Positions 1 through 64,000 of a stretch of 64,000 bases of DNA are shown here, piece after piece. The position numbers and the translations under genes are program-made. Each line of letters starts with the position of its first letter. Position 1 is the first letter of the stretch. Origin of the DNA: Thalia democratica (Eukaryota); NCBI GenBank assembly GCA_965202585.1, contig OZ241830.1, positions 33,108,001 to 33,172,000 on the forward strand, written 5' to 3'. The notes under the pieces are model-generated. The model made no database searches and was not told the DNA's origin. It saw nothing but the letters and a program-made list of their open reading frames with translations.

Positions 1-133
1 TTAGTTGGTGTTATGGTGTAAATATCATAAAAAATATCGGTGTATTGTATATCGGTGATAAAACGAACATTAAGTTTTTTAAAGGTGTTAAAATCATACA
101 AAGTACTTTTTTGCACAAATGAACCACTTGCAG

Positions 134-3100
134 CGCAAGAGAGCGCCGGCGAAGTGGGTTGCACCCGCGACGGGGTCAAAGTCGAGCTGGGTAGCAAACA
201 CGTGGACGTGCCCATACTCAGAACTGAAGGCAGCAAGGGCGCCGTCTCGGTCGAGTGGTTCGTGCGTGAGGACACGGCGATAGAAGGAACTGATTTCAGG
301 GAGTGTCAGGGGGTGGCGTACTTTGCCGACGGGCAGACGAAGTCGATGGCTAGGGTCGATTTGGTGCACAGTTCGAACTTGGACGGGGACCAGGAGAGGA
401 GGTTCATACTGGAGCTGGGCAACACCGACGGGGGTTGCACCCTCGGTTGCTACGAGACCAGCGTGACTATTTACAGGCCCCAAGGTAGTTTACTTCGTGG
501 ACAAGGGTTTTTCCCTATGATTAGTTAGAAATTCTCTTTTTGTAGAAATTTTCTAAATAATCAATAATATTTTTACAGGATAACTTCTCTGGTGGCAATT
601 CCTTTCAAAAATTAATTTGACTAACAAAATCTTTTTTTAATTACTAACTGCATGCCTATAGCTAAAAGCTGCTTGTTTTTGTTTTGTGTTTTTATGCATG
701 GTAATTGCTAAATATTTTCAATAGTTTAGAAGTATGCAACTTGTAATTATATAGGTCTACTTAACATAAATTTAAAAATAAACAAAACTTATGACATTTT
801 AATAAGCTTATAACTTCTTTAAACTTAAATATACTCCTACTAACACATCAAGTAATGAAACTGGATTCAAGATAGAAATAAGGGTGGGTGATAAAACAAT
901 TTAAACTAGGCATGATTAGGCTTAAAAGAGCAAGGCAAAGCTAACAGTTATAACAAAATTTAAACAGGCAAAGCTTATAATATGTTGAATATTTTCACTC
1001 TTTTAGACTTTAAATTTTTATTGAAATTAATACATAAAAAAGTAAATTGGTTACTGGATAATTAATTACTTACAAGAGTTTTATTTATTTGAGCTAAAAT
1101 TACTTTTTTTTAAAAGAAGCATGCAAGTAATATTGTAAAAAATTGTTAAGTTTGAACATTTTTTTTGTACTTTGTTACAATTTCTAAAACTTTTCTAAAC
1201 TAAAAATAAAACATTTAGTTTAAATCTTAATACTTAGAAAAAATAAAATGTTTGTTTGTCAAACACTAAAAGTTTTACAAAGCTACCCGAAAAGTTTATT
1301 TGAAATCTACATAAATTTTCAGAGTATAAATAGCTATTAAGTAAAGTTTTCGAAATGTTATTAATGTTAAGTATTAAACATATCTTAAAACATTTTAATT
1401 AATATTTTAGTACCTGTTGTTGCCCCACAAAACGTCAGAGTTCAAGCTGGAAGTTCTTCAAGTCTCAAAATTACATGGTTGAGTCAGGAAGCTAAAATTA
1501 TCGAATATGTTGTAAGTTTTATGCTGAAAATATCTAAAACTAAGTTGATGGATTTAAATAGTATTTTAACATCAAATATGCTTTTTATCTAAACTTTGTC
1601 CAATTCTAATTATAAAAATTACTGTTACAAGTTCGCTCAATTTAGTGTAAAATGATGCATATATGTATTGAATTTTTAAAATACTTTTCACTCTGTATAA
1701 AGTTTATTCGTAAAACAAACATAATATATTTCAATAAAAACAATTTGTTGTAAAAGTTTCAACTTTCTTTTTTACTCTAAAAAATCAAAAAAATTGTGCT
1801 AAAACTTATATTTAATCGCCAGGTGGCGTACAGACGCACTGGAGAATCGAGCAACCAGCTGGTGAAGAGAAAAGTGCCCTCATCCGAGACGTCCTACGTC
1901 ATAGAGGGGTTGAAGGCTAATAGTAGCTACATCGTGGTGGTGACGGCGGTTGCCGAGGGCGGCCACAGGATGTCGTCGCAGATCGTCACTTGCAAGACTT
2001 TTGGTGCCGGTTGGTTGTTTAGTTTTAAACTTGTTTAAATAAATTTGCACTATAAGCGGATTGGTTGTTATAATCTACTATGTATTATTTCGGATAGATA
2101 AAACAACATCATAACTGTTTATCCAATTGTTTAAAATTTATTTATTAAAAAATAAAATTGGTCATTAATCAGTTTTCTTTTTTCAAAATACTTTCAAAAC
2201 ACTTAATAATAAAATCAGAAATATGTTATAAATTTTATTTAGTACTTTTCATAAATCGCTTTGTACGAAGTTCTTCAAAAGGCTAACAAAATACAAGTCT
2301 AAAATGTTTCTAACAGTTCCAGGATCACCAAACAGACTTGCATTCCAAGTAACCTCACCAACCTCCTTGAACGTGTCTTGGGGAGAACCTGCCGTTACTA
2401 ATGGAAAGATTATCGGTTACGAAGTCAAATACGAACCTTCAGGTATTTATTAAGTATTATTATGACTTTTGTACTTAAACATGGAAGACTTAACGTAGTA
2501 TTTTTCTCAATTTTTCTATTTACTAAAACTTCTGCAAACTAGTTCCAAATTGATTACATACATTTAAAAAAATTTTAAATACTAAAGTTAAACAAAAAAA
2601 CTTGATTGGGATAACAATAGGTATAGTTTACAGCTATTGCAGTATTAAACAAAAATGCTTAACCAAAATCCACTTCAAAGTAAAGCTAAATAGTTTTTTG
2701 CTACTACGTCATAACTGATCGTATTTGTTTTCATGCGAGTTATAAAACCACAGACGAATCGAACGTACCGCCCACAGTGGTGAAGATTCCCAACGGAAGT
2801 TACAGATCCCTGTTGGTTGAGGGCCTGATTGAAAACACCACCTACCTGTACTCTGTCAGGGCTGAAAACCAGGCCGGCTATGGCCCGTGGCAACAAGCCA
2901 AGATGCTCATCGACCACAAAGTCGGCACTAGACCGCCATCTAGTAAGTATTCGTGATGATAAATATATTCATTATTTTTTACAAATTATTTAAAAGTAGG
3001 CTGGTGTTTACAGTTGTAAAAGTCGTTGTTTACCTACACAGTATTCTTAAATTATGTAAAGTTTTATGAATTTTGTAAAATAACTTACATTAACTGAGCT

Positions 3101-5530
3101 GTAATTAAAAAAAAAACTCTTTTATATTGAATGAAATAGAAATTAAAAACACTTTATTTTTAGACCTTAGTTCAAAGTTTTGTTAATTGCAATTAGCGTA
3201 TATAACATTTTGTAAAAACAATACTTGGGAGTGTTTTTTATTATAAATTGTTATATCATATTGCTTTTATACTTTTATTTTCTTAATCTTATTTCCACAA
3301 ACAGCCGTATTCTTGGACGAACAAGGAGTGCAGTCTTACATGGAGCAGCAGACGAAAGAAGAACAAACGAAGAAGACACAGCAGGTTGTGGTTACCAAGC
3401 AACAGAAGAAGAAAACATCAGGAAAGAAAGTTGTAGAGTCTACAGATGTTACTACACGTATCACTAGGTACTTTATACTTAGTTTTTATTGCTTAGTTAA
3501 CTATATAATTACTGTATACAAAATAATAATTTAAAGTTTAAAAAATTTTACTTATATTCAGAAAGTTTATTAATTTATTTTATATTTGATAAAACATGAA
3601 ACTGTCTTGCTGCTGTTGATTTTGGAAAAAAACTGTTTTATAATAAACTAATTTCAAATAAAACGGTTAAGATCTACTACTTAATCTATAATTTTCTACA
3701 CAAGCTTCTAAGCGACGTTAAAAATAAATTTCTAGTTCTATTTCATGCATTATATCTGTATTACTATAGCAAACGAATAACTTAAAACCAAATGTTATAC
3801 AATATATTTATATTTTTGTAGTTTGATGTCATCAATACGAATTTCTTAGCAACTTAATATTCTTATCAAAGTACAATAGTTAAAACGTATGAGATAATTC
3901 ATGTTATTTTATTTATTTTTTATATAAACAACAATACAAAGGCAATTTTTTGTAAATATTTTAGTTAATAAGTACTTGGAATATTACTCAAAACTGTTTA
4001 TTTAAACTTGTAGATTGAATTTCTACTAAAATATGATTTATAAAATTACATTTAATAACAAAAAAGTATATCTTTTAAAGTTTTATAAAAAGATATTGTC
4101 ATGTTTTCAGGTTTAAGTTATTACGCTTAACATACCTTACAATAAACTTATGAAATCCCTTTTGTACTTGTTAACAATAAACCAGCAGGCTCAGAAATAA
4201 TCTATTTCACACAAAACTTATTAATAGAAGCTTATTTACAACAATAGCACGTGCTTTTGCCACCCCGTATAAAAATCACGGTGTGTGTTTGCGAGCTCGT
4301 TAAAAAACAAGTAGCAACTTGAATGTTTACCTTCCAAAGGCACAACCTCTTACAAACTTGTAAGCAGCTCATGTTGGCTTGTAACTTTATTGTGCGGCTG
4401 TCAACTTTCAAAGCCTTTTAACGCGCGCGCTTACGTCATAATCGAGCTGCAACGTCATAGTGCATGTTTACACAGGCACCTGAGGGCGAAGGGGGGCAAG
4501 CCGGCGGAGAAGGAAGTTACAGAGTACCCGGGAAGGCTGTCGAGGGAGGAAATTGAAAAGCTGGCGTCAGGCTGCGAAAGGGTCGAGGTAATGAGAAGTT
4601 GTTGATATTTTTTGAGAAATTCGTTGAAAGTATACTTTGTTTATTTTCTTTATTGTGGTCACAAGACTTGAAATATGACTCATAGAGTTTAATTAAACAT
4701 AAGTCTGAGTGTAAACTAAACATTTGTCTGAACAGTAGCCTTTGTGTAAATACGTTAATTCTCCGAGTTTAAATAACATATACATGTACATGTTTTAAGT
4801 TTTGTATTCTTACCGTTTAAACTTCAAAAAAAAAAGGGCTTTTTGTAAGGTGTTTAAGGTTTAAAAAATCATGTTTACAATTAATCCGAAAAAAATAATT
4901 GATAATAGTTCATAAACAGAGCTTTATTTGGTGTAAACCAACTTTCAGGTAAATGTGATGACAAGAAGCCTGAAGAAAACGGTTCCTGTTGAGAGCGGTG
5001 CATCATCGAGCTCCGTTGTGCAGTCGTCCGGAACATCAGGCGGCCAATCAAAAGTCACCAAAACCGAAAAGAAAACTAAGGAAGGAGGGGTAAGTACTTT
5101 GTAGTGTGATATTATATTATAGACTATTTTTGTTTTAATTAGTTTGGTAATGGTTTGTTTGGCTTTTTAAAGTATTTTAATGTAAGTTAGTTAAGTGCGA
5201 TGATCAATACTTTTGTTTACTTTGTTTTGAATTCAGTTTGGTTATAGTTCAAAAGCAAATTATTGTTTTAAAATTTGTAGCCGTTGTTTAGTGATTTTTA
5301 AATGCTGAATTATTGTTTTTAAGTTTTATACAACGTCTTATACAAAGTAGCAACACTGATTTATAAATTTTACAAGTTTTAATGCAAATATTGTGAGATA
5401 AATTTATTCTCTTATAATCAAACAGGTAACAACAATAACTAGAACAATCAAAACAACATCATCCGGAAGTCAGCAACAAAAATCAAACAAATTTTCAACT
5501 AGCACTGGCAAAAGAATCGTCAGAAAATAA
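134..5530 (+). CDS. ITGB4: Integrin beta-4-like protein, 3' part only (Calx-beta + 2 FnIII + Thr/Lys/Ser/Gln-rich tail); 5' exons lie upstream of the window
   Basis: Nine GT-AG exons join in frame: 134-484, 1411-1511, 1823-2009, 2317-2442, 2754-2942, 3305-3467, 4476-4587, 4949-5089, 5426-5530 (TAA 5528-5530). Intron phases are consistent (1,0,1,1,1,2,0,0). The first exon is a Calx-beta domain (VDVPILRTEGSKGAVSVEW...DTAIEGTDF...QERRFILELGN). FnIII-2 reads VPGSPNRLAFQVTSPTSLNVSWGEPAVTNGKIIGYEVKY, versus recalled human ITGB4 [39 protein letters not shown]. The extracellular and TM parts are not visible, so the symbol means ITGB4-like. Confidence 0.8.
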
Positions 5531-8500
5531 TAACATTTAAATTTTACTAACCTTTAACCAATACGATTTAAATAAAAGCAATAAAATTAAGAGGCTCTTT
5601 CGTTATGCACCTTTTTTTAGTTTTTTTTTAAACTCGTTATTCTTAGCCAAAGTTTTTACTTTTTTAATTTTCACTAACCGCATGCCTTCTTATTTATCTT
5701 TTTTTTTTATCTTTTACTTTTTTTATTTTTAAAGCCTCAAGTATTGCTTTTACGAGTTTTCTAACAACAGAATAAAGTATTAACAATGAATTTCGTGTTT
5801 GTTTGTTTATTTTATTTAAACTGAACTGTCATCTTAACAAGTAAGAATACTACCTGGACTAATTTGAAAAAGAAAAATTACATAAAAAATCAAACAAAGT
5901 GCAAATATGTATTACCTACTATAAAACAAAAAAGAAAAAAAAACTTAAATGTAATCTGGGAAACATTTTACAAATAGGTATAAACTCAGTTAGGGTCAAA
6001 CTAAGTTGAAATGTATTTACAAGTGTAGGCGCTTCAAGTTTCAAATAAAGATAGATGCCAACCCATTGTCTTGTAATTAAGCAAACAATAGGCAAGCTAC
6101 TTCACTCGAGCTTTTTGAAAACCAACTAGTTGTAGTTTCTTGTTCCGTTGAAAGTTGTAAAATGAAAAAAAAAACAGACTTTATTTTCAGAATCACGTAA
6201 GGTGATCAGTCAGTTTTAACGGAAAATGAACATACAGTAATTTATAATACCATTTGTATTTCGATAATAAGTAAATTTTTAAAACATCTTTAACACATTT
6301 GAAAAATTACTAGAGTTGTTAAAAACATTTTACTGTCTTTTTTTTAAACTCATTTTAACTTGTAGTTCTATAAGTAAAATTTAAGAAAATATTTCAAAAA
6401 ACAAAGTTAAACAAATATGGTCGCTTTTGGAAAAGATATATGTTGCTCAAACAAAACAAGCACAAACACGTATTTTCGTTACAATTTTCGAGTGCTAATA
6501 GTAAAAATTGCTTTAAAAGGTTTAATATATTCGACATATGTACATCAAAAGTCTTTACAACTTTAAAAACATTTTTCTTATAGGTATTAAAGCTGACAAA
6601 ACAATAAATGAAAAAATAAACATTAAGTTTTGTCTCTTTATGTAACTATTGTTTTTTTTTCAGTTTTACATAACCATTACAAGGGATTAGTTTCACTGTT
6701 CTTTTTCAGAATGTGTATTGGTTTTATTTCAAACTCGTTATGTTTTATTAGGCACGAATTACGAAACAAACTTTTATAGTGATTAAATACAAACAGCTAT
6801 AAACTAAAATATTTAAGTATGTCTACTAGTAATAACAAGTATAAACTGTTTCACGAGTTACAACAACAAATAAAACGTTTTTATTAAAACAACAAGTTTC
6901 ATGTGGTTTATAAGCACGTAATATACTGATAAAAAAGTGTTCGATTACTTTTATTGGTGTTTCAATATAAACAAAAAAGAAGACAACTATCGTAATTTAC
7001 TATTGTGTTGTTGTTTTTATAGTGTTTGTGGTTGCATACAAAAGACTTTTGCAAAAGCGATTTTACGTTTACAAACAAAATAGTGTGACGTAGATTTTTA
7101 TAAAAAATGTATAACTTTCTACTATTCAAACACGACATGATGAAACTCTTGTTTGATTATATATTTTTAAAGATGTCTAAAAGTATATAGTAAATGCTAA
7201 CCATTGTAATTCAATTATATTTACATATTTCCACGTACCTACTTAAGGATTATCTAATGATAATTTTGGTCACAAATGAAAAATATCTCGCTTATAAGGA
7301 AGAGCTTTCATAAATATGTTTATTAAATGTTATAAAACAAGATTGATTAAAACTTCTTTGTTTATTAGGCCAGTTTATATTGTAGAACCATCCTTTTTTG
7401 TTAAATATAACACTAAATTCTATATGTATTGCTACTGGGTGTAGTATTAGGCAGTTCAGTTTACTTTGGATTGCCACTTGAAAGGCTATTAAATTAAGCA
7501 ATTTAAAAACAGGTGTGTGTTTTGTGTTTTGTAAGTATGTGAAAGTTTATTACACAGGAAATGTCGAAAAAGCTTTCAACCAAAAAGACAAAAAACTCAA
7601 TAGCAGATTAATACAAGCACTATGAAAAGTCACTTAAATCAAAAAGGTTTATCTAAGTCTTTTCGCTTGAAGTTGTCTATTTATAAACATCAGTGTTTCT
7701 TTTTCTTTTACGTGTTTTCTGTTTCAAAGCAGTTGTTTATCCCTTTAAAGTATTCAAGTGCCGACTTCAATCGATTGTTTCCTTTGTTCTTTTTTACTTG
7801 AAATGGTAGTTTTGATGCTTCAGTTAAAAAAATGCTTAAGGTTGTACCAATTATTGGTTAAATGACGTTATAACTTTTGCTTAAAAAAACATTTTGTTTA
7901 TCAAATTTTTAGCAAAGATTGAAAGTTTATAGTAACAATGTATAAACTTACTGTTTTGGCAATTAAAGCAACAATTTTGTTGTTTTTTTAGTCGTAATAA
8001 ACGTTTTTAAAAATATTTGTCCAGCTTTTTACTAACAGATTTACTTATGGTTGTCCAGTGCTTAATAAAGCTATAACTTTTAAGTTATATACAAAGTTCG
8101 ATAGTAATTACCGCTTAATTTATTTGTTTAAAGTGTGCTTTGTTGTTGCTATAAAACATTATTGACGTATTACTTTTAATGTAACACAATGTTTATTTGC
8201 ACAAAAATCTACTTCCATTAATCAAAATAGTGCCTTTTCAAACAATAAGCAGTTATAAAAAACTTTTTCTCGATAGTAATCTAGGTCATTCTATTTTTGA
8301 AATACGTCAGACAAAATAAAATTCGTAAGTATAATCTGTGATTCATTGAGTTTTAAGTGTTTTTTTAGTTTAGTTTAACTTATTTCTTAAACTTTTAGCT
8401 TAAGTTTTCAAACAATTTGTTAGTTAAAATAAAATGTCTACAATAAAGTAAAAATTGAAAGCTTAAATCTAAACATTTAAAACCTTATTGAATCTTATAT

Positions 8501-10533
8501 ACTTTTACCATCCTTAAAATAGTTTACTATGAAATTAGTAGAAGCCTCAGCTTATTATGTTAATCTAATTAGGGTCTGAAAAATAACAAAAACTGTAAAA
8601 GTTACAATACTAAAAATATTTGTTTTAATTCAAGGTTATTCTGATCAAAACTTTATTTTATTTACTTTTTTAGTGTAAAGCAAGCGTAGAACTTTCTTTA
8701 AAAACAAATTATTTCAGTTTTGTGTAAGGAAAACACTGTTTTATAATGAAACCTTTAACCTTGTGTAAAACCTGTGGTTACAACTCAAAATATCAGTGTT
8801 TACTTTTAAGGATTAAGGTTTACAAAAGACCTTTTATACATCAAAAAACTTTTTTTTATAAATCTAAATCGTTCAAACACTGTATTAAACAAAAAATGCA
8901 AACATACAAAAAGCTTCAAATATTTGCACTCATTTTTATACAATTGTTAGCCTTTTATTTATTTTTAATAAACATAGATAAAATCAGTTCACCGAATACA
9001 TTTTTTGTGACTTTCATAACTTTCATTGTGGTCTGAAATAACATTTGCTCTGGCCGCAGCTTTTCAAACAAAAGGCCGCAATAAAAATTTTCATTGTTTC
9101 GAGTATATTGGGCATGAGTAGGTAATTTAGTGTTTTGAGCACACACTTGTTGTTTTAATATCGTAACCCGATCAAATTTATAGTAAAAAACAACACAAAT
9201 GTAGTTGAGAAGCTGTAAGTGGGTTTTCATGTAAAAGTTATACTTTTGAGCTTGTTTGTTTAAGGTAAAGCATGCTTAACAGTTTTTTTTTATACTTTAA
9301 AACAAGTATTTTCAAGGTTTAAACATTTGTTGACTGGATCTAACTTTCGTACTACTACAGAATTAAGTTTAAATAACTCAAACAACTGTTTATTAGCTTT
9401 AGTGTAGTAACTTTTGTAATTTAGAACTACTTTCAACTCTTTCTTTCATAATACTCTAAGTAATTATCAACTTTTAATAGTTGTTAAAGTAACACTAAAG
9501 TACAACATAGGTTCTAGCTTGTTAACAACTGCTTGTATTCTTGAAACTTAATATTGTTAAATACTTAATATCAAATATGTCATTTCTAAGTTGGACTAAC
9601 TTAATAAGACTTACACTAAGTTAAAAGTTTTAAAAATTTTGAAAGTTATGCTTTTGTATTCTCGCCTTATATCATTATTGTTACTTGCGTCTACTTTTAA
9701 ATAGTAATATAGACTTTATACTGTAGTGGTTTTTTAAACAGTCATTTTAAAAAATAGCAACGTTTGAGTGTATTTAAATATTTTTTATTAGCTTTTAAAG
9801 TTTTCATAAAATAAGGAAAACATTATAAAAGACAGTATTTTACAACACTCAATTAACAATATTTAAATAGATATTCAACTAATAACTTATAGTATTCAAA
9901 TTAAATAAATTTTGGAAAACCGTACTTTATATTTAACCAAAATATAAATAAACAAGTTATTCATTTTCAGTTTATTTTCTCAAAAAACGATGAGTAATTC
10001 TCTAATGGCAGATACACAAATCACACAGTGTGAAAAATAATGTCATTTATCACAAATAACTTAACAGTGATTGAAAAGTGTCTAATAAAACAGTGAGAAA
10101 CTAAGTTTTAAGTAAGTCTTTGTCATAACCACTAAAGGAATAATGAACCTAATAAAAAATATGTTAACATTTTATATAGTGTTGTCATTATATCGACTTA
10201 AAACTAAGTAAAAAAATCAATAAGTTGATGTTTCGAGTATATAGAAAAAAATTATAAGAAGCATTTTGTAAAACATATAAATTTTTAAACATTCCTTAAT
10301 AAACAAATTTCAAATAATTTTTTTTTGACTAAGTTAAACTTCTAACCAAAACAACCACTTATCTAAAACCATTTGTATTAATCTCATTGGAAGAAACTTA
10401 ACAAAACAAATACTTTACTCAATCAAACATTTTTACAAAAATCTTGGTAATTTAGTTCTACAAAATTTACAAGTAAGACAAGTTCTAACGCAGGTATTTC
10501 CAACCCAATATGGTTTTTCAGTTTCGGGGAATT

Positions 10534-13048
10534 TCACACGTAGAACTCCACGCAACCCTTGTCGGCGCAGGTACTTGCCGCGCCCCCGCGGTCCAAATAC
10601 CTCACTTGCCTCGGGTCTGTCGTGTGCTGCCCGCTGAAACAGTGACCTGTGAGGAAGAAATGATTTTTATAGTTAAGTAATACAAAATATTTTTAATAGA
10701 AAGTTTGACTTTACTTTGAGGTGAACTAAGCTGTTGAGTTTGTATAGGATGAGATAAGAAAACTTTCGTGAAGTGCATTTCAAAGAAAACGATGATTTTA
10801 TCTGTACACAAAAGGGCTGATAAAACAACACTGCGTTGCCCTACCATCAGTTTTATTATGTGATAAAATATTTCTTTTAAACCAGGTTTGCTGAAACAAC
10901 ATATTTTCCTCCATTTTTAAGAGAAAGTTTTTAAATGTTTATTCCGTTTCCTACACTACATAACTTTTAAAAGTTTTTTTTTGAAGTTTCCAGAAGTATC
11001 ATATTTAACAATGCTAACGGATATGGTTTAATTAGTTAAATAAATTTCTAATCTGTTTTGTCACGTAATCAAAGTTAATGCCCTAATTAATGTTTATCTT
11101 TAGAATTTCTGTAAATGCGTAAGACAATGATGTAAGTTTAGTGCGTTTGTTGTACTAAGGAGCGCCTCTTTTCTGGAATATTTCAGGACGTATAAACTAA
11201 AACAAACAAAAGTGTATCAGTTTCAAGTGCTAACTATAGATAAGGAAATAAAATAATTATAAATATCACAAAATCACTATTTATTGAAATAGTAATAAAA
11301 AACTGCATCATCACTACACAAACTTATACTTGTTAGAAAAAACTTTTAATTTGTCAAACAAACCCAGGTCTTAAGTGTTTGCGTGTAATGAAATACAAAC
11401 AAGTTTTTGAACATTAGCTAAAAATCAATTAATTTTATCACCGTTATACAACAAATACTATATTTTAAATGCTCTTATTAATGGTAAATATTAAGACTAA
11501 TCAAATAAGTTTGAAGAAAGCACTACAAAACCACATCAGTGTTACAAGTGTTTTATAAAATTCAATGTTTTAGCTCATAAAATGATAATAAAAAGTAATC
11601 AAAAGTATATTTGCTGTTCATGAGATGAAGAGATATAGAAAAAAAAACGTAAGCAAAACCCTAACAAACTACTCTGAAGGTTTTTGTTTGAAATATTGAG
11701 CTTGAAATTATAGTATAAAACAGAATAACATTGAATTCGAACACACTTTATTAATTATAAAACTAACCAGTGAAAAGTGAGTTGGTGGATTCCTCGTAAA
11801 AGTCCATTTTGTACAGTCTGAAGGTGTGGTTGCAGCAGGTGCATATGAAATCTGTTCCTTCACTGTCCTCCCCAATCACATGCACCATTGATTCTGGATG
11901 CGGCAGGCGGCATCTGCTCTTCTGATTGGCTGAGAAGTTCTAAGATTTTTTTTTGATAAACTAGTTGTTGTTGAACTAAGCTAAGTTGAAAGTTTTCTTT
12001 TAAAATTAAGCATCCATATTTACATAAAAAAACTTCAATACTGTTATTGTTTATAATTTGTTTTTTAAAGCTTTTAACAGAAACATAATTCTAAAAGAAA
12101 TTAAAAATGTTAAATTATTTACAAAGAACATCAAAAGCTTACTTTGTGACATCTCACGCAATGTTGTTCTCTTTCTACCTTTTTTGAACTTCTGGTATCT
12201 TCTTTTGGTAGCATCAGAGACTTGAGAGATTCTATGACTTTCATGTCTTCTGTTTGAATGCTCCTCTGTAACAACAGTTTCAAGTCCTTGCTAGAAATGT
12301 CGTTTATTTTGGTCTTCATCAACTTCACGTCTCTTTTTTCGCATTTCTTATTTTCTTGATTGCTCGAACTGCTTTTTCGTCTAGTTTTAGACTTGCATAA
12401 GTGTTTTGTTTGATTCCCAGAGCTAAAGATGCAAGGTTTTTTATTTTGAGTCTTGCAATCTTTGACGCTTAAAACGTTCTTTTGTGATGTCTTAACGCAA
12501 TTTTTGTCCCTCCTGACGGCAACTGGCTTGTGCAGCTCCGTAGCGGCTGTTTCAACGAAACTGAGTAGGCTGCTTTCGTTGCTGGCCACAGAGTCATCGA
12601 AGATCGACGACCCCTCGCTCAACTTCCTGATTACCACCTCCTTCTTCTTAAAAGGCTTGAATGCGGACTTTTGTGAGCCGATGACCACCGAAGAAAATCC
12701 ACTGTCGTTAGAAACCTGGGTCAGCGACTTAAAGTTATCACGTTTTGTGTTGATCTTCTTAACAGGACTCATTGGTTCCGAAACGGGGACTTTTTTAGAA
12801 TGGTACACGTTGTTGTAATTTTCGAAACCGAAATTTGGTAGGTCTGGCATTGTATATTGGTCTGTTTCAAAGAGCAAATCGTGCAGAGGATCTTTGGTAG
12901 ATCTTGTGTGTTTGATGTTCGATGAAGCGCAACTCCTCAGTTCATCAGACTCGAAAGATTCAGCAGTGGTGGAGTATCCGCTTTCAGATTGGCTTAAAAG
13001 GCGTTTTTGCTGCTTCAACAAGGCGAAAACCCGCTTTTCATTTTCCAT
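10534..13048 (-). CDS. Uncharacterised ~396-aa protein: basic, Ser-rich disordered N-terminus and Cys/His-rich putative zinc-binding C-terminal domain
   Basis: Exons 13048-12143 (donor AAA|GTAAGC, phase 0), 11939-11768 (phase 1) and 10646-10534 (TGA) join in frame. C-terminus reads HCVRCHKNFSANQKSRCRLPHP...FICTCCNHTF...GHCFSGQHTTDPRQVRYLDRGGAASTCADKGCVEFYV*. Confidence 0.85.
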
Positions 13049-16000
13049 TGCTTTTAAATGTATAATATCTGGAAAATATTGGTAACTTGTTCTTTATTCT
13101 AAAAACCTACTTGAACTTCGAAGAAAAAAAATGTATAGCTGAAAAAACTAATAACCTAATAAAGTTCTTTATTAAAATAATTTACGTAAAACAAAAATAT
13201 AATAAATATAATAAAGATAATAATTTAAAGTTTCTATTTGTTTGATAAAACTTTTTTATACCAATATTTTTTTCAAACTACCTGAAGAAACCAAAACAGT
13301 TGTTACAAAGAATATGTCTTCTATACTAACCAAAGACTATAAATGTTTTTCAAAAAGTATACTAGCGTGTATTAATTTATTTTACTTGGTTAAACAAGAA
13401 ATAAACATTATACAAAAAGTCAGTAATTAAATGACAAATAAAAGCTTTATGTTTAATTCTTGACAACCCAAAATATTTGAGGTTACGAAAAAACTGACTA
13501 ATTTTTTTAAATTGAAAAAAAGATCAACAAACTTTAGCTAAAATTTTTGTATGTGAGATGATAGACAAAGTGACACGAAAGTTTATTGTCGCAAAAAAAA
13601 CTTCGTGAACTTTTTTCTGTCCAAAACAAGCAAAACTCTCTCTTTTTCAAGTAAAGTGCAAACATTCGATGCCTTATGCCTACGACGCTGCGTTGTTTTA
13701 TTTGCTCTTTTGTATGCCCAGATAATACACTTAATGTTTGAAACTCGTTCTCTACAGTTTTTTTTTTAAGCTAACTGGATGAAAGTTTTCATTGGTTGTA
13801 AAAATGTGCAAAAATTTGTAAAAAATGTTTTTTAATAATTTAAGTGCTATATGATAAAAGAAACACGGAACTAACAACTTATTACGAGAAGTATAAGTTG
13901 TGTCATAAATTTCTAATTGATAAAAGTTTTTCATACATTATTTAAATATTATAATTACTTCCAAGTTAAGCCTTTTTCAACTAAGTATTAATCTAAATAA
14001 TTTTTTTTGGGATGTTAGATTAAATATAAAGATATCTATCGATTTTTTGTTTGAAAATCAAATTGAAAACCGTTTTCTTGATTTCTTGCAATAATTTTGA
14101 AACATTAAATTGGCTGTTTTCTATTTGTATCGGTGAAGAATAAATAAATTGAATTAATGTAAATTAATATTAATTCAATTTATATTACAAATAAATGCAT
14201 AAAAAATCACTTTATAACAAATTTCTAAATAAACAAATGCATTAAGTCTAAAAATAACTTTCGTATAAAGAAACGTCTTGGAAAAAGTTTAAAAACTAAC
14301 CGGCATTCAAAACAAATTATAACTTTGTGCCGGGAAAAGTTGTTTTACACAAAAAGTTTGTGGGAGGTAAAATACCAACGCTGTGTTTATAAGAAAGTAC
14401 CTGCTGAGATAAATACTTTCTAACAATATATAAACTTTTATAAAATTACTTTCTCTCTAAGTTTAATATCTCTACAGTTAATATTTATTCGCTTCTTGTT
14501 TTAACGTATAAAATTGAAAATTAGTTTGCAAATAGTTTTTGTTGTTAAGTAACTAGTTTTATAAGTTATCTATAACCGTTTTTTTAATTTATTTGTCCAA
14601 TAGTATAAATTAAATAAACAACTTAAAAGTGATTAGAATAAAACAGCTTAAAACTTTTTAAAGCATAAGTTCATACTAATTTTCATAATGATTTTCATAC
14701 TAGTTTTCTCACCACTTAAACATGTTTACATACACAAGTAATATAACAAAAAGAAAAAATGATAAATGAATGTTTAAAAACAAAGCTGTTAAAAATTAAT
14801 TAAAGAATGATAACAAAATCATAATTTGAGTAAAAAAGTGACTTAGTGAAAGTAGTAATATTTTTTATAGACATGTAGATTTCTTAAATAGAATTTCTTT
14901 TGAAAAACAGTAACAGAAATTTATTAAACATCGTGACAGTTTTACTAATTACTGAAAAACTTTAAAAAAACTCTATAAAAAATAGTTACAAAAAATATTT
15001 TATTTTTCATTTATTGAGCACCCAAAAAAATTTTTCATTTCTTATAGAAAAGTTTTTGCATAAAAAGTTACTAGATTTATTGATTAACTTCGGCTTTATC
15101 TAATGTTCTATACATAAAAATGTATTTGATAATTTTTTTTTTGTTTTAGTAAATAAATGAAAGTTGTATTTTACTGCTCGCAAGTGACGGTTTTAGTCAA
15201 AAATTCTATTTTACATTTATAACTCCTTTAAACATTTTTCTAAAGTTAAAAAGTGTTTCAATTTTTTTCTTCTTATTTATAACTAGTACTTTAATATTTA
15301 GTATTTAATCAATATTCAAAAGAAAGTTGATAGTAATTTTTCAACAAACTTTTTTCTTTACCAAGTTGTCTAGAATAACGTTTTCAGTTATACCAATACA
15401 AACTGTATTTGTACTCTAAAAAGATACTTTTAGAACTGTCAACTGTTATTGATACATTTTTTATACTAACAAAAATATCTTTTGGTTAATGAGTTTTTTA
15501 TTTTTTGTTTTATACAACTTTATTTTTCTCTGAATAGCTATCTTTTTTTCGAATACAGTTAAAAGATTTATACTAAACTTAAGTAGTTATATTTCTATAT
15601 AAACAAAGTATATATAATTTTATAAGTCGTTTATCCTAATTTCTTTCATTTGCTTTTTTTCTAAGTAAACTACATGATATGTAACATAATGAAAGGCTAA
15701 TTAAATTTAATTTACGCTGTATTACATAGCGAAAACTTAATCACTTTTAGATGAGCTTTATTGAGACTAATTAGTCTTGTCCATAATATTTCATTAAATT
15801 GGTAAAAATTGATAAGAACTTAAGTAACAATACTGAAGCTTGTTTCATAGTCTTATGAAAACATTAAAAATGTGCATTGAATCTAAAAAATAAAGTTATA
15901 ATAGTGCTTAAAGACAAAACTTTTTACGCGTTATCTGTATATATTAAATAAAATGTGTCAGTTGAATTTATTACATTACAGTTTTATGTTTAGATAGTTT

Positions 16001-16901
16001 AATTTTACTTAGTTTAATTTACTACTTGTTTTTATTTTTTTATGATTTTTTATCGTTTTATGTATACTTTGTTTTAAAATTTCTTAATTTTTGTACAAAA
16101 TAGTTTTAAACCATCTTTTGTTACTAGATTCAAACATAAATGGAAACACTTATGTAATTTTAGTGCATCAAAACTTTTTAAATATAAAAACTTAGTTTAT
16201 AACTATATAAAAAAAATGTTTCAAAACTTACTTTTTAGATATTTTGTAATTGCTTACAGAGATAAAACGACAATTTTTTTCTAATTTTACTTATAAACTA
16301 TAAAACATTAAACTATTTTTAAAATTAGAGCAATTTGTTGTTTTTTATTATTAAAAATTTATTCAGGTTAACTAAACTGAAATGAAAAAGCAGACTAGTT
16401 TAGAAAAAAAGTTTGGAAATACTTTGAACTAAAACTTATTTAGAAAAATCTCAATTAGTGATGTTTTAAAAAACTTATTTAAAAACCAACTTAATATTAA
16501 AAGTATATTCGATGTTTTTAAACATAGCATTAGTATTTGTTGTTTTATCTTTCAAATATCATTCTAAAATATAGACAAGTACCAATGTTAAACTTGTGTT
16601 GTTTCTTTAAATTGATTTACATGGTTTACAAAAGTAGCTTTAATTCGCAGTTCGTTAAGTTTTAACTTATTAGAAAAAAGTTACTTAAGATTGATTTCTT
16701 AATACCAACACTTTTGAAAAAGCTATAATAGTTAAAAGTAAAAATAAAACTTTAATATTTTTGTTTTTCATAAGTCAATTTAAGTTTTTTAAGTTTTACT
16801 TTCAACAGTACATCAAAATAGTTATTACAATCTTTAATTTTCTAAAACATTTATAATGCATAACTTTTTCTGATAGAAAACATTCAACATAAAATAATTA
16901 G

Positions 16902-17861
16902 ATGAATAGTTCGTTGTCAAACTACACATTAAAGAGTTTTTATGATGGAAAAGAATATATACTAACTGAAGTGAGCTCTTTTCTCCTACTAGCGGATAAT
17001 TTATTACTCTTCACGTTTATTTACAAAATCTACTACCAGAAGAACATCAAGGTTTTCGGAAACAAGAAAACTGCCAGATCAGTTTTAGACATAATGTTCC
17101 TCACACTTTTTACGTTGCGGGCTACTCAAGGTATTTTATGCATTATAATGTCTCTGAACTACATGACACTTCCAAGCGGTGTAAAGTGTTCAGCTCAAAA
17201 CTTCGTTTTCACGTGGTTGCACACAGTCCTGAAGGCAATCTCCTGCTCGATAATATTTCAGTTTCACTACATTTGGATCAAGCAAAGAGCTTTGAGATTT
17301 TTACACTCTTTCATTCCTGTTCAGAAATATGTTAAGTTCATTTTCGTGTTTGTCGTTAGCTTTTGCGTGTTGATTCCGTTTAAAGCCAACATAGACATCG
17401 TTTTCATAGTTAAGCATGGCAAGTGTTTTGCAAAAAGACTGCAAAATCATCATACCTTGGTAATAATTTCACTTATTTGCGCCCTTTTAGTAATATTTAA
17501 CCTATTTTTAGTTCAGATATACTATATACACAGAACGAGAAAAGCGAAATATGAATACCGTTTAATGTGCTCAATCGGTACAAGTTATACTACACTTTCG
17601 GCCTCGGATGCGGATTTAATTTTTGGACTCATACGCAAACAAATAGTTTTGTTTTCAAAATTTTTGTCTGTGTTTTTTGTTCATTTGTTACTGCATTTTT
17701 TGTTTATAACGTCTTTAGGATATATCCGAAACTTTTCAGTTTTGCATTATATTGTTCGGCATCTTTATAGCTTTCTGTATTGTTTAGTTCTATGCATATA
17801 TCGGTTTATTGTTCCTAAACTGAGTTTAAAAGAAAAATACCTGCAACTACGTAAAAAATAG
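16902..17861 (+). CDS. Intronless divergent 7TM (GPCR-like) protein, paralog 1, 319 aa
   Basis: Long ORF in AT-rich DNA with seven hydrophobic segments. Cys at the top of TM3 (VKCS) and in ECL2 (GKCF). The FHYIWIKQR motif is shared with the ORFs at 46926 and 50015. Confidence 0.85.
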   Translation: MNSSLSNYTLKSFYDGKEYILTEVSSFLLLADNLLLFTFIYKIYYQKNIKVFGNKKTARSVLDIMFLTLFTLRATQGILCIIMSLNYMTLPSGVKCSAQNFVFTWLHTVLKAISCSIIFQFHYIWIKQRALRFLHSFIPVQKYVKFIFVFVVSFCVLIPFKANIDIVFIVKHGKCFAKRLQNHHTLVIISLICALLVIFNLFLVQIYYIHRTRKAKYEYRLMCSIGTSYTTLSASDADLIFGLIRKQIVLFSKFLSVFFVHLLLHFLFITSLGYIRNFSVLHYIVRHLYSFLYCLVLCIYRFIVPKLSLKEKYLQLRKK

Positions 17862-17863
17862 TT

Positions 17864-17988
17864 CATAATAACAAAACAAACACTAAAATAAACGACAAAA
17901 TTCAAACAAAATTAAATAAAATTGAAAAAAAAATCTATTTAATTTTATTTGAATTTTGTCCTTTATTTTAATTTTTGTTTTGTTTATG
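17864..17988. repeat. Foldback inverted repeat (~55-bp arms, ~17-nt loop) directly after the 7TM-1 stop codon
   Basis: Left arm cataataacaaaacaaacactaaaataaacgacaaaattcaaacaaaattaaata (17864-17918) matches the reverse complement of 17936-17988 with only a few mismatches and one small indel. Confidence 0.8.
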
Positions 17989-18269
17989 TTGCTTATCTTA
18001 GTTAAATTTAAATATTTGTTTATGAATTGTGAATGTCTAATTAACTTTTGCTTAATTATGCTAACTAGTGTAAATTGATTTTTCTGATGTAACCTATAAG
18101 TATTTATTTACTCAAAATTTGATCTTAAAATTAGTTGCTAACGAAAGTAGTTAAAAAGCGTTAGCCGAAATCGATTTTATTTGTAGTTTGCTTTAATAAA
18201 AAATGTTTTTAAACGAATCCTGTCTTAGATTTTTGTACAATATATGTAGTACTAAAATGTTTACACCTG

Positions 18270-18380
18270 TTAATGTACAAATTTAGCTTATTTAATCTTG
18301 TTCGACACTTGTATAGCTTTTTGTATTATTTAGTTCTATCCACATATCGGCTCATTGATACCAAACTGATTTTAAAAGAG
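18270..18380 (+). pseudogene. Relic of the TM7/C-terminal segment of a 7TM-1 paralog
   Basis: Translates MYKFSLFNLVRHLYSFLYYLVLSTYRLIDTKLILKE, versus 7TM-1 IRNFSVLHYIVRHLYSFLYCLVLCIYRFIVPKLSLKE. No upstream ORF is present. Confidence 0.75.
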
Positions 18381-19269
18381 TTAAACTTAGTTTTTGAATT
18401 TAAAAAACTATTTTAACACTTTAAGCAAATATATAAAACAGTTAGATTAAAGATTAATGGTAATAAATTAAATTTAAAACGTTTATTGTTTAAAACTATA
18501 CTTTTGAACTGTTTAGTTTTTAATCATTCAAATCTAGAGCATTTATTAAGGCTTTGGTTTATTGTTTAAAAAGTTATAAACAATGTTATATGTTTTATAA
18601 GATTATTAGTTGTTATTTTTATCAGAAATGTTATTCAAACAATGAACTTTTACGATAAAAACAATTAAAGTATTTCTAAACTCTTAATGGTAATAGTTTC
18701 TTATTGGATTTCCAAACTTTAACATTTAAGTGACCCTCTATTACTCACAAACATCAATACATAACATTATAATATGATTTGCTAAACTAAAAAAAACATG
18801 ACAGAAAAAAGACGAAACGAAGTTTTGTATTAGTGATATCACAAATATTAGTAATTAAAATAATTTATAAATTGAAATTGTATAGGAAAAAAAGTAGTAA
18901 AAAACTATTTAATTGAATATTTTACAAACTAAATAGTATAATATGAACTTAAAGGTTAGAAGTTTTTTTTTTAAGATTTAATGTTATGTGAGTTATGAAA
19001 AATAATAAGGAAAATGAGTTTAGTAAGCTGTACATTGTTAATGTTATTTTTAAAACTTTTCTACTTTTACAAACATGTTTGTAAACTTGATCTTTTAGCA
19101 AAACTAAACTGTTATTTTAAGTACTACAATTTTGTTTCTTAAGTGTACATATTTATTCAAACTTACAAATAATATGTTTATATAAAGTTTTATGAAAAAA
19201 CACATAAGTGAAAACTAAGCATTCATCAAAAAATAAACTTATTTTCAAACGTAATTATAACATCAATAA

Positions 19270-20412
19270 AGTCACTAATGCTCATATTAAAGGTATTTTT
19301 GTTAGCAAATGATATAGTGATTTCTACTGCTAGGCTCAAGTATAAACTAACAGTAAGTTTAGAAATTTAGCGTTATAGAACTTATGGTAAATAAAACCTT
19401 CAGAAAAAAAAATTACTGTTAATATTTTGATGGTTCACATCTAAAAATTATTTATATTTTATAACATAGTTGTTGTTTTCTATAGACCTCTGTATAAGTT
19501 ATTAAAAAAAAAGCATAACAAAAGCATCATGTACAAATTACAGCTTGTTTTGTAAAACATTTTCATAATAATAACAGCTTATGTTGTTAGTTTAAACAAA
19601 ATATTTTTGAAAACATTTGCTTCTCAAAACACGTCAGTGAAAAACTAAAATAAACTTTAAGTAAAAAATATATTGAGTATTTTGTTTTGGAACTAGTCAG
19701 AACTATTATATTTAAGCTGCATGAAATTGTTTATTACTAGATATTGTTTAATTTCGGTAGAAACTAATTTTTGAAATACCTGAAAAGCTTTAGAAGTTGA
19801 ATTTTATACTGTAATTTTAAGTGCCTACAATTTTATTTCTTAAATGTACTTTTTTAGTGAAACTAACATATAATATATTTTTTTAAAGTTTCATAAACAA
19901 ATGAACAGGTAAAAAACAAGCATTGATTGATGAATTTTTTTTAAACTTTATTTTTTCAGTAACATAATAATTAATACCTATATTAAAGATAGGTAGGTTT
20001 GTTTAGAATCGATATAGCGGTTTTGCTAAAAGGGGCAAGTAAAAATTAACAGTTAAGTTTGAGAATTTTACGTCATAGAATTTGTTGTATAACAAATTTC
20101 TTAAATTAAAAGGTTTAATATTTTGCTTGTTTACTTCGTAAGCTAATTTATCTTTTACAAGATTGATATTGATTTCTCCAGACCTTTGTATAAGTTATTT
20201 AACCAAAACAAAGTGATAACTAATATACCATCTGTTTTGTATAACATGTTCAAAATAATAACATATCTTGTTATGAATTTAAACAAAACATTTTTAAAAA
20301 CAAGTGTTTCTCAAAACACGTCAGTGAAAACTAAAATAAACTTTAAATAAATTAAAAATATTGTGTATTTTGTTTGAATACAGTATGATTTTTTATATTT
20401 AAGCTGCAAAAT
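19270..20412 (+). repeat. Diverged ~700-bp-period direct repeat, two copies (about 19270-19720 and 19970-20412), each with a short exon-intron-exon-like module
   Basis: Shared core tctcaaaacacgtcagtgaaaa(a)ctaaaataaacttt. Matching AG|short segment|GT (19306-19339 and 20007-20038) and acceptors (19485 and 20181) give 146 and 143 nt putative introns. Confidence 0.6.
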
Positions 20413-21687
20413 TTGAACAAGATTAAATGAAACAGAACTGTTTTTTAATTAATTTTTTACTTTTTTTTGAACAAATGATAAAACGTAATGTAAGGACAGT
20501 GTTACATAGTTTTGACTTAATCATTGAAAATAAATCAAGCTCTATTTACGTAGAGTTTCATACGATAACGTTAGTAAATATCATAAACTACTGTTTTTAT
20601 TACTACTAGTATTCTACTACATGTTGAAACCGTAACGAAAGTAGCTAATAAACTACTGTACGTGTTTAGTTTAATTATGTCCTAAACACTATTTTACTTC
20701 GTTTTTTAAAACTAGCATGTTTCACATAATCAACTAACAAACTAAAAATTAACTGAGTTTACATCTTTAAAAAGCTTCGGTTTTGAATGCATTTCATTTA
20801 AACAGGATAGTACAATACTAAAAATTACAAAAAAAAAACCGTGTATAAACTCGATTTATAAAAACAGTTTAAGTTGAAATTACAAAACATTATAACGTTA
20901 TTCACAAGTTAAGCAAAAATCATGCTAAACAAGTTTTTTAAAATTATCTTAAGTAATTAAAAACCGAATTGAAAAGTGTTATATATTCTATTAAAAATAG
21001 TTTGAAAAGGTATAAGATGATAAAGTAAGAAATTCTGCTTTAATTACGTTAGGTTTAAAAAATAACTTGATAAAAAAAACAACTCAAAAAGGTTTTAAAA
21101 GTGTAGTAAATTATAAAAGTATGAAAAATTAAGAAACGAAAATACAAAACTAGTATAAATTTTAAACAGATTTTATTATAGTTTTAAACAGTAATGTTTA
21201 GTATGCATATTTTTTTTTAATGACTGCTGAGTATATTAGTATTATTTCAACTAAAAAAAAATATATAATTATTAACAAAGTAACTTATTTTTCTATTTTA
21301 TAATAAACTTTATAAAAATATATACTATCGTAACAAGTATAAGTTTTATTCTAAATGAAATCCACATAGTAATCAATATTATATTATAAAAGTTTTTTTA
21401 CACCCTAAGTTCAACTGAAATCTTATTTTTGAGTATTTTTTTCTTTTCGTAAAATTATGTTCTGTTGTACATATTTAGAATTTATTACATAAAAGTAGGT
21501 ATAATGCAAATCGCAATTGTGTTAACTCTTCCATTGATATTTGTAAGGTTAATGATAAATGAACTTAAATAAATATAAGAATAACTTTAATAAGTAGCAA
21601 TTAGATTTTGAGACAACTAAAAAAAAGGCGTTAAGCTTATATTTTAAATTTTTTCAGTTTGTTTTTTTTTTGTCTTCTTAAACCACT

Positions 21688-22104
21688 ATGTACTGGAAAG
21701 TGTTTGTTGCTTTAGTCGTTTGCCTCTTCGGTGCATCTTCTGGACTACAATGTTACCAGTGTCAATACCCCGATTTGAATACTTCATCTGAAAATGTCTG
21801 CAAAGATCTGAAAGTTAAAACCTGCGTCTCGGTACAAAGTAAGACGTTTTGTGGCACGTTCACTTTTTCTGGTATAGAAGGTGGCTCATATACTGTAAAA
21901 CGATGTTTAAGGGCAGAATGGGACCTTTAGTGTAAAATAGGGAGTATAAGCAATGGGTTTAATCCAAAAGGAAGGGAAATAAATTTGCAGTGTTGCAAAG
22001 GAAACCTGTGTAACAACACAGCAAAACTATTAAATGGAAACAGTTTATTTAACATGTTTGTCCTATATAGTGTTTTAAATCTAGTTGACTGCATGTTTGA
22101 TTAG
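21688..22104 (+). pseudogene. Ly6/uPAR three-finger protein gene with one in-frame TAG (pseudogene, null allele or sequence error)
   Basis: Signal peptide MYWKVFVALVVCLFGASSG, then LQCYQC. After TAG (21928-21930) the same frame continues CKIG...LQCCKGNLCN plus a hydrophobic GPI-type tail to TAG 22102-22104, giving the 10-Cys LU pattern. Confidence 0.85.
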
Positions 22105-23563
22105 GTAACACATGCTTTACATGTGTTTATGAAGATTATGAAACAGGTATGTAGAAAAACTTTAATTTAAGTTACAAAAAGTATGCAGTTTTGTTTTGTA
22201 ACTTAAACAAATATCAAAAAAGTATATTAGCTCACTTTTTTATAAACAAAAAAAGTTTAGATTTTAAATTGTTTTTTATATACCAAAAAGTTTTTATTTT
22301 ATACCCTAAATGATCGGTAAAGTTAACTGAAAAAACTATAATTTTTAAATTATGTTGATGCTTGTTTACGTTTCGGATAATTAAAATAAAATAAAGTGTA
22401 GACTACGAATTGTTTTAGCGTAGACTGTTATAAATCTAAGTTAAGTTTCAACATTATTAACTTAAAATATTACCAACGACCGAGTTTTTAATATATTTAA
22501 TGCTACAAAGCATAGAGTTTAAAGATACTTTTAAATATATAAGTAGCTGTTCTAAACACGTATTAAAAAAGTTTTATTAAAAACAGAAACTTTAACTTAT
22601 ATAAACGTTTTATAATAACAATTAATTACCATTTAAATCTTATCTCTGTTGCAGAAATAAATAAAAAGTTAACATACTTTAGTTGTTTAATCAACATTTT
22701 TCTTAAGTTACAAAAAACGCTCTATATCAATTGAACACAAACATTGAACGTTAAAAATAGTTGTTTAGCTACACACCATTTGTTTAAATAAATATTTTTG
22801 GCAGTATATAAAAAAAAAATTATCATAAATTATAAATTATAGTTTACTATATACTTAATTGTATGTTTTTTGTCACTTAGTGTGTAAATTATGTTTAAAA
22901 AATATGAATAGACAGCTATTAATAAAATCGAAACTTTTTTTTCTTTGAAATTTCCAAAAATAACAAAAAATTAACTTATTTAGTTACAAAATAATCTACT
23001 TAATTCGAATTAACACTAAAGTTAATTAAATACAAATAAAAGTAAGATAGTGTAAAAGTGTAAGCAACAAATTAATTCCAGATTGTTTTCGTTTTGGTTT
23101 TTATTAGAAAAATGTTTAAAAATAGTTATGTTTAAACTACTGTTTATACAGAAATGTGTAAACAAATGCTTTTCAAAGCAAATTATTATAATAAAATCGG
23201 TTTAAAGATATTATTTTATTAAAAAAGTTAAATCTGTTTTTTGAAATTTTAAAGTGTTAACATTTATTGTTTTTGCACATCTTAAAAGTAATTTTTGTGA
23301 AAACTGGAGATATAAAACTTAAAACTATTAAAACTTAAACCACAATAATTAAAGTTCTTAAAAAACTTTCATTGGCCCCACCTTAAATAATATTTTCAAA
23401 AAAAAAAACGTACCAAAAGGTCAAACTAATAACATTATGACAGTAATATGACTTAAAGAAAAAGTTTATTAATAAAAAAATTTTCAGAAAAGCCAAAAAT
23501 GTTAATATTTTTTTAAGTTTAAATAACATGTTTTTTACTTTTCAAAAACCAAAAATATATGAA

Positions 23564-23591
23564 AAATTAGACGTACAAGTACGTCTAATTT
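23564..23591. repeat. Perfect 13-bp inverted repeat with 2-nt spacer
   Basis: aaattagacgtac-aa-gtacgtctaattt. Confidence 0.9.
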
Positions 23592-25266
23592 GTTAATATT
23601 TTCATTCTGAACACTAACAAAAATAACGAATAAAAAAAAATTATTTTAAAATCATTACAAATGAACTAAAGTAAATTGTTAGAATTTAAAATTTTGTAAA
23701 CTCTTTTAATAGTAATATACTACTCTATAATTTAAATTAAAATAAAATTTTTTTTTACTCTTTTATAATATAGTATTATTTAGTTTTTGTATATATTTTT
23801 CTATAGCTCTACTTTACCTTACTTTAATGCTTTAAAAACCTATTTTCATTTTAGTTAACTTTTGTTTTTGTAAATTAAGATAGTTTATTTAACCAAAAGA
23901 TCGTAAAATTATATTAAGTAATAAACAAACTAGTTATCAAATATATATTATTGCTAAAGTATTTTCAAAAGCTAGTTAAAATAATAGAACTAAATACAAA
24001 AATTTGCGAAAATAAAAGAATATTTCAAAACAAAGTTGATAAAAAATCAGTTTTTTGAAAACTAAATACCAGTATATAAGCACAATTTTATCTTGTTGGA
24101 GTAAAATGTTTTTATTTTAATTTTATTTTTGAAATAAACAAATTCTTAGTACAGCCTATAATTGTTTTTATATGATTGTAGATTTTGAACTAAACAGCAA
24201 GAATAATATAAACCAAACTAAAACATAACTGAGTATTTTAAATTAAAATACAAAAAAAAGTATCTAGTTTACGTGGGTATATAACTAAGTAATTTAAAAA
24301 AATTCTTGATTAAAAAACATTAATAAATACTTAGAAAAATCAAGAGATAAAAATAATAAAATTACAAGATATATCTAACAAGATTACATTAAAACATGCG
24401 CTAAAATTGTATAAAAGATTAAAATTTGTAGAATTATAAAAAAATTTATGTTTTAAACATTTAAAATGATTTCTTTTTATTGATTTGAAGTTGTTTCAAA
24501 ATTAGTTTATATTAAACGAATTCTTTTGTTTTAAAATCTTTTATTTAGTTAAACTTGTTGTATTAATAAACTGTGTTTAAATATAGAAATTTGTTCAATA
24601 AATTCAAAGTTTGTTTTAATGTTTTTCATTAAATGTATAACTATGTTACTATTCCTTATTATCACATGATATTATGTAAATACATTAACAAATAAAAATA
24701 CTTTTAGTAAAACAAGCACTATGTTACATTTTAACAAAAAACAAAAAATAGTAATTAAAAATACTTAATTGTAATTACATTTTATTGCAATAATAAAGAC
24801 AAGCAAATACTTTAAAGCTTTTGTGTTTAGTTCAATTAAAGAGGTTAATTTACAACTTAGGTTTTAAGCATCAAAGAAAAATTTTATTGCTTCAAAAGCA
24901 ATTAAAAGTACTACTAATTTTATTAAAAAATCTAAATTTCTAAGACTCAATAAAGTTTAACCATATAAATATAAAAGAAAATGATAAGAGCATATATATG
25001 TGTTTAGTTATTTTAGGAATATAGTAATTCACTAAACTAAATTAATTTGTTTTTTTATAATAGAAAAAAAGTGCTTTATGCTATTTTTTAAATCAAAAAA
25101 CTGATTGCTAATCCTAACATAGTAATAAAATGACCTTACGTTAGTACAAAATTTATTAAATAAATAAAATTTCAGTTCTAATTATGCAATCAAACCGATT
25201 TTAAATTTATTTAAGTGTGTATTTTTTTCGAGGTACAAAAATTTTTATAAAAAAGTGAAACAAAAA

Positions 25267-27926
25267 ATGAGTTATGTAACAACATCAAACGAAACAATTA
25301 GCAGCAGAAGGAGTTATAGCTTAACAATCTTTATAACTGGGGTAAATTGGCAATTTGATTTATGTTCTGATAGATTTTATGGTGTAATCAGTATGTTTAT
25401 TTTTGAGTTACTTTTGTTATAGAAAATTAAGTTATGATTATTTAAACTCTTGAATATTCTTCAGTGAAAAATTTATTTTTAAACTAAATGTGTTTAACAA
25501 AAAGTTAACAAAAAAACATCGTAAGTAAATCATACACTTCCAACTAGATTTTTAAAATACCATGTATTTTCACGAAGAAAAATACTTAAGGTAGTTAAGC
25601 AATTTTAAGAAATTTTAATGTAAACTATTAAATATGTTTAATTTTTTGTACATAAACAGGTATTACTAACAGTAATAGGAGTATTACGAACATTACTGGA
25701 GTTGAATGCAATGTCAAATTACGTAAAAACAATGTCTTATGTTTCATTATATTCAATGTATTGTTCTTTTTTTCTTGGATTATACGTTAGTTTATTTATC
25801 ATTGAATAGTTATATTGATGTCTTGAGTATAGTTACACGTTAATATACTTCATGTCACGAGTTTATATAGAGTTTTTAAGCTTCAAGCTCGGATTAAATT
25901 TATGCTTTTTCTATTGGTGATAATTTATAAATTATCTTCGTAATAGTTAATTGATACAACATAAAGAGTTTTTTTAAACATATTTTTATTGACAAATTGA
26001 GTTTTATTAGAAACTAAACTCTATTTTGATTTTAACATGTGTAAGTTTGAACATAGTTTTAGCTAAAGGTATTTATAGTACTTTGAGAAAATTCATATTT
26101 AAATACAATAAGAAACAAGAATAAAATAATGTAACTACAAACGTTATTATATAGACGGCGACTTTAGGAATATTATGCTGTCAAAAATCACTTGATTCTA
26201 CACAAATAAAGGTGAGGTAAATATTTCTATAAACTGTTATAAAAACTTAAAATCGTTAAGAGGTTATTAACAGATATTTTTAATTTTTCCTGATACTTTA
26301 ATAACACAGTTCGTAAGTTATTTGTTTACAGTATCATTACTATCAATATTTAGTTAAATAAATGTATGATGTTTTAAAGTATTACTTTTAAAGTATTTTC
26401 TGATACAAGTTACTTTATAGATAAATATCAAATATTCAGGCAAAACTAAAAACTAGTAGTCTAACACTTCAACAAAAGTATTTTTCTAACTAAATGTGTT
26501 GAACATTTGACTGCAAATTACGACAACCAAAACAACCTAAAGTAGTGAAACATGCTACTAGTAAACAGTAAAATGCAATAAAAGTTTTCTAAAGTCATTA
26601 TGTTTTACACCTCTAAAAAAAATCTATTTTTATCAAGTGTTCTTTTTTATACAAGTGAACGCTTCTAGGTCTTACTGTGTTTGACGTTTGTTGGGTTTAT
26701 GTCTAACATAATCTACTTAGTAGTGGATTTGCTAATATTTACTTCGAATGAATGGTTTTGGGGATTGATAAAATTCGACTACATGATGTTATTAAAGGTT
26801 ACTGAACGAAAGTTTAATATTTTTTGTTCATTTATAAACAATATACTTTTATGTTATTTTTTATATTTTAGAACGTAAATAACATACAAATAAAATATTA
26901 TGTTTATTTTTCATGTTCATGCGTGTTCTGAAATTAAATAAAATATTAACTTATATATATTAAACTATAATATTAAGTTAAATGCAGTTTGTAAAAGCTG
27001 ACTAATAACCGAAAAATATTCAAAAAACTAAATAATTTTGTTTAGAAATGATTAAAGTGTTGTTAAAGCTGCTGATGCATTGTTTAGTTTTAAATTGGTA
27101 ACGTTAAGGCTTAATACTAGTTTCAAAGATTAATTTCTTTGTAAGGTAAACTAATCATATTTTAACGTGATACTAAAAACTGTAATAGTTAATTTATTTT
27201 TACTTTTAACCTTTTCAATACTATAATATAAATTACAAAACAATATTGTATGTTAGGTTTACAGTTTACCAGGTACTTGTATTTTGTTAGAAGGGTATTT
27301 CGTTTGATTAAAAGAATGAAAATAAAATAAGTTTTTTAAGTACTTAAGGGTATTTTGTTTAAATAAAATGTCACTAAACTTGTATAATATAGAACATGAC
27401 AACCCTTTATGACGTAGTAACTGATGGATTAGGGGTTGCAATATTTTTCATCAGTGCAATCGTGTTATCAAGACAACTCTATTTGTGTAAACAACTGGTT
27501 AGTTTCTTTTTTAACTCTTCAATAGAGTTTCCTTTTATTAGCTTAAAAAATTTTGTATAAATTTCAATAAATTCTAAAATATACTCTTGTTAGCAATAAC
27601 TAAAAACTTAAATCAAGTTAGAACTTAGAACTCTCATAAAAACCTTTATGTTTAATTACATAGTAGGTTTGAAACTAAAATTTTCTAACCTTATCATGGT
27701 TTTAATTTTATTATACTTGGTAAAAGTTTCTTCATTAATTTTATTTTTTACAGTACATTTCTTTTTTTTTAAGTAGTATAGGACTAACAACAAATTTTAA
27801 AGCATGTACTTAAACTATAAAAATGCTGTAAATTAATTGTTATCAAGAAAGAGGATTTCAAATGTTTTATATTATAATATATACTTTTAGATGAAACGAA
27901 GAAAGGTAGACATGCAAGAAGTTTAA
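25267..27926 (+). CDS. 175-aa four-TM membrane protein (MS4A/CD20-like topology), 6 exons, absent from the ORF track
   Basis: Exons 25267-25341, 25660-25785, 26155-26211, 26669-26797, 27393-27497 and 27891-27926 (TAA). All introns are GT-AG and phase 0, and the frame is open. Four hydrophobic helices. Exons 4-6 are independently supported by a paralog at 35202-36428. Exon 1 is the least certain. Confidence 0.75.
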
Positions 27927-30900
27927 AGAATTATTCTAACTTGAATATCTTTAAAAAAATTGTAAGACTCTGATATCAACTTTAAAACTCGTAACACATA
28001 CTGTTGTATTTTAGAACTTAATTACTTGTTTTTAAAAGTAGTTTTAAAATGTTTATTTGACTTTTTTTTTTCTTTACAAGTTTTACAAGCATTTAATCAA
28101 TTTACGTTTTTTGGTTCAAATTAAAAACAATTATTAAATTTTTGTAGTTTTAAAGTTTTATTAATACAACAAAAGATATAATACTTTCAAAATCATTATT
28201 TTCACAAAAAACTTTTTAACATATCAAGTAATAAAAAATGTAAGTAAGTCAAAGCTTAGTCTTGGTTCATAAGATATGTGACTTTGATATTTATAGTAAT
28301 TGTACTCAATTAATATTGAATAATACAATGCTTATCAACTAAAATAAGTGAAACTTAATGCTTTTTCTGGACCTTTTCACTCAGTACTTTAGCAATATTC
28401 TTAAAAATATGTTTAACAAGAAAAAAAGTTTTATTTATCTTTTTGTTATATTTAGAAATGTTAAGGGCTTGAAATTAAGACTACAAAACTAAGTTTAACT
28501 TTATCCAAAATACAACTAATATTTTTTGTTACTTAAACTAAAGTTTATTTTCATGAAAGTAGAGTATTGATAGATCAAAAACTATTAAAATATAAAACAC
28601 AAAATATAAACTAAATAAATGTATAAAAGATTAAGTTTTTAGAACGATGCAAAAAATAACAGATAAAACACATTTAATACAAACAGAGAAAATTGTAGTA
28701 CAGCAAACTATTATCTGCTTAAAATAAAGTTAAAATGTATTAATTTTGCTTAATAAAAAACATATTAATCATTAACAAAAAAGTTATTTTGCAAAGACTA
28801 CAGTGTGGTGCGCCCAAAGAGCTTATGAAAATATATAAGTTTGATTTATGTCAGTGTGTTTCACAACTTATTTAGAATAACCTAGGTGAGCCAAGTACTA
28901 ATTAAAATTTGAACTATAAAAACAAAAATCAAAGTTTTGTTTACCTTGTTCAAGGTATTTATTTTTCTTAAACAAAGTAGAACTATAACTGAAATATTAG
29001 ATACATTTTATAAATAAATGAACTCAAGCAGTTTATATATTATTCTTATCTTACAACTATTCTGCTTATTTATTTGTTTTGGAGTCTAAAATAAAATTAA
29101 GAAAAGAAAGTTTTTACCTTAACTAAAAATTTAAAATTTAGCTCTAGAAATACTAAATATTTCTGCTTTATTTTTCAATATTTTATCTCATTCTTTATTT
29201 AGTTGAATAACTGCAGTCAACAATAGCTTATTTCTATAAAGTGCAGTCCGCAAGCAACTTTTACTAACGAAATCGGCTCGCGGTTTGAACAGTATTCAGT
29301 CCTTGTTCTAATTATTCTTATTCTTATTTAAAACCTAGATAGCATTTAAACTTTATTTAAAGAATAATACAAATACTGTCTTTTCTCTAAAACAAACTTA
29401 GAAATAATAACTAATCAAATAACACATACAGTTAACATGTAATATAACAAAGAATAAATAAGTAAATAAAGTAATGAAAAAATATATTTAAAAACAATAC
29501 TTCTTTAGAAGTGAACAGAACTTAGGCATATTATACGCAGAGTTTTTATTGGCTTTCAAACAAGTTTGTTTTTGTTTAAAAAATAAGAAGTCTAAAAACA
29601 GCGCCCGTAGAACAAAAGTTTACAGCCTGCAAGCTACTTTTTATATATTGAAACAAATAATTCTTAACTCACTTTAAAAGTATAAAATAATATAAGTTTA
29701 AAAATAGGGTAAAGAAGTAAAGGTTGTAGTCATACTATAGTATAATGCATTTAGCATAAATAGAAAAAAAAAAAAAAAAATTCAGCGAACATGTACCAAG
29801 TATTTTTCATTGTCGATATGTTCGATTATTTAGCATTTACTTATAACGACAAATATCTTGAACTTTAAACATGGATTTCTAGTTTTCAAGTTGATATTTC
29901 TAGCAGTCGTTTTTAACGGTATAAATAAACTAATATTGAACCTACTACTAATAGAAAATATAACAGTATATTAAACCGCTTCTAAATAAACTCAATTGTT
30001 TTCGCTGTACTAAATGTTAAATATACAAACAGCAAAAACGAATCAAAAAAATGATGCAGCTTTCAACAAAATATCATTTAACTACACAATTTATTGAACA
30101 CTTTAGAATGCTTGTACACTCTGGGAGGAAAAAGAAAAGGACTTGTACTTGTCACCATGTAAAAATTACCATTATTTTTATGTAATTTTTAGTCATACTT
30201 ATTTTATCAGGTTGTGTTTTTTAATTATGTTAATTTAAAAAAACATATAAGCAAGAACTTTGAAAAAATGAAACTAAAAAAGTGATATAAAGTTGATGCG
30301 ATCATAATGGAACAAGAAAAAGAACTTATATATATCGCCGTGTTTGTTAATCACTATATAAAGCAGTGTTGTTTATTTATATTTTTTTAATAAATTTTGT
30401 TCTTTTGTTATGTTCATTTTAATCAAAAGGCTATGCTAAAACTTTGCGTAAAATGAAACTTTAATTTTTTAAAATGCTTGTGTAATCTAATCGGAAAAAG
30501 AAAAATATTTTTTATCTGTCACTCTGTATGCTAATCAGTAAATAAAGCTGTTTTGTTCAAGAATATTTATTAAATTGTATTTTATACTTAAGCTTAATTT
30601 GTTTTAAAGTGCTCTATTTACAATAAGTAAAGAATAGAATTAAATTGTTGTTTGATTATTCTGCGATCTGAGCGTTAGAAAAGCGAATATTTTACTTGTT
30701 ATTATGTATGTAAGTAATTTTGAATAAATTTATTGTTAAGTCAAACTGATTTTATTATCTGTTGTTTTTTAATTAGGTTTATTTTGATTAAAGATTTTTA
30801 CAAAACTTTGCATAAATTAAACTAAAACATTATTACCATTCTAATGCGATCTTAGCAGAACACCAAACAATAAAATTAGATTGCAACACTGTTTCTTATT

Positions 30901-32529
30901 ATTTTTTTATTAAACTCTTTTTTAGTATGTTAATTTTAGTCAAAGGGTCATATAGAACTTTAAATGAAATTAAACTTAATTGCTGCTAATGCAATCTTAG
31001 CGAAATAATAAACAGGAATATTAAATTGCCATAATGTGGGTTAATCATTATATTTTGTTTATATTTATTTATGTTTATTTTTATTTAAGGATAGAAAAGC
31101 AAATTTATTAACAATTTATCAACAAAATTACCTTTACTTTAGTTTTACTTGCTAAATCTCTAAGTTTTGTATTTATTTGAATTTATTCACACGTCATAAA
31201 CAGAAGTTGTTCTTTAAACTGTTCACAATTCAAAAATTTTTTTCAATATTCATTAACATTCATCACTTGAAAATGGAACTAGTATAGTTTTGAAAAGCTT
31301 TGTGAAATGAAAAATAAAACAAAATGAATAATCTGTTTGTAATAAGTTGCAACTGTTATATAAATATGTTTAAAAACATTCCTATAATAGTATTATAATG
31401 TGTAATTTATTTTTCGTTTTTTATTAAAAATTAAAAAGTTAAATTGTTTGCTAGTCACAATTAATTTTGATACCTACCCAGCAAGTTTTGTAAAGAATTG
31501 TTATAAACAGATAAGAACTCAAGCTTAAACTCTTTATTTGTGAGCTTTAAAAAAGAATGTGAAGTTACCAAAATGTTTTACTAGTAGTTTATATAAAACT
31601 AAAAACCTGTATTTCTCAGAACCTTAGCTCAAGCCGACAATTTTTTTTTTTGAGCAAGTTTACAACTAAAAAAAAAATCAGTTTTAATCTTTTTATTTGT
31701 ACTAAATGATTTTTGTCTTTTGTTTTGATGTTTTCATGAACAAGTTTAATTGATCTAAAATTAGAAAAAAAAACTTAAGATATTCAACTTTTATCTACAG
31801 TTTCTTTTATTTTTGATCGTTCTGTTAAAACTTTTAATTTTAGGTGCAAATATTTATCCTTAAGTTATTTACAGTACTATAAAAAACTTTAAGTAATTTA
31901 GATAACAAATCACTTTAAAGCTATATCAACGTCCTTAAGATGTTATTACTAACTTTCAATTTACTCGAATCATCAGCTATTTTGAAAAAAAAGAAATCTT
32001 TAAAGTATTTTTCTCACATTTATCTGCTTTTAGTCACAATTTTTCACATCCTTATTAGAAAAAAATTAGAAATAAGGCAAATGACTAAAACACTTTTTGT
32101 TGAACAAGTAGGTGTGTCACATTCGAAACGATAAACATTAAAAATATAGTATTTTAAAAATTTTATTCTGTCAAAAATTGCTTACTCCTACACTGGTTAA
32201 GGTAAGGTAGACTATTTTTACTTTCTGCTACATAATATTGTTATGAATAAACTCTTGCTGGCTGACTTTTTAACTGTGTATTTTTTCGCTAATATTTTCA
32301 AAACAGTACTTAAAAACACTTAATAACGTCACAATTTAAATTAAGTTTTGGTTTGATAATTTTCAACTATTTTAAAGTTTTATTTTTATAAGTATGGTTA
32401 TTGTTGTTATAATGATCTAATTAACGAAACTAAGAAAACTATACTTTCCAAAATAGTCATACAAAACTTGTGTTACTTGAATGCACTGAACAACATTTAA
32501 TTTTGTTTTATACATAAATCACAAACTAA

Positions 32530-35101
32530 AATGCTGTACAGAAAGATTATTTGTTGTACTAACCAAATCTAAAAAACTTTTTTATCATTCTAATGTATAA
32601 TATTACTTAATTTGACTAGATTAACAAACACTGTAAAAGTTTTTATAATCGTCGATATCAAACTGTACAATGCAATATAAAATAAAGGTTTTTGAGATGT
32701 AAAAATTACTTTCTTTAAAAAAACAAGTGATTATATTTAAAACAATAACTTATTAGAAAATTTAGCAATTTTTTATTAATTTTCTAAGGTTTTCACAGTT
32801 TTTTACTGTTTCTTAAATTATTTAGTAATTATTGTTGTTATTCAGCAAATTTCATAGAATTCTAAAAATAAGTTGCGATTTTTATCTAGTTATTGACTTA
32901 TTCGTAACTAGTGCTATAAAAAATTGTACAGGCATAAATTAATATTCAAATGATCTGATAGATAAGTTATATTATAAACAAAAAATAATTCTTTACAGGG
33001 ATAGTCAAAAGTATAAACCCAGTGTATCAATATTATGTCTAACAAAATACATGTGAAAGAATTTTTAGCTGCAGTTTCAAGACTAAAAGCTTTTCATCCA
33101 AAATGCGAAATCTATTCTTCTAAAACACAAAAACGCTTCATTCATGAATTTAATGAAAAAGAAATACGTATCTTGACTTGCGAAATACAAAAAGTGTTAG
33201 TTGTTGATGATTTGCTTTTACCTTTTCAAGCGAATTTCGCTAGCAAGGCAGTAGATGCATTGAAGTACTCGAGAAAAGTCGCAAAATGTTGTTATTGCGT
33301 GTTTGCATTCTTAGTGAGTTTGTTTTTGGTGCCATTTTTGGTGCAAAACTTTCGGCTGCTCTTTGTAGATGAAAGTTCTTCAAAAAGTGCTAATTTTGTG
33401 AACGTTTTGAAAATGCTTGTTTTTCCCTTTGCTCTAGCGACGGTGCCATTAATAATGTTATGGAAGCATTTTGAGGAACACACAATTACTACTAAAACGT
33501 TTTGGGAATACTATACAGTAAAAAAACAAATTCAAGAGTTAAGAGAAAGGGCAATGCAAAAGCTTGTTGAATCCAGCATACACCAAAGACTACATGGTTT
33601 AAATGAAAAACAAGATTAATTATAAAAATTGTTTTTATTTCAAAGATATATCGAAACTACTTATTTTTCTGTTAGCAACATATATGATTAATGTTTATAT
33701 TTGTTACTTAATCTTATTTAGAATTTTTAATTTTACATAAGTGCATATCAATTAACTTATTAGATAAACTTTTTCAAAATGACTTAGAACTTATTTATTT
33801 AATTTGAAGTAATTAACTTTTGTCTTCCTAACAATTTAAGCTTTAATCAATAATATTCAGTAATGAGTCAACCAAAGCTAAAAATAGAAACAGTTTAGAG
33901 TGAATCTTTTTAAAGTCGTGTTTTCATAACACATGTTTTATGTTACTAGAATGAATTTGTGTTAATAAGCTATTGTGAAACCTAGTTTTAAGTTAAAGGT
34001 GAACGGAAAAAAAGAAAATGCTTAAACTTATTCTTAAATTATGAGTTAAATTGTTGTTTGCTGTATAATAAGAAAAAAAATACTACATATTATCATGCTT
34101 TTAAATTTATTTCAATAGCTGTGTTTGCATGCTTTTTAAATTAACACATACTTTATACCATGTCTATCGATATTTTCATGAACAGATAATACTTTAAGCT
34201 GTTTAAACATATAATAATCAAGTAACATGTAAAATGTAACACAGTCACTTAAAAGGAAGGTGTTAAACTGTACGTAAGTAAACGTTTTTATTGTTTTGTT
34301 TAAAGGAAATATATAGTTTAAATTACAGAGTACTTCTAAAAAACTTCCTTCAAACAGCATAACATTTTAGCAATCCAACATATCAGTTTAACCTATTTTT
34401 CTTCTTATGTTTCACAAATGTACAAATTTTTTAAAAGAATAACTTCTTTTTAATAAACAGACGTAAAATTTTTGATAAAAATTAAATAAAAACTGTTAGA
34501 AAATAAATAACAAACAGTGAATAATGTAGTATAAGAAACTAACATTGATTACAATGTTTTAAAAATTCAAAAAAAAAAGCTTTAAGTTTACCACGAAAAA
34601 TAATTTTGTCGTTTAACTTCATAAATTTATTTTTAATATAAGTTTTGCTCAATGATCTCGTCAGTATAAATAATTCTGAATTGCGTGTATATTTTAGCAT
34701 ATAGTATACAGATTTAGGTCAAAGTCATAAAAATATCAAACGTTCAGCATTCAGGCAACTGTGCTTTAGGATAAAACTTAAAGTTACAAGCGTTTATTAA
34801 ATATTTACAATTTAGATGACATTAAATTATTAGCATTCTGCAAACTCTGCACTTGTTGGAAAGTTAAAGAGTTGTATAATTAAACATATACAATTTTAAA
34901 TTATTTATATTTTGTAATCAATAAAGATTTACAGTAGACCAACGTTGTTTTTGTAAAACCCATAAAGTATAACGAAGAGTTTTTATAACCAAGTAAACTC
35001 ATTAATAGTATTTCATAAAAAAAAATAGCTAGATAAAGTTGTGTTTAGAAATAGGTATTTTAGAGTAATTTTTAAGTTTATTTAGCTGAATTAACAGTTT
35101 A
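32530..35101 (+). repeat. Segmental duplication copy A (~2.6 kb)
   Basis: Colinear with 39926-42507 from atgctgtacagaaagattatttgttgtactaacc to ttagctgaattaacagttt; includes the 194-aa ORF. Confidence 0.9.
33035..33619 (+). CDS. 194-aa protein with two predicted TM helices and a helical C-terminus, paralog A
   Basis: Single-exon ORF. An intact, equal-length paralog lies at 40432. A TCTTTACAG acceptor 36-37 nt upstream of the ATG is conserved in both copies. Confidence 0.8.
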   Translation: MSNKIHVKEFLAAVSRLKAFHPKCEIYSSKTQKRFIHEFNEKEIRILTCEIQKVLVVDDLLLPFQANFASKAVDALKYSRKVAKCCYCVFAFLVSLFLVPFLVQNFRLLFVDESSSKSANFVNVLKMLVFPFALATVPLIMLWKHFEEHTITTKTFWEYYTVKKQIQELRERAMQKLVESSIHQRLHGLNEKQD

Positions 35102-35201
35102 ATTTAAATGCATTGAGTAAAAATAGTTTTGTTTTTTACATAAATCACAAACTAGTTTTTATTGTTAGTCTATGGTCTGTTTGTTTATTCAACGCTTTTA
35201 G

Positions 35202-36428
35202 GTTTCACTTTGTTTAACGTTTGTTGGACTTGTGTCAAATATTGGCTACTTAGTATTGGACTTACTCATGTTAACATCAAACGAATGGTTGTTGAACTTA
35301 CTCACCTATTTCGATTTTATTTCACAGGTTATTTAACAAAATAAAAAAAGAATTTAAAAGTTTTGTACATAATATTTTAAAGTATTCGTTGTAAAATATC
35401 CAAATCTGTCAGATTCAAAATAAAGTAATTAATTTCATATTGAATTTTTTTTACCTTTTCTAGTATTTTTTTTTAATACTTAACTAGTTTAAGCGCGTGC
35501 TAATGAATTTTCTTTTTATTATTTACTTTTTTTAGAACTAAGACTTTTTTTTTTTTATAGCAAATGAGATGAACTTTTGTTTTATAAAGGAATTTGGAAA
35601 ATATATTTAATTTCTTTTTCATTATAAAGTCAATTCATGATATAAAAGTTAAAAATAATTACAGAAGATCATTTGTTTATTTAAAAGTAATTAGCTATAA
35701 AAATTATAAAAGCAATGTAATCTGTTATGCTTACAGTTTACTAGTTACCTATATTTAAGTTATCTACAAGGATTTTTTGACATAACTAAATTTATGAATA
35801 TAAAATAAAGTTTAAATAAAATAATGGGTTTATAACTTATTTTTAGTACTACTTAAATTGTGTATTGTACTCTAGAACTTAACATCTTATTACGACATAG
35901 TAACTGACGGATTAGCAGTTGTAATATTGTTATTCAGCTCATTTGTGTTATCAAAACGACTCTACATGTTCAAATAAGTGGTTAGTTCACTTTCTAATTT
36001 CTTAATATTATTGCCAACAAACATTTTAAGTATTTGTTTAATGGCATATTTCATAACAAAAATTATAATCTATATATGTTCATATATTTTAAGCTTAAAG
36101 CAAGATGGTTTTATCATTTTGATCTATAATAGTTTTATTAGTTTAAGGTGTTATGGTAATTTTAATGACTTTAAACTAAACACTCGTATCTTTATTTAGC
36201 TTCTAGTATATTGACTTTATCAATTTTACAATTTAACGCTGAGGCAAATAGCACGTTTAAAAAAATAGTATATACCAAACAGTAGCTATTTGAAAGCTGT
36301 TAATACATTTAAACTATTAAAAAACTAACATATTGTATTAAAAATTTTAAAACATATTATATATCTCACAATTTTTTTTTATTTTGTTTTAGATGAAACG
36401 AAGAAAGCTAGAGACGCAAAAAGTTTAA
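35202..36428 (+). pseudogene. 5'-truncated paralog of the four-TM gene (exons 4-6 only) with a nonsense codon
   Basis: Exons 35202-35327 (VSLCLTFVGLVSNIGYLVLDLLMLTSNEW...), 35876-35980 (NLTSYYDIVTDGLAVVILLFSSFVLSKRLYMFK*V) and 36393-36428 (MKRRKLETQKV*) match exons 4-6 of the 25267 gene. TAA at 35975-35977 aligns with CAA. No exons 1-3 were found upstream. Confidence 0.75.
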
Positions 36429-36713
36429 TAAAGTTACTAATTGAAATATTTCTATTAGCAAACACAAAATATCGAATTGAAAACAAATTGAAAACCCTTT
36501 TAAAACTTACTTATAATTGTACAATTTAATTAATTTATTCACTGTTTCGCACATTTCAACTAGAAAAACTTGCACAGCTTTTAATAAGACAAAGATATGT
36601 ATTTTCTAGTTTTTTTACCTAATTTCTTTTACAAAAAGTATAATTATAATGGTACGATTAATATTTGATATTAGTATACAAATAAATCTTACCAGCATTA
36701 AGTCAATTATTAC

Positions 36714-38416
36714 CAGTGATGTACCGGACCCACAATTTCGGGTCCGGCCGGACCCGGATTCGGACTTTTTTTTCAAATTAGAATCCGGCCGGAACCGGTT
36801 CCGGACTTTTTTTTCAAATTAGAGTCCGGCCGGAACCGGATCCGGACTTTTTTTTCAAATTAGAATCCGGCCGGATCCGGATATCAGACGAAAATGGCAA
36901 TATCCGGCCGGACCCGGACCCGGATAGTTCGGTACATCACTAGAATAAACTAGCCTGAGTCAGAATGAGGTTTTTAAAAACTGAAAAAAAGAACTTTAAT
37001 CTAATAATAAGTAGAACAGCTAGCCACAAGGTTTACAAATTTAGGTGTTATTTACAATTCAAATCTGAAATCAAGTTCTTGAACAAAATACATTAGAAAA
37101 TTACAAAGTATTGAAAACTGGATCAGCTCAAACTTGTTCAAAATCTAAAAGTAAACTAGCCTGAGTTTTTATAAAAAACAAAAGTAGCCTGAGGCAGTCC
37201 AAGATTTTTTAAAATTCCCAAAAATTTTCAAACTAGCAGGGTTGCCACAGTTTAAGTCAATAAAACAACTAGAGTGATTATAAACAAGCCTGAGTCAGAA
37301 TGAGGTTTACTTTAATCTAATAATCAGTAGAACAGCTAGCAAAGGTTGACAATTTGGTAGTAAAGTTGTGGACTGACTGTGGTACACTTAACTTATTACT
37401 ACTACCCATCATAATTAAATCCTACCTTATTTAATTAATATCTAACAAATGCTAAATTCTAACTGAGACTACTTTCTATAATCAGACACGACAGTTTTGA
37501 GTGATGAATCTTTTATATAAAAAACAACAAGAAATACTAGCATATACAAAATTATTAGTTACTTTGGTAACACTTTAAAAACTGGAAGCTATATAAATCT
37601 ATATCAAAAGACTTAAAACAAAAAACCAAAATTTAAATAAAACTTTTAGTAAACAAGAAACTTTAAAATTTTTAATAAACTATTAAACTATAAACCTGGC
37701 TTATATATTTAAATTAAACAATTAAACACCTGCTGAAATATTCACTTTTAAAACAAAACACTACTTACAATAAGCATTCACAAAAACGTTCAAGATATTT
37801 TGTTGCTTCAAGCTACACACCAAACTAACTAACTGCTTACATATAAACTGACTGTCATGTTCTGATATTTTGCTGCATCTGTATTTAGTTTAAAACATTT
37901 CGTCATATGATTCTCATTGGCTCCTACATTCAACCGTATTAACTCTAAATATTCTCTGAGCTCAACTTTGAACAATAAATAATGCAAGTATTCATTCCAA
38001 AGTTTTTAATTTTACAACATAGTTGCATTTCATGAAATGTTTATTTCATAGTTTGAATGTTAACAAATGTAAATTAGTCACGTGTACAAAATGAGCCAAT
38101 CACGGTAGGTGTTTAATTTTAACTGACGAAAATGACTCTTATTAGTTTATACATGGTTTGTTTTTGAAAAAATAATTTTCAGTATGCTCTTTTTTACTAA
38201 CTAGATCCGGGTCCGGCCGGACCCGGATCCGGACTTTTTTTTCAAATTAGAATCCGGCCGGAACTGGACCCGGACTTTTTTTTCAAATTAATGTCCGGCC
38301 GGAACCGGATCCGGACTTTTTTTTTCAAATTAGAATCCGGCCGGATCCGGATATCGGACAAAAATGGCAATATCCGGCCGGACCCGGACCCGGATAGTGA
38401 GTCCGGTACATCACTA
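36714..38416. mobile_element. Composite non-autonomous hAT-type DNA transposon (MITE + ~1.26 kb cargo + second MITE right end)
   Basis: Exact 8-bp TSD ATTATTAC at 36706-36713 and 38417-38424. TIRs CAGTGATGTACCGGAC and (reverse complement) TAGTGATGTACCGGAC match 15/16. An internal right TIR ends at 36942. Direct-orientation CCGG-rich ~42-bp subterminal arrays lie at 36741-36875 and 38204-38345. Confidence 0.85.
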
Positions 38417-39925
38417 ATTATTACATACAGATATTTTTTTCGTCAAATTTGAAAAATAACAATCTTTATTTTTTGTCTTTATTTATCAAATTTATTTTTA
38501 CATCAACTTTTTTATTTAAAACTATTTTTTTATTTAACGGAAATATTTTGACTAATTTAAAAAAATAAAGCTTATTTTACATTAGTTTTGATTTATGTTA
38601 AAATTTACATAAATCTATTCTAATTAATTAAGTTTAAAAATATAGGCAGAGTTATAAAGCTTTTATTTATAAGTTAAAAGGGTTTTAATTCTGTAATTTT
38701 ATTATTTGTTTCTGTTTAGAGTTAAGAGCATTTCATGTATTATAAAATACTTACACCTAGCTATTTATTATTTTTTATATTTTCATAACTATAAATAGAA
38801 ATAGATTTAAATAGATTTATGCAAATTTTATACTTTATTCGCGACCGGTTTCGGTGGCAAGAGATTGCGACCTTTTCAAGCAAAAGTAAAATATGAAACT
38901 GCATATAATAATGTTAGTTAATTATACTGTTGTTTAAAAACTTATTCATGCGTGAAGAAAATAAACAAAAACAAAAATGTTGCATATTCAAAAATTGAAG
39001 CATATCAGAGTATATTTAGGTAAAACTGGTACTACTTTAAAAAAAAAGGATTGAATTAATATTAATACAATGAGTCAAATAAAAACACTGAATCCAGAGC
39101 TTTTCTTTATGAAAATATTAATAAAATATTTATACCTTTTCTTTAAAAAAATAATAGTAATAATAAAACATTTATACCTTGAAATTTATCTAAATGAAAT
39201 TAAGAATTGTCTAAAATTGTGGTTTTAAGCCAAGAGTCAACAAAAGATTAATAAAACAAAAAGTCGCTGAAGATTTCAAAATCTAATTTGTGTTAAGTTA
39301 ACATAACAGTCAAAATTTAAATTGATTTAATAACTATTTAAAAAAAAATTCTAAAAATTTATCTAAGTTGAATTAAGAACTGTCTAAAAATTTTTTTTTT
39401 CCAATTTAAGTCAAATAACAAAAACTTATTTTCATAACTAATATTTTTGAAAACATATCAAAAAAGTTGTAGTGTAATATAATTATAGTTAAAATTATTC
39501 AGAAAAATTGAGATCCCAATCAGAAGCTTTATAAAGTTGATAAAAGTTTGAAATACCTTCAAAAAACTTGCTTAAAATTTGTAAAGTAAAAACTTACTTG
39601 TTTTTTTTTACGATGTCTTTACGATTCTATGTGTTTACAGTAAAATATTGTTTAATGTTTAATTTATGCATAATACTTTTTACTATAAGGTTATCGTTTA
39701 CTTTTATATATAATACTCTATGTTTAATTTCTTATAAAAACTCCACTATTTAAATATTGTTATTTTTAAGTATGTTAAATTTATAGAAGACAAAACATAA
39801 AGTTTAGTAAATAAAATTTTTAGAAAAAAATTATTACTACTATTTTAAAAGAAGTTTTATTATACTTTAAAATACACTATTTACTTTTAATTGTCTTAGA
39901 TTATGTTAGATTATTGTTGTACACT

Positions 39926-42507
39926 ATGCTGTACAGAAAGATTATTTGTTGTACTAACCAAATTTAAAACAATTTTATAATTCTAATGTATAATATTATT
40001 ATTTTATTTGTAGATTATCAAACACTGTAAAATTTATTATAATCTTTGAGATCAAATTATACAATGCACTATAAAAAAAAACTTTATAAAATGTAAAAAA
40101 CTTCTTTGTTTTAAAAAACAAGGGATTATGTTAAAAATAAAAGTTCGTTAGCAAATTTAACAAACTTTTGTTAATTTTATAAAGTTTTGACAGTTTTTTT
40201 TAATATTTCTTAAATTATTGAACAAGTTTTTGTTATTCAACTAGTTTCACGAAATTCTAAAAATGAGTTACGTTTTTTTGTTTAGTAATTGACTTGTTCG
40301 TAACTAGTACCATAAAAACCTGTAATGGCATATAATCACATTCAAATGTTTTGGCTGATAAGTTATATCATAAAAATAAATTTAATCTTTACAGGGATTG
40401 TTAAAAGTATAAACGTAGTTTTATCAGTAATATGTTTAACAAAATACATGTGAAAGAATTTTTGGCTGCAGTTTCAAAGTTAAAAGCTGTCCACCCAGAA
40501 TGCGAAATATATTCTTCTAAAACACAAAAACTTTTTATTCATGAATTTAATGAAAAAGAAATACGTAGCTTGACTTGTGAAATACGTAAGGTGTTAGAAG
40601 TAGACCAGTTGCTTTTACCTTTTCAAGCGGATTTTGCAAACAAAGCAATAGATGCTTTGAAGTACTCGAGAAAAGTTGCGAAATTTTGTTTCTACGTGTT
40701 CGCATTCTTTGTGACTTTGTTTTTGGTGTCATTTTTGATGCACAACTTTCGGCTGCTCTTTGTAGATGAAAGTTCTTCAGAAAGTCCTGAGTTTGTGAAT
40801 GTTTTAAAAATGCTTGTTTTTCCATTTGCTCTAGCGACGGTGCCATTAGTACTGTTATGGAGGTTTTTTGAGGAATACACAATTAATACTAGAAGTTTTT
40901 GTGAATACACTACAGTGATAGAAAAATTTCAAGAGTCTAGAGATAGAGCAATGCAAAGGCTTGTTGATTCCTCCATACACCAAAGACTACTTGGAATAAA
41001 TAAAAAACAAGAATAATTAATAAATAGAATTTTGTTTCAAAGTTACATAATAATTACTTGTTTTATTTAACAAAATTTTTGATATATGTTTTTTTGTGTT
41101 ACTTAATCTTACTTAGAATATTGAGTTGTTTAAATGTTCATTTGAGTTAAGTTAATATATAATAAACTAGATATATTTTTTTTAAATGACTTAACAGAAC
41201 TCATGTGTTCAAGTTGAAGTAATTAAATTTTGTTTACTTCCTAACAACTTAAGTTTTAAACAACAATATTCAGTTATAAGTCAACCAAAGCTAAAAATAA
41301 AAACAGTTTAGAATATTTTAAAGTCGTATTTTCATAACCCGTATTGTATGTTACTAAACAAATGTTGTGTTAATAAACTATTGTAAAACCTAATTGTTTA
41401 TTAAAGTTGAACGAAAAAAAATACTTAAACTTGTTCTTAAATTATGAGTCGTATTGTTGTTTGCCGTATAATAAGAAATAAAATAAAATAATATCTCATA
41501 TTATCATGCTTTCAAGTTTACTTCAATAGCTGTGTTTGCATGCTTTTTGAATTAACACATACTTTGTATCATGTCTATCAAAGTTTTCTAAATAGATAAT
41601 ATTTTATGCTGTTAGCATATAGTCATTCAAAAGGAATGTGACTGTATTACATTATACGAAAGTAGAAGTTTTTATTATTTTGTTTACAGGAAATATATAG
41701 TTTAAATCTAAAAGTATTTCTAATAAAATTCTTTCAAACAATATAACATTTTAGCAATAACAGCATATCATAACCTATTTTTCTTCTTATGTTTCACAAA
41801 TGTACAAAGTTTTTTAAGAATAACTTCTTTTTAATAAATAGAAATACTGGAACAGACCGTAAAAATTTTGATAAAAATGAATAAAAAAACTATAAGAAAA
41901 TAAAGAACAAAAAGTGAATATCGTAGTATAAGAAACTAATATTGATTACAATGTTTTAAAAATTCAAAAAAAAGCTTTAAGTTTACCACGAAAAATAATT
42001 TTGTCGTTTAACTTCATAAATTTATTTTTAATATAAGTTTTGCTCAATGATCTCGTCAGTATAAATAGTTCTGAATTGCGAGTATATTTTAGTATATAGT
42101 TTCCAGATTTAGATTAAAGTCATAAAACAAGTCATAAAAATATCAAACGTTCAGCATTCAGGCAACTGTGCTTAAGCATAAAACTTAAAGTTACAAGCGT
42201 TTATTAAATATTTATAATTTAGATTACATTAAATTATTAGCATTCTGCAAACTCTGCACTTGTTGGAAAGTTAAAGAGTTGTGTTATTAAACATATACAA
42301 TTTTGAATTATTTATATGTTGTAATCAATAAAAATTTACAGTAGACCAACGTTGTTTTTGTAAAACCCATAAAGTATAACGAAAAGTTTTTATAACCAAG
42401 TAAACTCATTAATAGTATTTCATAAAAAAAATATCTAGATAAAGTTGTATTAAAAAAAAAGGTATTTTAGAGTAATTTTTAAGTTTATTTAGCTGAATTA
42501 ACAGTTT
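39926..42507 (+). repeat. Segmental duplication copy B (~2.6 kb)
   Basis: Colinear with 32530-35101. Confidence 0.9.
40432..41016 (+). CDS. 194-aa 2TM protein, paralog B
   Basis: Intact ORF with the same length and pattern as 33035-33619 (NKIHVKEFLAAVS...LKMLVFPFALATVPL...SSIHQRL). Confidence 0.8.
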   Translation: MFNKIHVKEFLAAVSKLKAVHPECEIYSSKTQKLFIHEFNEKEIRSLTCEIRKVLEVDQLLLPFQADFANKAIDALKYSRKVAKFCFYVFAFFVTLFLVSFLMHNFRLLFVDESSSESPEFVNVLKMLVFPFALATVPLVLLWRFFEEYTINTRSFCEYTTVIEKFQESRDRAMQRLVDSSIHQRLLGINKKQE

Positions 42508-43310
42508 AAACTCCTAGTAAGGTTGTTGCTAATATTTTATTGACTTTGCTTTATAAGGTTATGTTAATAAAAACCCGTGTATTGTGAAAAACTTTTGAGT
42601 TTGAATCACTTGTTAAATGTTGTACTGTTAATTTGCGTAATATTACGGTATTTGTAACTATGAAAGTTAGAAAACTAAAATAAAAAGAAATTTTTACTAT
42701 TAAAAATATTTAATTATAATTTATTTAATTAGACAAAAAACAGATATAACAAACAAAAGTTATTTAAATTTAAAGTTGTTTTTTAATAAATCTTTCAAAA
42801 ACTAGTTTTATTAAAAACATAAAAATAAAAATTAACTTATAAAATAAGAAATATACTCAGGATTAACTGATCTATATTTATATTTGCTTCTTTTTCAGAA
42901 GACTTAATCTTCAGTTTTTACAGTTAGTATATTACACATTTTTGAAAACAAATCTATATAAATAGCAACTAGTTGTTTTTTTTTTGCAAACATAATTTGA
43001 AATTAATTTTCTGGTTTAGACTTTCAAAGTTACTTATAATAAACTGATTTAAATTTATCGTATATATATGATTAGCGAGAGTTTTAATGTGAAAGTAACA
43101 AGAAAAAATTGTACATCAAACAAATTATGTTTATTGTTATTATAAGGAGATGTATAGTTTGTATGCTTTATTTTGTCAACCGTATTAAATACATTAATTT
43201 TTGCCCTAAGTTACGGAGTAAAACGTTTTTTTTTTAATATTAAAATATATTACATATTACTTTGCTAAATTTTATTAGCTTATTGGGACAATACCCTCTG
43301 TTACTTACCT

Positions 43311-43545
43311 GACTTAAACTTTGTCACCAATTTTTTGTTACTAAAGGACTTACATTGTATCAATAAACTGTTTTAATTTAATAACTAATTTAATTAATTT
43401 ACTTTAAATTAAACATTGTCACCGACTTTCTGTGACTGATTAGGACTTGAAATGTGTCATTGCACCTTTGTGGTTTAATTTGACTTAAATATTGTCACCT
43501 ACTTTCTGTGTCCTTTAAACTTAGATTGTGTCAATATCCTTTGAT
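43311..43545. repeat. Degenerate minisatellite, ~36-39-bp units in two alternating variants
   Basis: Units start gacttaaa(c/t)attgtcacc or ggactt(a/g)..tgtgtca near 43311, 43346, 43406, 43443, 43482 and 43518. Confidence 0.6.
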
Positions 43546-46500
43546 GTTTACTTTTTATTTTCTCTTAGGCATTTTTATCAACATGGCCCCTTATTGCCTG
43601 TGATAGTTTTTTCAACCATCTATGTCTTTCTGTTTAAGGTTAATTCTCATACGATTTTAAAAGATCAGACAGTAAATTCGAGTATTAATTCTTAAAAATT
43701 AAATACAAGCTTTATTGTTAAATTTCTCTAAATCTACTGTTCAATAAAATGTACTTCATAATAAAAATGAAAAAAGTAAGAATGTTAGAAAGAAATGTAA
43801 TTAGAACTACCTGAAAAATGAAAGGTAATATGGTGGTAAAATTAATTTGGGTAATATACTGTCTTGATTTTATTTAACTTTTACCTAAAAGACTGGTGAT
43901 TCGTAACCTGAAGGATTCCAAGTTAATCTAGTATGTATATGGGTAACTTAAATACAAAACAGTATGGTTAGAGTATATTTTAAACAACACTATTAACCAT
44001 AATAAATAAACTACAAAATTAGTTTAACTGATACTGATATTAATGATACTTAAAACTATTCTATACTACCTATAAAAACTAGGCATGACAAAAATTAACA
44101 TATTGTATTAAAGAACAATTGTAAACACTAACAAATATAACTACTTAGAATTTAAATAAAAAAAACTTATCATAAGTAACATTGCTAAGTAAATACTTTA
44201 TATAACACAGGAAAACAATATAAGTGTCTATTCTAGAATTACATCTCTACTGTAGAAAAACTGTGGCAGGATTTCAACTCCACCACTCTCTATGGCTGGT
44301 TAAAATATTACTCTCTCTATTTAATTCAACACTACACCAAAAAAACTTGCTTTTTGATTGACTTATTTTATGTTATTCAATATAAACTAAGCACAATAGC
44401 AAGTAAAACTGGTATTCCATTACATGGCCGTTCATTTTAAAGCTTATGGCACCGTATATTTCTATTTTGTTTTAATAATATCTAGGATAAGCTTCAAAAC
44501 TACTTTTATTAACGCCTTAGACCTTAATTTTTGTTCTTCAGCATGAACTCCAAAATATTTAATGTAAGTTTTAAAATATAGCTTCATAACCCCCTTTTAA
44601 CCCTTTAAAACTCCCTACTTTTTTCAAAACTCAGTCATATTTTCTCAGCTGTTGAAAAGTATACCGACTAAAAAAATATTTGTACTTTATTAGATTTAAT
44701 TCTAAACATTTTTTTATGCAATAATTTGTATTAGTATTTAATTAAGTAATTTTTTATCACTTTTTTTAATTTTAAATGAGTTGTTAAGCCGACAAGTATA
44801 AAAAATATTAAGTGTTGTATGCGATATAAAGTTAAATATTTTTTATATTGATTAACAAACTTAATTAAAACTAAAAAAAATCTATTTTTAACTCTTAATT
44901 AATATTTTTCTAACACTAAACCATATTTTGTTGCTATTCATTAACCAGTTTTCTTATATTACTAAACCCAAAATCTTAATAAATTAACCTATAAATAATT
45001 TTTTTTTGGTTAGTTTTTATATTATGCTAATTTTGTTTCTTTTTTAAACTTATCGTATCTTAAACTTTAAAAAAAATATTTTTATAATTTGAGGTTATAG
45101 TACGCTAAATATAGAAGGTGAAACTATTGTTGTTTAGTTTTAGTATAAATACAAACAGTAAGTGTAAAACTACAATAACAAACAAAAAAGCTTGATTAAA
45201 AAGTCAACGACAATATATTTAAAAGTTACTATGTAGCAAAGCAAATGAAAAGAGAAACTATTCAAGATTGAAATTGTCTTATTAGTTTGTTATACTTTAT
45301 CTAAGTACTATGTGTGTTGAAGTATACCAAAAACCTGGATAAAGCAGTTCAACTGTTATTTAGAATTAAAAGTTATTGTCGAAAACAGCAATTTTACATT
45401 TAATACATGTATGTATATCTATACGTAGTAAAATGTTCATTTTTAAAATAAACAGTGAGTGTTGATTTAAACTAATCTAAAGCATTACAGTTAAACTTTT
45501 AAGTATAACTATATAGTTTTTTAGATAGTTTAATTAAATAGCTTAGACATTTTAAAAACTAATATGTACTTATATAATAATTTCTTTGTTTATTTGTATC
45601 CATTTTAATCCCATTGTCTGTTTTAATAATTACATACGAAACAATAGCCAAGTAGCTTTAATCTAAAAACAGTAAAAATATAAAGCATAAGGCGTATCAA
45701 AACTGTTCAGTTAAACTAGTATGATTTTATTTTTTGTTAAAAAATTATAATTCTTTTTTATTTTCATTTTTATACTGTTATGCAGGCGTTTTAAAGGTTT
45801 TTGTTTATGCTTTATAAAAATTTCGTGTACTTTGATTAATGAAAGCCTTTTTGAGTTACTCTTTGTTTTATCTACCTTAGGTTAAAAAGTATTAAAACAA
45901 AATAGTTTTTAAGAAAAACGAGAATACTAATTATATTTTTATTTTTGAAAGAGAAAGTTAATAAACAACCTTATTTTTTAAGTAGTATGTTAATGATTAT
46001 TTGTAACCTTATAACTAAAAGTTAAAACTAAAATAATAAAAAATAATCATGATATTAATTTTTTTACTTTTTGATTTGCACATTAAAGGCTCTTTTATGA
46101 TATTAATGTGTAAATTAACAAACAGCTTAGTTATACTTTACTCAAAGAGAAACATTTACTTTTTAAATATACCAGTTAATCAAATGATACGGAAATAAAC
46201 CTTTTTTGTACAACAAACAAAAAAACTGTTTAACTCTATAGATATAGAAAAAAGCTTTTCTTATAAATTGACTGCGAGTTAGATGACAATAAAACTGTTT
46301 AAACTTTACTTGATGTGTTATAGTTTTGAAATATTTTTTGTTATTTATAAAACAATTTATATTTTTTAAGATTATATTATACTGATCATCGTTTTTCACA
46401 AGTTTAATTATAACAAAAATTTATTTTTTTTTTTGTTTTAATACAATTTTTTGCTTTATGCAGTGTATACAAAATAATTAAAGATATGGAAACAACTAAT

Positions 46501-46925
46501 CGAATTAGAATTTTTACTGACTAAAGTAAAACTATCTATTTTTAGTCAAGTATTAACTATATTTAACATCTCTCGGGAAAAAAGTCTTACTTATGTAATT
46601 TAAAAACAAATGAATCAGTATTTTAAACTTAAATTGAAGGTTTTTGCGTTTCTTAAAATAGTATTTGTTTACTTTAATTTACTTTGCAGGGTTTATAAAA
46701 CTTTCAAAATGGTGGTTTAATAAAAAAAAAAGTTTTACTAAGTTTGTTTACAAAACAAACTTTGTTTTCAACTTTATTAGTCTTATTGTTGTTCAGTACA
46801 ATTAAACGTTTTTGTTGTTAAAGTTTTTTTACAATGCAATTTAAAACAAATCAACAATAAGAATAGTTTTGTAAGTTTTTTGAACTAACTTATTTTATTT
46901 TTAGACACATTAGAAACAACTTATT

Positions 46926-47873
46926 ATGACGAGTATAATTCCTTTGGAACAAGAAGTTTTAAACAGGACTTGGACTCAAAAAGATCGCAATTTACTTGGA
47001 TTTACCATAACACTGCTAATAGCTGATATTACTCTACTTAGATGCTTTCTATACAAAATTTTCTACAAAAAGAACCACCAAATTTTCGGCAACCAGAAAA
47101 CAACACCAAATTTGGACAAAGTGATCACTTTTACACTAATTTTATTGGTGTTGCAATCCATTGTCTGCCTTAACATGATTTTGATTTCAAAAAGTGTAAC
47201 GCACGGCTTAACATGCTCAATTAACAATTTGTTTTTTCATATTTTACACTCCTTACTAAAAATTATGAAATTTTTTATCATATTCCTGCACTACTACATT
47301 TGGATCAAACAGAGACTTTTAGGGTTTTTACAACCATATGGTGACTCACACACTTTTTTTAAGATGTTTTTTGTGTTCATACTCAGTGTAAGCGTAATAA
47401 TACCGTTTAAAATGAATATTGATACAAATTTTGTACTAATTGATGGATTGTGTTTTGGAAAAACTCTTTCTTTTAAAAAAACACTTTCGTTTATTAGCAT
47501 AATGGCCGCTTTTACAGTTGTTATATTTCTTATTTGTGTGCAAATTTATTATCTCTTTCGAACCAAGCAAGAGGAAAACAAACATATTTCTAATGAGAAG
47601 GCTAAAATAGTTTTCAAAATTGTGCGTAAACAAGTCTGTTTGTTTTTAGTTCTTCACATTATTGTTGCCATTCTTTTGGCGTTATATTTTGGAAAGTTGA
47701 AACTTCTACATTCGGACGGAATGATAGAGTTTGCTAATTTAAACTATTTTGCACGTCATCTTTACAATTTTGTCTTTTGTTCTGTTTTGTGTATTTTCCG
47801 ATCTATTACTCCTAAGCTTGATATAAGAAGCGAGTTTTTGAATATTAAAAAAGAAAACTTTGTCAAAAACTAA
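46926..47873 (+). CDS. Intronless divergent 7TM (GPCR-like) protein, paralog 2, 315 aa
   Basis: Seven hydrophobic segments; TCS, GLCF and HYYIWIKQR motifs. A textbook CTAAC-polypyrimidine-AG acceptor (AG at 46903-46904) precedes the ATG. Confidence 0.88.
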   Translation: MTSIIPLEQEVLNRTWTQKDRNLLGFTITLLIADITLLRCFLYKIFYKKNHQIFGNQKTTPNLDKVITFTLILLVLQSIVCLNMILISKSVTHGLTCSINNLFFHILHSLLKIMKFFIIFLHYYIWIKQRLLGFLQPYGDSHTFFKMFFVFILSVSVIIPFKMNIDTNFVLIDGLCFGKTLSFKKTLSFISIMAAFTVVIFLICVQIYYLFRTKQEENKHISNEKAKIVFKIVRKQVCLFLVLHIIVAILLALYFGKLKLLHSDGMIEFANLNYFARHLYNFVFCSVLCIFRSITPKLDIRSEFLNIKKENFVKN

Positions 47874-50014
47874 AAGTATTATATACTTAGATTTAATTTG
47901 AAATGGTTTTGTTACAAAACATAAGTTTTGATTTCGTAAAGATGCTGCAGAAATCTATTAATTTTTTCTAATAGTTTTTCAGTAAATTTATCGAAAGTTT
48001 TAGTATATTTCAATTTTACAAATTAAAATAAGAGAAATAACTTTAAACTTAGCTATATTCTATCTGTCACCCTATTATTTGACTAAGGTGTCTATGTTTA
48101 ATGTATGATTAAAGTGTAAAAATATAAGCTGGATACAGTATTGTAATTTAAACTTCAAAAAAAAATATTTTAAAACATCTAATTACAAATCAAATCTGAT
48201 TCAGTTAAAGCTGTGACTAAATAATTTTACATATTTTTGTATATTATAATATCTTATCTGATAATAATTATGTATTTTTAAGATAATATTGTCGTGTGAA
48301 TAACTTAAATAAATTAAAACTAAAGTTTTTATATATGATCGTCGCATTTAGTTGAGTTTTTTTTTATGCACTTTTTTACAAGTTTTTATTGTGAATTTTT
48401 TTTCTACAGAGTTTATGTTTTGACTGTAGTTTTTTTTAGCTCATTATAGTTTTAATTCAAACCTGTGGTGACTTCTAATCGAAAAGTCGTTTTGTAAACT
48501 AAGTACTTAGACCAATTTGTTTTCAACATATTCGCCTTTTTTGTTTGTTTGTGATAAATAATTTGAATCTAACGAATTGTAAAGTTATTTAATTCTCATT
48601 AAACTCTTATACTATTTAAAAAAAGTTGATTAAAAGTAAACTGCTTTTTATTTTTTGAATGTTTTGTTTGAATTGATATCTTCCACTTTTGTATATAAAC
48701 AAAGCTACGTCATAATTACTTTTACAACCTGAATAAATTTTAAGCTTTGCCGTTAATTTTTATTTTCTCATAACCAACTACTAAAACATCATGAAGGCAA
48801 AACTTAAGTCTATATGTATTTTATTTGTATTTTCAAATAAATTTTGTTAGACTCTTACAAAGCAACCTCAATTACTAAAAGTTGATTCAATAAATTATAA
48901 AAGCTTTAAAACAGATTTAAGCTACTGACAAAGTATTAACATTAGTGTAACATAACTCTCGGACAGTTTTCTGACCGTTGACAAAATAATTTTTAAACGC
49001 AAGCGACACGTTAAATTTGATTTTCAAGCATAAACTTAAATTTGTTTTTATTACGTCAGTGGTGTCCTAATTTAATGTATTATAAAGTATTTTTCTATTA
49101 TTGTGCCTTCATGTTTGATTTAAGTTTTTTTCACATTTAACAAAGTTGAGGGATTATAAACTAAGTGATAAACAATTGATATTTAAGTAATAAAAAACTA
49201 ACTGAAAAATTTATTTTATTTTGGAAATTTTTTCTCAATTTTATTTTCTTAAATCTTAAATCGTGGGTCATCAAATTGCGGACCACGGGTTGAAGGTGGC
49301 CCTTTATATAAAAGCTTCTGGTCTGTCAATCATTCCTTTTAGCTAATTTAACACCTAACGCATTCGAAGCAATTCAATCTTTTTCTGTAATAACAGTTTA
49401 CAATATGTTATTGTTTGCTTCATTGAGAGAAGTTTAGCGGTTTTTGTGTTTACTTCATTGCTTATTGACTCATATATAAATTTTTAAGTAAAATTTTCGG
49501 ACGTAAAATAAAACGCTTAGAGCTTTTTGTGTTTAATGTTGCCCACCAAAATAGTTTTCGATAATACTGCAGACTTATATATAACACCACGAACTAATGT
49601 ACAGTGCAACGGTTTATTAAAATTTGTATTTAATCAGCTGAACAGTTAAAACAAACTGATAAACTATAAATAGTATATAAGTCAATAGGTAATAACATAC
49701 ATAGGAAAATAGGTAAAATTAGTTTGCATAAACGCTAAAAATTAAGCAGAAATATAATTTTAAAATTTGTATAAACAAAACTTTTAACTTAAAATATACA
49801 TCCTAAACTTTTAAACGAATACTCAGTTAAAAAAAATTTGAATGTTATAATTTTACTTTTTTCTAATACTTACAAACATATGTTTGTTGAAAATAGGAAG
49901 TGTTGAAGCAAAGCACCTTTTTAATAAAAAAAGCGTCAAATAAAAATGATAAGAATCTGAAGCAGCTTTAAGTATAATTACAGTTGCTTTTAATTTAAAT
50001 TAAAAAAAAATATT

Positions 50015-51037
50015 TTAACAAAGTTGAAGCAGATTAAATTTAAATTTAATTGAAGTGTTTGTAAACATATCATCCAGAAACTTTAAGGACGTCGCTAAAT
50101 TTTTCTTTCTAATGCTCAAGTATTCGCTTTTTATATCATCTGTAGAAACTTTAAAACGAAAGTAGCACACTATTGAACAACATAAAAAGTTGTAAAGATG
50201 GCTCACAAAATAGCCGACATCTGCAAAGTGTACTATTCCGTCTGATGGAAAACCAGTCTTCTTTACAAAGTAGACTACCAAAGAAAGTGCTATAGCTATA
50301 TGAAGTTTCAAAAACAAATATATCTGTCGACGTATGAGTTCAAAAATCAGTTTGTTCTTTTCGTTCGATGTGTGCTTTTTCTCTTCTTTGTTTGTTTTGA
50401 ACAAATAGTAACTTTGAGCGCCTATGAGGCTAAGTACGACTAGAAAAGAAGCAATGAGGCTAATGAGTGCGAGATCTTTCTTGAAAGCCAGACTTTTTCC
50501 GTAGCACAGACCATTGACAAGTACAAAGGTGGTATCCGTGTTCATTTTAAACGAAATAACTGTGCTCACACTGAGAATGAACGCGAACGTCAGTTTGAAA
50601 ATGGTGTGGGAAACGCCGTTGAACTCCAAGTACCCCAAGCATTTCTGTTTGATCCAAATGTAGTAGTGGAAGAAAATTGTGCACAGGGTCAGCACCTTCA
50701 CCCAGCAGTTGAGCGTGTAAAATACGAAGCTGTAAACTGAACACGTGACTCCGCTTGTGACGTTTTCGGAAACTAACACCATGACCAAGTAAACCACGGC
50801 ATGTGTTATCAATAAAACTAGCGTGAAGAGTAAAACTTTGTCAAGGATTGGCGTGGTTTTTTTGTCGCCAAAAATCTGATGGTTATTTTGGTGAAATATT
50901 TTGTTTAAGTAAATTGCAATTAGAACAATGTCGGCAAACAGTAAAGTGATGCTGAGCCCAGTTAAAGCTTTGTCATTAACATTCCAAGACCTTTCGGTAT
51001 TGTTTAGTTGATTTTGTTGATAAATATAAGTGTTCAT
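50015..51037 (-). CDS. Intronless divergent 7TM (GPCR-like) protein, paralog 3, 340 aa
   Basis: Colinear with paralog 2 (QIFG.KKTTP.LDKV, TCS, HYYIWIKQ, GLCYGK); convergent with paralog 2. Confidence 0.88.
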   Translation of the reverse strand: MNTYIYQQNQLNNTERSWNVNDKALTGLSITLLFADIVLIAIYLNKIFHQNNHQIFGDKKTTPILDKVLLFTLVLLITHAVVYLVMVLVSENVTSGVTCSVYSFVFYTLNCWVKVLTLCTIFFHYYIWIKQKCLGYLEFNGVSHTIFKLTFAFILSVSTVISFKMNTDTTFVLVNGLCYGKSLAFKKDLALISLIASFLVVLSLIGAQSYYLFKTNKEEKKHTSNEKNKLIFELIRRQIYLFLKLHIAIALSLVVYFVKKTGFPSDGIVHFADVGYFVSHLYNFLCCSIVCYFRFKVSTDDIKSEYLSIRKKNLATSLKFLDDMFTNTSIKFKFNLLQLC

Positions 51038-54000
51038 TTTAGTTTTTAAGAGTGTAGTTTTATAAAAAGCTGTGAAAATTAAATAAACTCAAATATAAAT
51101 TATTTACTTTTACTTTATTTAAACTTGCTATTTTTCTCTTATAGCCTCCTTGCTTTCAAATAGAAACTTTATCAAATGTCAAAATGATTGAAAGCCCACT
51201 GAGCTAGAAATAAAGGTTTATTTACTTTAAAGCTTTTAAACCAAAACTTACCGTGTCCTAAGATTTTAGTACTCCAATTAAAAAAAATCCTTATATAATA
51301 AACATTTTTAACAATAGTCCTTAAATTATTCTTTGTTAACTGACATAACTTCAGTTGTTGATAGTAGTTTCAAAATTATTTTAAAGTTGTCAATTTATTA
51401 AATGTTAGCTTTCCTCGTTATTATTTCTCGAAGATATATTTACAAGTAATATTCTCAACTTTGGACTCACTATGGATGGTTAATATAAAAATTTATAACA
51501 AGATTACTATTCTACTTTTAGAACAGCTTACTAATTTTCTCTATTGGAAGTCTTTACATTTTAAAAGAAATGTTTTATAAAATCTTGTTAGTTATTGATT
51601 GTTAAGTTTCTAATATTTTTCACAAGAACTCGACAATTAAGGTTTCCTGATAAGTCTCAGACTGAAAGCAAAATAAAGCCGTGATTATGTAGAATAGTTG
51701 TTTACCGGGTCCAAATGCTGAAACCTGGTCAGATACGGTCATAGTTCGCCGATATCCGCGTCCGATCAGATTTTAATTTAAACAATGACTTGAACATCGT
51801 TCCATCTAGATTTCGATTTTAATAAAAGTTCTTTTTTGTAATAATCAGGTCTAAATTTAAACCTTGATCCGTTAAAACTTGTTTTAGAATTAAGCTTGGC
51901 AAGATCTGAACCTTATTTTGAAATTGAGATCTGTCCAGGACCAGACTAAAAATTTTTTTTAGTCAAAATTTTGTTTTATCCGTACCTTACAAACTATGGC
52001 TAGATTTGATTCGATTCTGCACTTGGAATCGTTAAGTAAATAATATAATCTTTTATTTATAAAGTTTAATACTTAGCAAAATTCTATCATGAAACAAAGT
52101 GAATATGTATTAAGAAAAACTTTTTGCAGTCTCTGTTACTTTTGTATATGAATCATCAGAACACAAATTTAAGTTTATAAAGTTTCTAAGAACTAATTAC
52201 ACATAACACTACATTTTGGTCGAATGTTATAACATGATATATCAAAAGAAACTTTTTGTTTAAGCCATATTTAAACTATTTTTGAATCATCTTTTCATTA
52301 TGTTATTTCAATTTAAAAAAAGGAAAATTGACAGGTTCTTAATTTATAATTTTCAAATTGTGAAAACCATTATATAATAAAAATAAACGCTTATATATTA
52401 CTCAAAGATAATATTTTGTTTAAAAACTTACTTTAACTAGTTGCACTTATATTTTTGCATAAAAACTACATTAATAAAACAAATTAAAAAATTCAACTAA
52501 GTCTTTAATAAATTGATAATAAACTGAAATTTATAGAATTAACGTAATCTTCATAGGAATTAAAACACGAAATATATTATATAAATAGAAGGTGTCACTA
52601 ACAGTTATATAAAATTAAATAGTTTAAATATACACATCTATAAAACGTTCTTGTTGTAATCAAATTATGCTTATTTAGGTTTGCTCTGTAAAATATAAGT
52701 TACTAGAACAGCTTAAAGACATAATCCATTGGAATAACTTTAAACCCTAAATGTAAATTTCAATTAAACCTAAAAACCTGTTTTTTTTTTAATTCGTTTG
52801 TATAGCTTAAGCCTGTCTTAGTCAATTAGATTTACTAAAAAAAACTGAATATGGAAACTAAATGTTTAAGAAGTTAAAAACTACAAAAAAACTAAAAGAT
52901 AAAAAGTTAAGTACTTTCGAATTAGTAACAGATTAAAATGTGTCATTAAATGGCTGATTAACAAACTTTGTTATGCTGTTTTTATAAGTAATGATTTTTG
53001 CAAGTACAAAAATAATCGATTTTATCTTTATTAGACTTTATCTAATAAGACACTAAACTGAATTATGATTGATTTAAGTAATCTACACACTAAAATTGGT
53101 TCTCTTATCTTGTAACCGATTTTTACTCATATCAGTTTAAATCATAGTAGATTAAAACATTATCTTTCTGTGAAATTTTTTACGACTAGATTAGTGATTA
53201 TTTTTTTTTCTTTATTACTAAATTATCATAAATTTTAGTAAAACTTAAAGTGTTTTAAATTATTATAATTGTATTTAAAGTACGCTATTGCTTTGAACTT
53301 TACTTTTATAAAACAAATTTTAATTTCGGTAGTTTTAAAATAACAACAATTACTTCTTAGAAGCATTTTTCAAATTGTTATTTTGTTTGAAAACAACTTT
53401 TAGTTCTCTTAAGTTTTAAAAACAACTAAAATACTTATATAACTCCATGTCCTTATAAGTTTATTTTTAGTTTTAAAAACTTCACTGATTTATGTTTTTC
53501 TAATGCAACCAAATTCTTAAAGCATTTTAACTTTATCATAACTTTTTAATACAACACCTTTTTATGGTCTCCAACTATTACTAATTAAAAGTTTATTTCA
53601 ATTTTAGAACGAATATTCTTAAACTTAATAAAGCAAATGACATACCAAGAACAATGTACTACAAAATAACCACCTTGTTTTTTATTTGAAGATGTCAAAT
53701 CAAATGTAAGCTCAAAGTCTATAAATTGTCTTCGTTTTTTTGACCAAAAATAAATACTAGTGATAAGTTATAGAGTATATTTTTTTTAACTTTATGCAGC
53801 TTTCTAACTGTTGTAGGGTTTTTTTTTCTTACTTTAGCTTGTTAGCAGTTTTACCAATCAAATTTACAACTAAGACTTTAAAAAGTACAACTACAACAAT
53901 GAAAATAAGTTTGTTTCAAAATATCCGCAAGTAATTGCAAATACAAGTTTAGAATTAAAGCTTAAATTGTTATAAGTAAACTCATGAGGATAAGTTTTCA

Positions 54001-55489
54001 ATTTATGATGTTACTGGAAAGCTGCATAAAAATGCTAAAGTATTTTGTATAGTGAATATTTATTTTTAGTTTTTATTTCAATATAAACAACATTAACTTT
54101 TTAATATAAAAACCGTGGTTTACCAGAACAATATAATTTGTTCAGAACTTAGTTATTTACTACCATGCCAAAAATTTTATAAAGTAATTATTTTTGTATA
54201 CCTTGTAAAGTTATTTAAAACGGTATACCATCATTGGAACGATTGTTAGTGGCTTGTTTCTAAAATTATTTTCATTAGTGTCAATTATAAGTACATAACC
54301 AATTTGAAAGTGACAATTTATAAAAAAATGTTATAAAATCTTAAAATTTCTGGTCAAAAAGTTTGAAACTTCTTTTTATGACGTATTAAGAACCTCGTTC
54401 TAATTTTTTTTAAAAAGTCTGAAATTGCTGTGAAACTTTTTCCAATGATGATCATAACTAGATGAGTGGTAGTTTTCATTCTGTTCGACGTGAATTCAGG
54501 TCAACAGAGATGTAATAATAGCAAAATACAACGAAAAGTGGTTACAACCGCCAGAGTCCTTCGACCAATTAAAGAAATCGAGAATTCCCTGACGTGAATT
54601 CGTGAAGATTCGCAGGGTGCGGTGCAAATGACTAAATTCTGACGAATGTTATTTTTTAGGGATGATCCGCAAAGCTGCCTTATTTTTGCTGCGGGTTGCT
54701 GTACATTGAAAAAATATATTTAAAAATATGTTTATATATGGATTAAAAGATCATACAATTACCAATGCGGAAGGGACTTTTGGAGTGGAAATAGTATCAG
54801 GAGAAGACGAACTCAATCCTGTAGATAAGGCAAAAAAAAAACTTTGCGATGAGGGTTCATTTATTCAACCATTAGGAATGGCTATATCATCAGCTATATA
54901 GATTAAAAAAACACATAATTATCAAGGCGTAAGAGACTTATGGAGTCATTGAGAATAATTATAAGCAGACATACATGCTCAATATGCATTACGAAGAAAA
55001 CTGATCAAGGGTTGAGCTTAATTTCATTTGTAAGCAGTTAGTTTTATATTTTTTCACTTCTTCTAGAAAAGAGAAAAGCTTAAAATTACATAATTAACTT
55101 TGTGTTTTATACACATAGTTGCACTTAACATAGAATTAAGGACATAGTAGATCAGTTTCTCAAAAATAAAAAATTCCTGGCAACTTTAGTAAATCGAAGT
55201 GCAACAGTCAGTAAGGGGACTATAACTAGTAAGGCGGCAATAAGTAGCTCAATACTACAACGAACAATTCTATGGCTTGTAATTGAAAACTGCACAAGTT
55301 CTGAAGGAAAATTAACGGGAGATTAGAAAGTTACACTAAATGATCTGGACTTGTAATAAAGATAAGCGGTTGTTTTAAAAAGTTTTTAAAAAAGAGGCAT
55401 CTATGGAAATGAGTTAGGGAAAACCTTGTTTGAACGTACACGATCAACAAAAAAATTGGTACACATATATAGCTCTCTAATTAACCTTA

Positions 55490-57192
55490 CAGGGTTGCCA
55501 AAGGTTAAGAAAATCCCAGTTTTTAAAGTACAATTTTTTTAGTCCAATTCTAGTATAAGATTAGATTTAAGGTAAAAAATTGTAAAAAAAATAAAACATA
55601 TTGAAAAGATACTGGGTATGTTTTATATTATTATTATTGGAGTTTATTGTGCAAAGATGGACTTGGGCATTAAAACTTGAGCCGCTAAAACAATACACAC
55701 GAAAAAAGAAACAAACAAATTATATTCAATGAAAATAAAAAAACTAAACATAATATAGTAAGAAATACAAACAAGTAGTCCTGTATGATCAATTATAACT
55801 TAGTATGCACAAAAAATAAAACGAAATAAATTCTCATATAAAAACTTATGCATTAACTATAAAAGATTACACATTTACAAAAATTATTTATAACAACTTA
55901 TAATCTGTAGGGGGAAGGCGTAGGGAAAAAAATTATTGTTAGTCATACTAGTACTTAAAAATAAGTAAATAAAATTTATTTCAAACCATCCTAGCATTAT
56001 AGTGAATTTTGCAATCGATAATCACTGTATTTTACTTGTGTTTATATCATTTAAATCTTTTTTTTTTTTAGTTTTAATCGAAATTGTTCCACCCTCCCAC
56101 ACGAAACCACATCCTGCGGTAACCTATTCCACATATTTATTGTTCTGCAGAAAAAAGAATTATGCCACTGACTGCTATTGAAATTATATATTTACATTTA
56201 TTTTTTTATCATTTGCTCTCGAATTATAATTGGTCTGAGAAACAACAAAAAACTGATTGAGAAATTCTTTATATTTACCTTTAACAATTTTGAAAAGTGC
56301 TATCAAATCAAACTGCCATCTTCTATATTCTAGAGACTCCAATCTGAGCTTTACCAATCTATCTTTGTATGAGGTATTTTAAATGTTGCATCTATTACAA
56401 ACAAAACGGGTAAAATTTTCCTGCACAGACTCAATCCTAATAATGTCTTTTTTTAAATAGGGGGACCATATTGAGGTATTGTATTCGAGTTTAGGGCAAA
56501 CGTAGATTTTCAATAGTTTAGAAAGAATGCTGGCAGAACTGGTCTTAAAACTTTTAAGTATTTCATAAGATGAATTTTGAGCAATTTTGTATAAATTATG
56601 TTCCATTTTATATTTTCAGATATATATATTCCTAAGTTTTTTAAAAAGTTTTCTGCTGGTATTTTAGTTTTATTGGTTAAAACGTTGATAGGGAAGGGTT
56701 TATTTTTATTAATGTTTAGAATTTGGAATTTTTTTGGATTTAAATCAAGTTTTCTTGTTTTCAGCCATTCGTGAATATTATCTAATGTTAATTGTAAGGA
56801 AGTTTCCGACTTGCTAAATACTTTTGCGTCATCTGCAAATAGACTTATTTCGCTTTGAATGTAAGTATTTTAAGTGATATCGTTAATGTAGATTAAAAAA
56901 AGAAGAGGATAAATGACTCCACTTATATATATTTACTTTTTTTAAAAGTAACATAAAAAAAATTAGTGTTCATAATATATTTTTTTATTTCTGGTCTAAT
57001 TTTTATTATTTTTAATTAAAAATTGTTTGAAAATCCATATATTTCCAGTTTTTAAGTGATTTCTGTTCAAAACTCCAGATTTTTTAATGATTTTTCAAGA
57101 TTTTTTAAATTGCAATTATTTTCCAGATTTTTTTGCCTTTATTGTAAAATTTCAGGTATTTCTAGGTTTTTTTTTTATTTTTGGCAACCCTG
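55490..57192. mobile_element. Non-autonomous hAT-like TIR element (CAGGGTTGCCAA ends)
   Basis: CAGGGTTGCCAA at 55490-55501 and TTGGCAACCCTG at 57181-57192, with repeated (c/t)CCAGATTTT-type subterminal motifs. No clean 8-bp TSD. Confidence 0.55.
55975..56910 (-). mobile_element. Decayed 3' fragment of a CR1/L2-type LINE (reverse transcriptase ORF2)
   Basis: The minus strand encodes PLLFLIYINDI...SLFADDAKVF, then YVCPKLEYNTSIWSPYLKKDIIRIESVQ, YKDRLVKLRLESLEYRRWQFDLIALFKIVKG and FFCRTINMWNRLPQDVV, with stops and frameshifts. Confidence 0.88.
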
Positions 57193-59418
57193 ACCATAGC
57201 TATAACTTTTTTGTTGTTCCTTTTTTTAATAACTATGACTTTACAAATTTCAAATCTAGAATATAAAATATGTTCTAAAGCATTTAATCAACAAAATAAA
57301 CTAATTCAAATTAGACTTCGTAATAGAACATTGTTTTGCTTGAAAAAAAAAACGATATAAAGTAAACAGACTTTTTATATTTTAAGTTTACTTTTAAGCT
57401 AGCTAGCTCATACATTTAAACCTACTGATTTCATATATTAAAACTATAAGCATTCGGATATACATTAGAGTTGTCAGAACTTTAGTAACAAAGAATTCTT
57501 AATATACGTTTAATTTTTAAACTCAAAGTGTCATGCTAAAGTTGCCTGTGCAGACTTTCTCATAGAATTATAGTGACTATGGTAAACATTTACCTAAGTT
57601 GCTTGAATTGTACACAACCTGAAGTGTGCTATGATTTTTAACTACGCATAACTTTGGAAACAACAGTAGTTTTCAACTTTTTACGCTAAAAATGTCAATC
57701 ACAAGAGTCAACCCCCAAACCTAAGTATTGATTTTAAAATAATATAAAATTTAAAAAAAAATGAAAGTTTGAAATAGTGTTTTATCTTTAATTTTATGTA
57801 ACACATTTTATCAATGTGTTACAATTAGATAAATGCTTAATTGTATTTTTTAAGTTGGTAATTACTGCAATTTTTTCTAAAAAGCGTAGTAACACTACAA
57901 TTTTTCTGGTTAACTAATGCATATATATAAATTTTTGCTTTATGTAGTTCAATTTAGTCATTTTAAGTTGAAACTTTACTAAACAAAACCATTTATAATA
58001 CTCTGTACACCTAAATTATATTAGATAAAAGAAAATTTTAATTACAAACTTTATAAAAAAGACTATGATAAATTATTTCAACAAAACTTGTTCACAATAA
58101 TCAGCAAAGTGTTTATAGGAATTTATTAAAATACGCCTAAATTACAATTCGAGTCAAATATTTATATTTTCTATTTATGAAGACTAATTAACAATTTTCC
58201 TGCTTTTGGTCTATTTAATCGATAGTTCTATTTTTGTTACACATCTGACTCGAGGCAAAACCTGTTAATAAATATGTTTTTTATCGTACGAACAGCTAGT
58301 TTTACATTAACAATAATTTAAATACTATTAATTAATAAAATAGCAATTTATGCTTTACTTGCACAACTCATAGTTTGAGTTTGAAATAGTAGTTTAAAAT
58401 CTTCACTAGAAAAATTAAAGTATAGTATAACTCATGAAACTTATGTTAAAATAACATAAAACAGTATCAATTTATGATTTATTTTAAAATCAAGATCCGG
58501 CCAAACTCAAATAAAATTAATTAAATATTTTTATAGACATTTATTTATCTAGTTTACACTTTGAAGTTAAGTTTTCTTTATTTGTTACCAACAGTAGATC
58601 TGAGAAATTATTGTGGTCGACGGATAAAACTAATCAGAGAGAAATTTGACGGAATTTGCAAGGATTCGTAATTTAGGGAAGTTTCAAAGTTAATAATATC
58701 AAAACAATAGTTGCTTCGAAATTATCATTAACAAGTACATCTAGAATGACATGAAATAGTAGTAAGTTTTAATAATTATTTTCTATATAAAAGCTCACTG
58801 TTACCCAGTAAGCTATAAACGGTAAGCACTTTTTTGGTGATTAGTAAACTAAACAAAAAGTTTTATAATTCTAATGAGGAATTAATCTTTTCGAAAGTAG
58901 ATTTTTTAAGTTTTTAAGAATTACTGTAGTTTAAGTGCCGCCCATTTCTAAAAATTATCTCATCAAGAAACAACTGAAATACATTTCTAAAATTAATACG
59001 ATGAAATTAAACATAGTAAAAACTATACAAAAATACTTTTTGTACTCGTTAATTTATTTTTATCCTCTTTTATCTGATGCAGTATAGTTTAAGATAAAAT
59101 ACTAAAAAAAGTATTTGAGATTTCTAAACAAATACTTAATTTTTTTTTTATAATTTTTGTTTTCAAATACTCAATTGTGTATTAATGGAAGTCTTAGGAG
59201 TACTAAGAGTTATATAGTTAAAATACTTTTAAATAGCAATTTCAACTTTTTTTAGACTAGATCAAACAAATTGGAGAAACTAAAAAATAGTATTCACAAA
59301 ATTTGTTAAAAGCGACGTGAGCTTTATTAAGATTTCTTTATAAAATATTATTTTGTTGAAAAACCGACAACTGGCTTAGAAAAATAACCAAAAAAAATTT
59401 TTTTGACACTTTAATAAT

Positions 59419-59985
59419 TTATTTCAAAAAACATACATAAGACTCAAGTTTCAGAACAATATATATTTCATGGTTTTTTTTAATCAGTTGTATACTAAAT
59501 AATTAAGTTAAAGTTTCAAATCTAGCTTATATAGTGAAAATTTATTTAACGTAAAAGTTATTATGATAAAGCAAAGGGTAATTAACTATACGTAAGTACT
59601 TCTAATTACAATGCAAATATAAAAGAAAAAAAACATACTAATAACTTATAAAACTGTTTATAAAAAGAACGAAACAATATAATCAAAATCTTTATGTACA
59701 CACAATTTAGTTTTTCTTAACAAAATACATATAGCCTCAAGTTTAATTAAATAAAAAATGTTAAAACATTTTTTTATTAATATAAATATTTTCAATTTAT
59801 AATTACTTGGACAATCAAGGTTATCTTCTTGGTGTTCTGCAATAGCAGATCTTTTAATAGTATATACTACTCTGATAGATTTACTTTCCTTATTACTCGT
59901 TTTACAAAATTCATCAATACTTTTTGGAATATTCTCCTTTATTCTTTTGCCAAACTGCCTTGAAGTCATTCCGACATAACACTGT
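59419..59985 (-). mobile_element. Inverted copy of the 3' end (GIY-YIG C-terminus + 3' tail, pseudo-LTR) of a Penelope-like element
   Basis: The reverse complement aligns to about 60835-61389 over its whole length. ORF 59658-59969 (VGMTSRQFGKRIKENIPKS...SAIAEH...LEAICI) is a GIY-YIG C-terminus. Confidence 0.85.
59432..59497 (-). ncRNA. Degenerate hammerhead ribozyme motif in the inverted Penelope pseudo-LTR
   Basis: Minus strand reads CUGAU[11-nt insertion]GA...GAAAC-UUGA-GUC; the catalytic core is interrupted. Confidence 0.35.
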
Positions 59986-60044
59986 ACAGACTTGGGACAC
60001 CCAGTATAAGTAAACAGTTTTTGTTAACTTTTAAAGTTAACAAC

Positions 60045-61389
60045 TAGTGGTGTACAATTTACATTAAACTCACAAATGTATTCACAACATGATGGAATAG
60101 CCATGGGCTCCTTATTAGGGCCCACTTTGTCAAATATATCCATGGGCTTTATAGAAAGAAGGTGATCTCTAAGTACAATGTGACTTGTTTTAGATATGTT
60201 GACGATTGTGTTGTGTTACGAAAAGATAAGGAAGAGATTGATGAACTGCTTAGTATGTTGAACAAAACACATTCATCAATAACATTTACATCAGAAAAAG
60301 AAAATAACGATGAATTGGGTTTTCTTGACGTTTTAGTTAAACGACACAATAACCAATTTTTATCATCTGTTTATAAAAAGAAAACTTTTACTGGGAACTA
60401 TTTAAACTTTCATTCATTTTGTAGAATGAAGAGAAATACAAATTTGATAAGAAAGCTCCTGCCATCGAGCACATAAAATCTGTTCAAGTGAATTATTTAC
60501 TGATGAAAAAAAAAATAAAATAAAATTGATACTAAATAAAAATGGTTATCCACAAGAACTTGTAAATACATAATTAATTTACATCTTGAAAGTTTAAACA
60601 AAATAAAGCCAGCAGGGCCGGAGAAATATTTAATTCCTTTAGTACTACCTTATGTCAATAAGAACTCAAGAATTAAAAAGAGAAATATAAATCAATTAAT
60701 AAGTAAAACTTATCATAAAACAAAACCAATCGTTAATTTCTTATCCAAACAATTGATTAGACCTGGGGCAAAGATCCGATATCAGAAAATAAAAAAAGTA
60801 TGGTAGTTTACCAGTTGAACTGCTTCTATATAGATATGTTATATCGGAATGACTTCAATTTGGCAAAAGTATAAAGGAGCATATTCCAAAAAGTATTGAT
60901 GAATTTTGTTAAACGAGTAATAAAGAAAGTAAATCTATCAGAGTAGTAAATGCTACGAAAAGATCTGCTATTGCAGAACACTTTCTTAATAACCTTTATT
61001 GTCCAAGTAATTATAACTTGAAAAGATTTATATTTATTAAAAATTTTTTTCACATTTTTTATTTAATTAAACTTGAGGCTATATGTATTTTGTTAAGAAA
61101 ATCTAAATTGTGTAAACATAAAGACTTTGATTATATTGTTTTATAACGTGGTTTTCATAAATTGTTTTTAAAGTTTCTACGTATGTTTATTTTTTTTAAT
61201 ACCTGCATTGTATTCAGAAGTACTTGTGTATTGTTAAATACCCTTTGGTTTATTATTTTTTTTTTTTACGTTGATTACATTTTCACTATATAAGCTAAAT
61301 TTGAAACTTTTTTTTTTACTGCTTAGTATTTAACTGATGAAATATATACTGTTCTGAAATTTGAGTCTTATGTATACTTTTTGAAATAA
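60045..61389 (+). mobile_element. 5'-truncated, decayed Penelope-like retroelement (RT + GIY-YIG endonuclease)
   Basis: QFTLNSQMYSQHDGIAMGSLLGP, FRYVDD, ITFTSEKENNDELGFLDVLV, VYKKKTFTGNYLNFHS; downstream CYIGMT...IKEHIP...SAIAEH. Frameshifts are present. Confidence 0.88.
61325..61378 (+). ncRNA. Degenerate minimal type I hammerhead ribozyme at the Penelope 3' end
   Basis: AGUAU-U-UAA-CUGAUGA-(15 nt)-GAAA-U-UUGA-GUC-UUA-UGU-AUACU. Stem I can form 3+5 bp; stem II pairs poorly. Confidence 0.5.
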
Positions 61390-62025
61390 GTTAGAAAAAT
61401 AAAATAAAGCTTGTATAGTTTTGAATTTTCAAACAACTGATGTTGTTTTAGTTAAGCATTATATTAGAATAAAGAAGTTTTATAAAGTTTTTTTCAAAAA
61501 AAAAAATTTAAGTTTTTTGTGTAGTTTTTGTGAGTGACTGTGTGAGAAAAGTGTTGAAAGTTTACTATAAACTCATTGCATTTAAACACTGCTTTTTAAT
61601 TGCTTGAAGAAAAGAATAAAACAGAAACATTTTTAAAAGTAAGTGGTGAAGTTCTACCCATATATTTGCCAGACCTGATTATAGTTTTTGTTCAATAAAA
61701 CTAATTTTCTCTCTTTGATCGTTGTTTTGTTTTCAGAGTAGTATCTAAAAAGATGTTTTGATGCGGAATATAAACTTTCTTTACACTATTTGAATTTAAA
61801 TACTGCTCAATTTAATGTAAAGTAAAAATCATATTTGAATAAAAATAATAATGAAAGTCACGATGATATTTATAACCATATTTCAGTGGGAAAATTCCTG
61901 ACCTTATTAAATAATAATAGCCAGTATGTATTTCGGCCATCATCAACAAAGTTGAGATGTTTTATGCCATTGATAATAAACAATGAACTTCACCGCACGA
62001 TCAACAACAACAGCATCCTTGACAA

Positions 62026-62068
62026 TCCTACAACCGGTTTCGTCCTAATTAGGACTCATCAGGCAGGA
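62026..62068 (-). ncRNA. Near-canonical minimal type I hammerhead ribozyme
   Basis: Minus strand reads UCCUGC-CUGAUGA-GUCC-UAAUUA-GGAC-GAAA-C-CG-G-UU-GUAGGA. The core CUGAUGA/GAAA is intact, stem II GUCC/GGAC is perfect, stem I is 6 bp (one G-U) and stem III is the palindrome AACCGGUU. Predicted cleavage is after GUU, between 62032 and 62031. Confidence 0.85.
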
Positions 62069-64000
62069 ATAGTAGCGAGAAACCGCTGTTGTGATCTAAT
62101 CAAACGGGCTTAAGTACGAAGCGGTAATATAAACATATAAATAATAATAGAATAGTAAATTGAACTGAGCCTTGTTGTTTATGTAAACTAAAACTTATTC
62201 TTGCATGAAAGTATAAACAAAAACTATGATGTTTGCATACTCAATACTTCAAATATATAATTTATAAATAGGTAACTACGCGCTATTTTGCAAAACAAAA
62301 TTAATACAACTAGTTGAAATATAAGTTAAAAGTTATCTAAGTAGTCCTATTTTAAACTAGTTTTTTAGATTTCTTGCATTTATATAACCACATACAAGAT
62401 ATTAGTTTAGATTTTATTTCAATTTTTTTATTGATTTTAGAGTTTTGTTGATGTTTACGATGATACTTGGTTTAAATAAAAACTGTTTGAAAATTTTTTT
62501 TATTGATAGTTTTTTTTTTCATAAATTTTCATAATTTTTTAACAATTTTAAATCCTAAGTGATGTCATAATAATACTTTCATTAATTTTTTAAACTTTAA
62601 GATAACTTTTAATTTTATTGAACTTTTTAATAAACAATTACTTATTTACTGAATTATACCATTATAATTTAAGATTTTTAAAATATCCAACATCGTTATT
62701 TTGTTTATTCTATCATGCATGAACAGATTTTAACTTTCATTACATCCAACAACATTGCAATTTACTACTTTATTAATACTTGACAAGGTTAAAATTCTTC
62801 CTACTGAAACCTGGTATTAAATAATAGTTATTGATTTAATTATCATCTGATACAGTATCTTCAATATAAAGTATTTATACTCTGTAAAGTAACTGGCAGT
62901 TAAGTTTTTTTGTTTGAAAATTACTTAAAAACAGCTGTTGTAGAAGTTATAAAAAAAATAAATAACTAGCGATTCGGAAATATAGAATATCTGTCCTCAG
63001 TTCTTATAAACACAACCTACCTATTTAAACATAGTTAACTAAAATAACTCAAAATCGTTATATTTTATGTCTACATGGGTTATTACGAAGACTCTGAAAC
63101 TTGTGAGCTGATTGGGTAAACAATAAACTCAATGAGGCTCCTTCCGAGGCAAATTTTTTTATTACAGAAGAAGATTGGTTTTTAAACACTAAAACATTTT
63201 TGACTGTATAGCTTCAAACCATAAAAAAGTATAGATGCTCTACTTTTGGTCATAACAACAAAACTAAAGTATAGCTACACGGTAATAAAATACTTTTATG
63301 CACATATTAAATGATTTGCAAGTAAAAAATATTATAAATTTTAAAAACATATCTTAAAATAAATTTATATCGATCAAAAGTTAAAGACTTAAATTTTTTA
63401 GCATAAATGTACACAAAAAACTTCTTGAAAAAACTATAAAATTTCAAAACATCTAAAAATATTAATTAATACCTTTGTTAACAAAAGATCTTATCGAAAC
63501 AAGTTCACTGATATATATAATAAAAAATTATACAGCATCCTTTTACTTTTACACAAACACACCTCAACGGAGCTCTGTCAAAAAATAAATACTTTTAGGA
63601 AAGAATAGATTCTAAAGTAGGTATATACATGTGTCCATTAAAAATAAAAATAGCTGCTATAAACTTTCATAGGTTAATGGTTAATATTAGATACAATACG
63701 TAATGTTAAATCCGACTGCTATAAAACTATATAATATTAGTAATTATTAGTCTTAATTAAATAGGTTAAATTAAAACTACAAAATAAAATAACTAAAAAC
63801 AATATTAAATACATGCATGAAATCAGGAAGCACTAGTTCTAAATATTTACTGGTTACTAATTCATGAAAAAACATCTAACATTTATTTCACAATGTTAAG
63901 CTGTTATATGTAAACATTAGGGCAAGTTAGTTAATTTATACTACAAAGTTAAATAACTTAATATTTATGTATAGAAAAAGTGGTAGCTTTTATTTACGCT

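What the first reader, a model, noticed from the sequence alone, without database searches (positions are those of the whole stretch)
134..5530. Integrin beta-4-like cytoplasmic architecture in an apparently invertebrate genome
Seen: nine in-frame exons encoding Calx-beta, then FnIII-FnIII, with motif-level similarity to human ITGB4 as recalled (RLAF.V, TNG.I..YEV.Y, Q.RRF...L.N...G..LG, RP.S at the start of the connecting segment). Established: the Calx-beta + FnIII tail is the hallmark of beta-4, the hemidesmosome integrin usually described as vertebrate. Inference: this very AT-rich, invertebrate-looking genome may carry a beta-4 ortholog or co-ortholog, which would push back the origin of this adhesion module.
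Basis: partly seen in the sequence, partly recalled or inferred. Interest (0 to 1): 0.78.

Follow-up and report, generated by a model that had tools for sequence, protein, structure and literature searches.

The report
Tail end of giant beta4-type integrin
The nine exons are real and form the last 3.6% of a roughly 13,640-residue tunicate integrin of the beta-4 lineage, whose tail inside the cell carries about 92 Calx-beta and 19 fibronectin-III domains, where vertebrate beta-4 has one or two Calx-beta and four fibronectin-III.

Summary
**Observation: confirmed.** Window 134-5530 holds nine GT-AG exons. They encode Calx-beta, FnIII, FnIII and a 185-residue K/T/S-rich end, then TAA. RNA contigs from two studies show every junction from the upstream exon through E7.

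**Interpretation: supported, but it understates the gene.**
- The immediately upstream DNA is not an ectodomain. It is about 87 kb of Calx-beta/FnIII exons.
- The integrin beta exons (signal peptide, PSI, betaI with an intact MIDAS motif, EGFs, beta-tail, one TM) lie 87-100 kb upstream on the same strand.
- A frame-consistent chain of 213 exons (C6:33007834-33113530, 40,923 nt) joins everything into one 13,640-residue protein. Its cytoplasmic tail is 12,856 residues.
- The ectodomain groups with lamprey, hagfish and fish beta-4 (100/99 support).
- The terminal module is collinear with the beta-4 Calx-FnIII1-FnIII2 module and keeps both plectin-contact arginines.
- The animal is a tunicate.

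**Prior knowledge.** A Ciona beta-4 orthologue was reported in 2005 with its tail unresolved. A 2024 study still lists the Calx-beta/integrin pairing as a vertebrate invention.

**Weak point.** Continuity through the middle of the gene is modelled, not shown by RNA.

**Earlier scan notes.** The scan had already flagged the 5' and middle parts of this gene in neighbouring windows. This report joins them to the 3' end.

The parts
134..484 (+). E1 (exon 205 of the model): the last Calx-beta domain. It enters in phase 1 from the 3,000-nt exon that ends 206 nt upstream.
   Evidence: Pfam Calx-beta 34.5 bits. Full-length match to the beta-4 Calx-beta 3fq4. RNA joint upstream exon|E1 in X5 and X1, and E1|E2 in X1.
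579..883 (+). Alternative cassette exon inside intron 1 (305 nt). It brings a stop codon one residue after E1, so this isoform would end after the last Calx-beta and lack both FnIII domains.
   Evidence: X5 contig at L001 2077-2382 joined to E2, with E1 letters in front. Translation. Contig depth is lower than for the main form (25 against 221), and depth of contigs is a poor measure.
1411..1511 (+). E2: N-terminal third of FnIII-1.
   Evidence: fn3 positions 2-32. RNA joints E1|E2 and E2|E3. An X5 contig also joins the upstream exon directly to E2, skipping E1 in frame.
1823..2009 (+). E3: rest of FnIII-1. The end at 2009 is fixed by RNA.
   Evidence: fn3 31 bits. Joint 2009|2317 in X5 and X1.
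2317..2442 (+). E4: N-terminal half of FnIII-2, with the RLAF motif and the arginine that aligns with human beta-4 R1225.
   Evidence: Best PDB hits are all integrin beta-4. Single copy in the genome. RNA joints on both sides.
2754..2942 (+). E5: C-terminal half of FnIII-2, with the arginine that aligns with human R1281 and the TRPPS motif at the start of the linker.
   Evidence: Best PDB hits are integrin beta-4. Alignment with lamprey, hagfish and teleost beta-4. RNA joints.
3305..3467 (+). E6: K/Q/T-rich low-complexity segment.
   Evidence: No Pfam family. RNA joints E5|E6 and E6|E7.
4476..4587 (+). E7: charged linker.
   Evidence: Frame-consistent GT-AG. Acceptor confirmed by RNA.
4949..5089 (+). 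E8: S/T/K-rich segment.
   Evidence: Frame-consistent GT-AG only. Not covered by the RNA check.
5426..5530 (+). E9: last coding exon, stop TAA at 5528-5530.
   Evidence: Frame-consistent acceptor. Not covered by the RNA check.
5571..5576 (+). AATAAA, a likely polyadenylation signal 41 nt after the stop (a second one at 5580).
   Evidence: Pattern found. Function inferred.

Best explanation
The nine exons are the 3' end of one very large tunicate gene, G000 C6:33007834-33113530 on the + strand. The model has 213 exons and a 40,923-nt coding sequence.

**The protein.** It is a type-I membrane protein of about 13,640 residues, built in this order:
- a signal peptide;
- a normal integrin beta ectodomain (PSI, betaI with the DLSFS MIDAS motif, hybrid, EGF repeats, beta-tail);
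- one transmembrane helix at residues 760-784;
- a 12,856-residue cytoplasmic tail.

**The tail.**
- It begins with 21 Calx-beta domains.
- Sixteen copies follow of a 541-residue super-repeat (one FnIII plus four Calx-beta). In the regular copies the nine exons are 161, 121, 152, 101, 176, 402, 174, 168 and 168 nt.
- Next come one FnIII and ten more Calx-beta domains, eight of them in a single 3-kb exon.
- The module in this window is last: Calx-beta, FnIII, FnIII and a 185-residue K/T/S-rich end.

**Lineage.** The gene belongs to the beta-4 lineage of integrins.

**How it most likely works (inferred).**
- Outside the cell it pairs with an alpha subunit and binds matrix through the intact metal site.
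- Inside, about 111 beta-sandwich domains form a long rod. At roughly 4 nm per domain, this would reach some 0.4-0.5 micrometres if extended.
- The far end carries the beta-4-type FnIII pair, with both arginines that in human beta-4 contact the plectin actin-binding domain. It could therefore dock a plakin and tie the basal matrix to cytoskeleton deep in the cell.
- Alternative splicing at the very end drops the last Calx-beta in frame, or stops the protein before the FnIII pair. That would give forms with and without the docking module.
For: **Shown.**
- Exon structure, Pfam domains and the beta-4-like FnIII-2 and Calx-beta.
- RNA joints link the 3-kb Calx-beta exon to E1 and run on to E7, in two studies.
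- Integrin_beta exons lie at C6:33013388-33015185 on the + strand. The PDB best hits of betaI exons are integrin beta chains.
- By eye, the beta-tail, TM, three linker exons and the first Calx-beta exons splice in phase at canonical sites.
- A dynamic-programming exon chain over 106 kb gives 213 exons, no in-frame stop and no intron above 1.8 kb.
- There is only one strongly hydrophobic segment in the whole protein.
- A signal-peptide exon lies 1.9 kb upstream, with a phase-matched donor followed at once by a stop.
- The domain census gives 92 Calx-beta and 19 FnIII, using HMMs seeded from the Pfam-verified window domains. Pfam confirms sampled exons across the array.
- Super-repeat copies are about 60-67% identical, with dN/dS 0.16-0.26 and dS above 1. 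They are old coding sequence under constraint, not assembly copies.
- In the careful tree, the query plus four environmental relatives group with hagfish, lamprey, sturgeon and teleost beta-4. These are separated from 22 other integrin betas, including a sponge one, at 100/99.
- In three environmental relatives, one uninterrupted ORF holds ectodomain and TM. In two of them (P0113, P0261) the same ORF also holds 3-4 Calx-beta. In all three, further Calx-beta ORFs follow on the same strand, to the end of the contig or locus in two.
- Plectin-repeat genes exist in this genome.

**Established knowledge.** Beta-4 R1225 and R1281 contact the plectin actin-binding domain. This, and the residue numbering of 1QG3, come from my own knowledge.
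Against: - No RNA was laid on the TM-to-tail junction or on the roughly 190 exons of the middle. The one reads call allowed covered only the last 6 kb before E7. One transcript from signal peptide to stop is therefore a model.
- The chain-finder will thread exons on one strand even across a gene border, although it would need odd sites to do so and none stood out.
- Some linker exons (196-198) are low-complexity and their frame is less certain.
- This genome is reported to use operon-like trans-splicing (an earlier scan note, unchecked), so internal starts are possible.
- The second FnIII pair and connecting segment of vertebrate beta-4 are absent.
- Plakin binding, the alpha partner and the cell type are all untested.
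Confidence: 0.75

Rival explanations
1. There are two or more transcription units on one strand. A beta-4-type integrin has a shorter Calx-beta tail. A separate, purely cytosolic giant Calx-beta/FnIII protein starts at an internal promoter or trans-splice site, and the window holds the 3' end of that second gene.
For: RNA continuity was shown only from the 3-kb exon onward. The middle rests on a chain-finder that always links exons. Low-complexity linker exons 196-198 are weakly defined. Giant genes often have internal starts.
Against: - No terminal exon with a stop, no gap above 1.8 kb and no break in exon phase occurs anywhere in 213 exons.
- The window's module is specifically collinear with the integrin beta-4 tail. 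That is odd for an unrelated cytosolic protein.
- In two relatives (P0113, P0261) a single ORF carries ectodomain, TM and 3-4 Calx-beta domains.
Confidence: 0.17
2. The gene is real but its size is inflated or deflated by misassembly of the tandem super-repeat, so the counts of 92 Calx-beta and 19 FnIII are wrong.
For: Sixteen tandem units of about 3.3 kb are a classic assembly hazard. A 92-94% identical partial copy of the 5' part sits on an unplaced contig, C130.
Against: Units differ by 33-40% in protein and are saturated at silent sites. That is far too diverged to collapse or duplicate in a long-read assembly. There are no Ns in the 110 kb read.
Confidence: 0.05
3. The window's exons belong to a non-integrin Calx-beta/FnIII protein of the extracellular kind, such as usherin, FRAS/FREM, ADGRV1 or a sponge-aggregation-factor-like protein. 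The likeness to beta-4 is then generic FnIII similarity.
For: FnIII-1 is not specifically beta-4-like, and titin, Dscam and receptor phosphatases also score. Na/Ca exchanger Calx-beta domains score as well as beta-4 on whole-chain E-value.
Against: - FnIII-2 halves hit beta-4 domains first by several orders of magnitude.
- The order Calx-FnIII-FnIII-TRPxS is collinear with lamprey and fish beta-4.
- The only TM and signal peptide on the chain belong to an integrin beta of the beta-4 group.
- No laminin, EGF-LamG, CSPG or GPCR exons were seen in 110 kb.
Confidence: 0.03

Closest known systems
Vertebrate integrin beta-4 (ITGB4; here lamprey P0055, hagfish P0019, sturgeon P0043, teleost P0100 named 'integrin beta-4')
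   Same: - Integrin beta ectodomain of the same clade (100/99).
- A single TM.
- A long cytoplasmic tail made of Calx-beta and FnIII.
- A terminal Calx-FnIII-FnIII module collinear with beta-4, including RLAF, TNG.I.GYE, R.LL.E.L and TRPxS, and both plectin-contact arginines.
   Different: - The tail is 12,856 residues, against about 1,000.
- It has 92 Calx-beta domains (against 1-2) and 19 FnIII (against 4).
- There is no connecting segment followed by FnIII-3,4. The protein ends about 185 low-complexity residues after FnIII-2.
- Highest ectodomain identity to a vertebrate beta-4 is only about 34%.
Ciona intestinalis Ci_beta5 (Ewan et al. 2005, PMC1145181)
   Same: A tunicate integrin beta reported as the orthologue of vertebrate beta-4. 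The authors saw Calx-like ORFs in the 10 kb 3' of their model. It is the expected orthologue of this gene.
   Different: Its cytoplasmic tail was never resolved. I could not fetch its sequence, so direct orthology was not tested here. The giant tail and its super-repeat are not described in that paper or in any other paper my searches returned.
Unnamed environmental integrin betas P0113, P0261, P0028 (Logan and ENA contigs L013, L021, L016)
   Same: They are the nearest relatives of the ectodomain (100/100). In each, ectodomain and TM sit in one uninterrupted ORF, which in P0113 and P0261 also holds 3-4 Calx-beta domains. More Calx-beta ORFs follow on the same strand after gaps of about 10-1,000 nt.
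   Different: They come from compact, intron-poor genomes of unknown organisms, and the branch to the query is long. No FnIII and no counterpart of the window's terminal module was seen within the DNA held.
Titin, obscurin and twitchin-type giant cytoplasmic proteins
   Same: Megadalton chains of about 100-residue beta-sandwich domains arranged in super-repeats. They serve as rulers or elastic links in the cytoskeleton, which is what this tail would work like.
   Different: Those proteins are built of Ig and FnIII domains, are not membrane proteins, and have no Calx-beta. Nothing suggests shared ancestry beyond the FnIII fold.
Extracellular Calx-beta arrays (ADGRV1, FRAS1/FREM, sponge aggregation factor)
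   Same: Long tandem arrays of Calx-beta domains.
   Different: Those arrays are extracellular. Here the array follows the only TM of a type-I protein and is therefore cytoplasmic, as in beta-4 and the Na/Ca exchangers.

Membership tests
Integrin beta subunit | Ectodomain with PSI, betaI (VWA-like) domain carrying the DxSxS MIDAS motif, cysteine-rich EGF repeats and a beta-tail domain | tested here: met
   - PF00362 exons lie at C6:33013388-33015185.
- The model has DLSFS, GFGTFVDK and SGNLDPPE motifs and four Cys-rich EGF exons.
- PDB best hits are integrin beta-1/2/6/8 betaI domains.
- EGF_2 passes the Pfam cut-off, while EGF_integrin and I-EGF_1 match below theirs.
Integrin beta subunit | Type-I topology: signal peptide, one TM helix, then a cytoplasmic tail | tested here: met
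   - A signal-peptide exon has a phase-matched donor.
- There is a single hydrophobic segment in 13,640 residues.
- Topology is inferred from these features, not measured.
Integrin beta-4 (ITGB4) lineage | Ectodomain groups with vertebrate beta-4 rather than with other beta subunits | tested here: met
   - The careful ML tree separates query plus 4 relatives plus 5 vertebrate beta-4 from 22 others at 100/99.
- Names of the vertebrate rows are, and of some of the other rows.
- Limit: vertebrate beta-1/2/3/5/6/7/8 and Ciona sequences were not in the set.
Integrin beta-4 (ITGB4) lineage | Long cytoplasmic tail containing Calx-beta directly followed by a tandem FnIII pair | tested here: met
   Pfam, PDB and the alignment with lamprey and teleost beta-4. 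Junctions within the module are confirmed by RNA.
Integrin beta-4 (ITGB4) lineage | Connecting segment followed by a second FnIII pair (FnIII-3,4) and a C-tail | tested here: not met
   After FnIII-2 come 185 low-complexity residues and a stop. No fn3 match occurs in E6-E9.
Integrin beta-4 (ITGB4) lineage | Plectin-contact arginines of FnIII-2 (human R1225, R1281) | tested here: met
   - Ungapped PDB ranges place E4 residue 6 (R) at chain index 100 of 1qg3 and E5 residue 17 (R) at index 156.
- With the construct starting at residue 1126 (from my memory of the 1QG3 paper), these are residues 1225 and 1281.
- Both columns are R in lamprey, hagfish and teleost beta-4.
- Binding itself was not tested.
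Integrin beta-4 (ITGB4) lineage | Integrin ectodomain and Calx/FnIII tail on one transcript in this animal | tested here: inconclusive
   Phase-consistent canonical splicing runs from the TM exon into Calx-beta exons, and two relatives (P0113, P0261) hold both in a single ORF.
Integrin beta-4 (ITGB4) lineage | Pairs with an alpha-6-type subunit and builds hemidesmosome-like junctions linked to intermediate filaments | not testable with these tools
   The only finding is that plectin-repeat genes exist in the genome.

The most novel reading that the evidence does not exclude
A single 1.5-MDa integrin beta chain is made in a tunicate. It binds matrix outside the cell and carries a titin-scale, half-micrometre cytoplasmic rod of Calx-beta/FnIII super-repeats. 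The rod ends in the beta-4 plakin-docking module, and splicing at the tip can switch that module off. If relatives share the long tail, the roughly 1,000-residue vertebrate beta-4 tail would be a cut-down remnant of an ancestral long Calx-beta/FnIII tail. The Calx-beta/integrin fusion would then predate vertebrates.
Probability: 0.55. Interest if true: 0.85.

Novelty: new variant of a known kind. Interest (0 to 1): 0.72.

Why it matters
- **Origin of the beta-4 tail.** Beta-4 is the odd integrin. It builds hemidesmosomes, links to intermediate filaments and is mutated in epidermolysis bullosa. Its Calx-beta/FnIII tail is still listed as a vertebrate invention (PMC11788884). This locus shows the fusion in the sister group of vertebrates and resolves the tail left open for Ciona in 2005.
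- **Scale.** The tail is about twelve times longer than in any described integrin, so the protein would be by far the largest integrin subunit. It would be a rare case of a membrane receptor that is itself a megadalton cytoskeletal rod.
- **Questions it makes testable.** Was the vertebrate tail reduced from a long array? What does a cytoplasmic Calx-beta rod do, for example as a spacer, spring or calcium sensor? Is plakin docking by the FnIII pair ancestral?

Tried and rejected
- **Immediately upstream 60 kb.** The ectodomain was found only by a whole-genome Pfam search.
- **E3/E4 border.** My first hand-drawn border (2003|2317) and the chain-finder's (2009|2323) were both wrong. RNA gives 2009|2317.
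- **First exon.** The chain-finder's 16-nt first exon was discarded in favour of the signal-peptide exon.
- **PDB and beta-4 versus other betas.** No beta-4 ectodomain chain was among the matches, so betaI exons hit beta-1/2/6/8 about equally. This is uninformative for orthology.
- **Tunicate marker.** A Glyco_hydro_6 search for cellulose synthase gave no hit, and the control genomes were silent too, so it says nothing. I used HSP70 ranking instead.
- **Word-index protein searches.**
  - Exon 204 found only a 61%-identical protein labelled as from a Planctomycetota MAG, plus one weak hit.
  - P0113 found no named relative.
  - The length filter hides any giant annotated orthologue, so absence of one is not shown.
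- **Unexplained hit.** An oomycete protein (P0007) scored with zero aligned stretches. I left it out of the trees.
- **Literature.** Searches for a giant or tunicate Calx-beta integrin found only Ewan 2005 and the 2024 domain-shuffling paper.
- **Not attempted.** No structure or complex prediction was run, because the sequence matches to solved beta-4 domains were already specific.

Full report
**1. The observation**

The window is G000 contig C6:33108001-33172000, + strand, in an 802-Mb eukaryotic assembly. Reading 1-6000 and translating in three frames shows GC-rich open segments set in very AT-rich DNA. Joined at canonical GT-AG sites, they give one frame of about 490 residues ending in TAA at 5528-5530.

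Pfam results:
- E1 is a Calx-beta domain (34.5 bits, cut-off 27).
- E2+E3 and E4+E5 are the two halves of two fn3 domains.
- E6-E9 match nothing. They are K/T/S-rich.

Against all solved structures:
- The two halves of the second FnIII hit integrin beta-4 FnIII domains first (E 1.8e-12 and 3.4e-10; 1qg3 FnIII-2 at 40 bits).
- E1 aligns over its full length with the beta-4 Calx-beta domain 3fq4.
- The first FnIII is generic.

- Runs X3 and X4 cover introns and behave as DNA.
- X5 is the same organism and has no depth in most introns.
- X1 is a 2016 marine metatranscriptome.
- X5 and X1 give spliced contigs with GT..AG joints at exon 204|E1, E1|E2, E2|E3, E3|E4, E4|E5, E5|E6 and E6|E7.
- The joints fix E3 as 1823-2009 and E4 as 2317-2442.
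- Two minor forms appear in X5. One jumps from exon 204 to E2 and removes E1 in frame. The other includes a 305-nt cassette exon (window 579-883) that brings a stop one residue after E1.

E7|E8 and E8|E9 were outside the stretch and rest on the model only.

**2. What lies upstream**

The 60 kb before the window holds no ectodomain. It is packed with + strand open segments that read as Calx-beta and FnIII. Among them is a 3,000-nt exon that ends 206 nt before E1, with a GTATGT donor in the phase E1 needs.

A Pfam Integrin_beta search of the whole genome found six loci. One is at C6:33013388-33015185 on the + strand, 93 kb before the window.

Fetching the DNA between showed, in order:
- PSI
- betaI
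- hybrid
- EGF
- beta-tail
- a TM exon
- Calx-beta exons without interruption

I traced the critical stretch by eye. Two beta-tail exons, the TM exon, three linker exons and the first Calx-beta exons all join at canonical sites in matching phases. The open frames close just beyond each donor.

**3. The gene model**

I wrote an exon-chain finder. It uses codon log-odds against intron triplets and splice-site matrices, tracks phase and forbids split-codon stops. It was trained on the window's exons and iterated.

Over 106 kb it returns:
- 213 exons
- no in-frame stop
- median exon length 168 nt
- median intron length 248 nt
- no intron above 1.8 kb

The most telling feature is a nine-exon pattern of 161, 121, 152, 101, 176, 402, 174, 168 and 168 nt (1,623 nt, 541 codons). 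It recurs about sixteen times, with some copies fusing or splitting exons.

Two corrections followed. I replaced the dubious first exon with a signal-peptide exon at C6:33007834-33007927, whose donor is in the right phase and is followed at once by a stop. I also applied the RNA-based E3/E4 border.

The final model is 40,923 nt and 13,640 residues, spanning C6:33007834-33113530.
- It has one strongly hydrophobic segment, at residues 760-784.
- The tail is 12,856 residues.
- HMMs seeded from the Pfam-verified window domains count 92 Calx-beta and 19 FnIII domains.
- The domain order is 21 C, then 16 x (F CCCC), then F, then 11 C, then FF.
- Pfam confirms Calx-beta or fn3 in every sampled tail exon, five at or above the cut-off and two below it. 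The 3-kb exon scores 150.7 bits.

Super-repeat copies are about 60-67% identical in protein, with dN/dS 0.16-0.26 and dS 1.0-1.8. They are therefore old, constrained coding sequence and not an assembly artefact.

**4. Which integrin, and which animal**

One betaI exon was searched against 1.84 billion representatives. It returned 130 integrin betas. Among them were lamprey, hagfish, sturgeon and teleost beta-4 (names) and several unnamed environmental proteins at 56-63% identity.

A careful ML tree of 32 ectodomains gave two results:
- The model groups with four environmental proteins (100/100).
- That group joins the five vertebrate beta-4 rows, separated from 22 other betas at 100/99.

The rows I looked up among the other 22 include amphioxus and brittle-star beta-1-like, molluscan, insect beta-PS-like and sponge integrins. 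Named vertebrate beta-1/2/3/5/6/7/8 and Ciona chains were not available, which limits the test.

The terminal module aligns collinearly with the beta-4 Calx-FnIII1-FnIII2 module and the start of the connecting segment. Both arginines that align with human R1225 and R1281 are kept. The residue numbering comes from my memory of the 1QG3 construct.

For the host, a 527-residue mitochondrial HSP70 exon was used. Its best named hits are Clavelina, Phallusia, Ciona, Botryllus and Styela at 84-87%, ahead of insects at about 80%. Unnamed marine sequences reach 90-97%. The animal is therefore a tunicate not represented among the named proteomes. Its RNA also occurs in marine metatranscriptomes.

**5. 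Relatives**

In three environmental contigs from compact genomes (L013, L016, L021), a single uninterrupted ORF carries PSI, betaI, EGFs and a TM. In L013 (P0113) and L021 (P0261) the same ORF also carries 3-4 Calx-beta domains. On each contig, further Calx-beta ORFs follow on the same strand after gaps of about 10-1,000 nt. In L013 and L021 they run to the end of the contig or locus, at least 14-16 kb. This is support, independent of splicing, that integrin betas of this clade carry long Calx-beta tails.

**6. What is known**

- Ewan et al. 2005 (PMC1145181) called Ciona Ci_beta5 the orthologue of beta-4. They could not decide whether it has the long tail, and noted Calx-like ORFs within 10 kb downstream.
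- A 2024 comparison of 22 genomes, Ciona included, still lists Calx-beta + Integrin_B_tail (ITGB4) among vertebrate-specific domain pairs of domain-shuffling origin (PMC11788884).
- I found no paper describing a giant tunicate integrin tail.
- Within this scan, notes on neighbouring windows had already flagged the 5' part as a giant beta-4-type integrin with at least 24 Calx-beta domains. They had also flagged the middle as a titin-scale FN3 + 4 x Calx-beta protein. These are unchecked AI notes. My own model agrees with them and joins them to this window's 3' end.

**7. How it most likely works**

Shown:
- the domain order
- the single TM
- the intact MIDAS motif
- the beta-4-like tip with conserved arginines
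- splice variants at the tip
- presence of plectin-repeat genes in the genome

Inferred:
- The ectodomain pairs with an alpha chain and binds matrix.
- The tail forms a rod of about 111 beta-sandwich domains.
- The tip docks a plakin, as beta-4 docks plectin.
- The cassette-exon form ends before the FnIII pair and would lack that docking site.

**8. Weak points**

- The single-transcript claim for the whole 106 kb is a model. RNA was checked only at the 3' end.
- The main rival is two transcription units on one strand, which I put at about 0.17.
- The domain counts depend on my own HMMs.
- The beta-4 grouping lacks named paralogues.

**9. Verdict**

It is a new variant of a known kind and of high interest, because of the scale of the tail and because it dates the Calx-beta/integrin fusion before vertebrates.

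Noticed in passing
G000 C130:27605-29624 (outside the window): An unplaced contig carries a collinear copy of the integrin betaI exons and introns at 92-94% identity to C6. The 3-kb exon 204 and E4 are single-copy in the assembly. This is probably a diverged alternative haplotype of the 5' part of the gene. X3 and X4 contigs also differ from the reference at many sites.
   Followed up: partly
P0001 (public protein, 1013 aa, on a 3,140-nt contig): A protein labelled 'MAG: Calx-beta domain-containing protein [Planctomycetota bacterium]' is 61% identical over 97% of exon 204 of this tunicate gene. It is almost certainly a eukaryotic (tunicate) exon mis-binned into a bacterial genome bin.
   Followed up: partly
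window 579-883 and 134-484: There is alternative splicing at the tip of the tail. One form is an in-frame skip of the last Calx-beta exon. The other is a cassette exon that stops the protein before the FnIII pair. Each is seen in a single X5 contig.
   Followed up: partly
window 16902-17861 (+), 46926-47873 (+), 50015-51037 (-): Three intronless paralogous ORFs of 315-340 residues have several hydrophobic stretches and no Pfam match. They may be a lineage-specific multi-pass membrane protein family.
   Followed up: partly
window 33035-33619 (+) and 40432-41016 (+): Two 194-residue paralogous ORFs lie about 7.4 kb apart and are visibly similar. One gives a weak sub-threshold match to 7tm_7 chemosensory receptors (E 0.001).
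   Followed up: partly
window 134-5530 and the whole gene: Exon GC varies widely, from 0.30 to 0.62 even between neighbouring exons, against a flat intron GC of 0.23. The cause is unexplained.
   Followed up: no
L013:6449-7459 (environmental relative): A tetraspanin Pfam hit is recorded on an ORF lying between the integrin ORF and the next Calx-beta ORF on the same strand. It may be a nested gene, a chance hit or a different reading frame of the tail.
   Followed up: no
G000 C1:71.77 Mb, C6:10.04 Mb, C5:59.85 Mb, C6:74.85 Mb: Four loci carry plectin repeats, that is, plakin-family genes. These are candidate partners for the beta-4-like FnIII pair.
   Followed up: no
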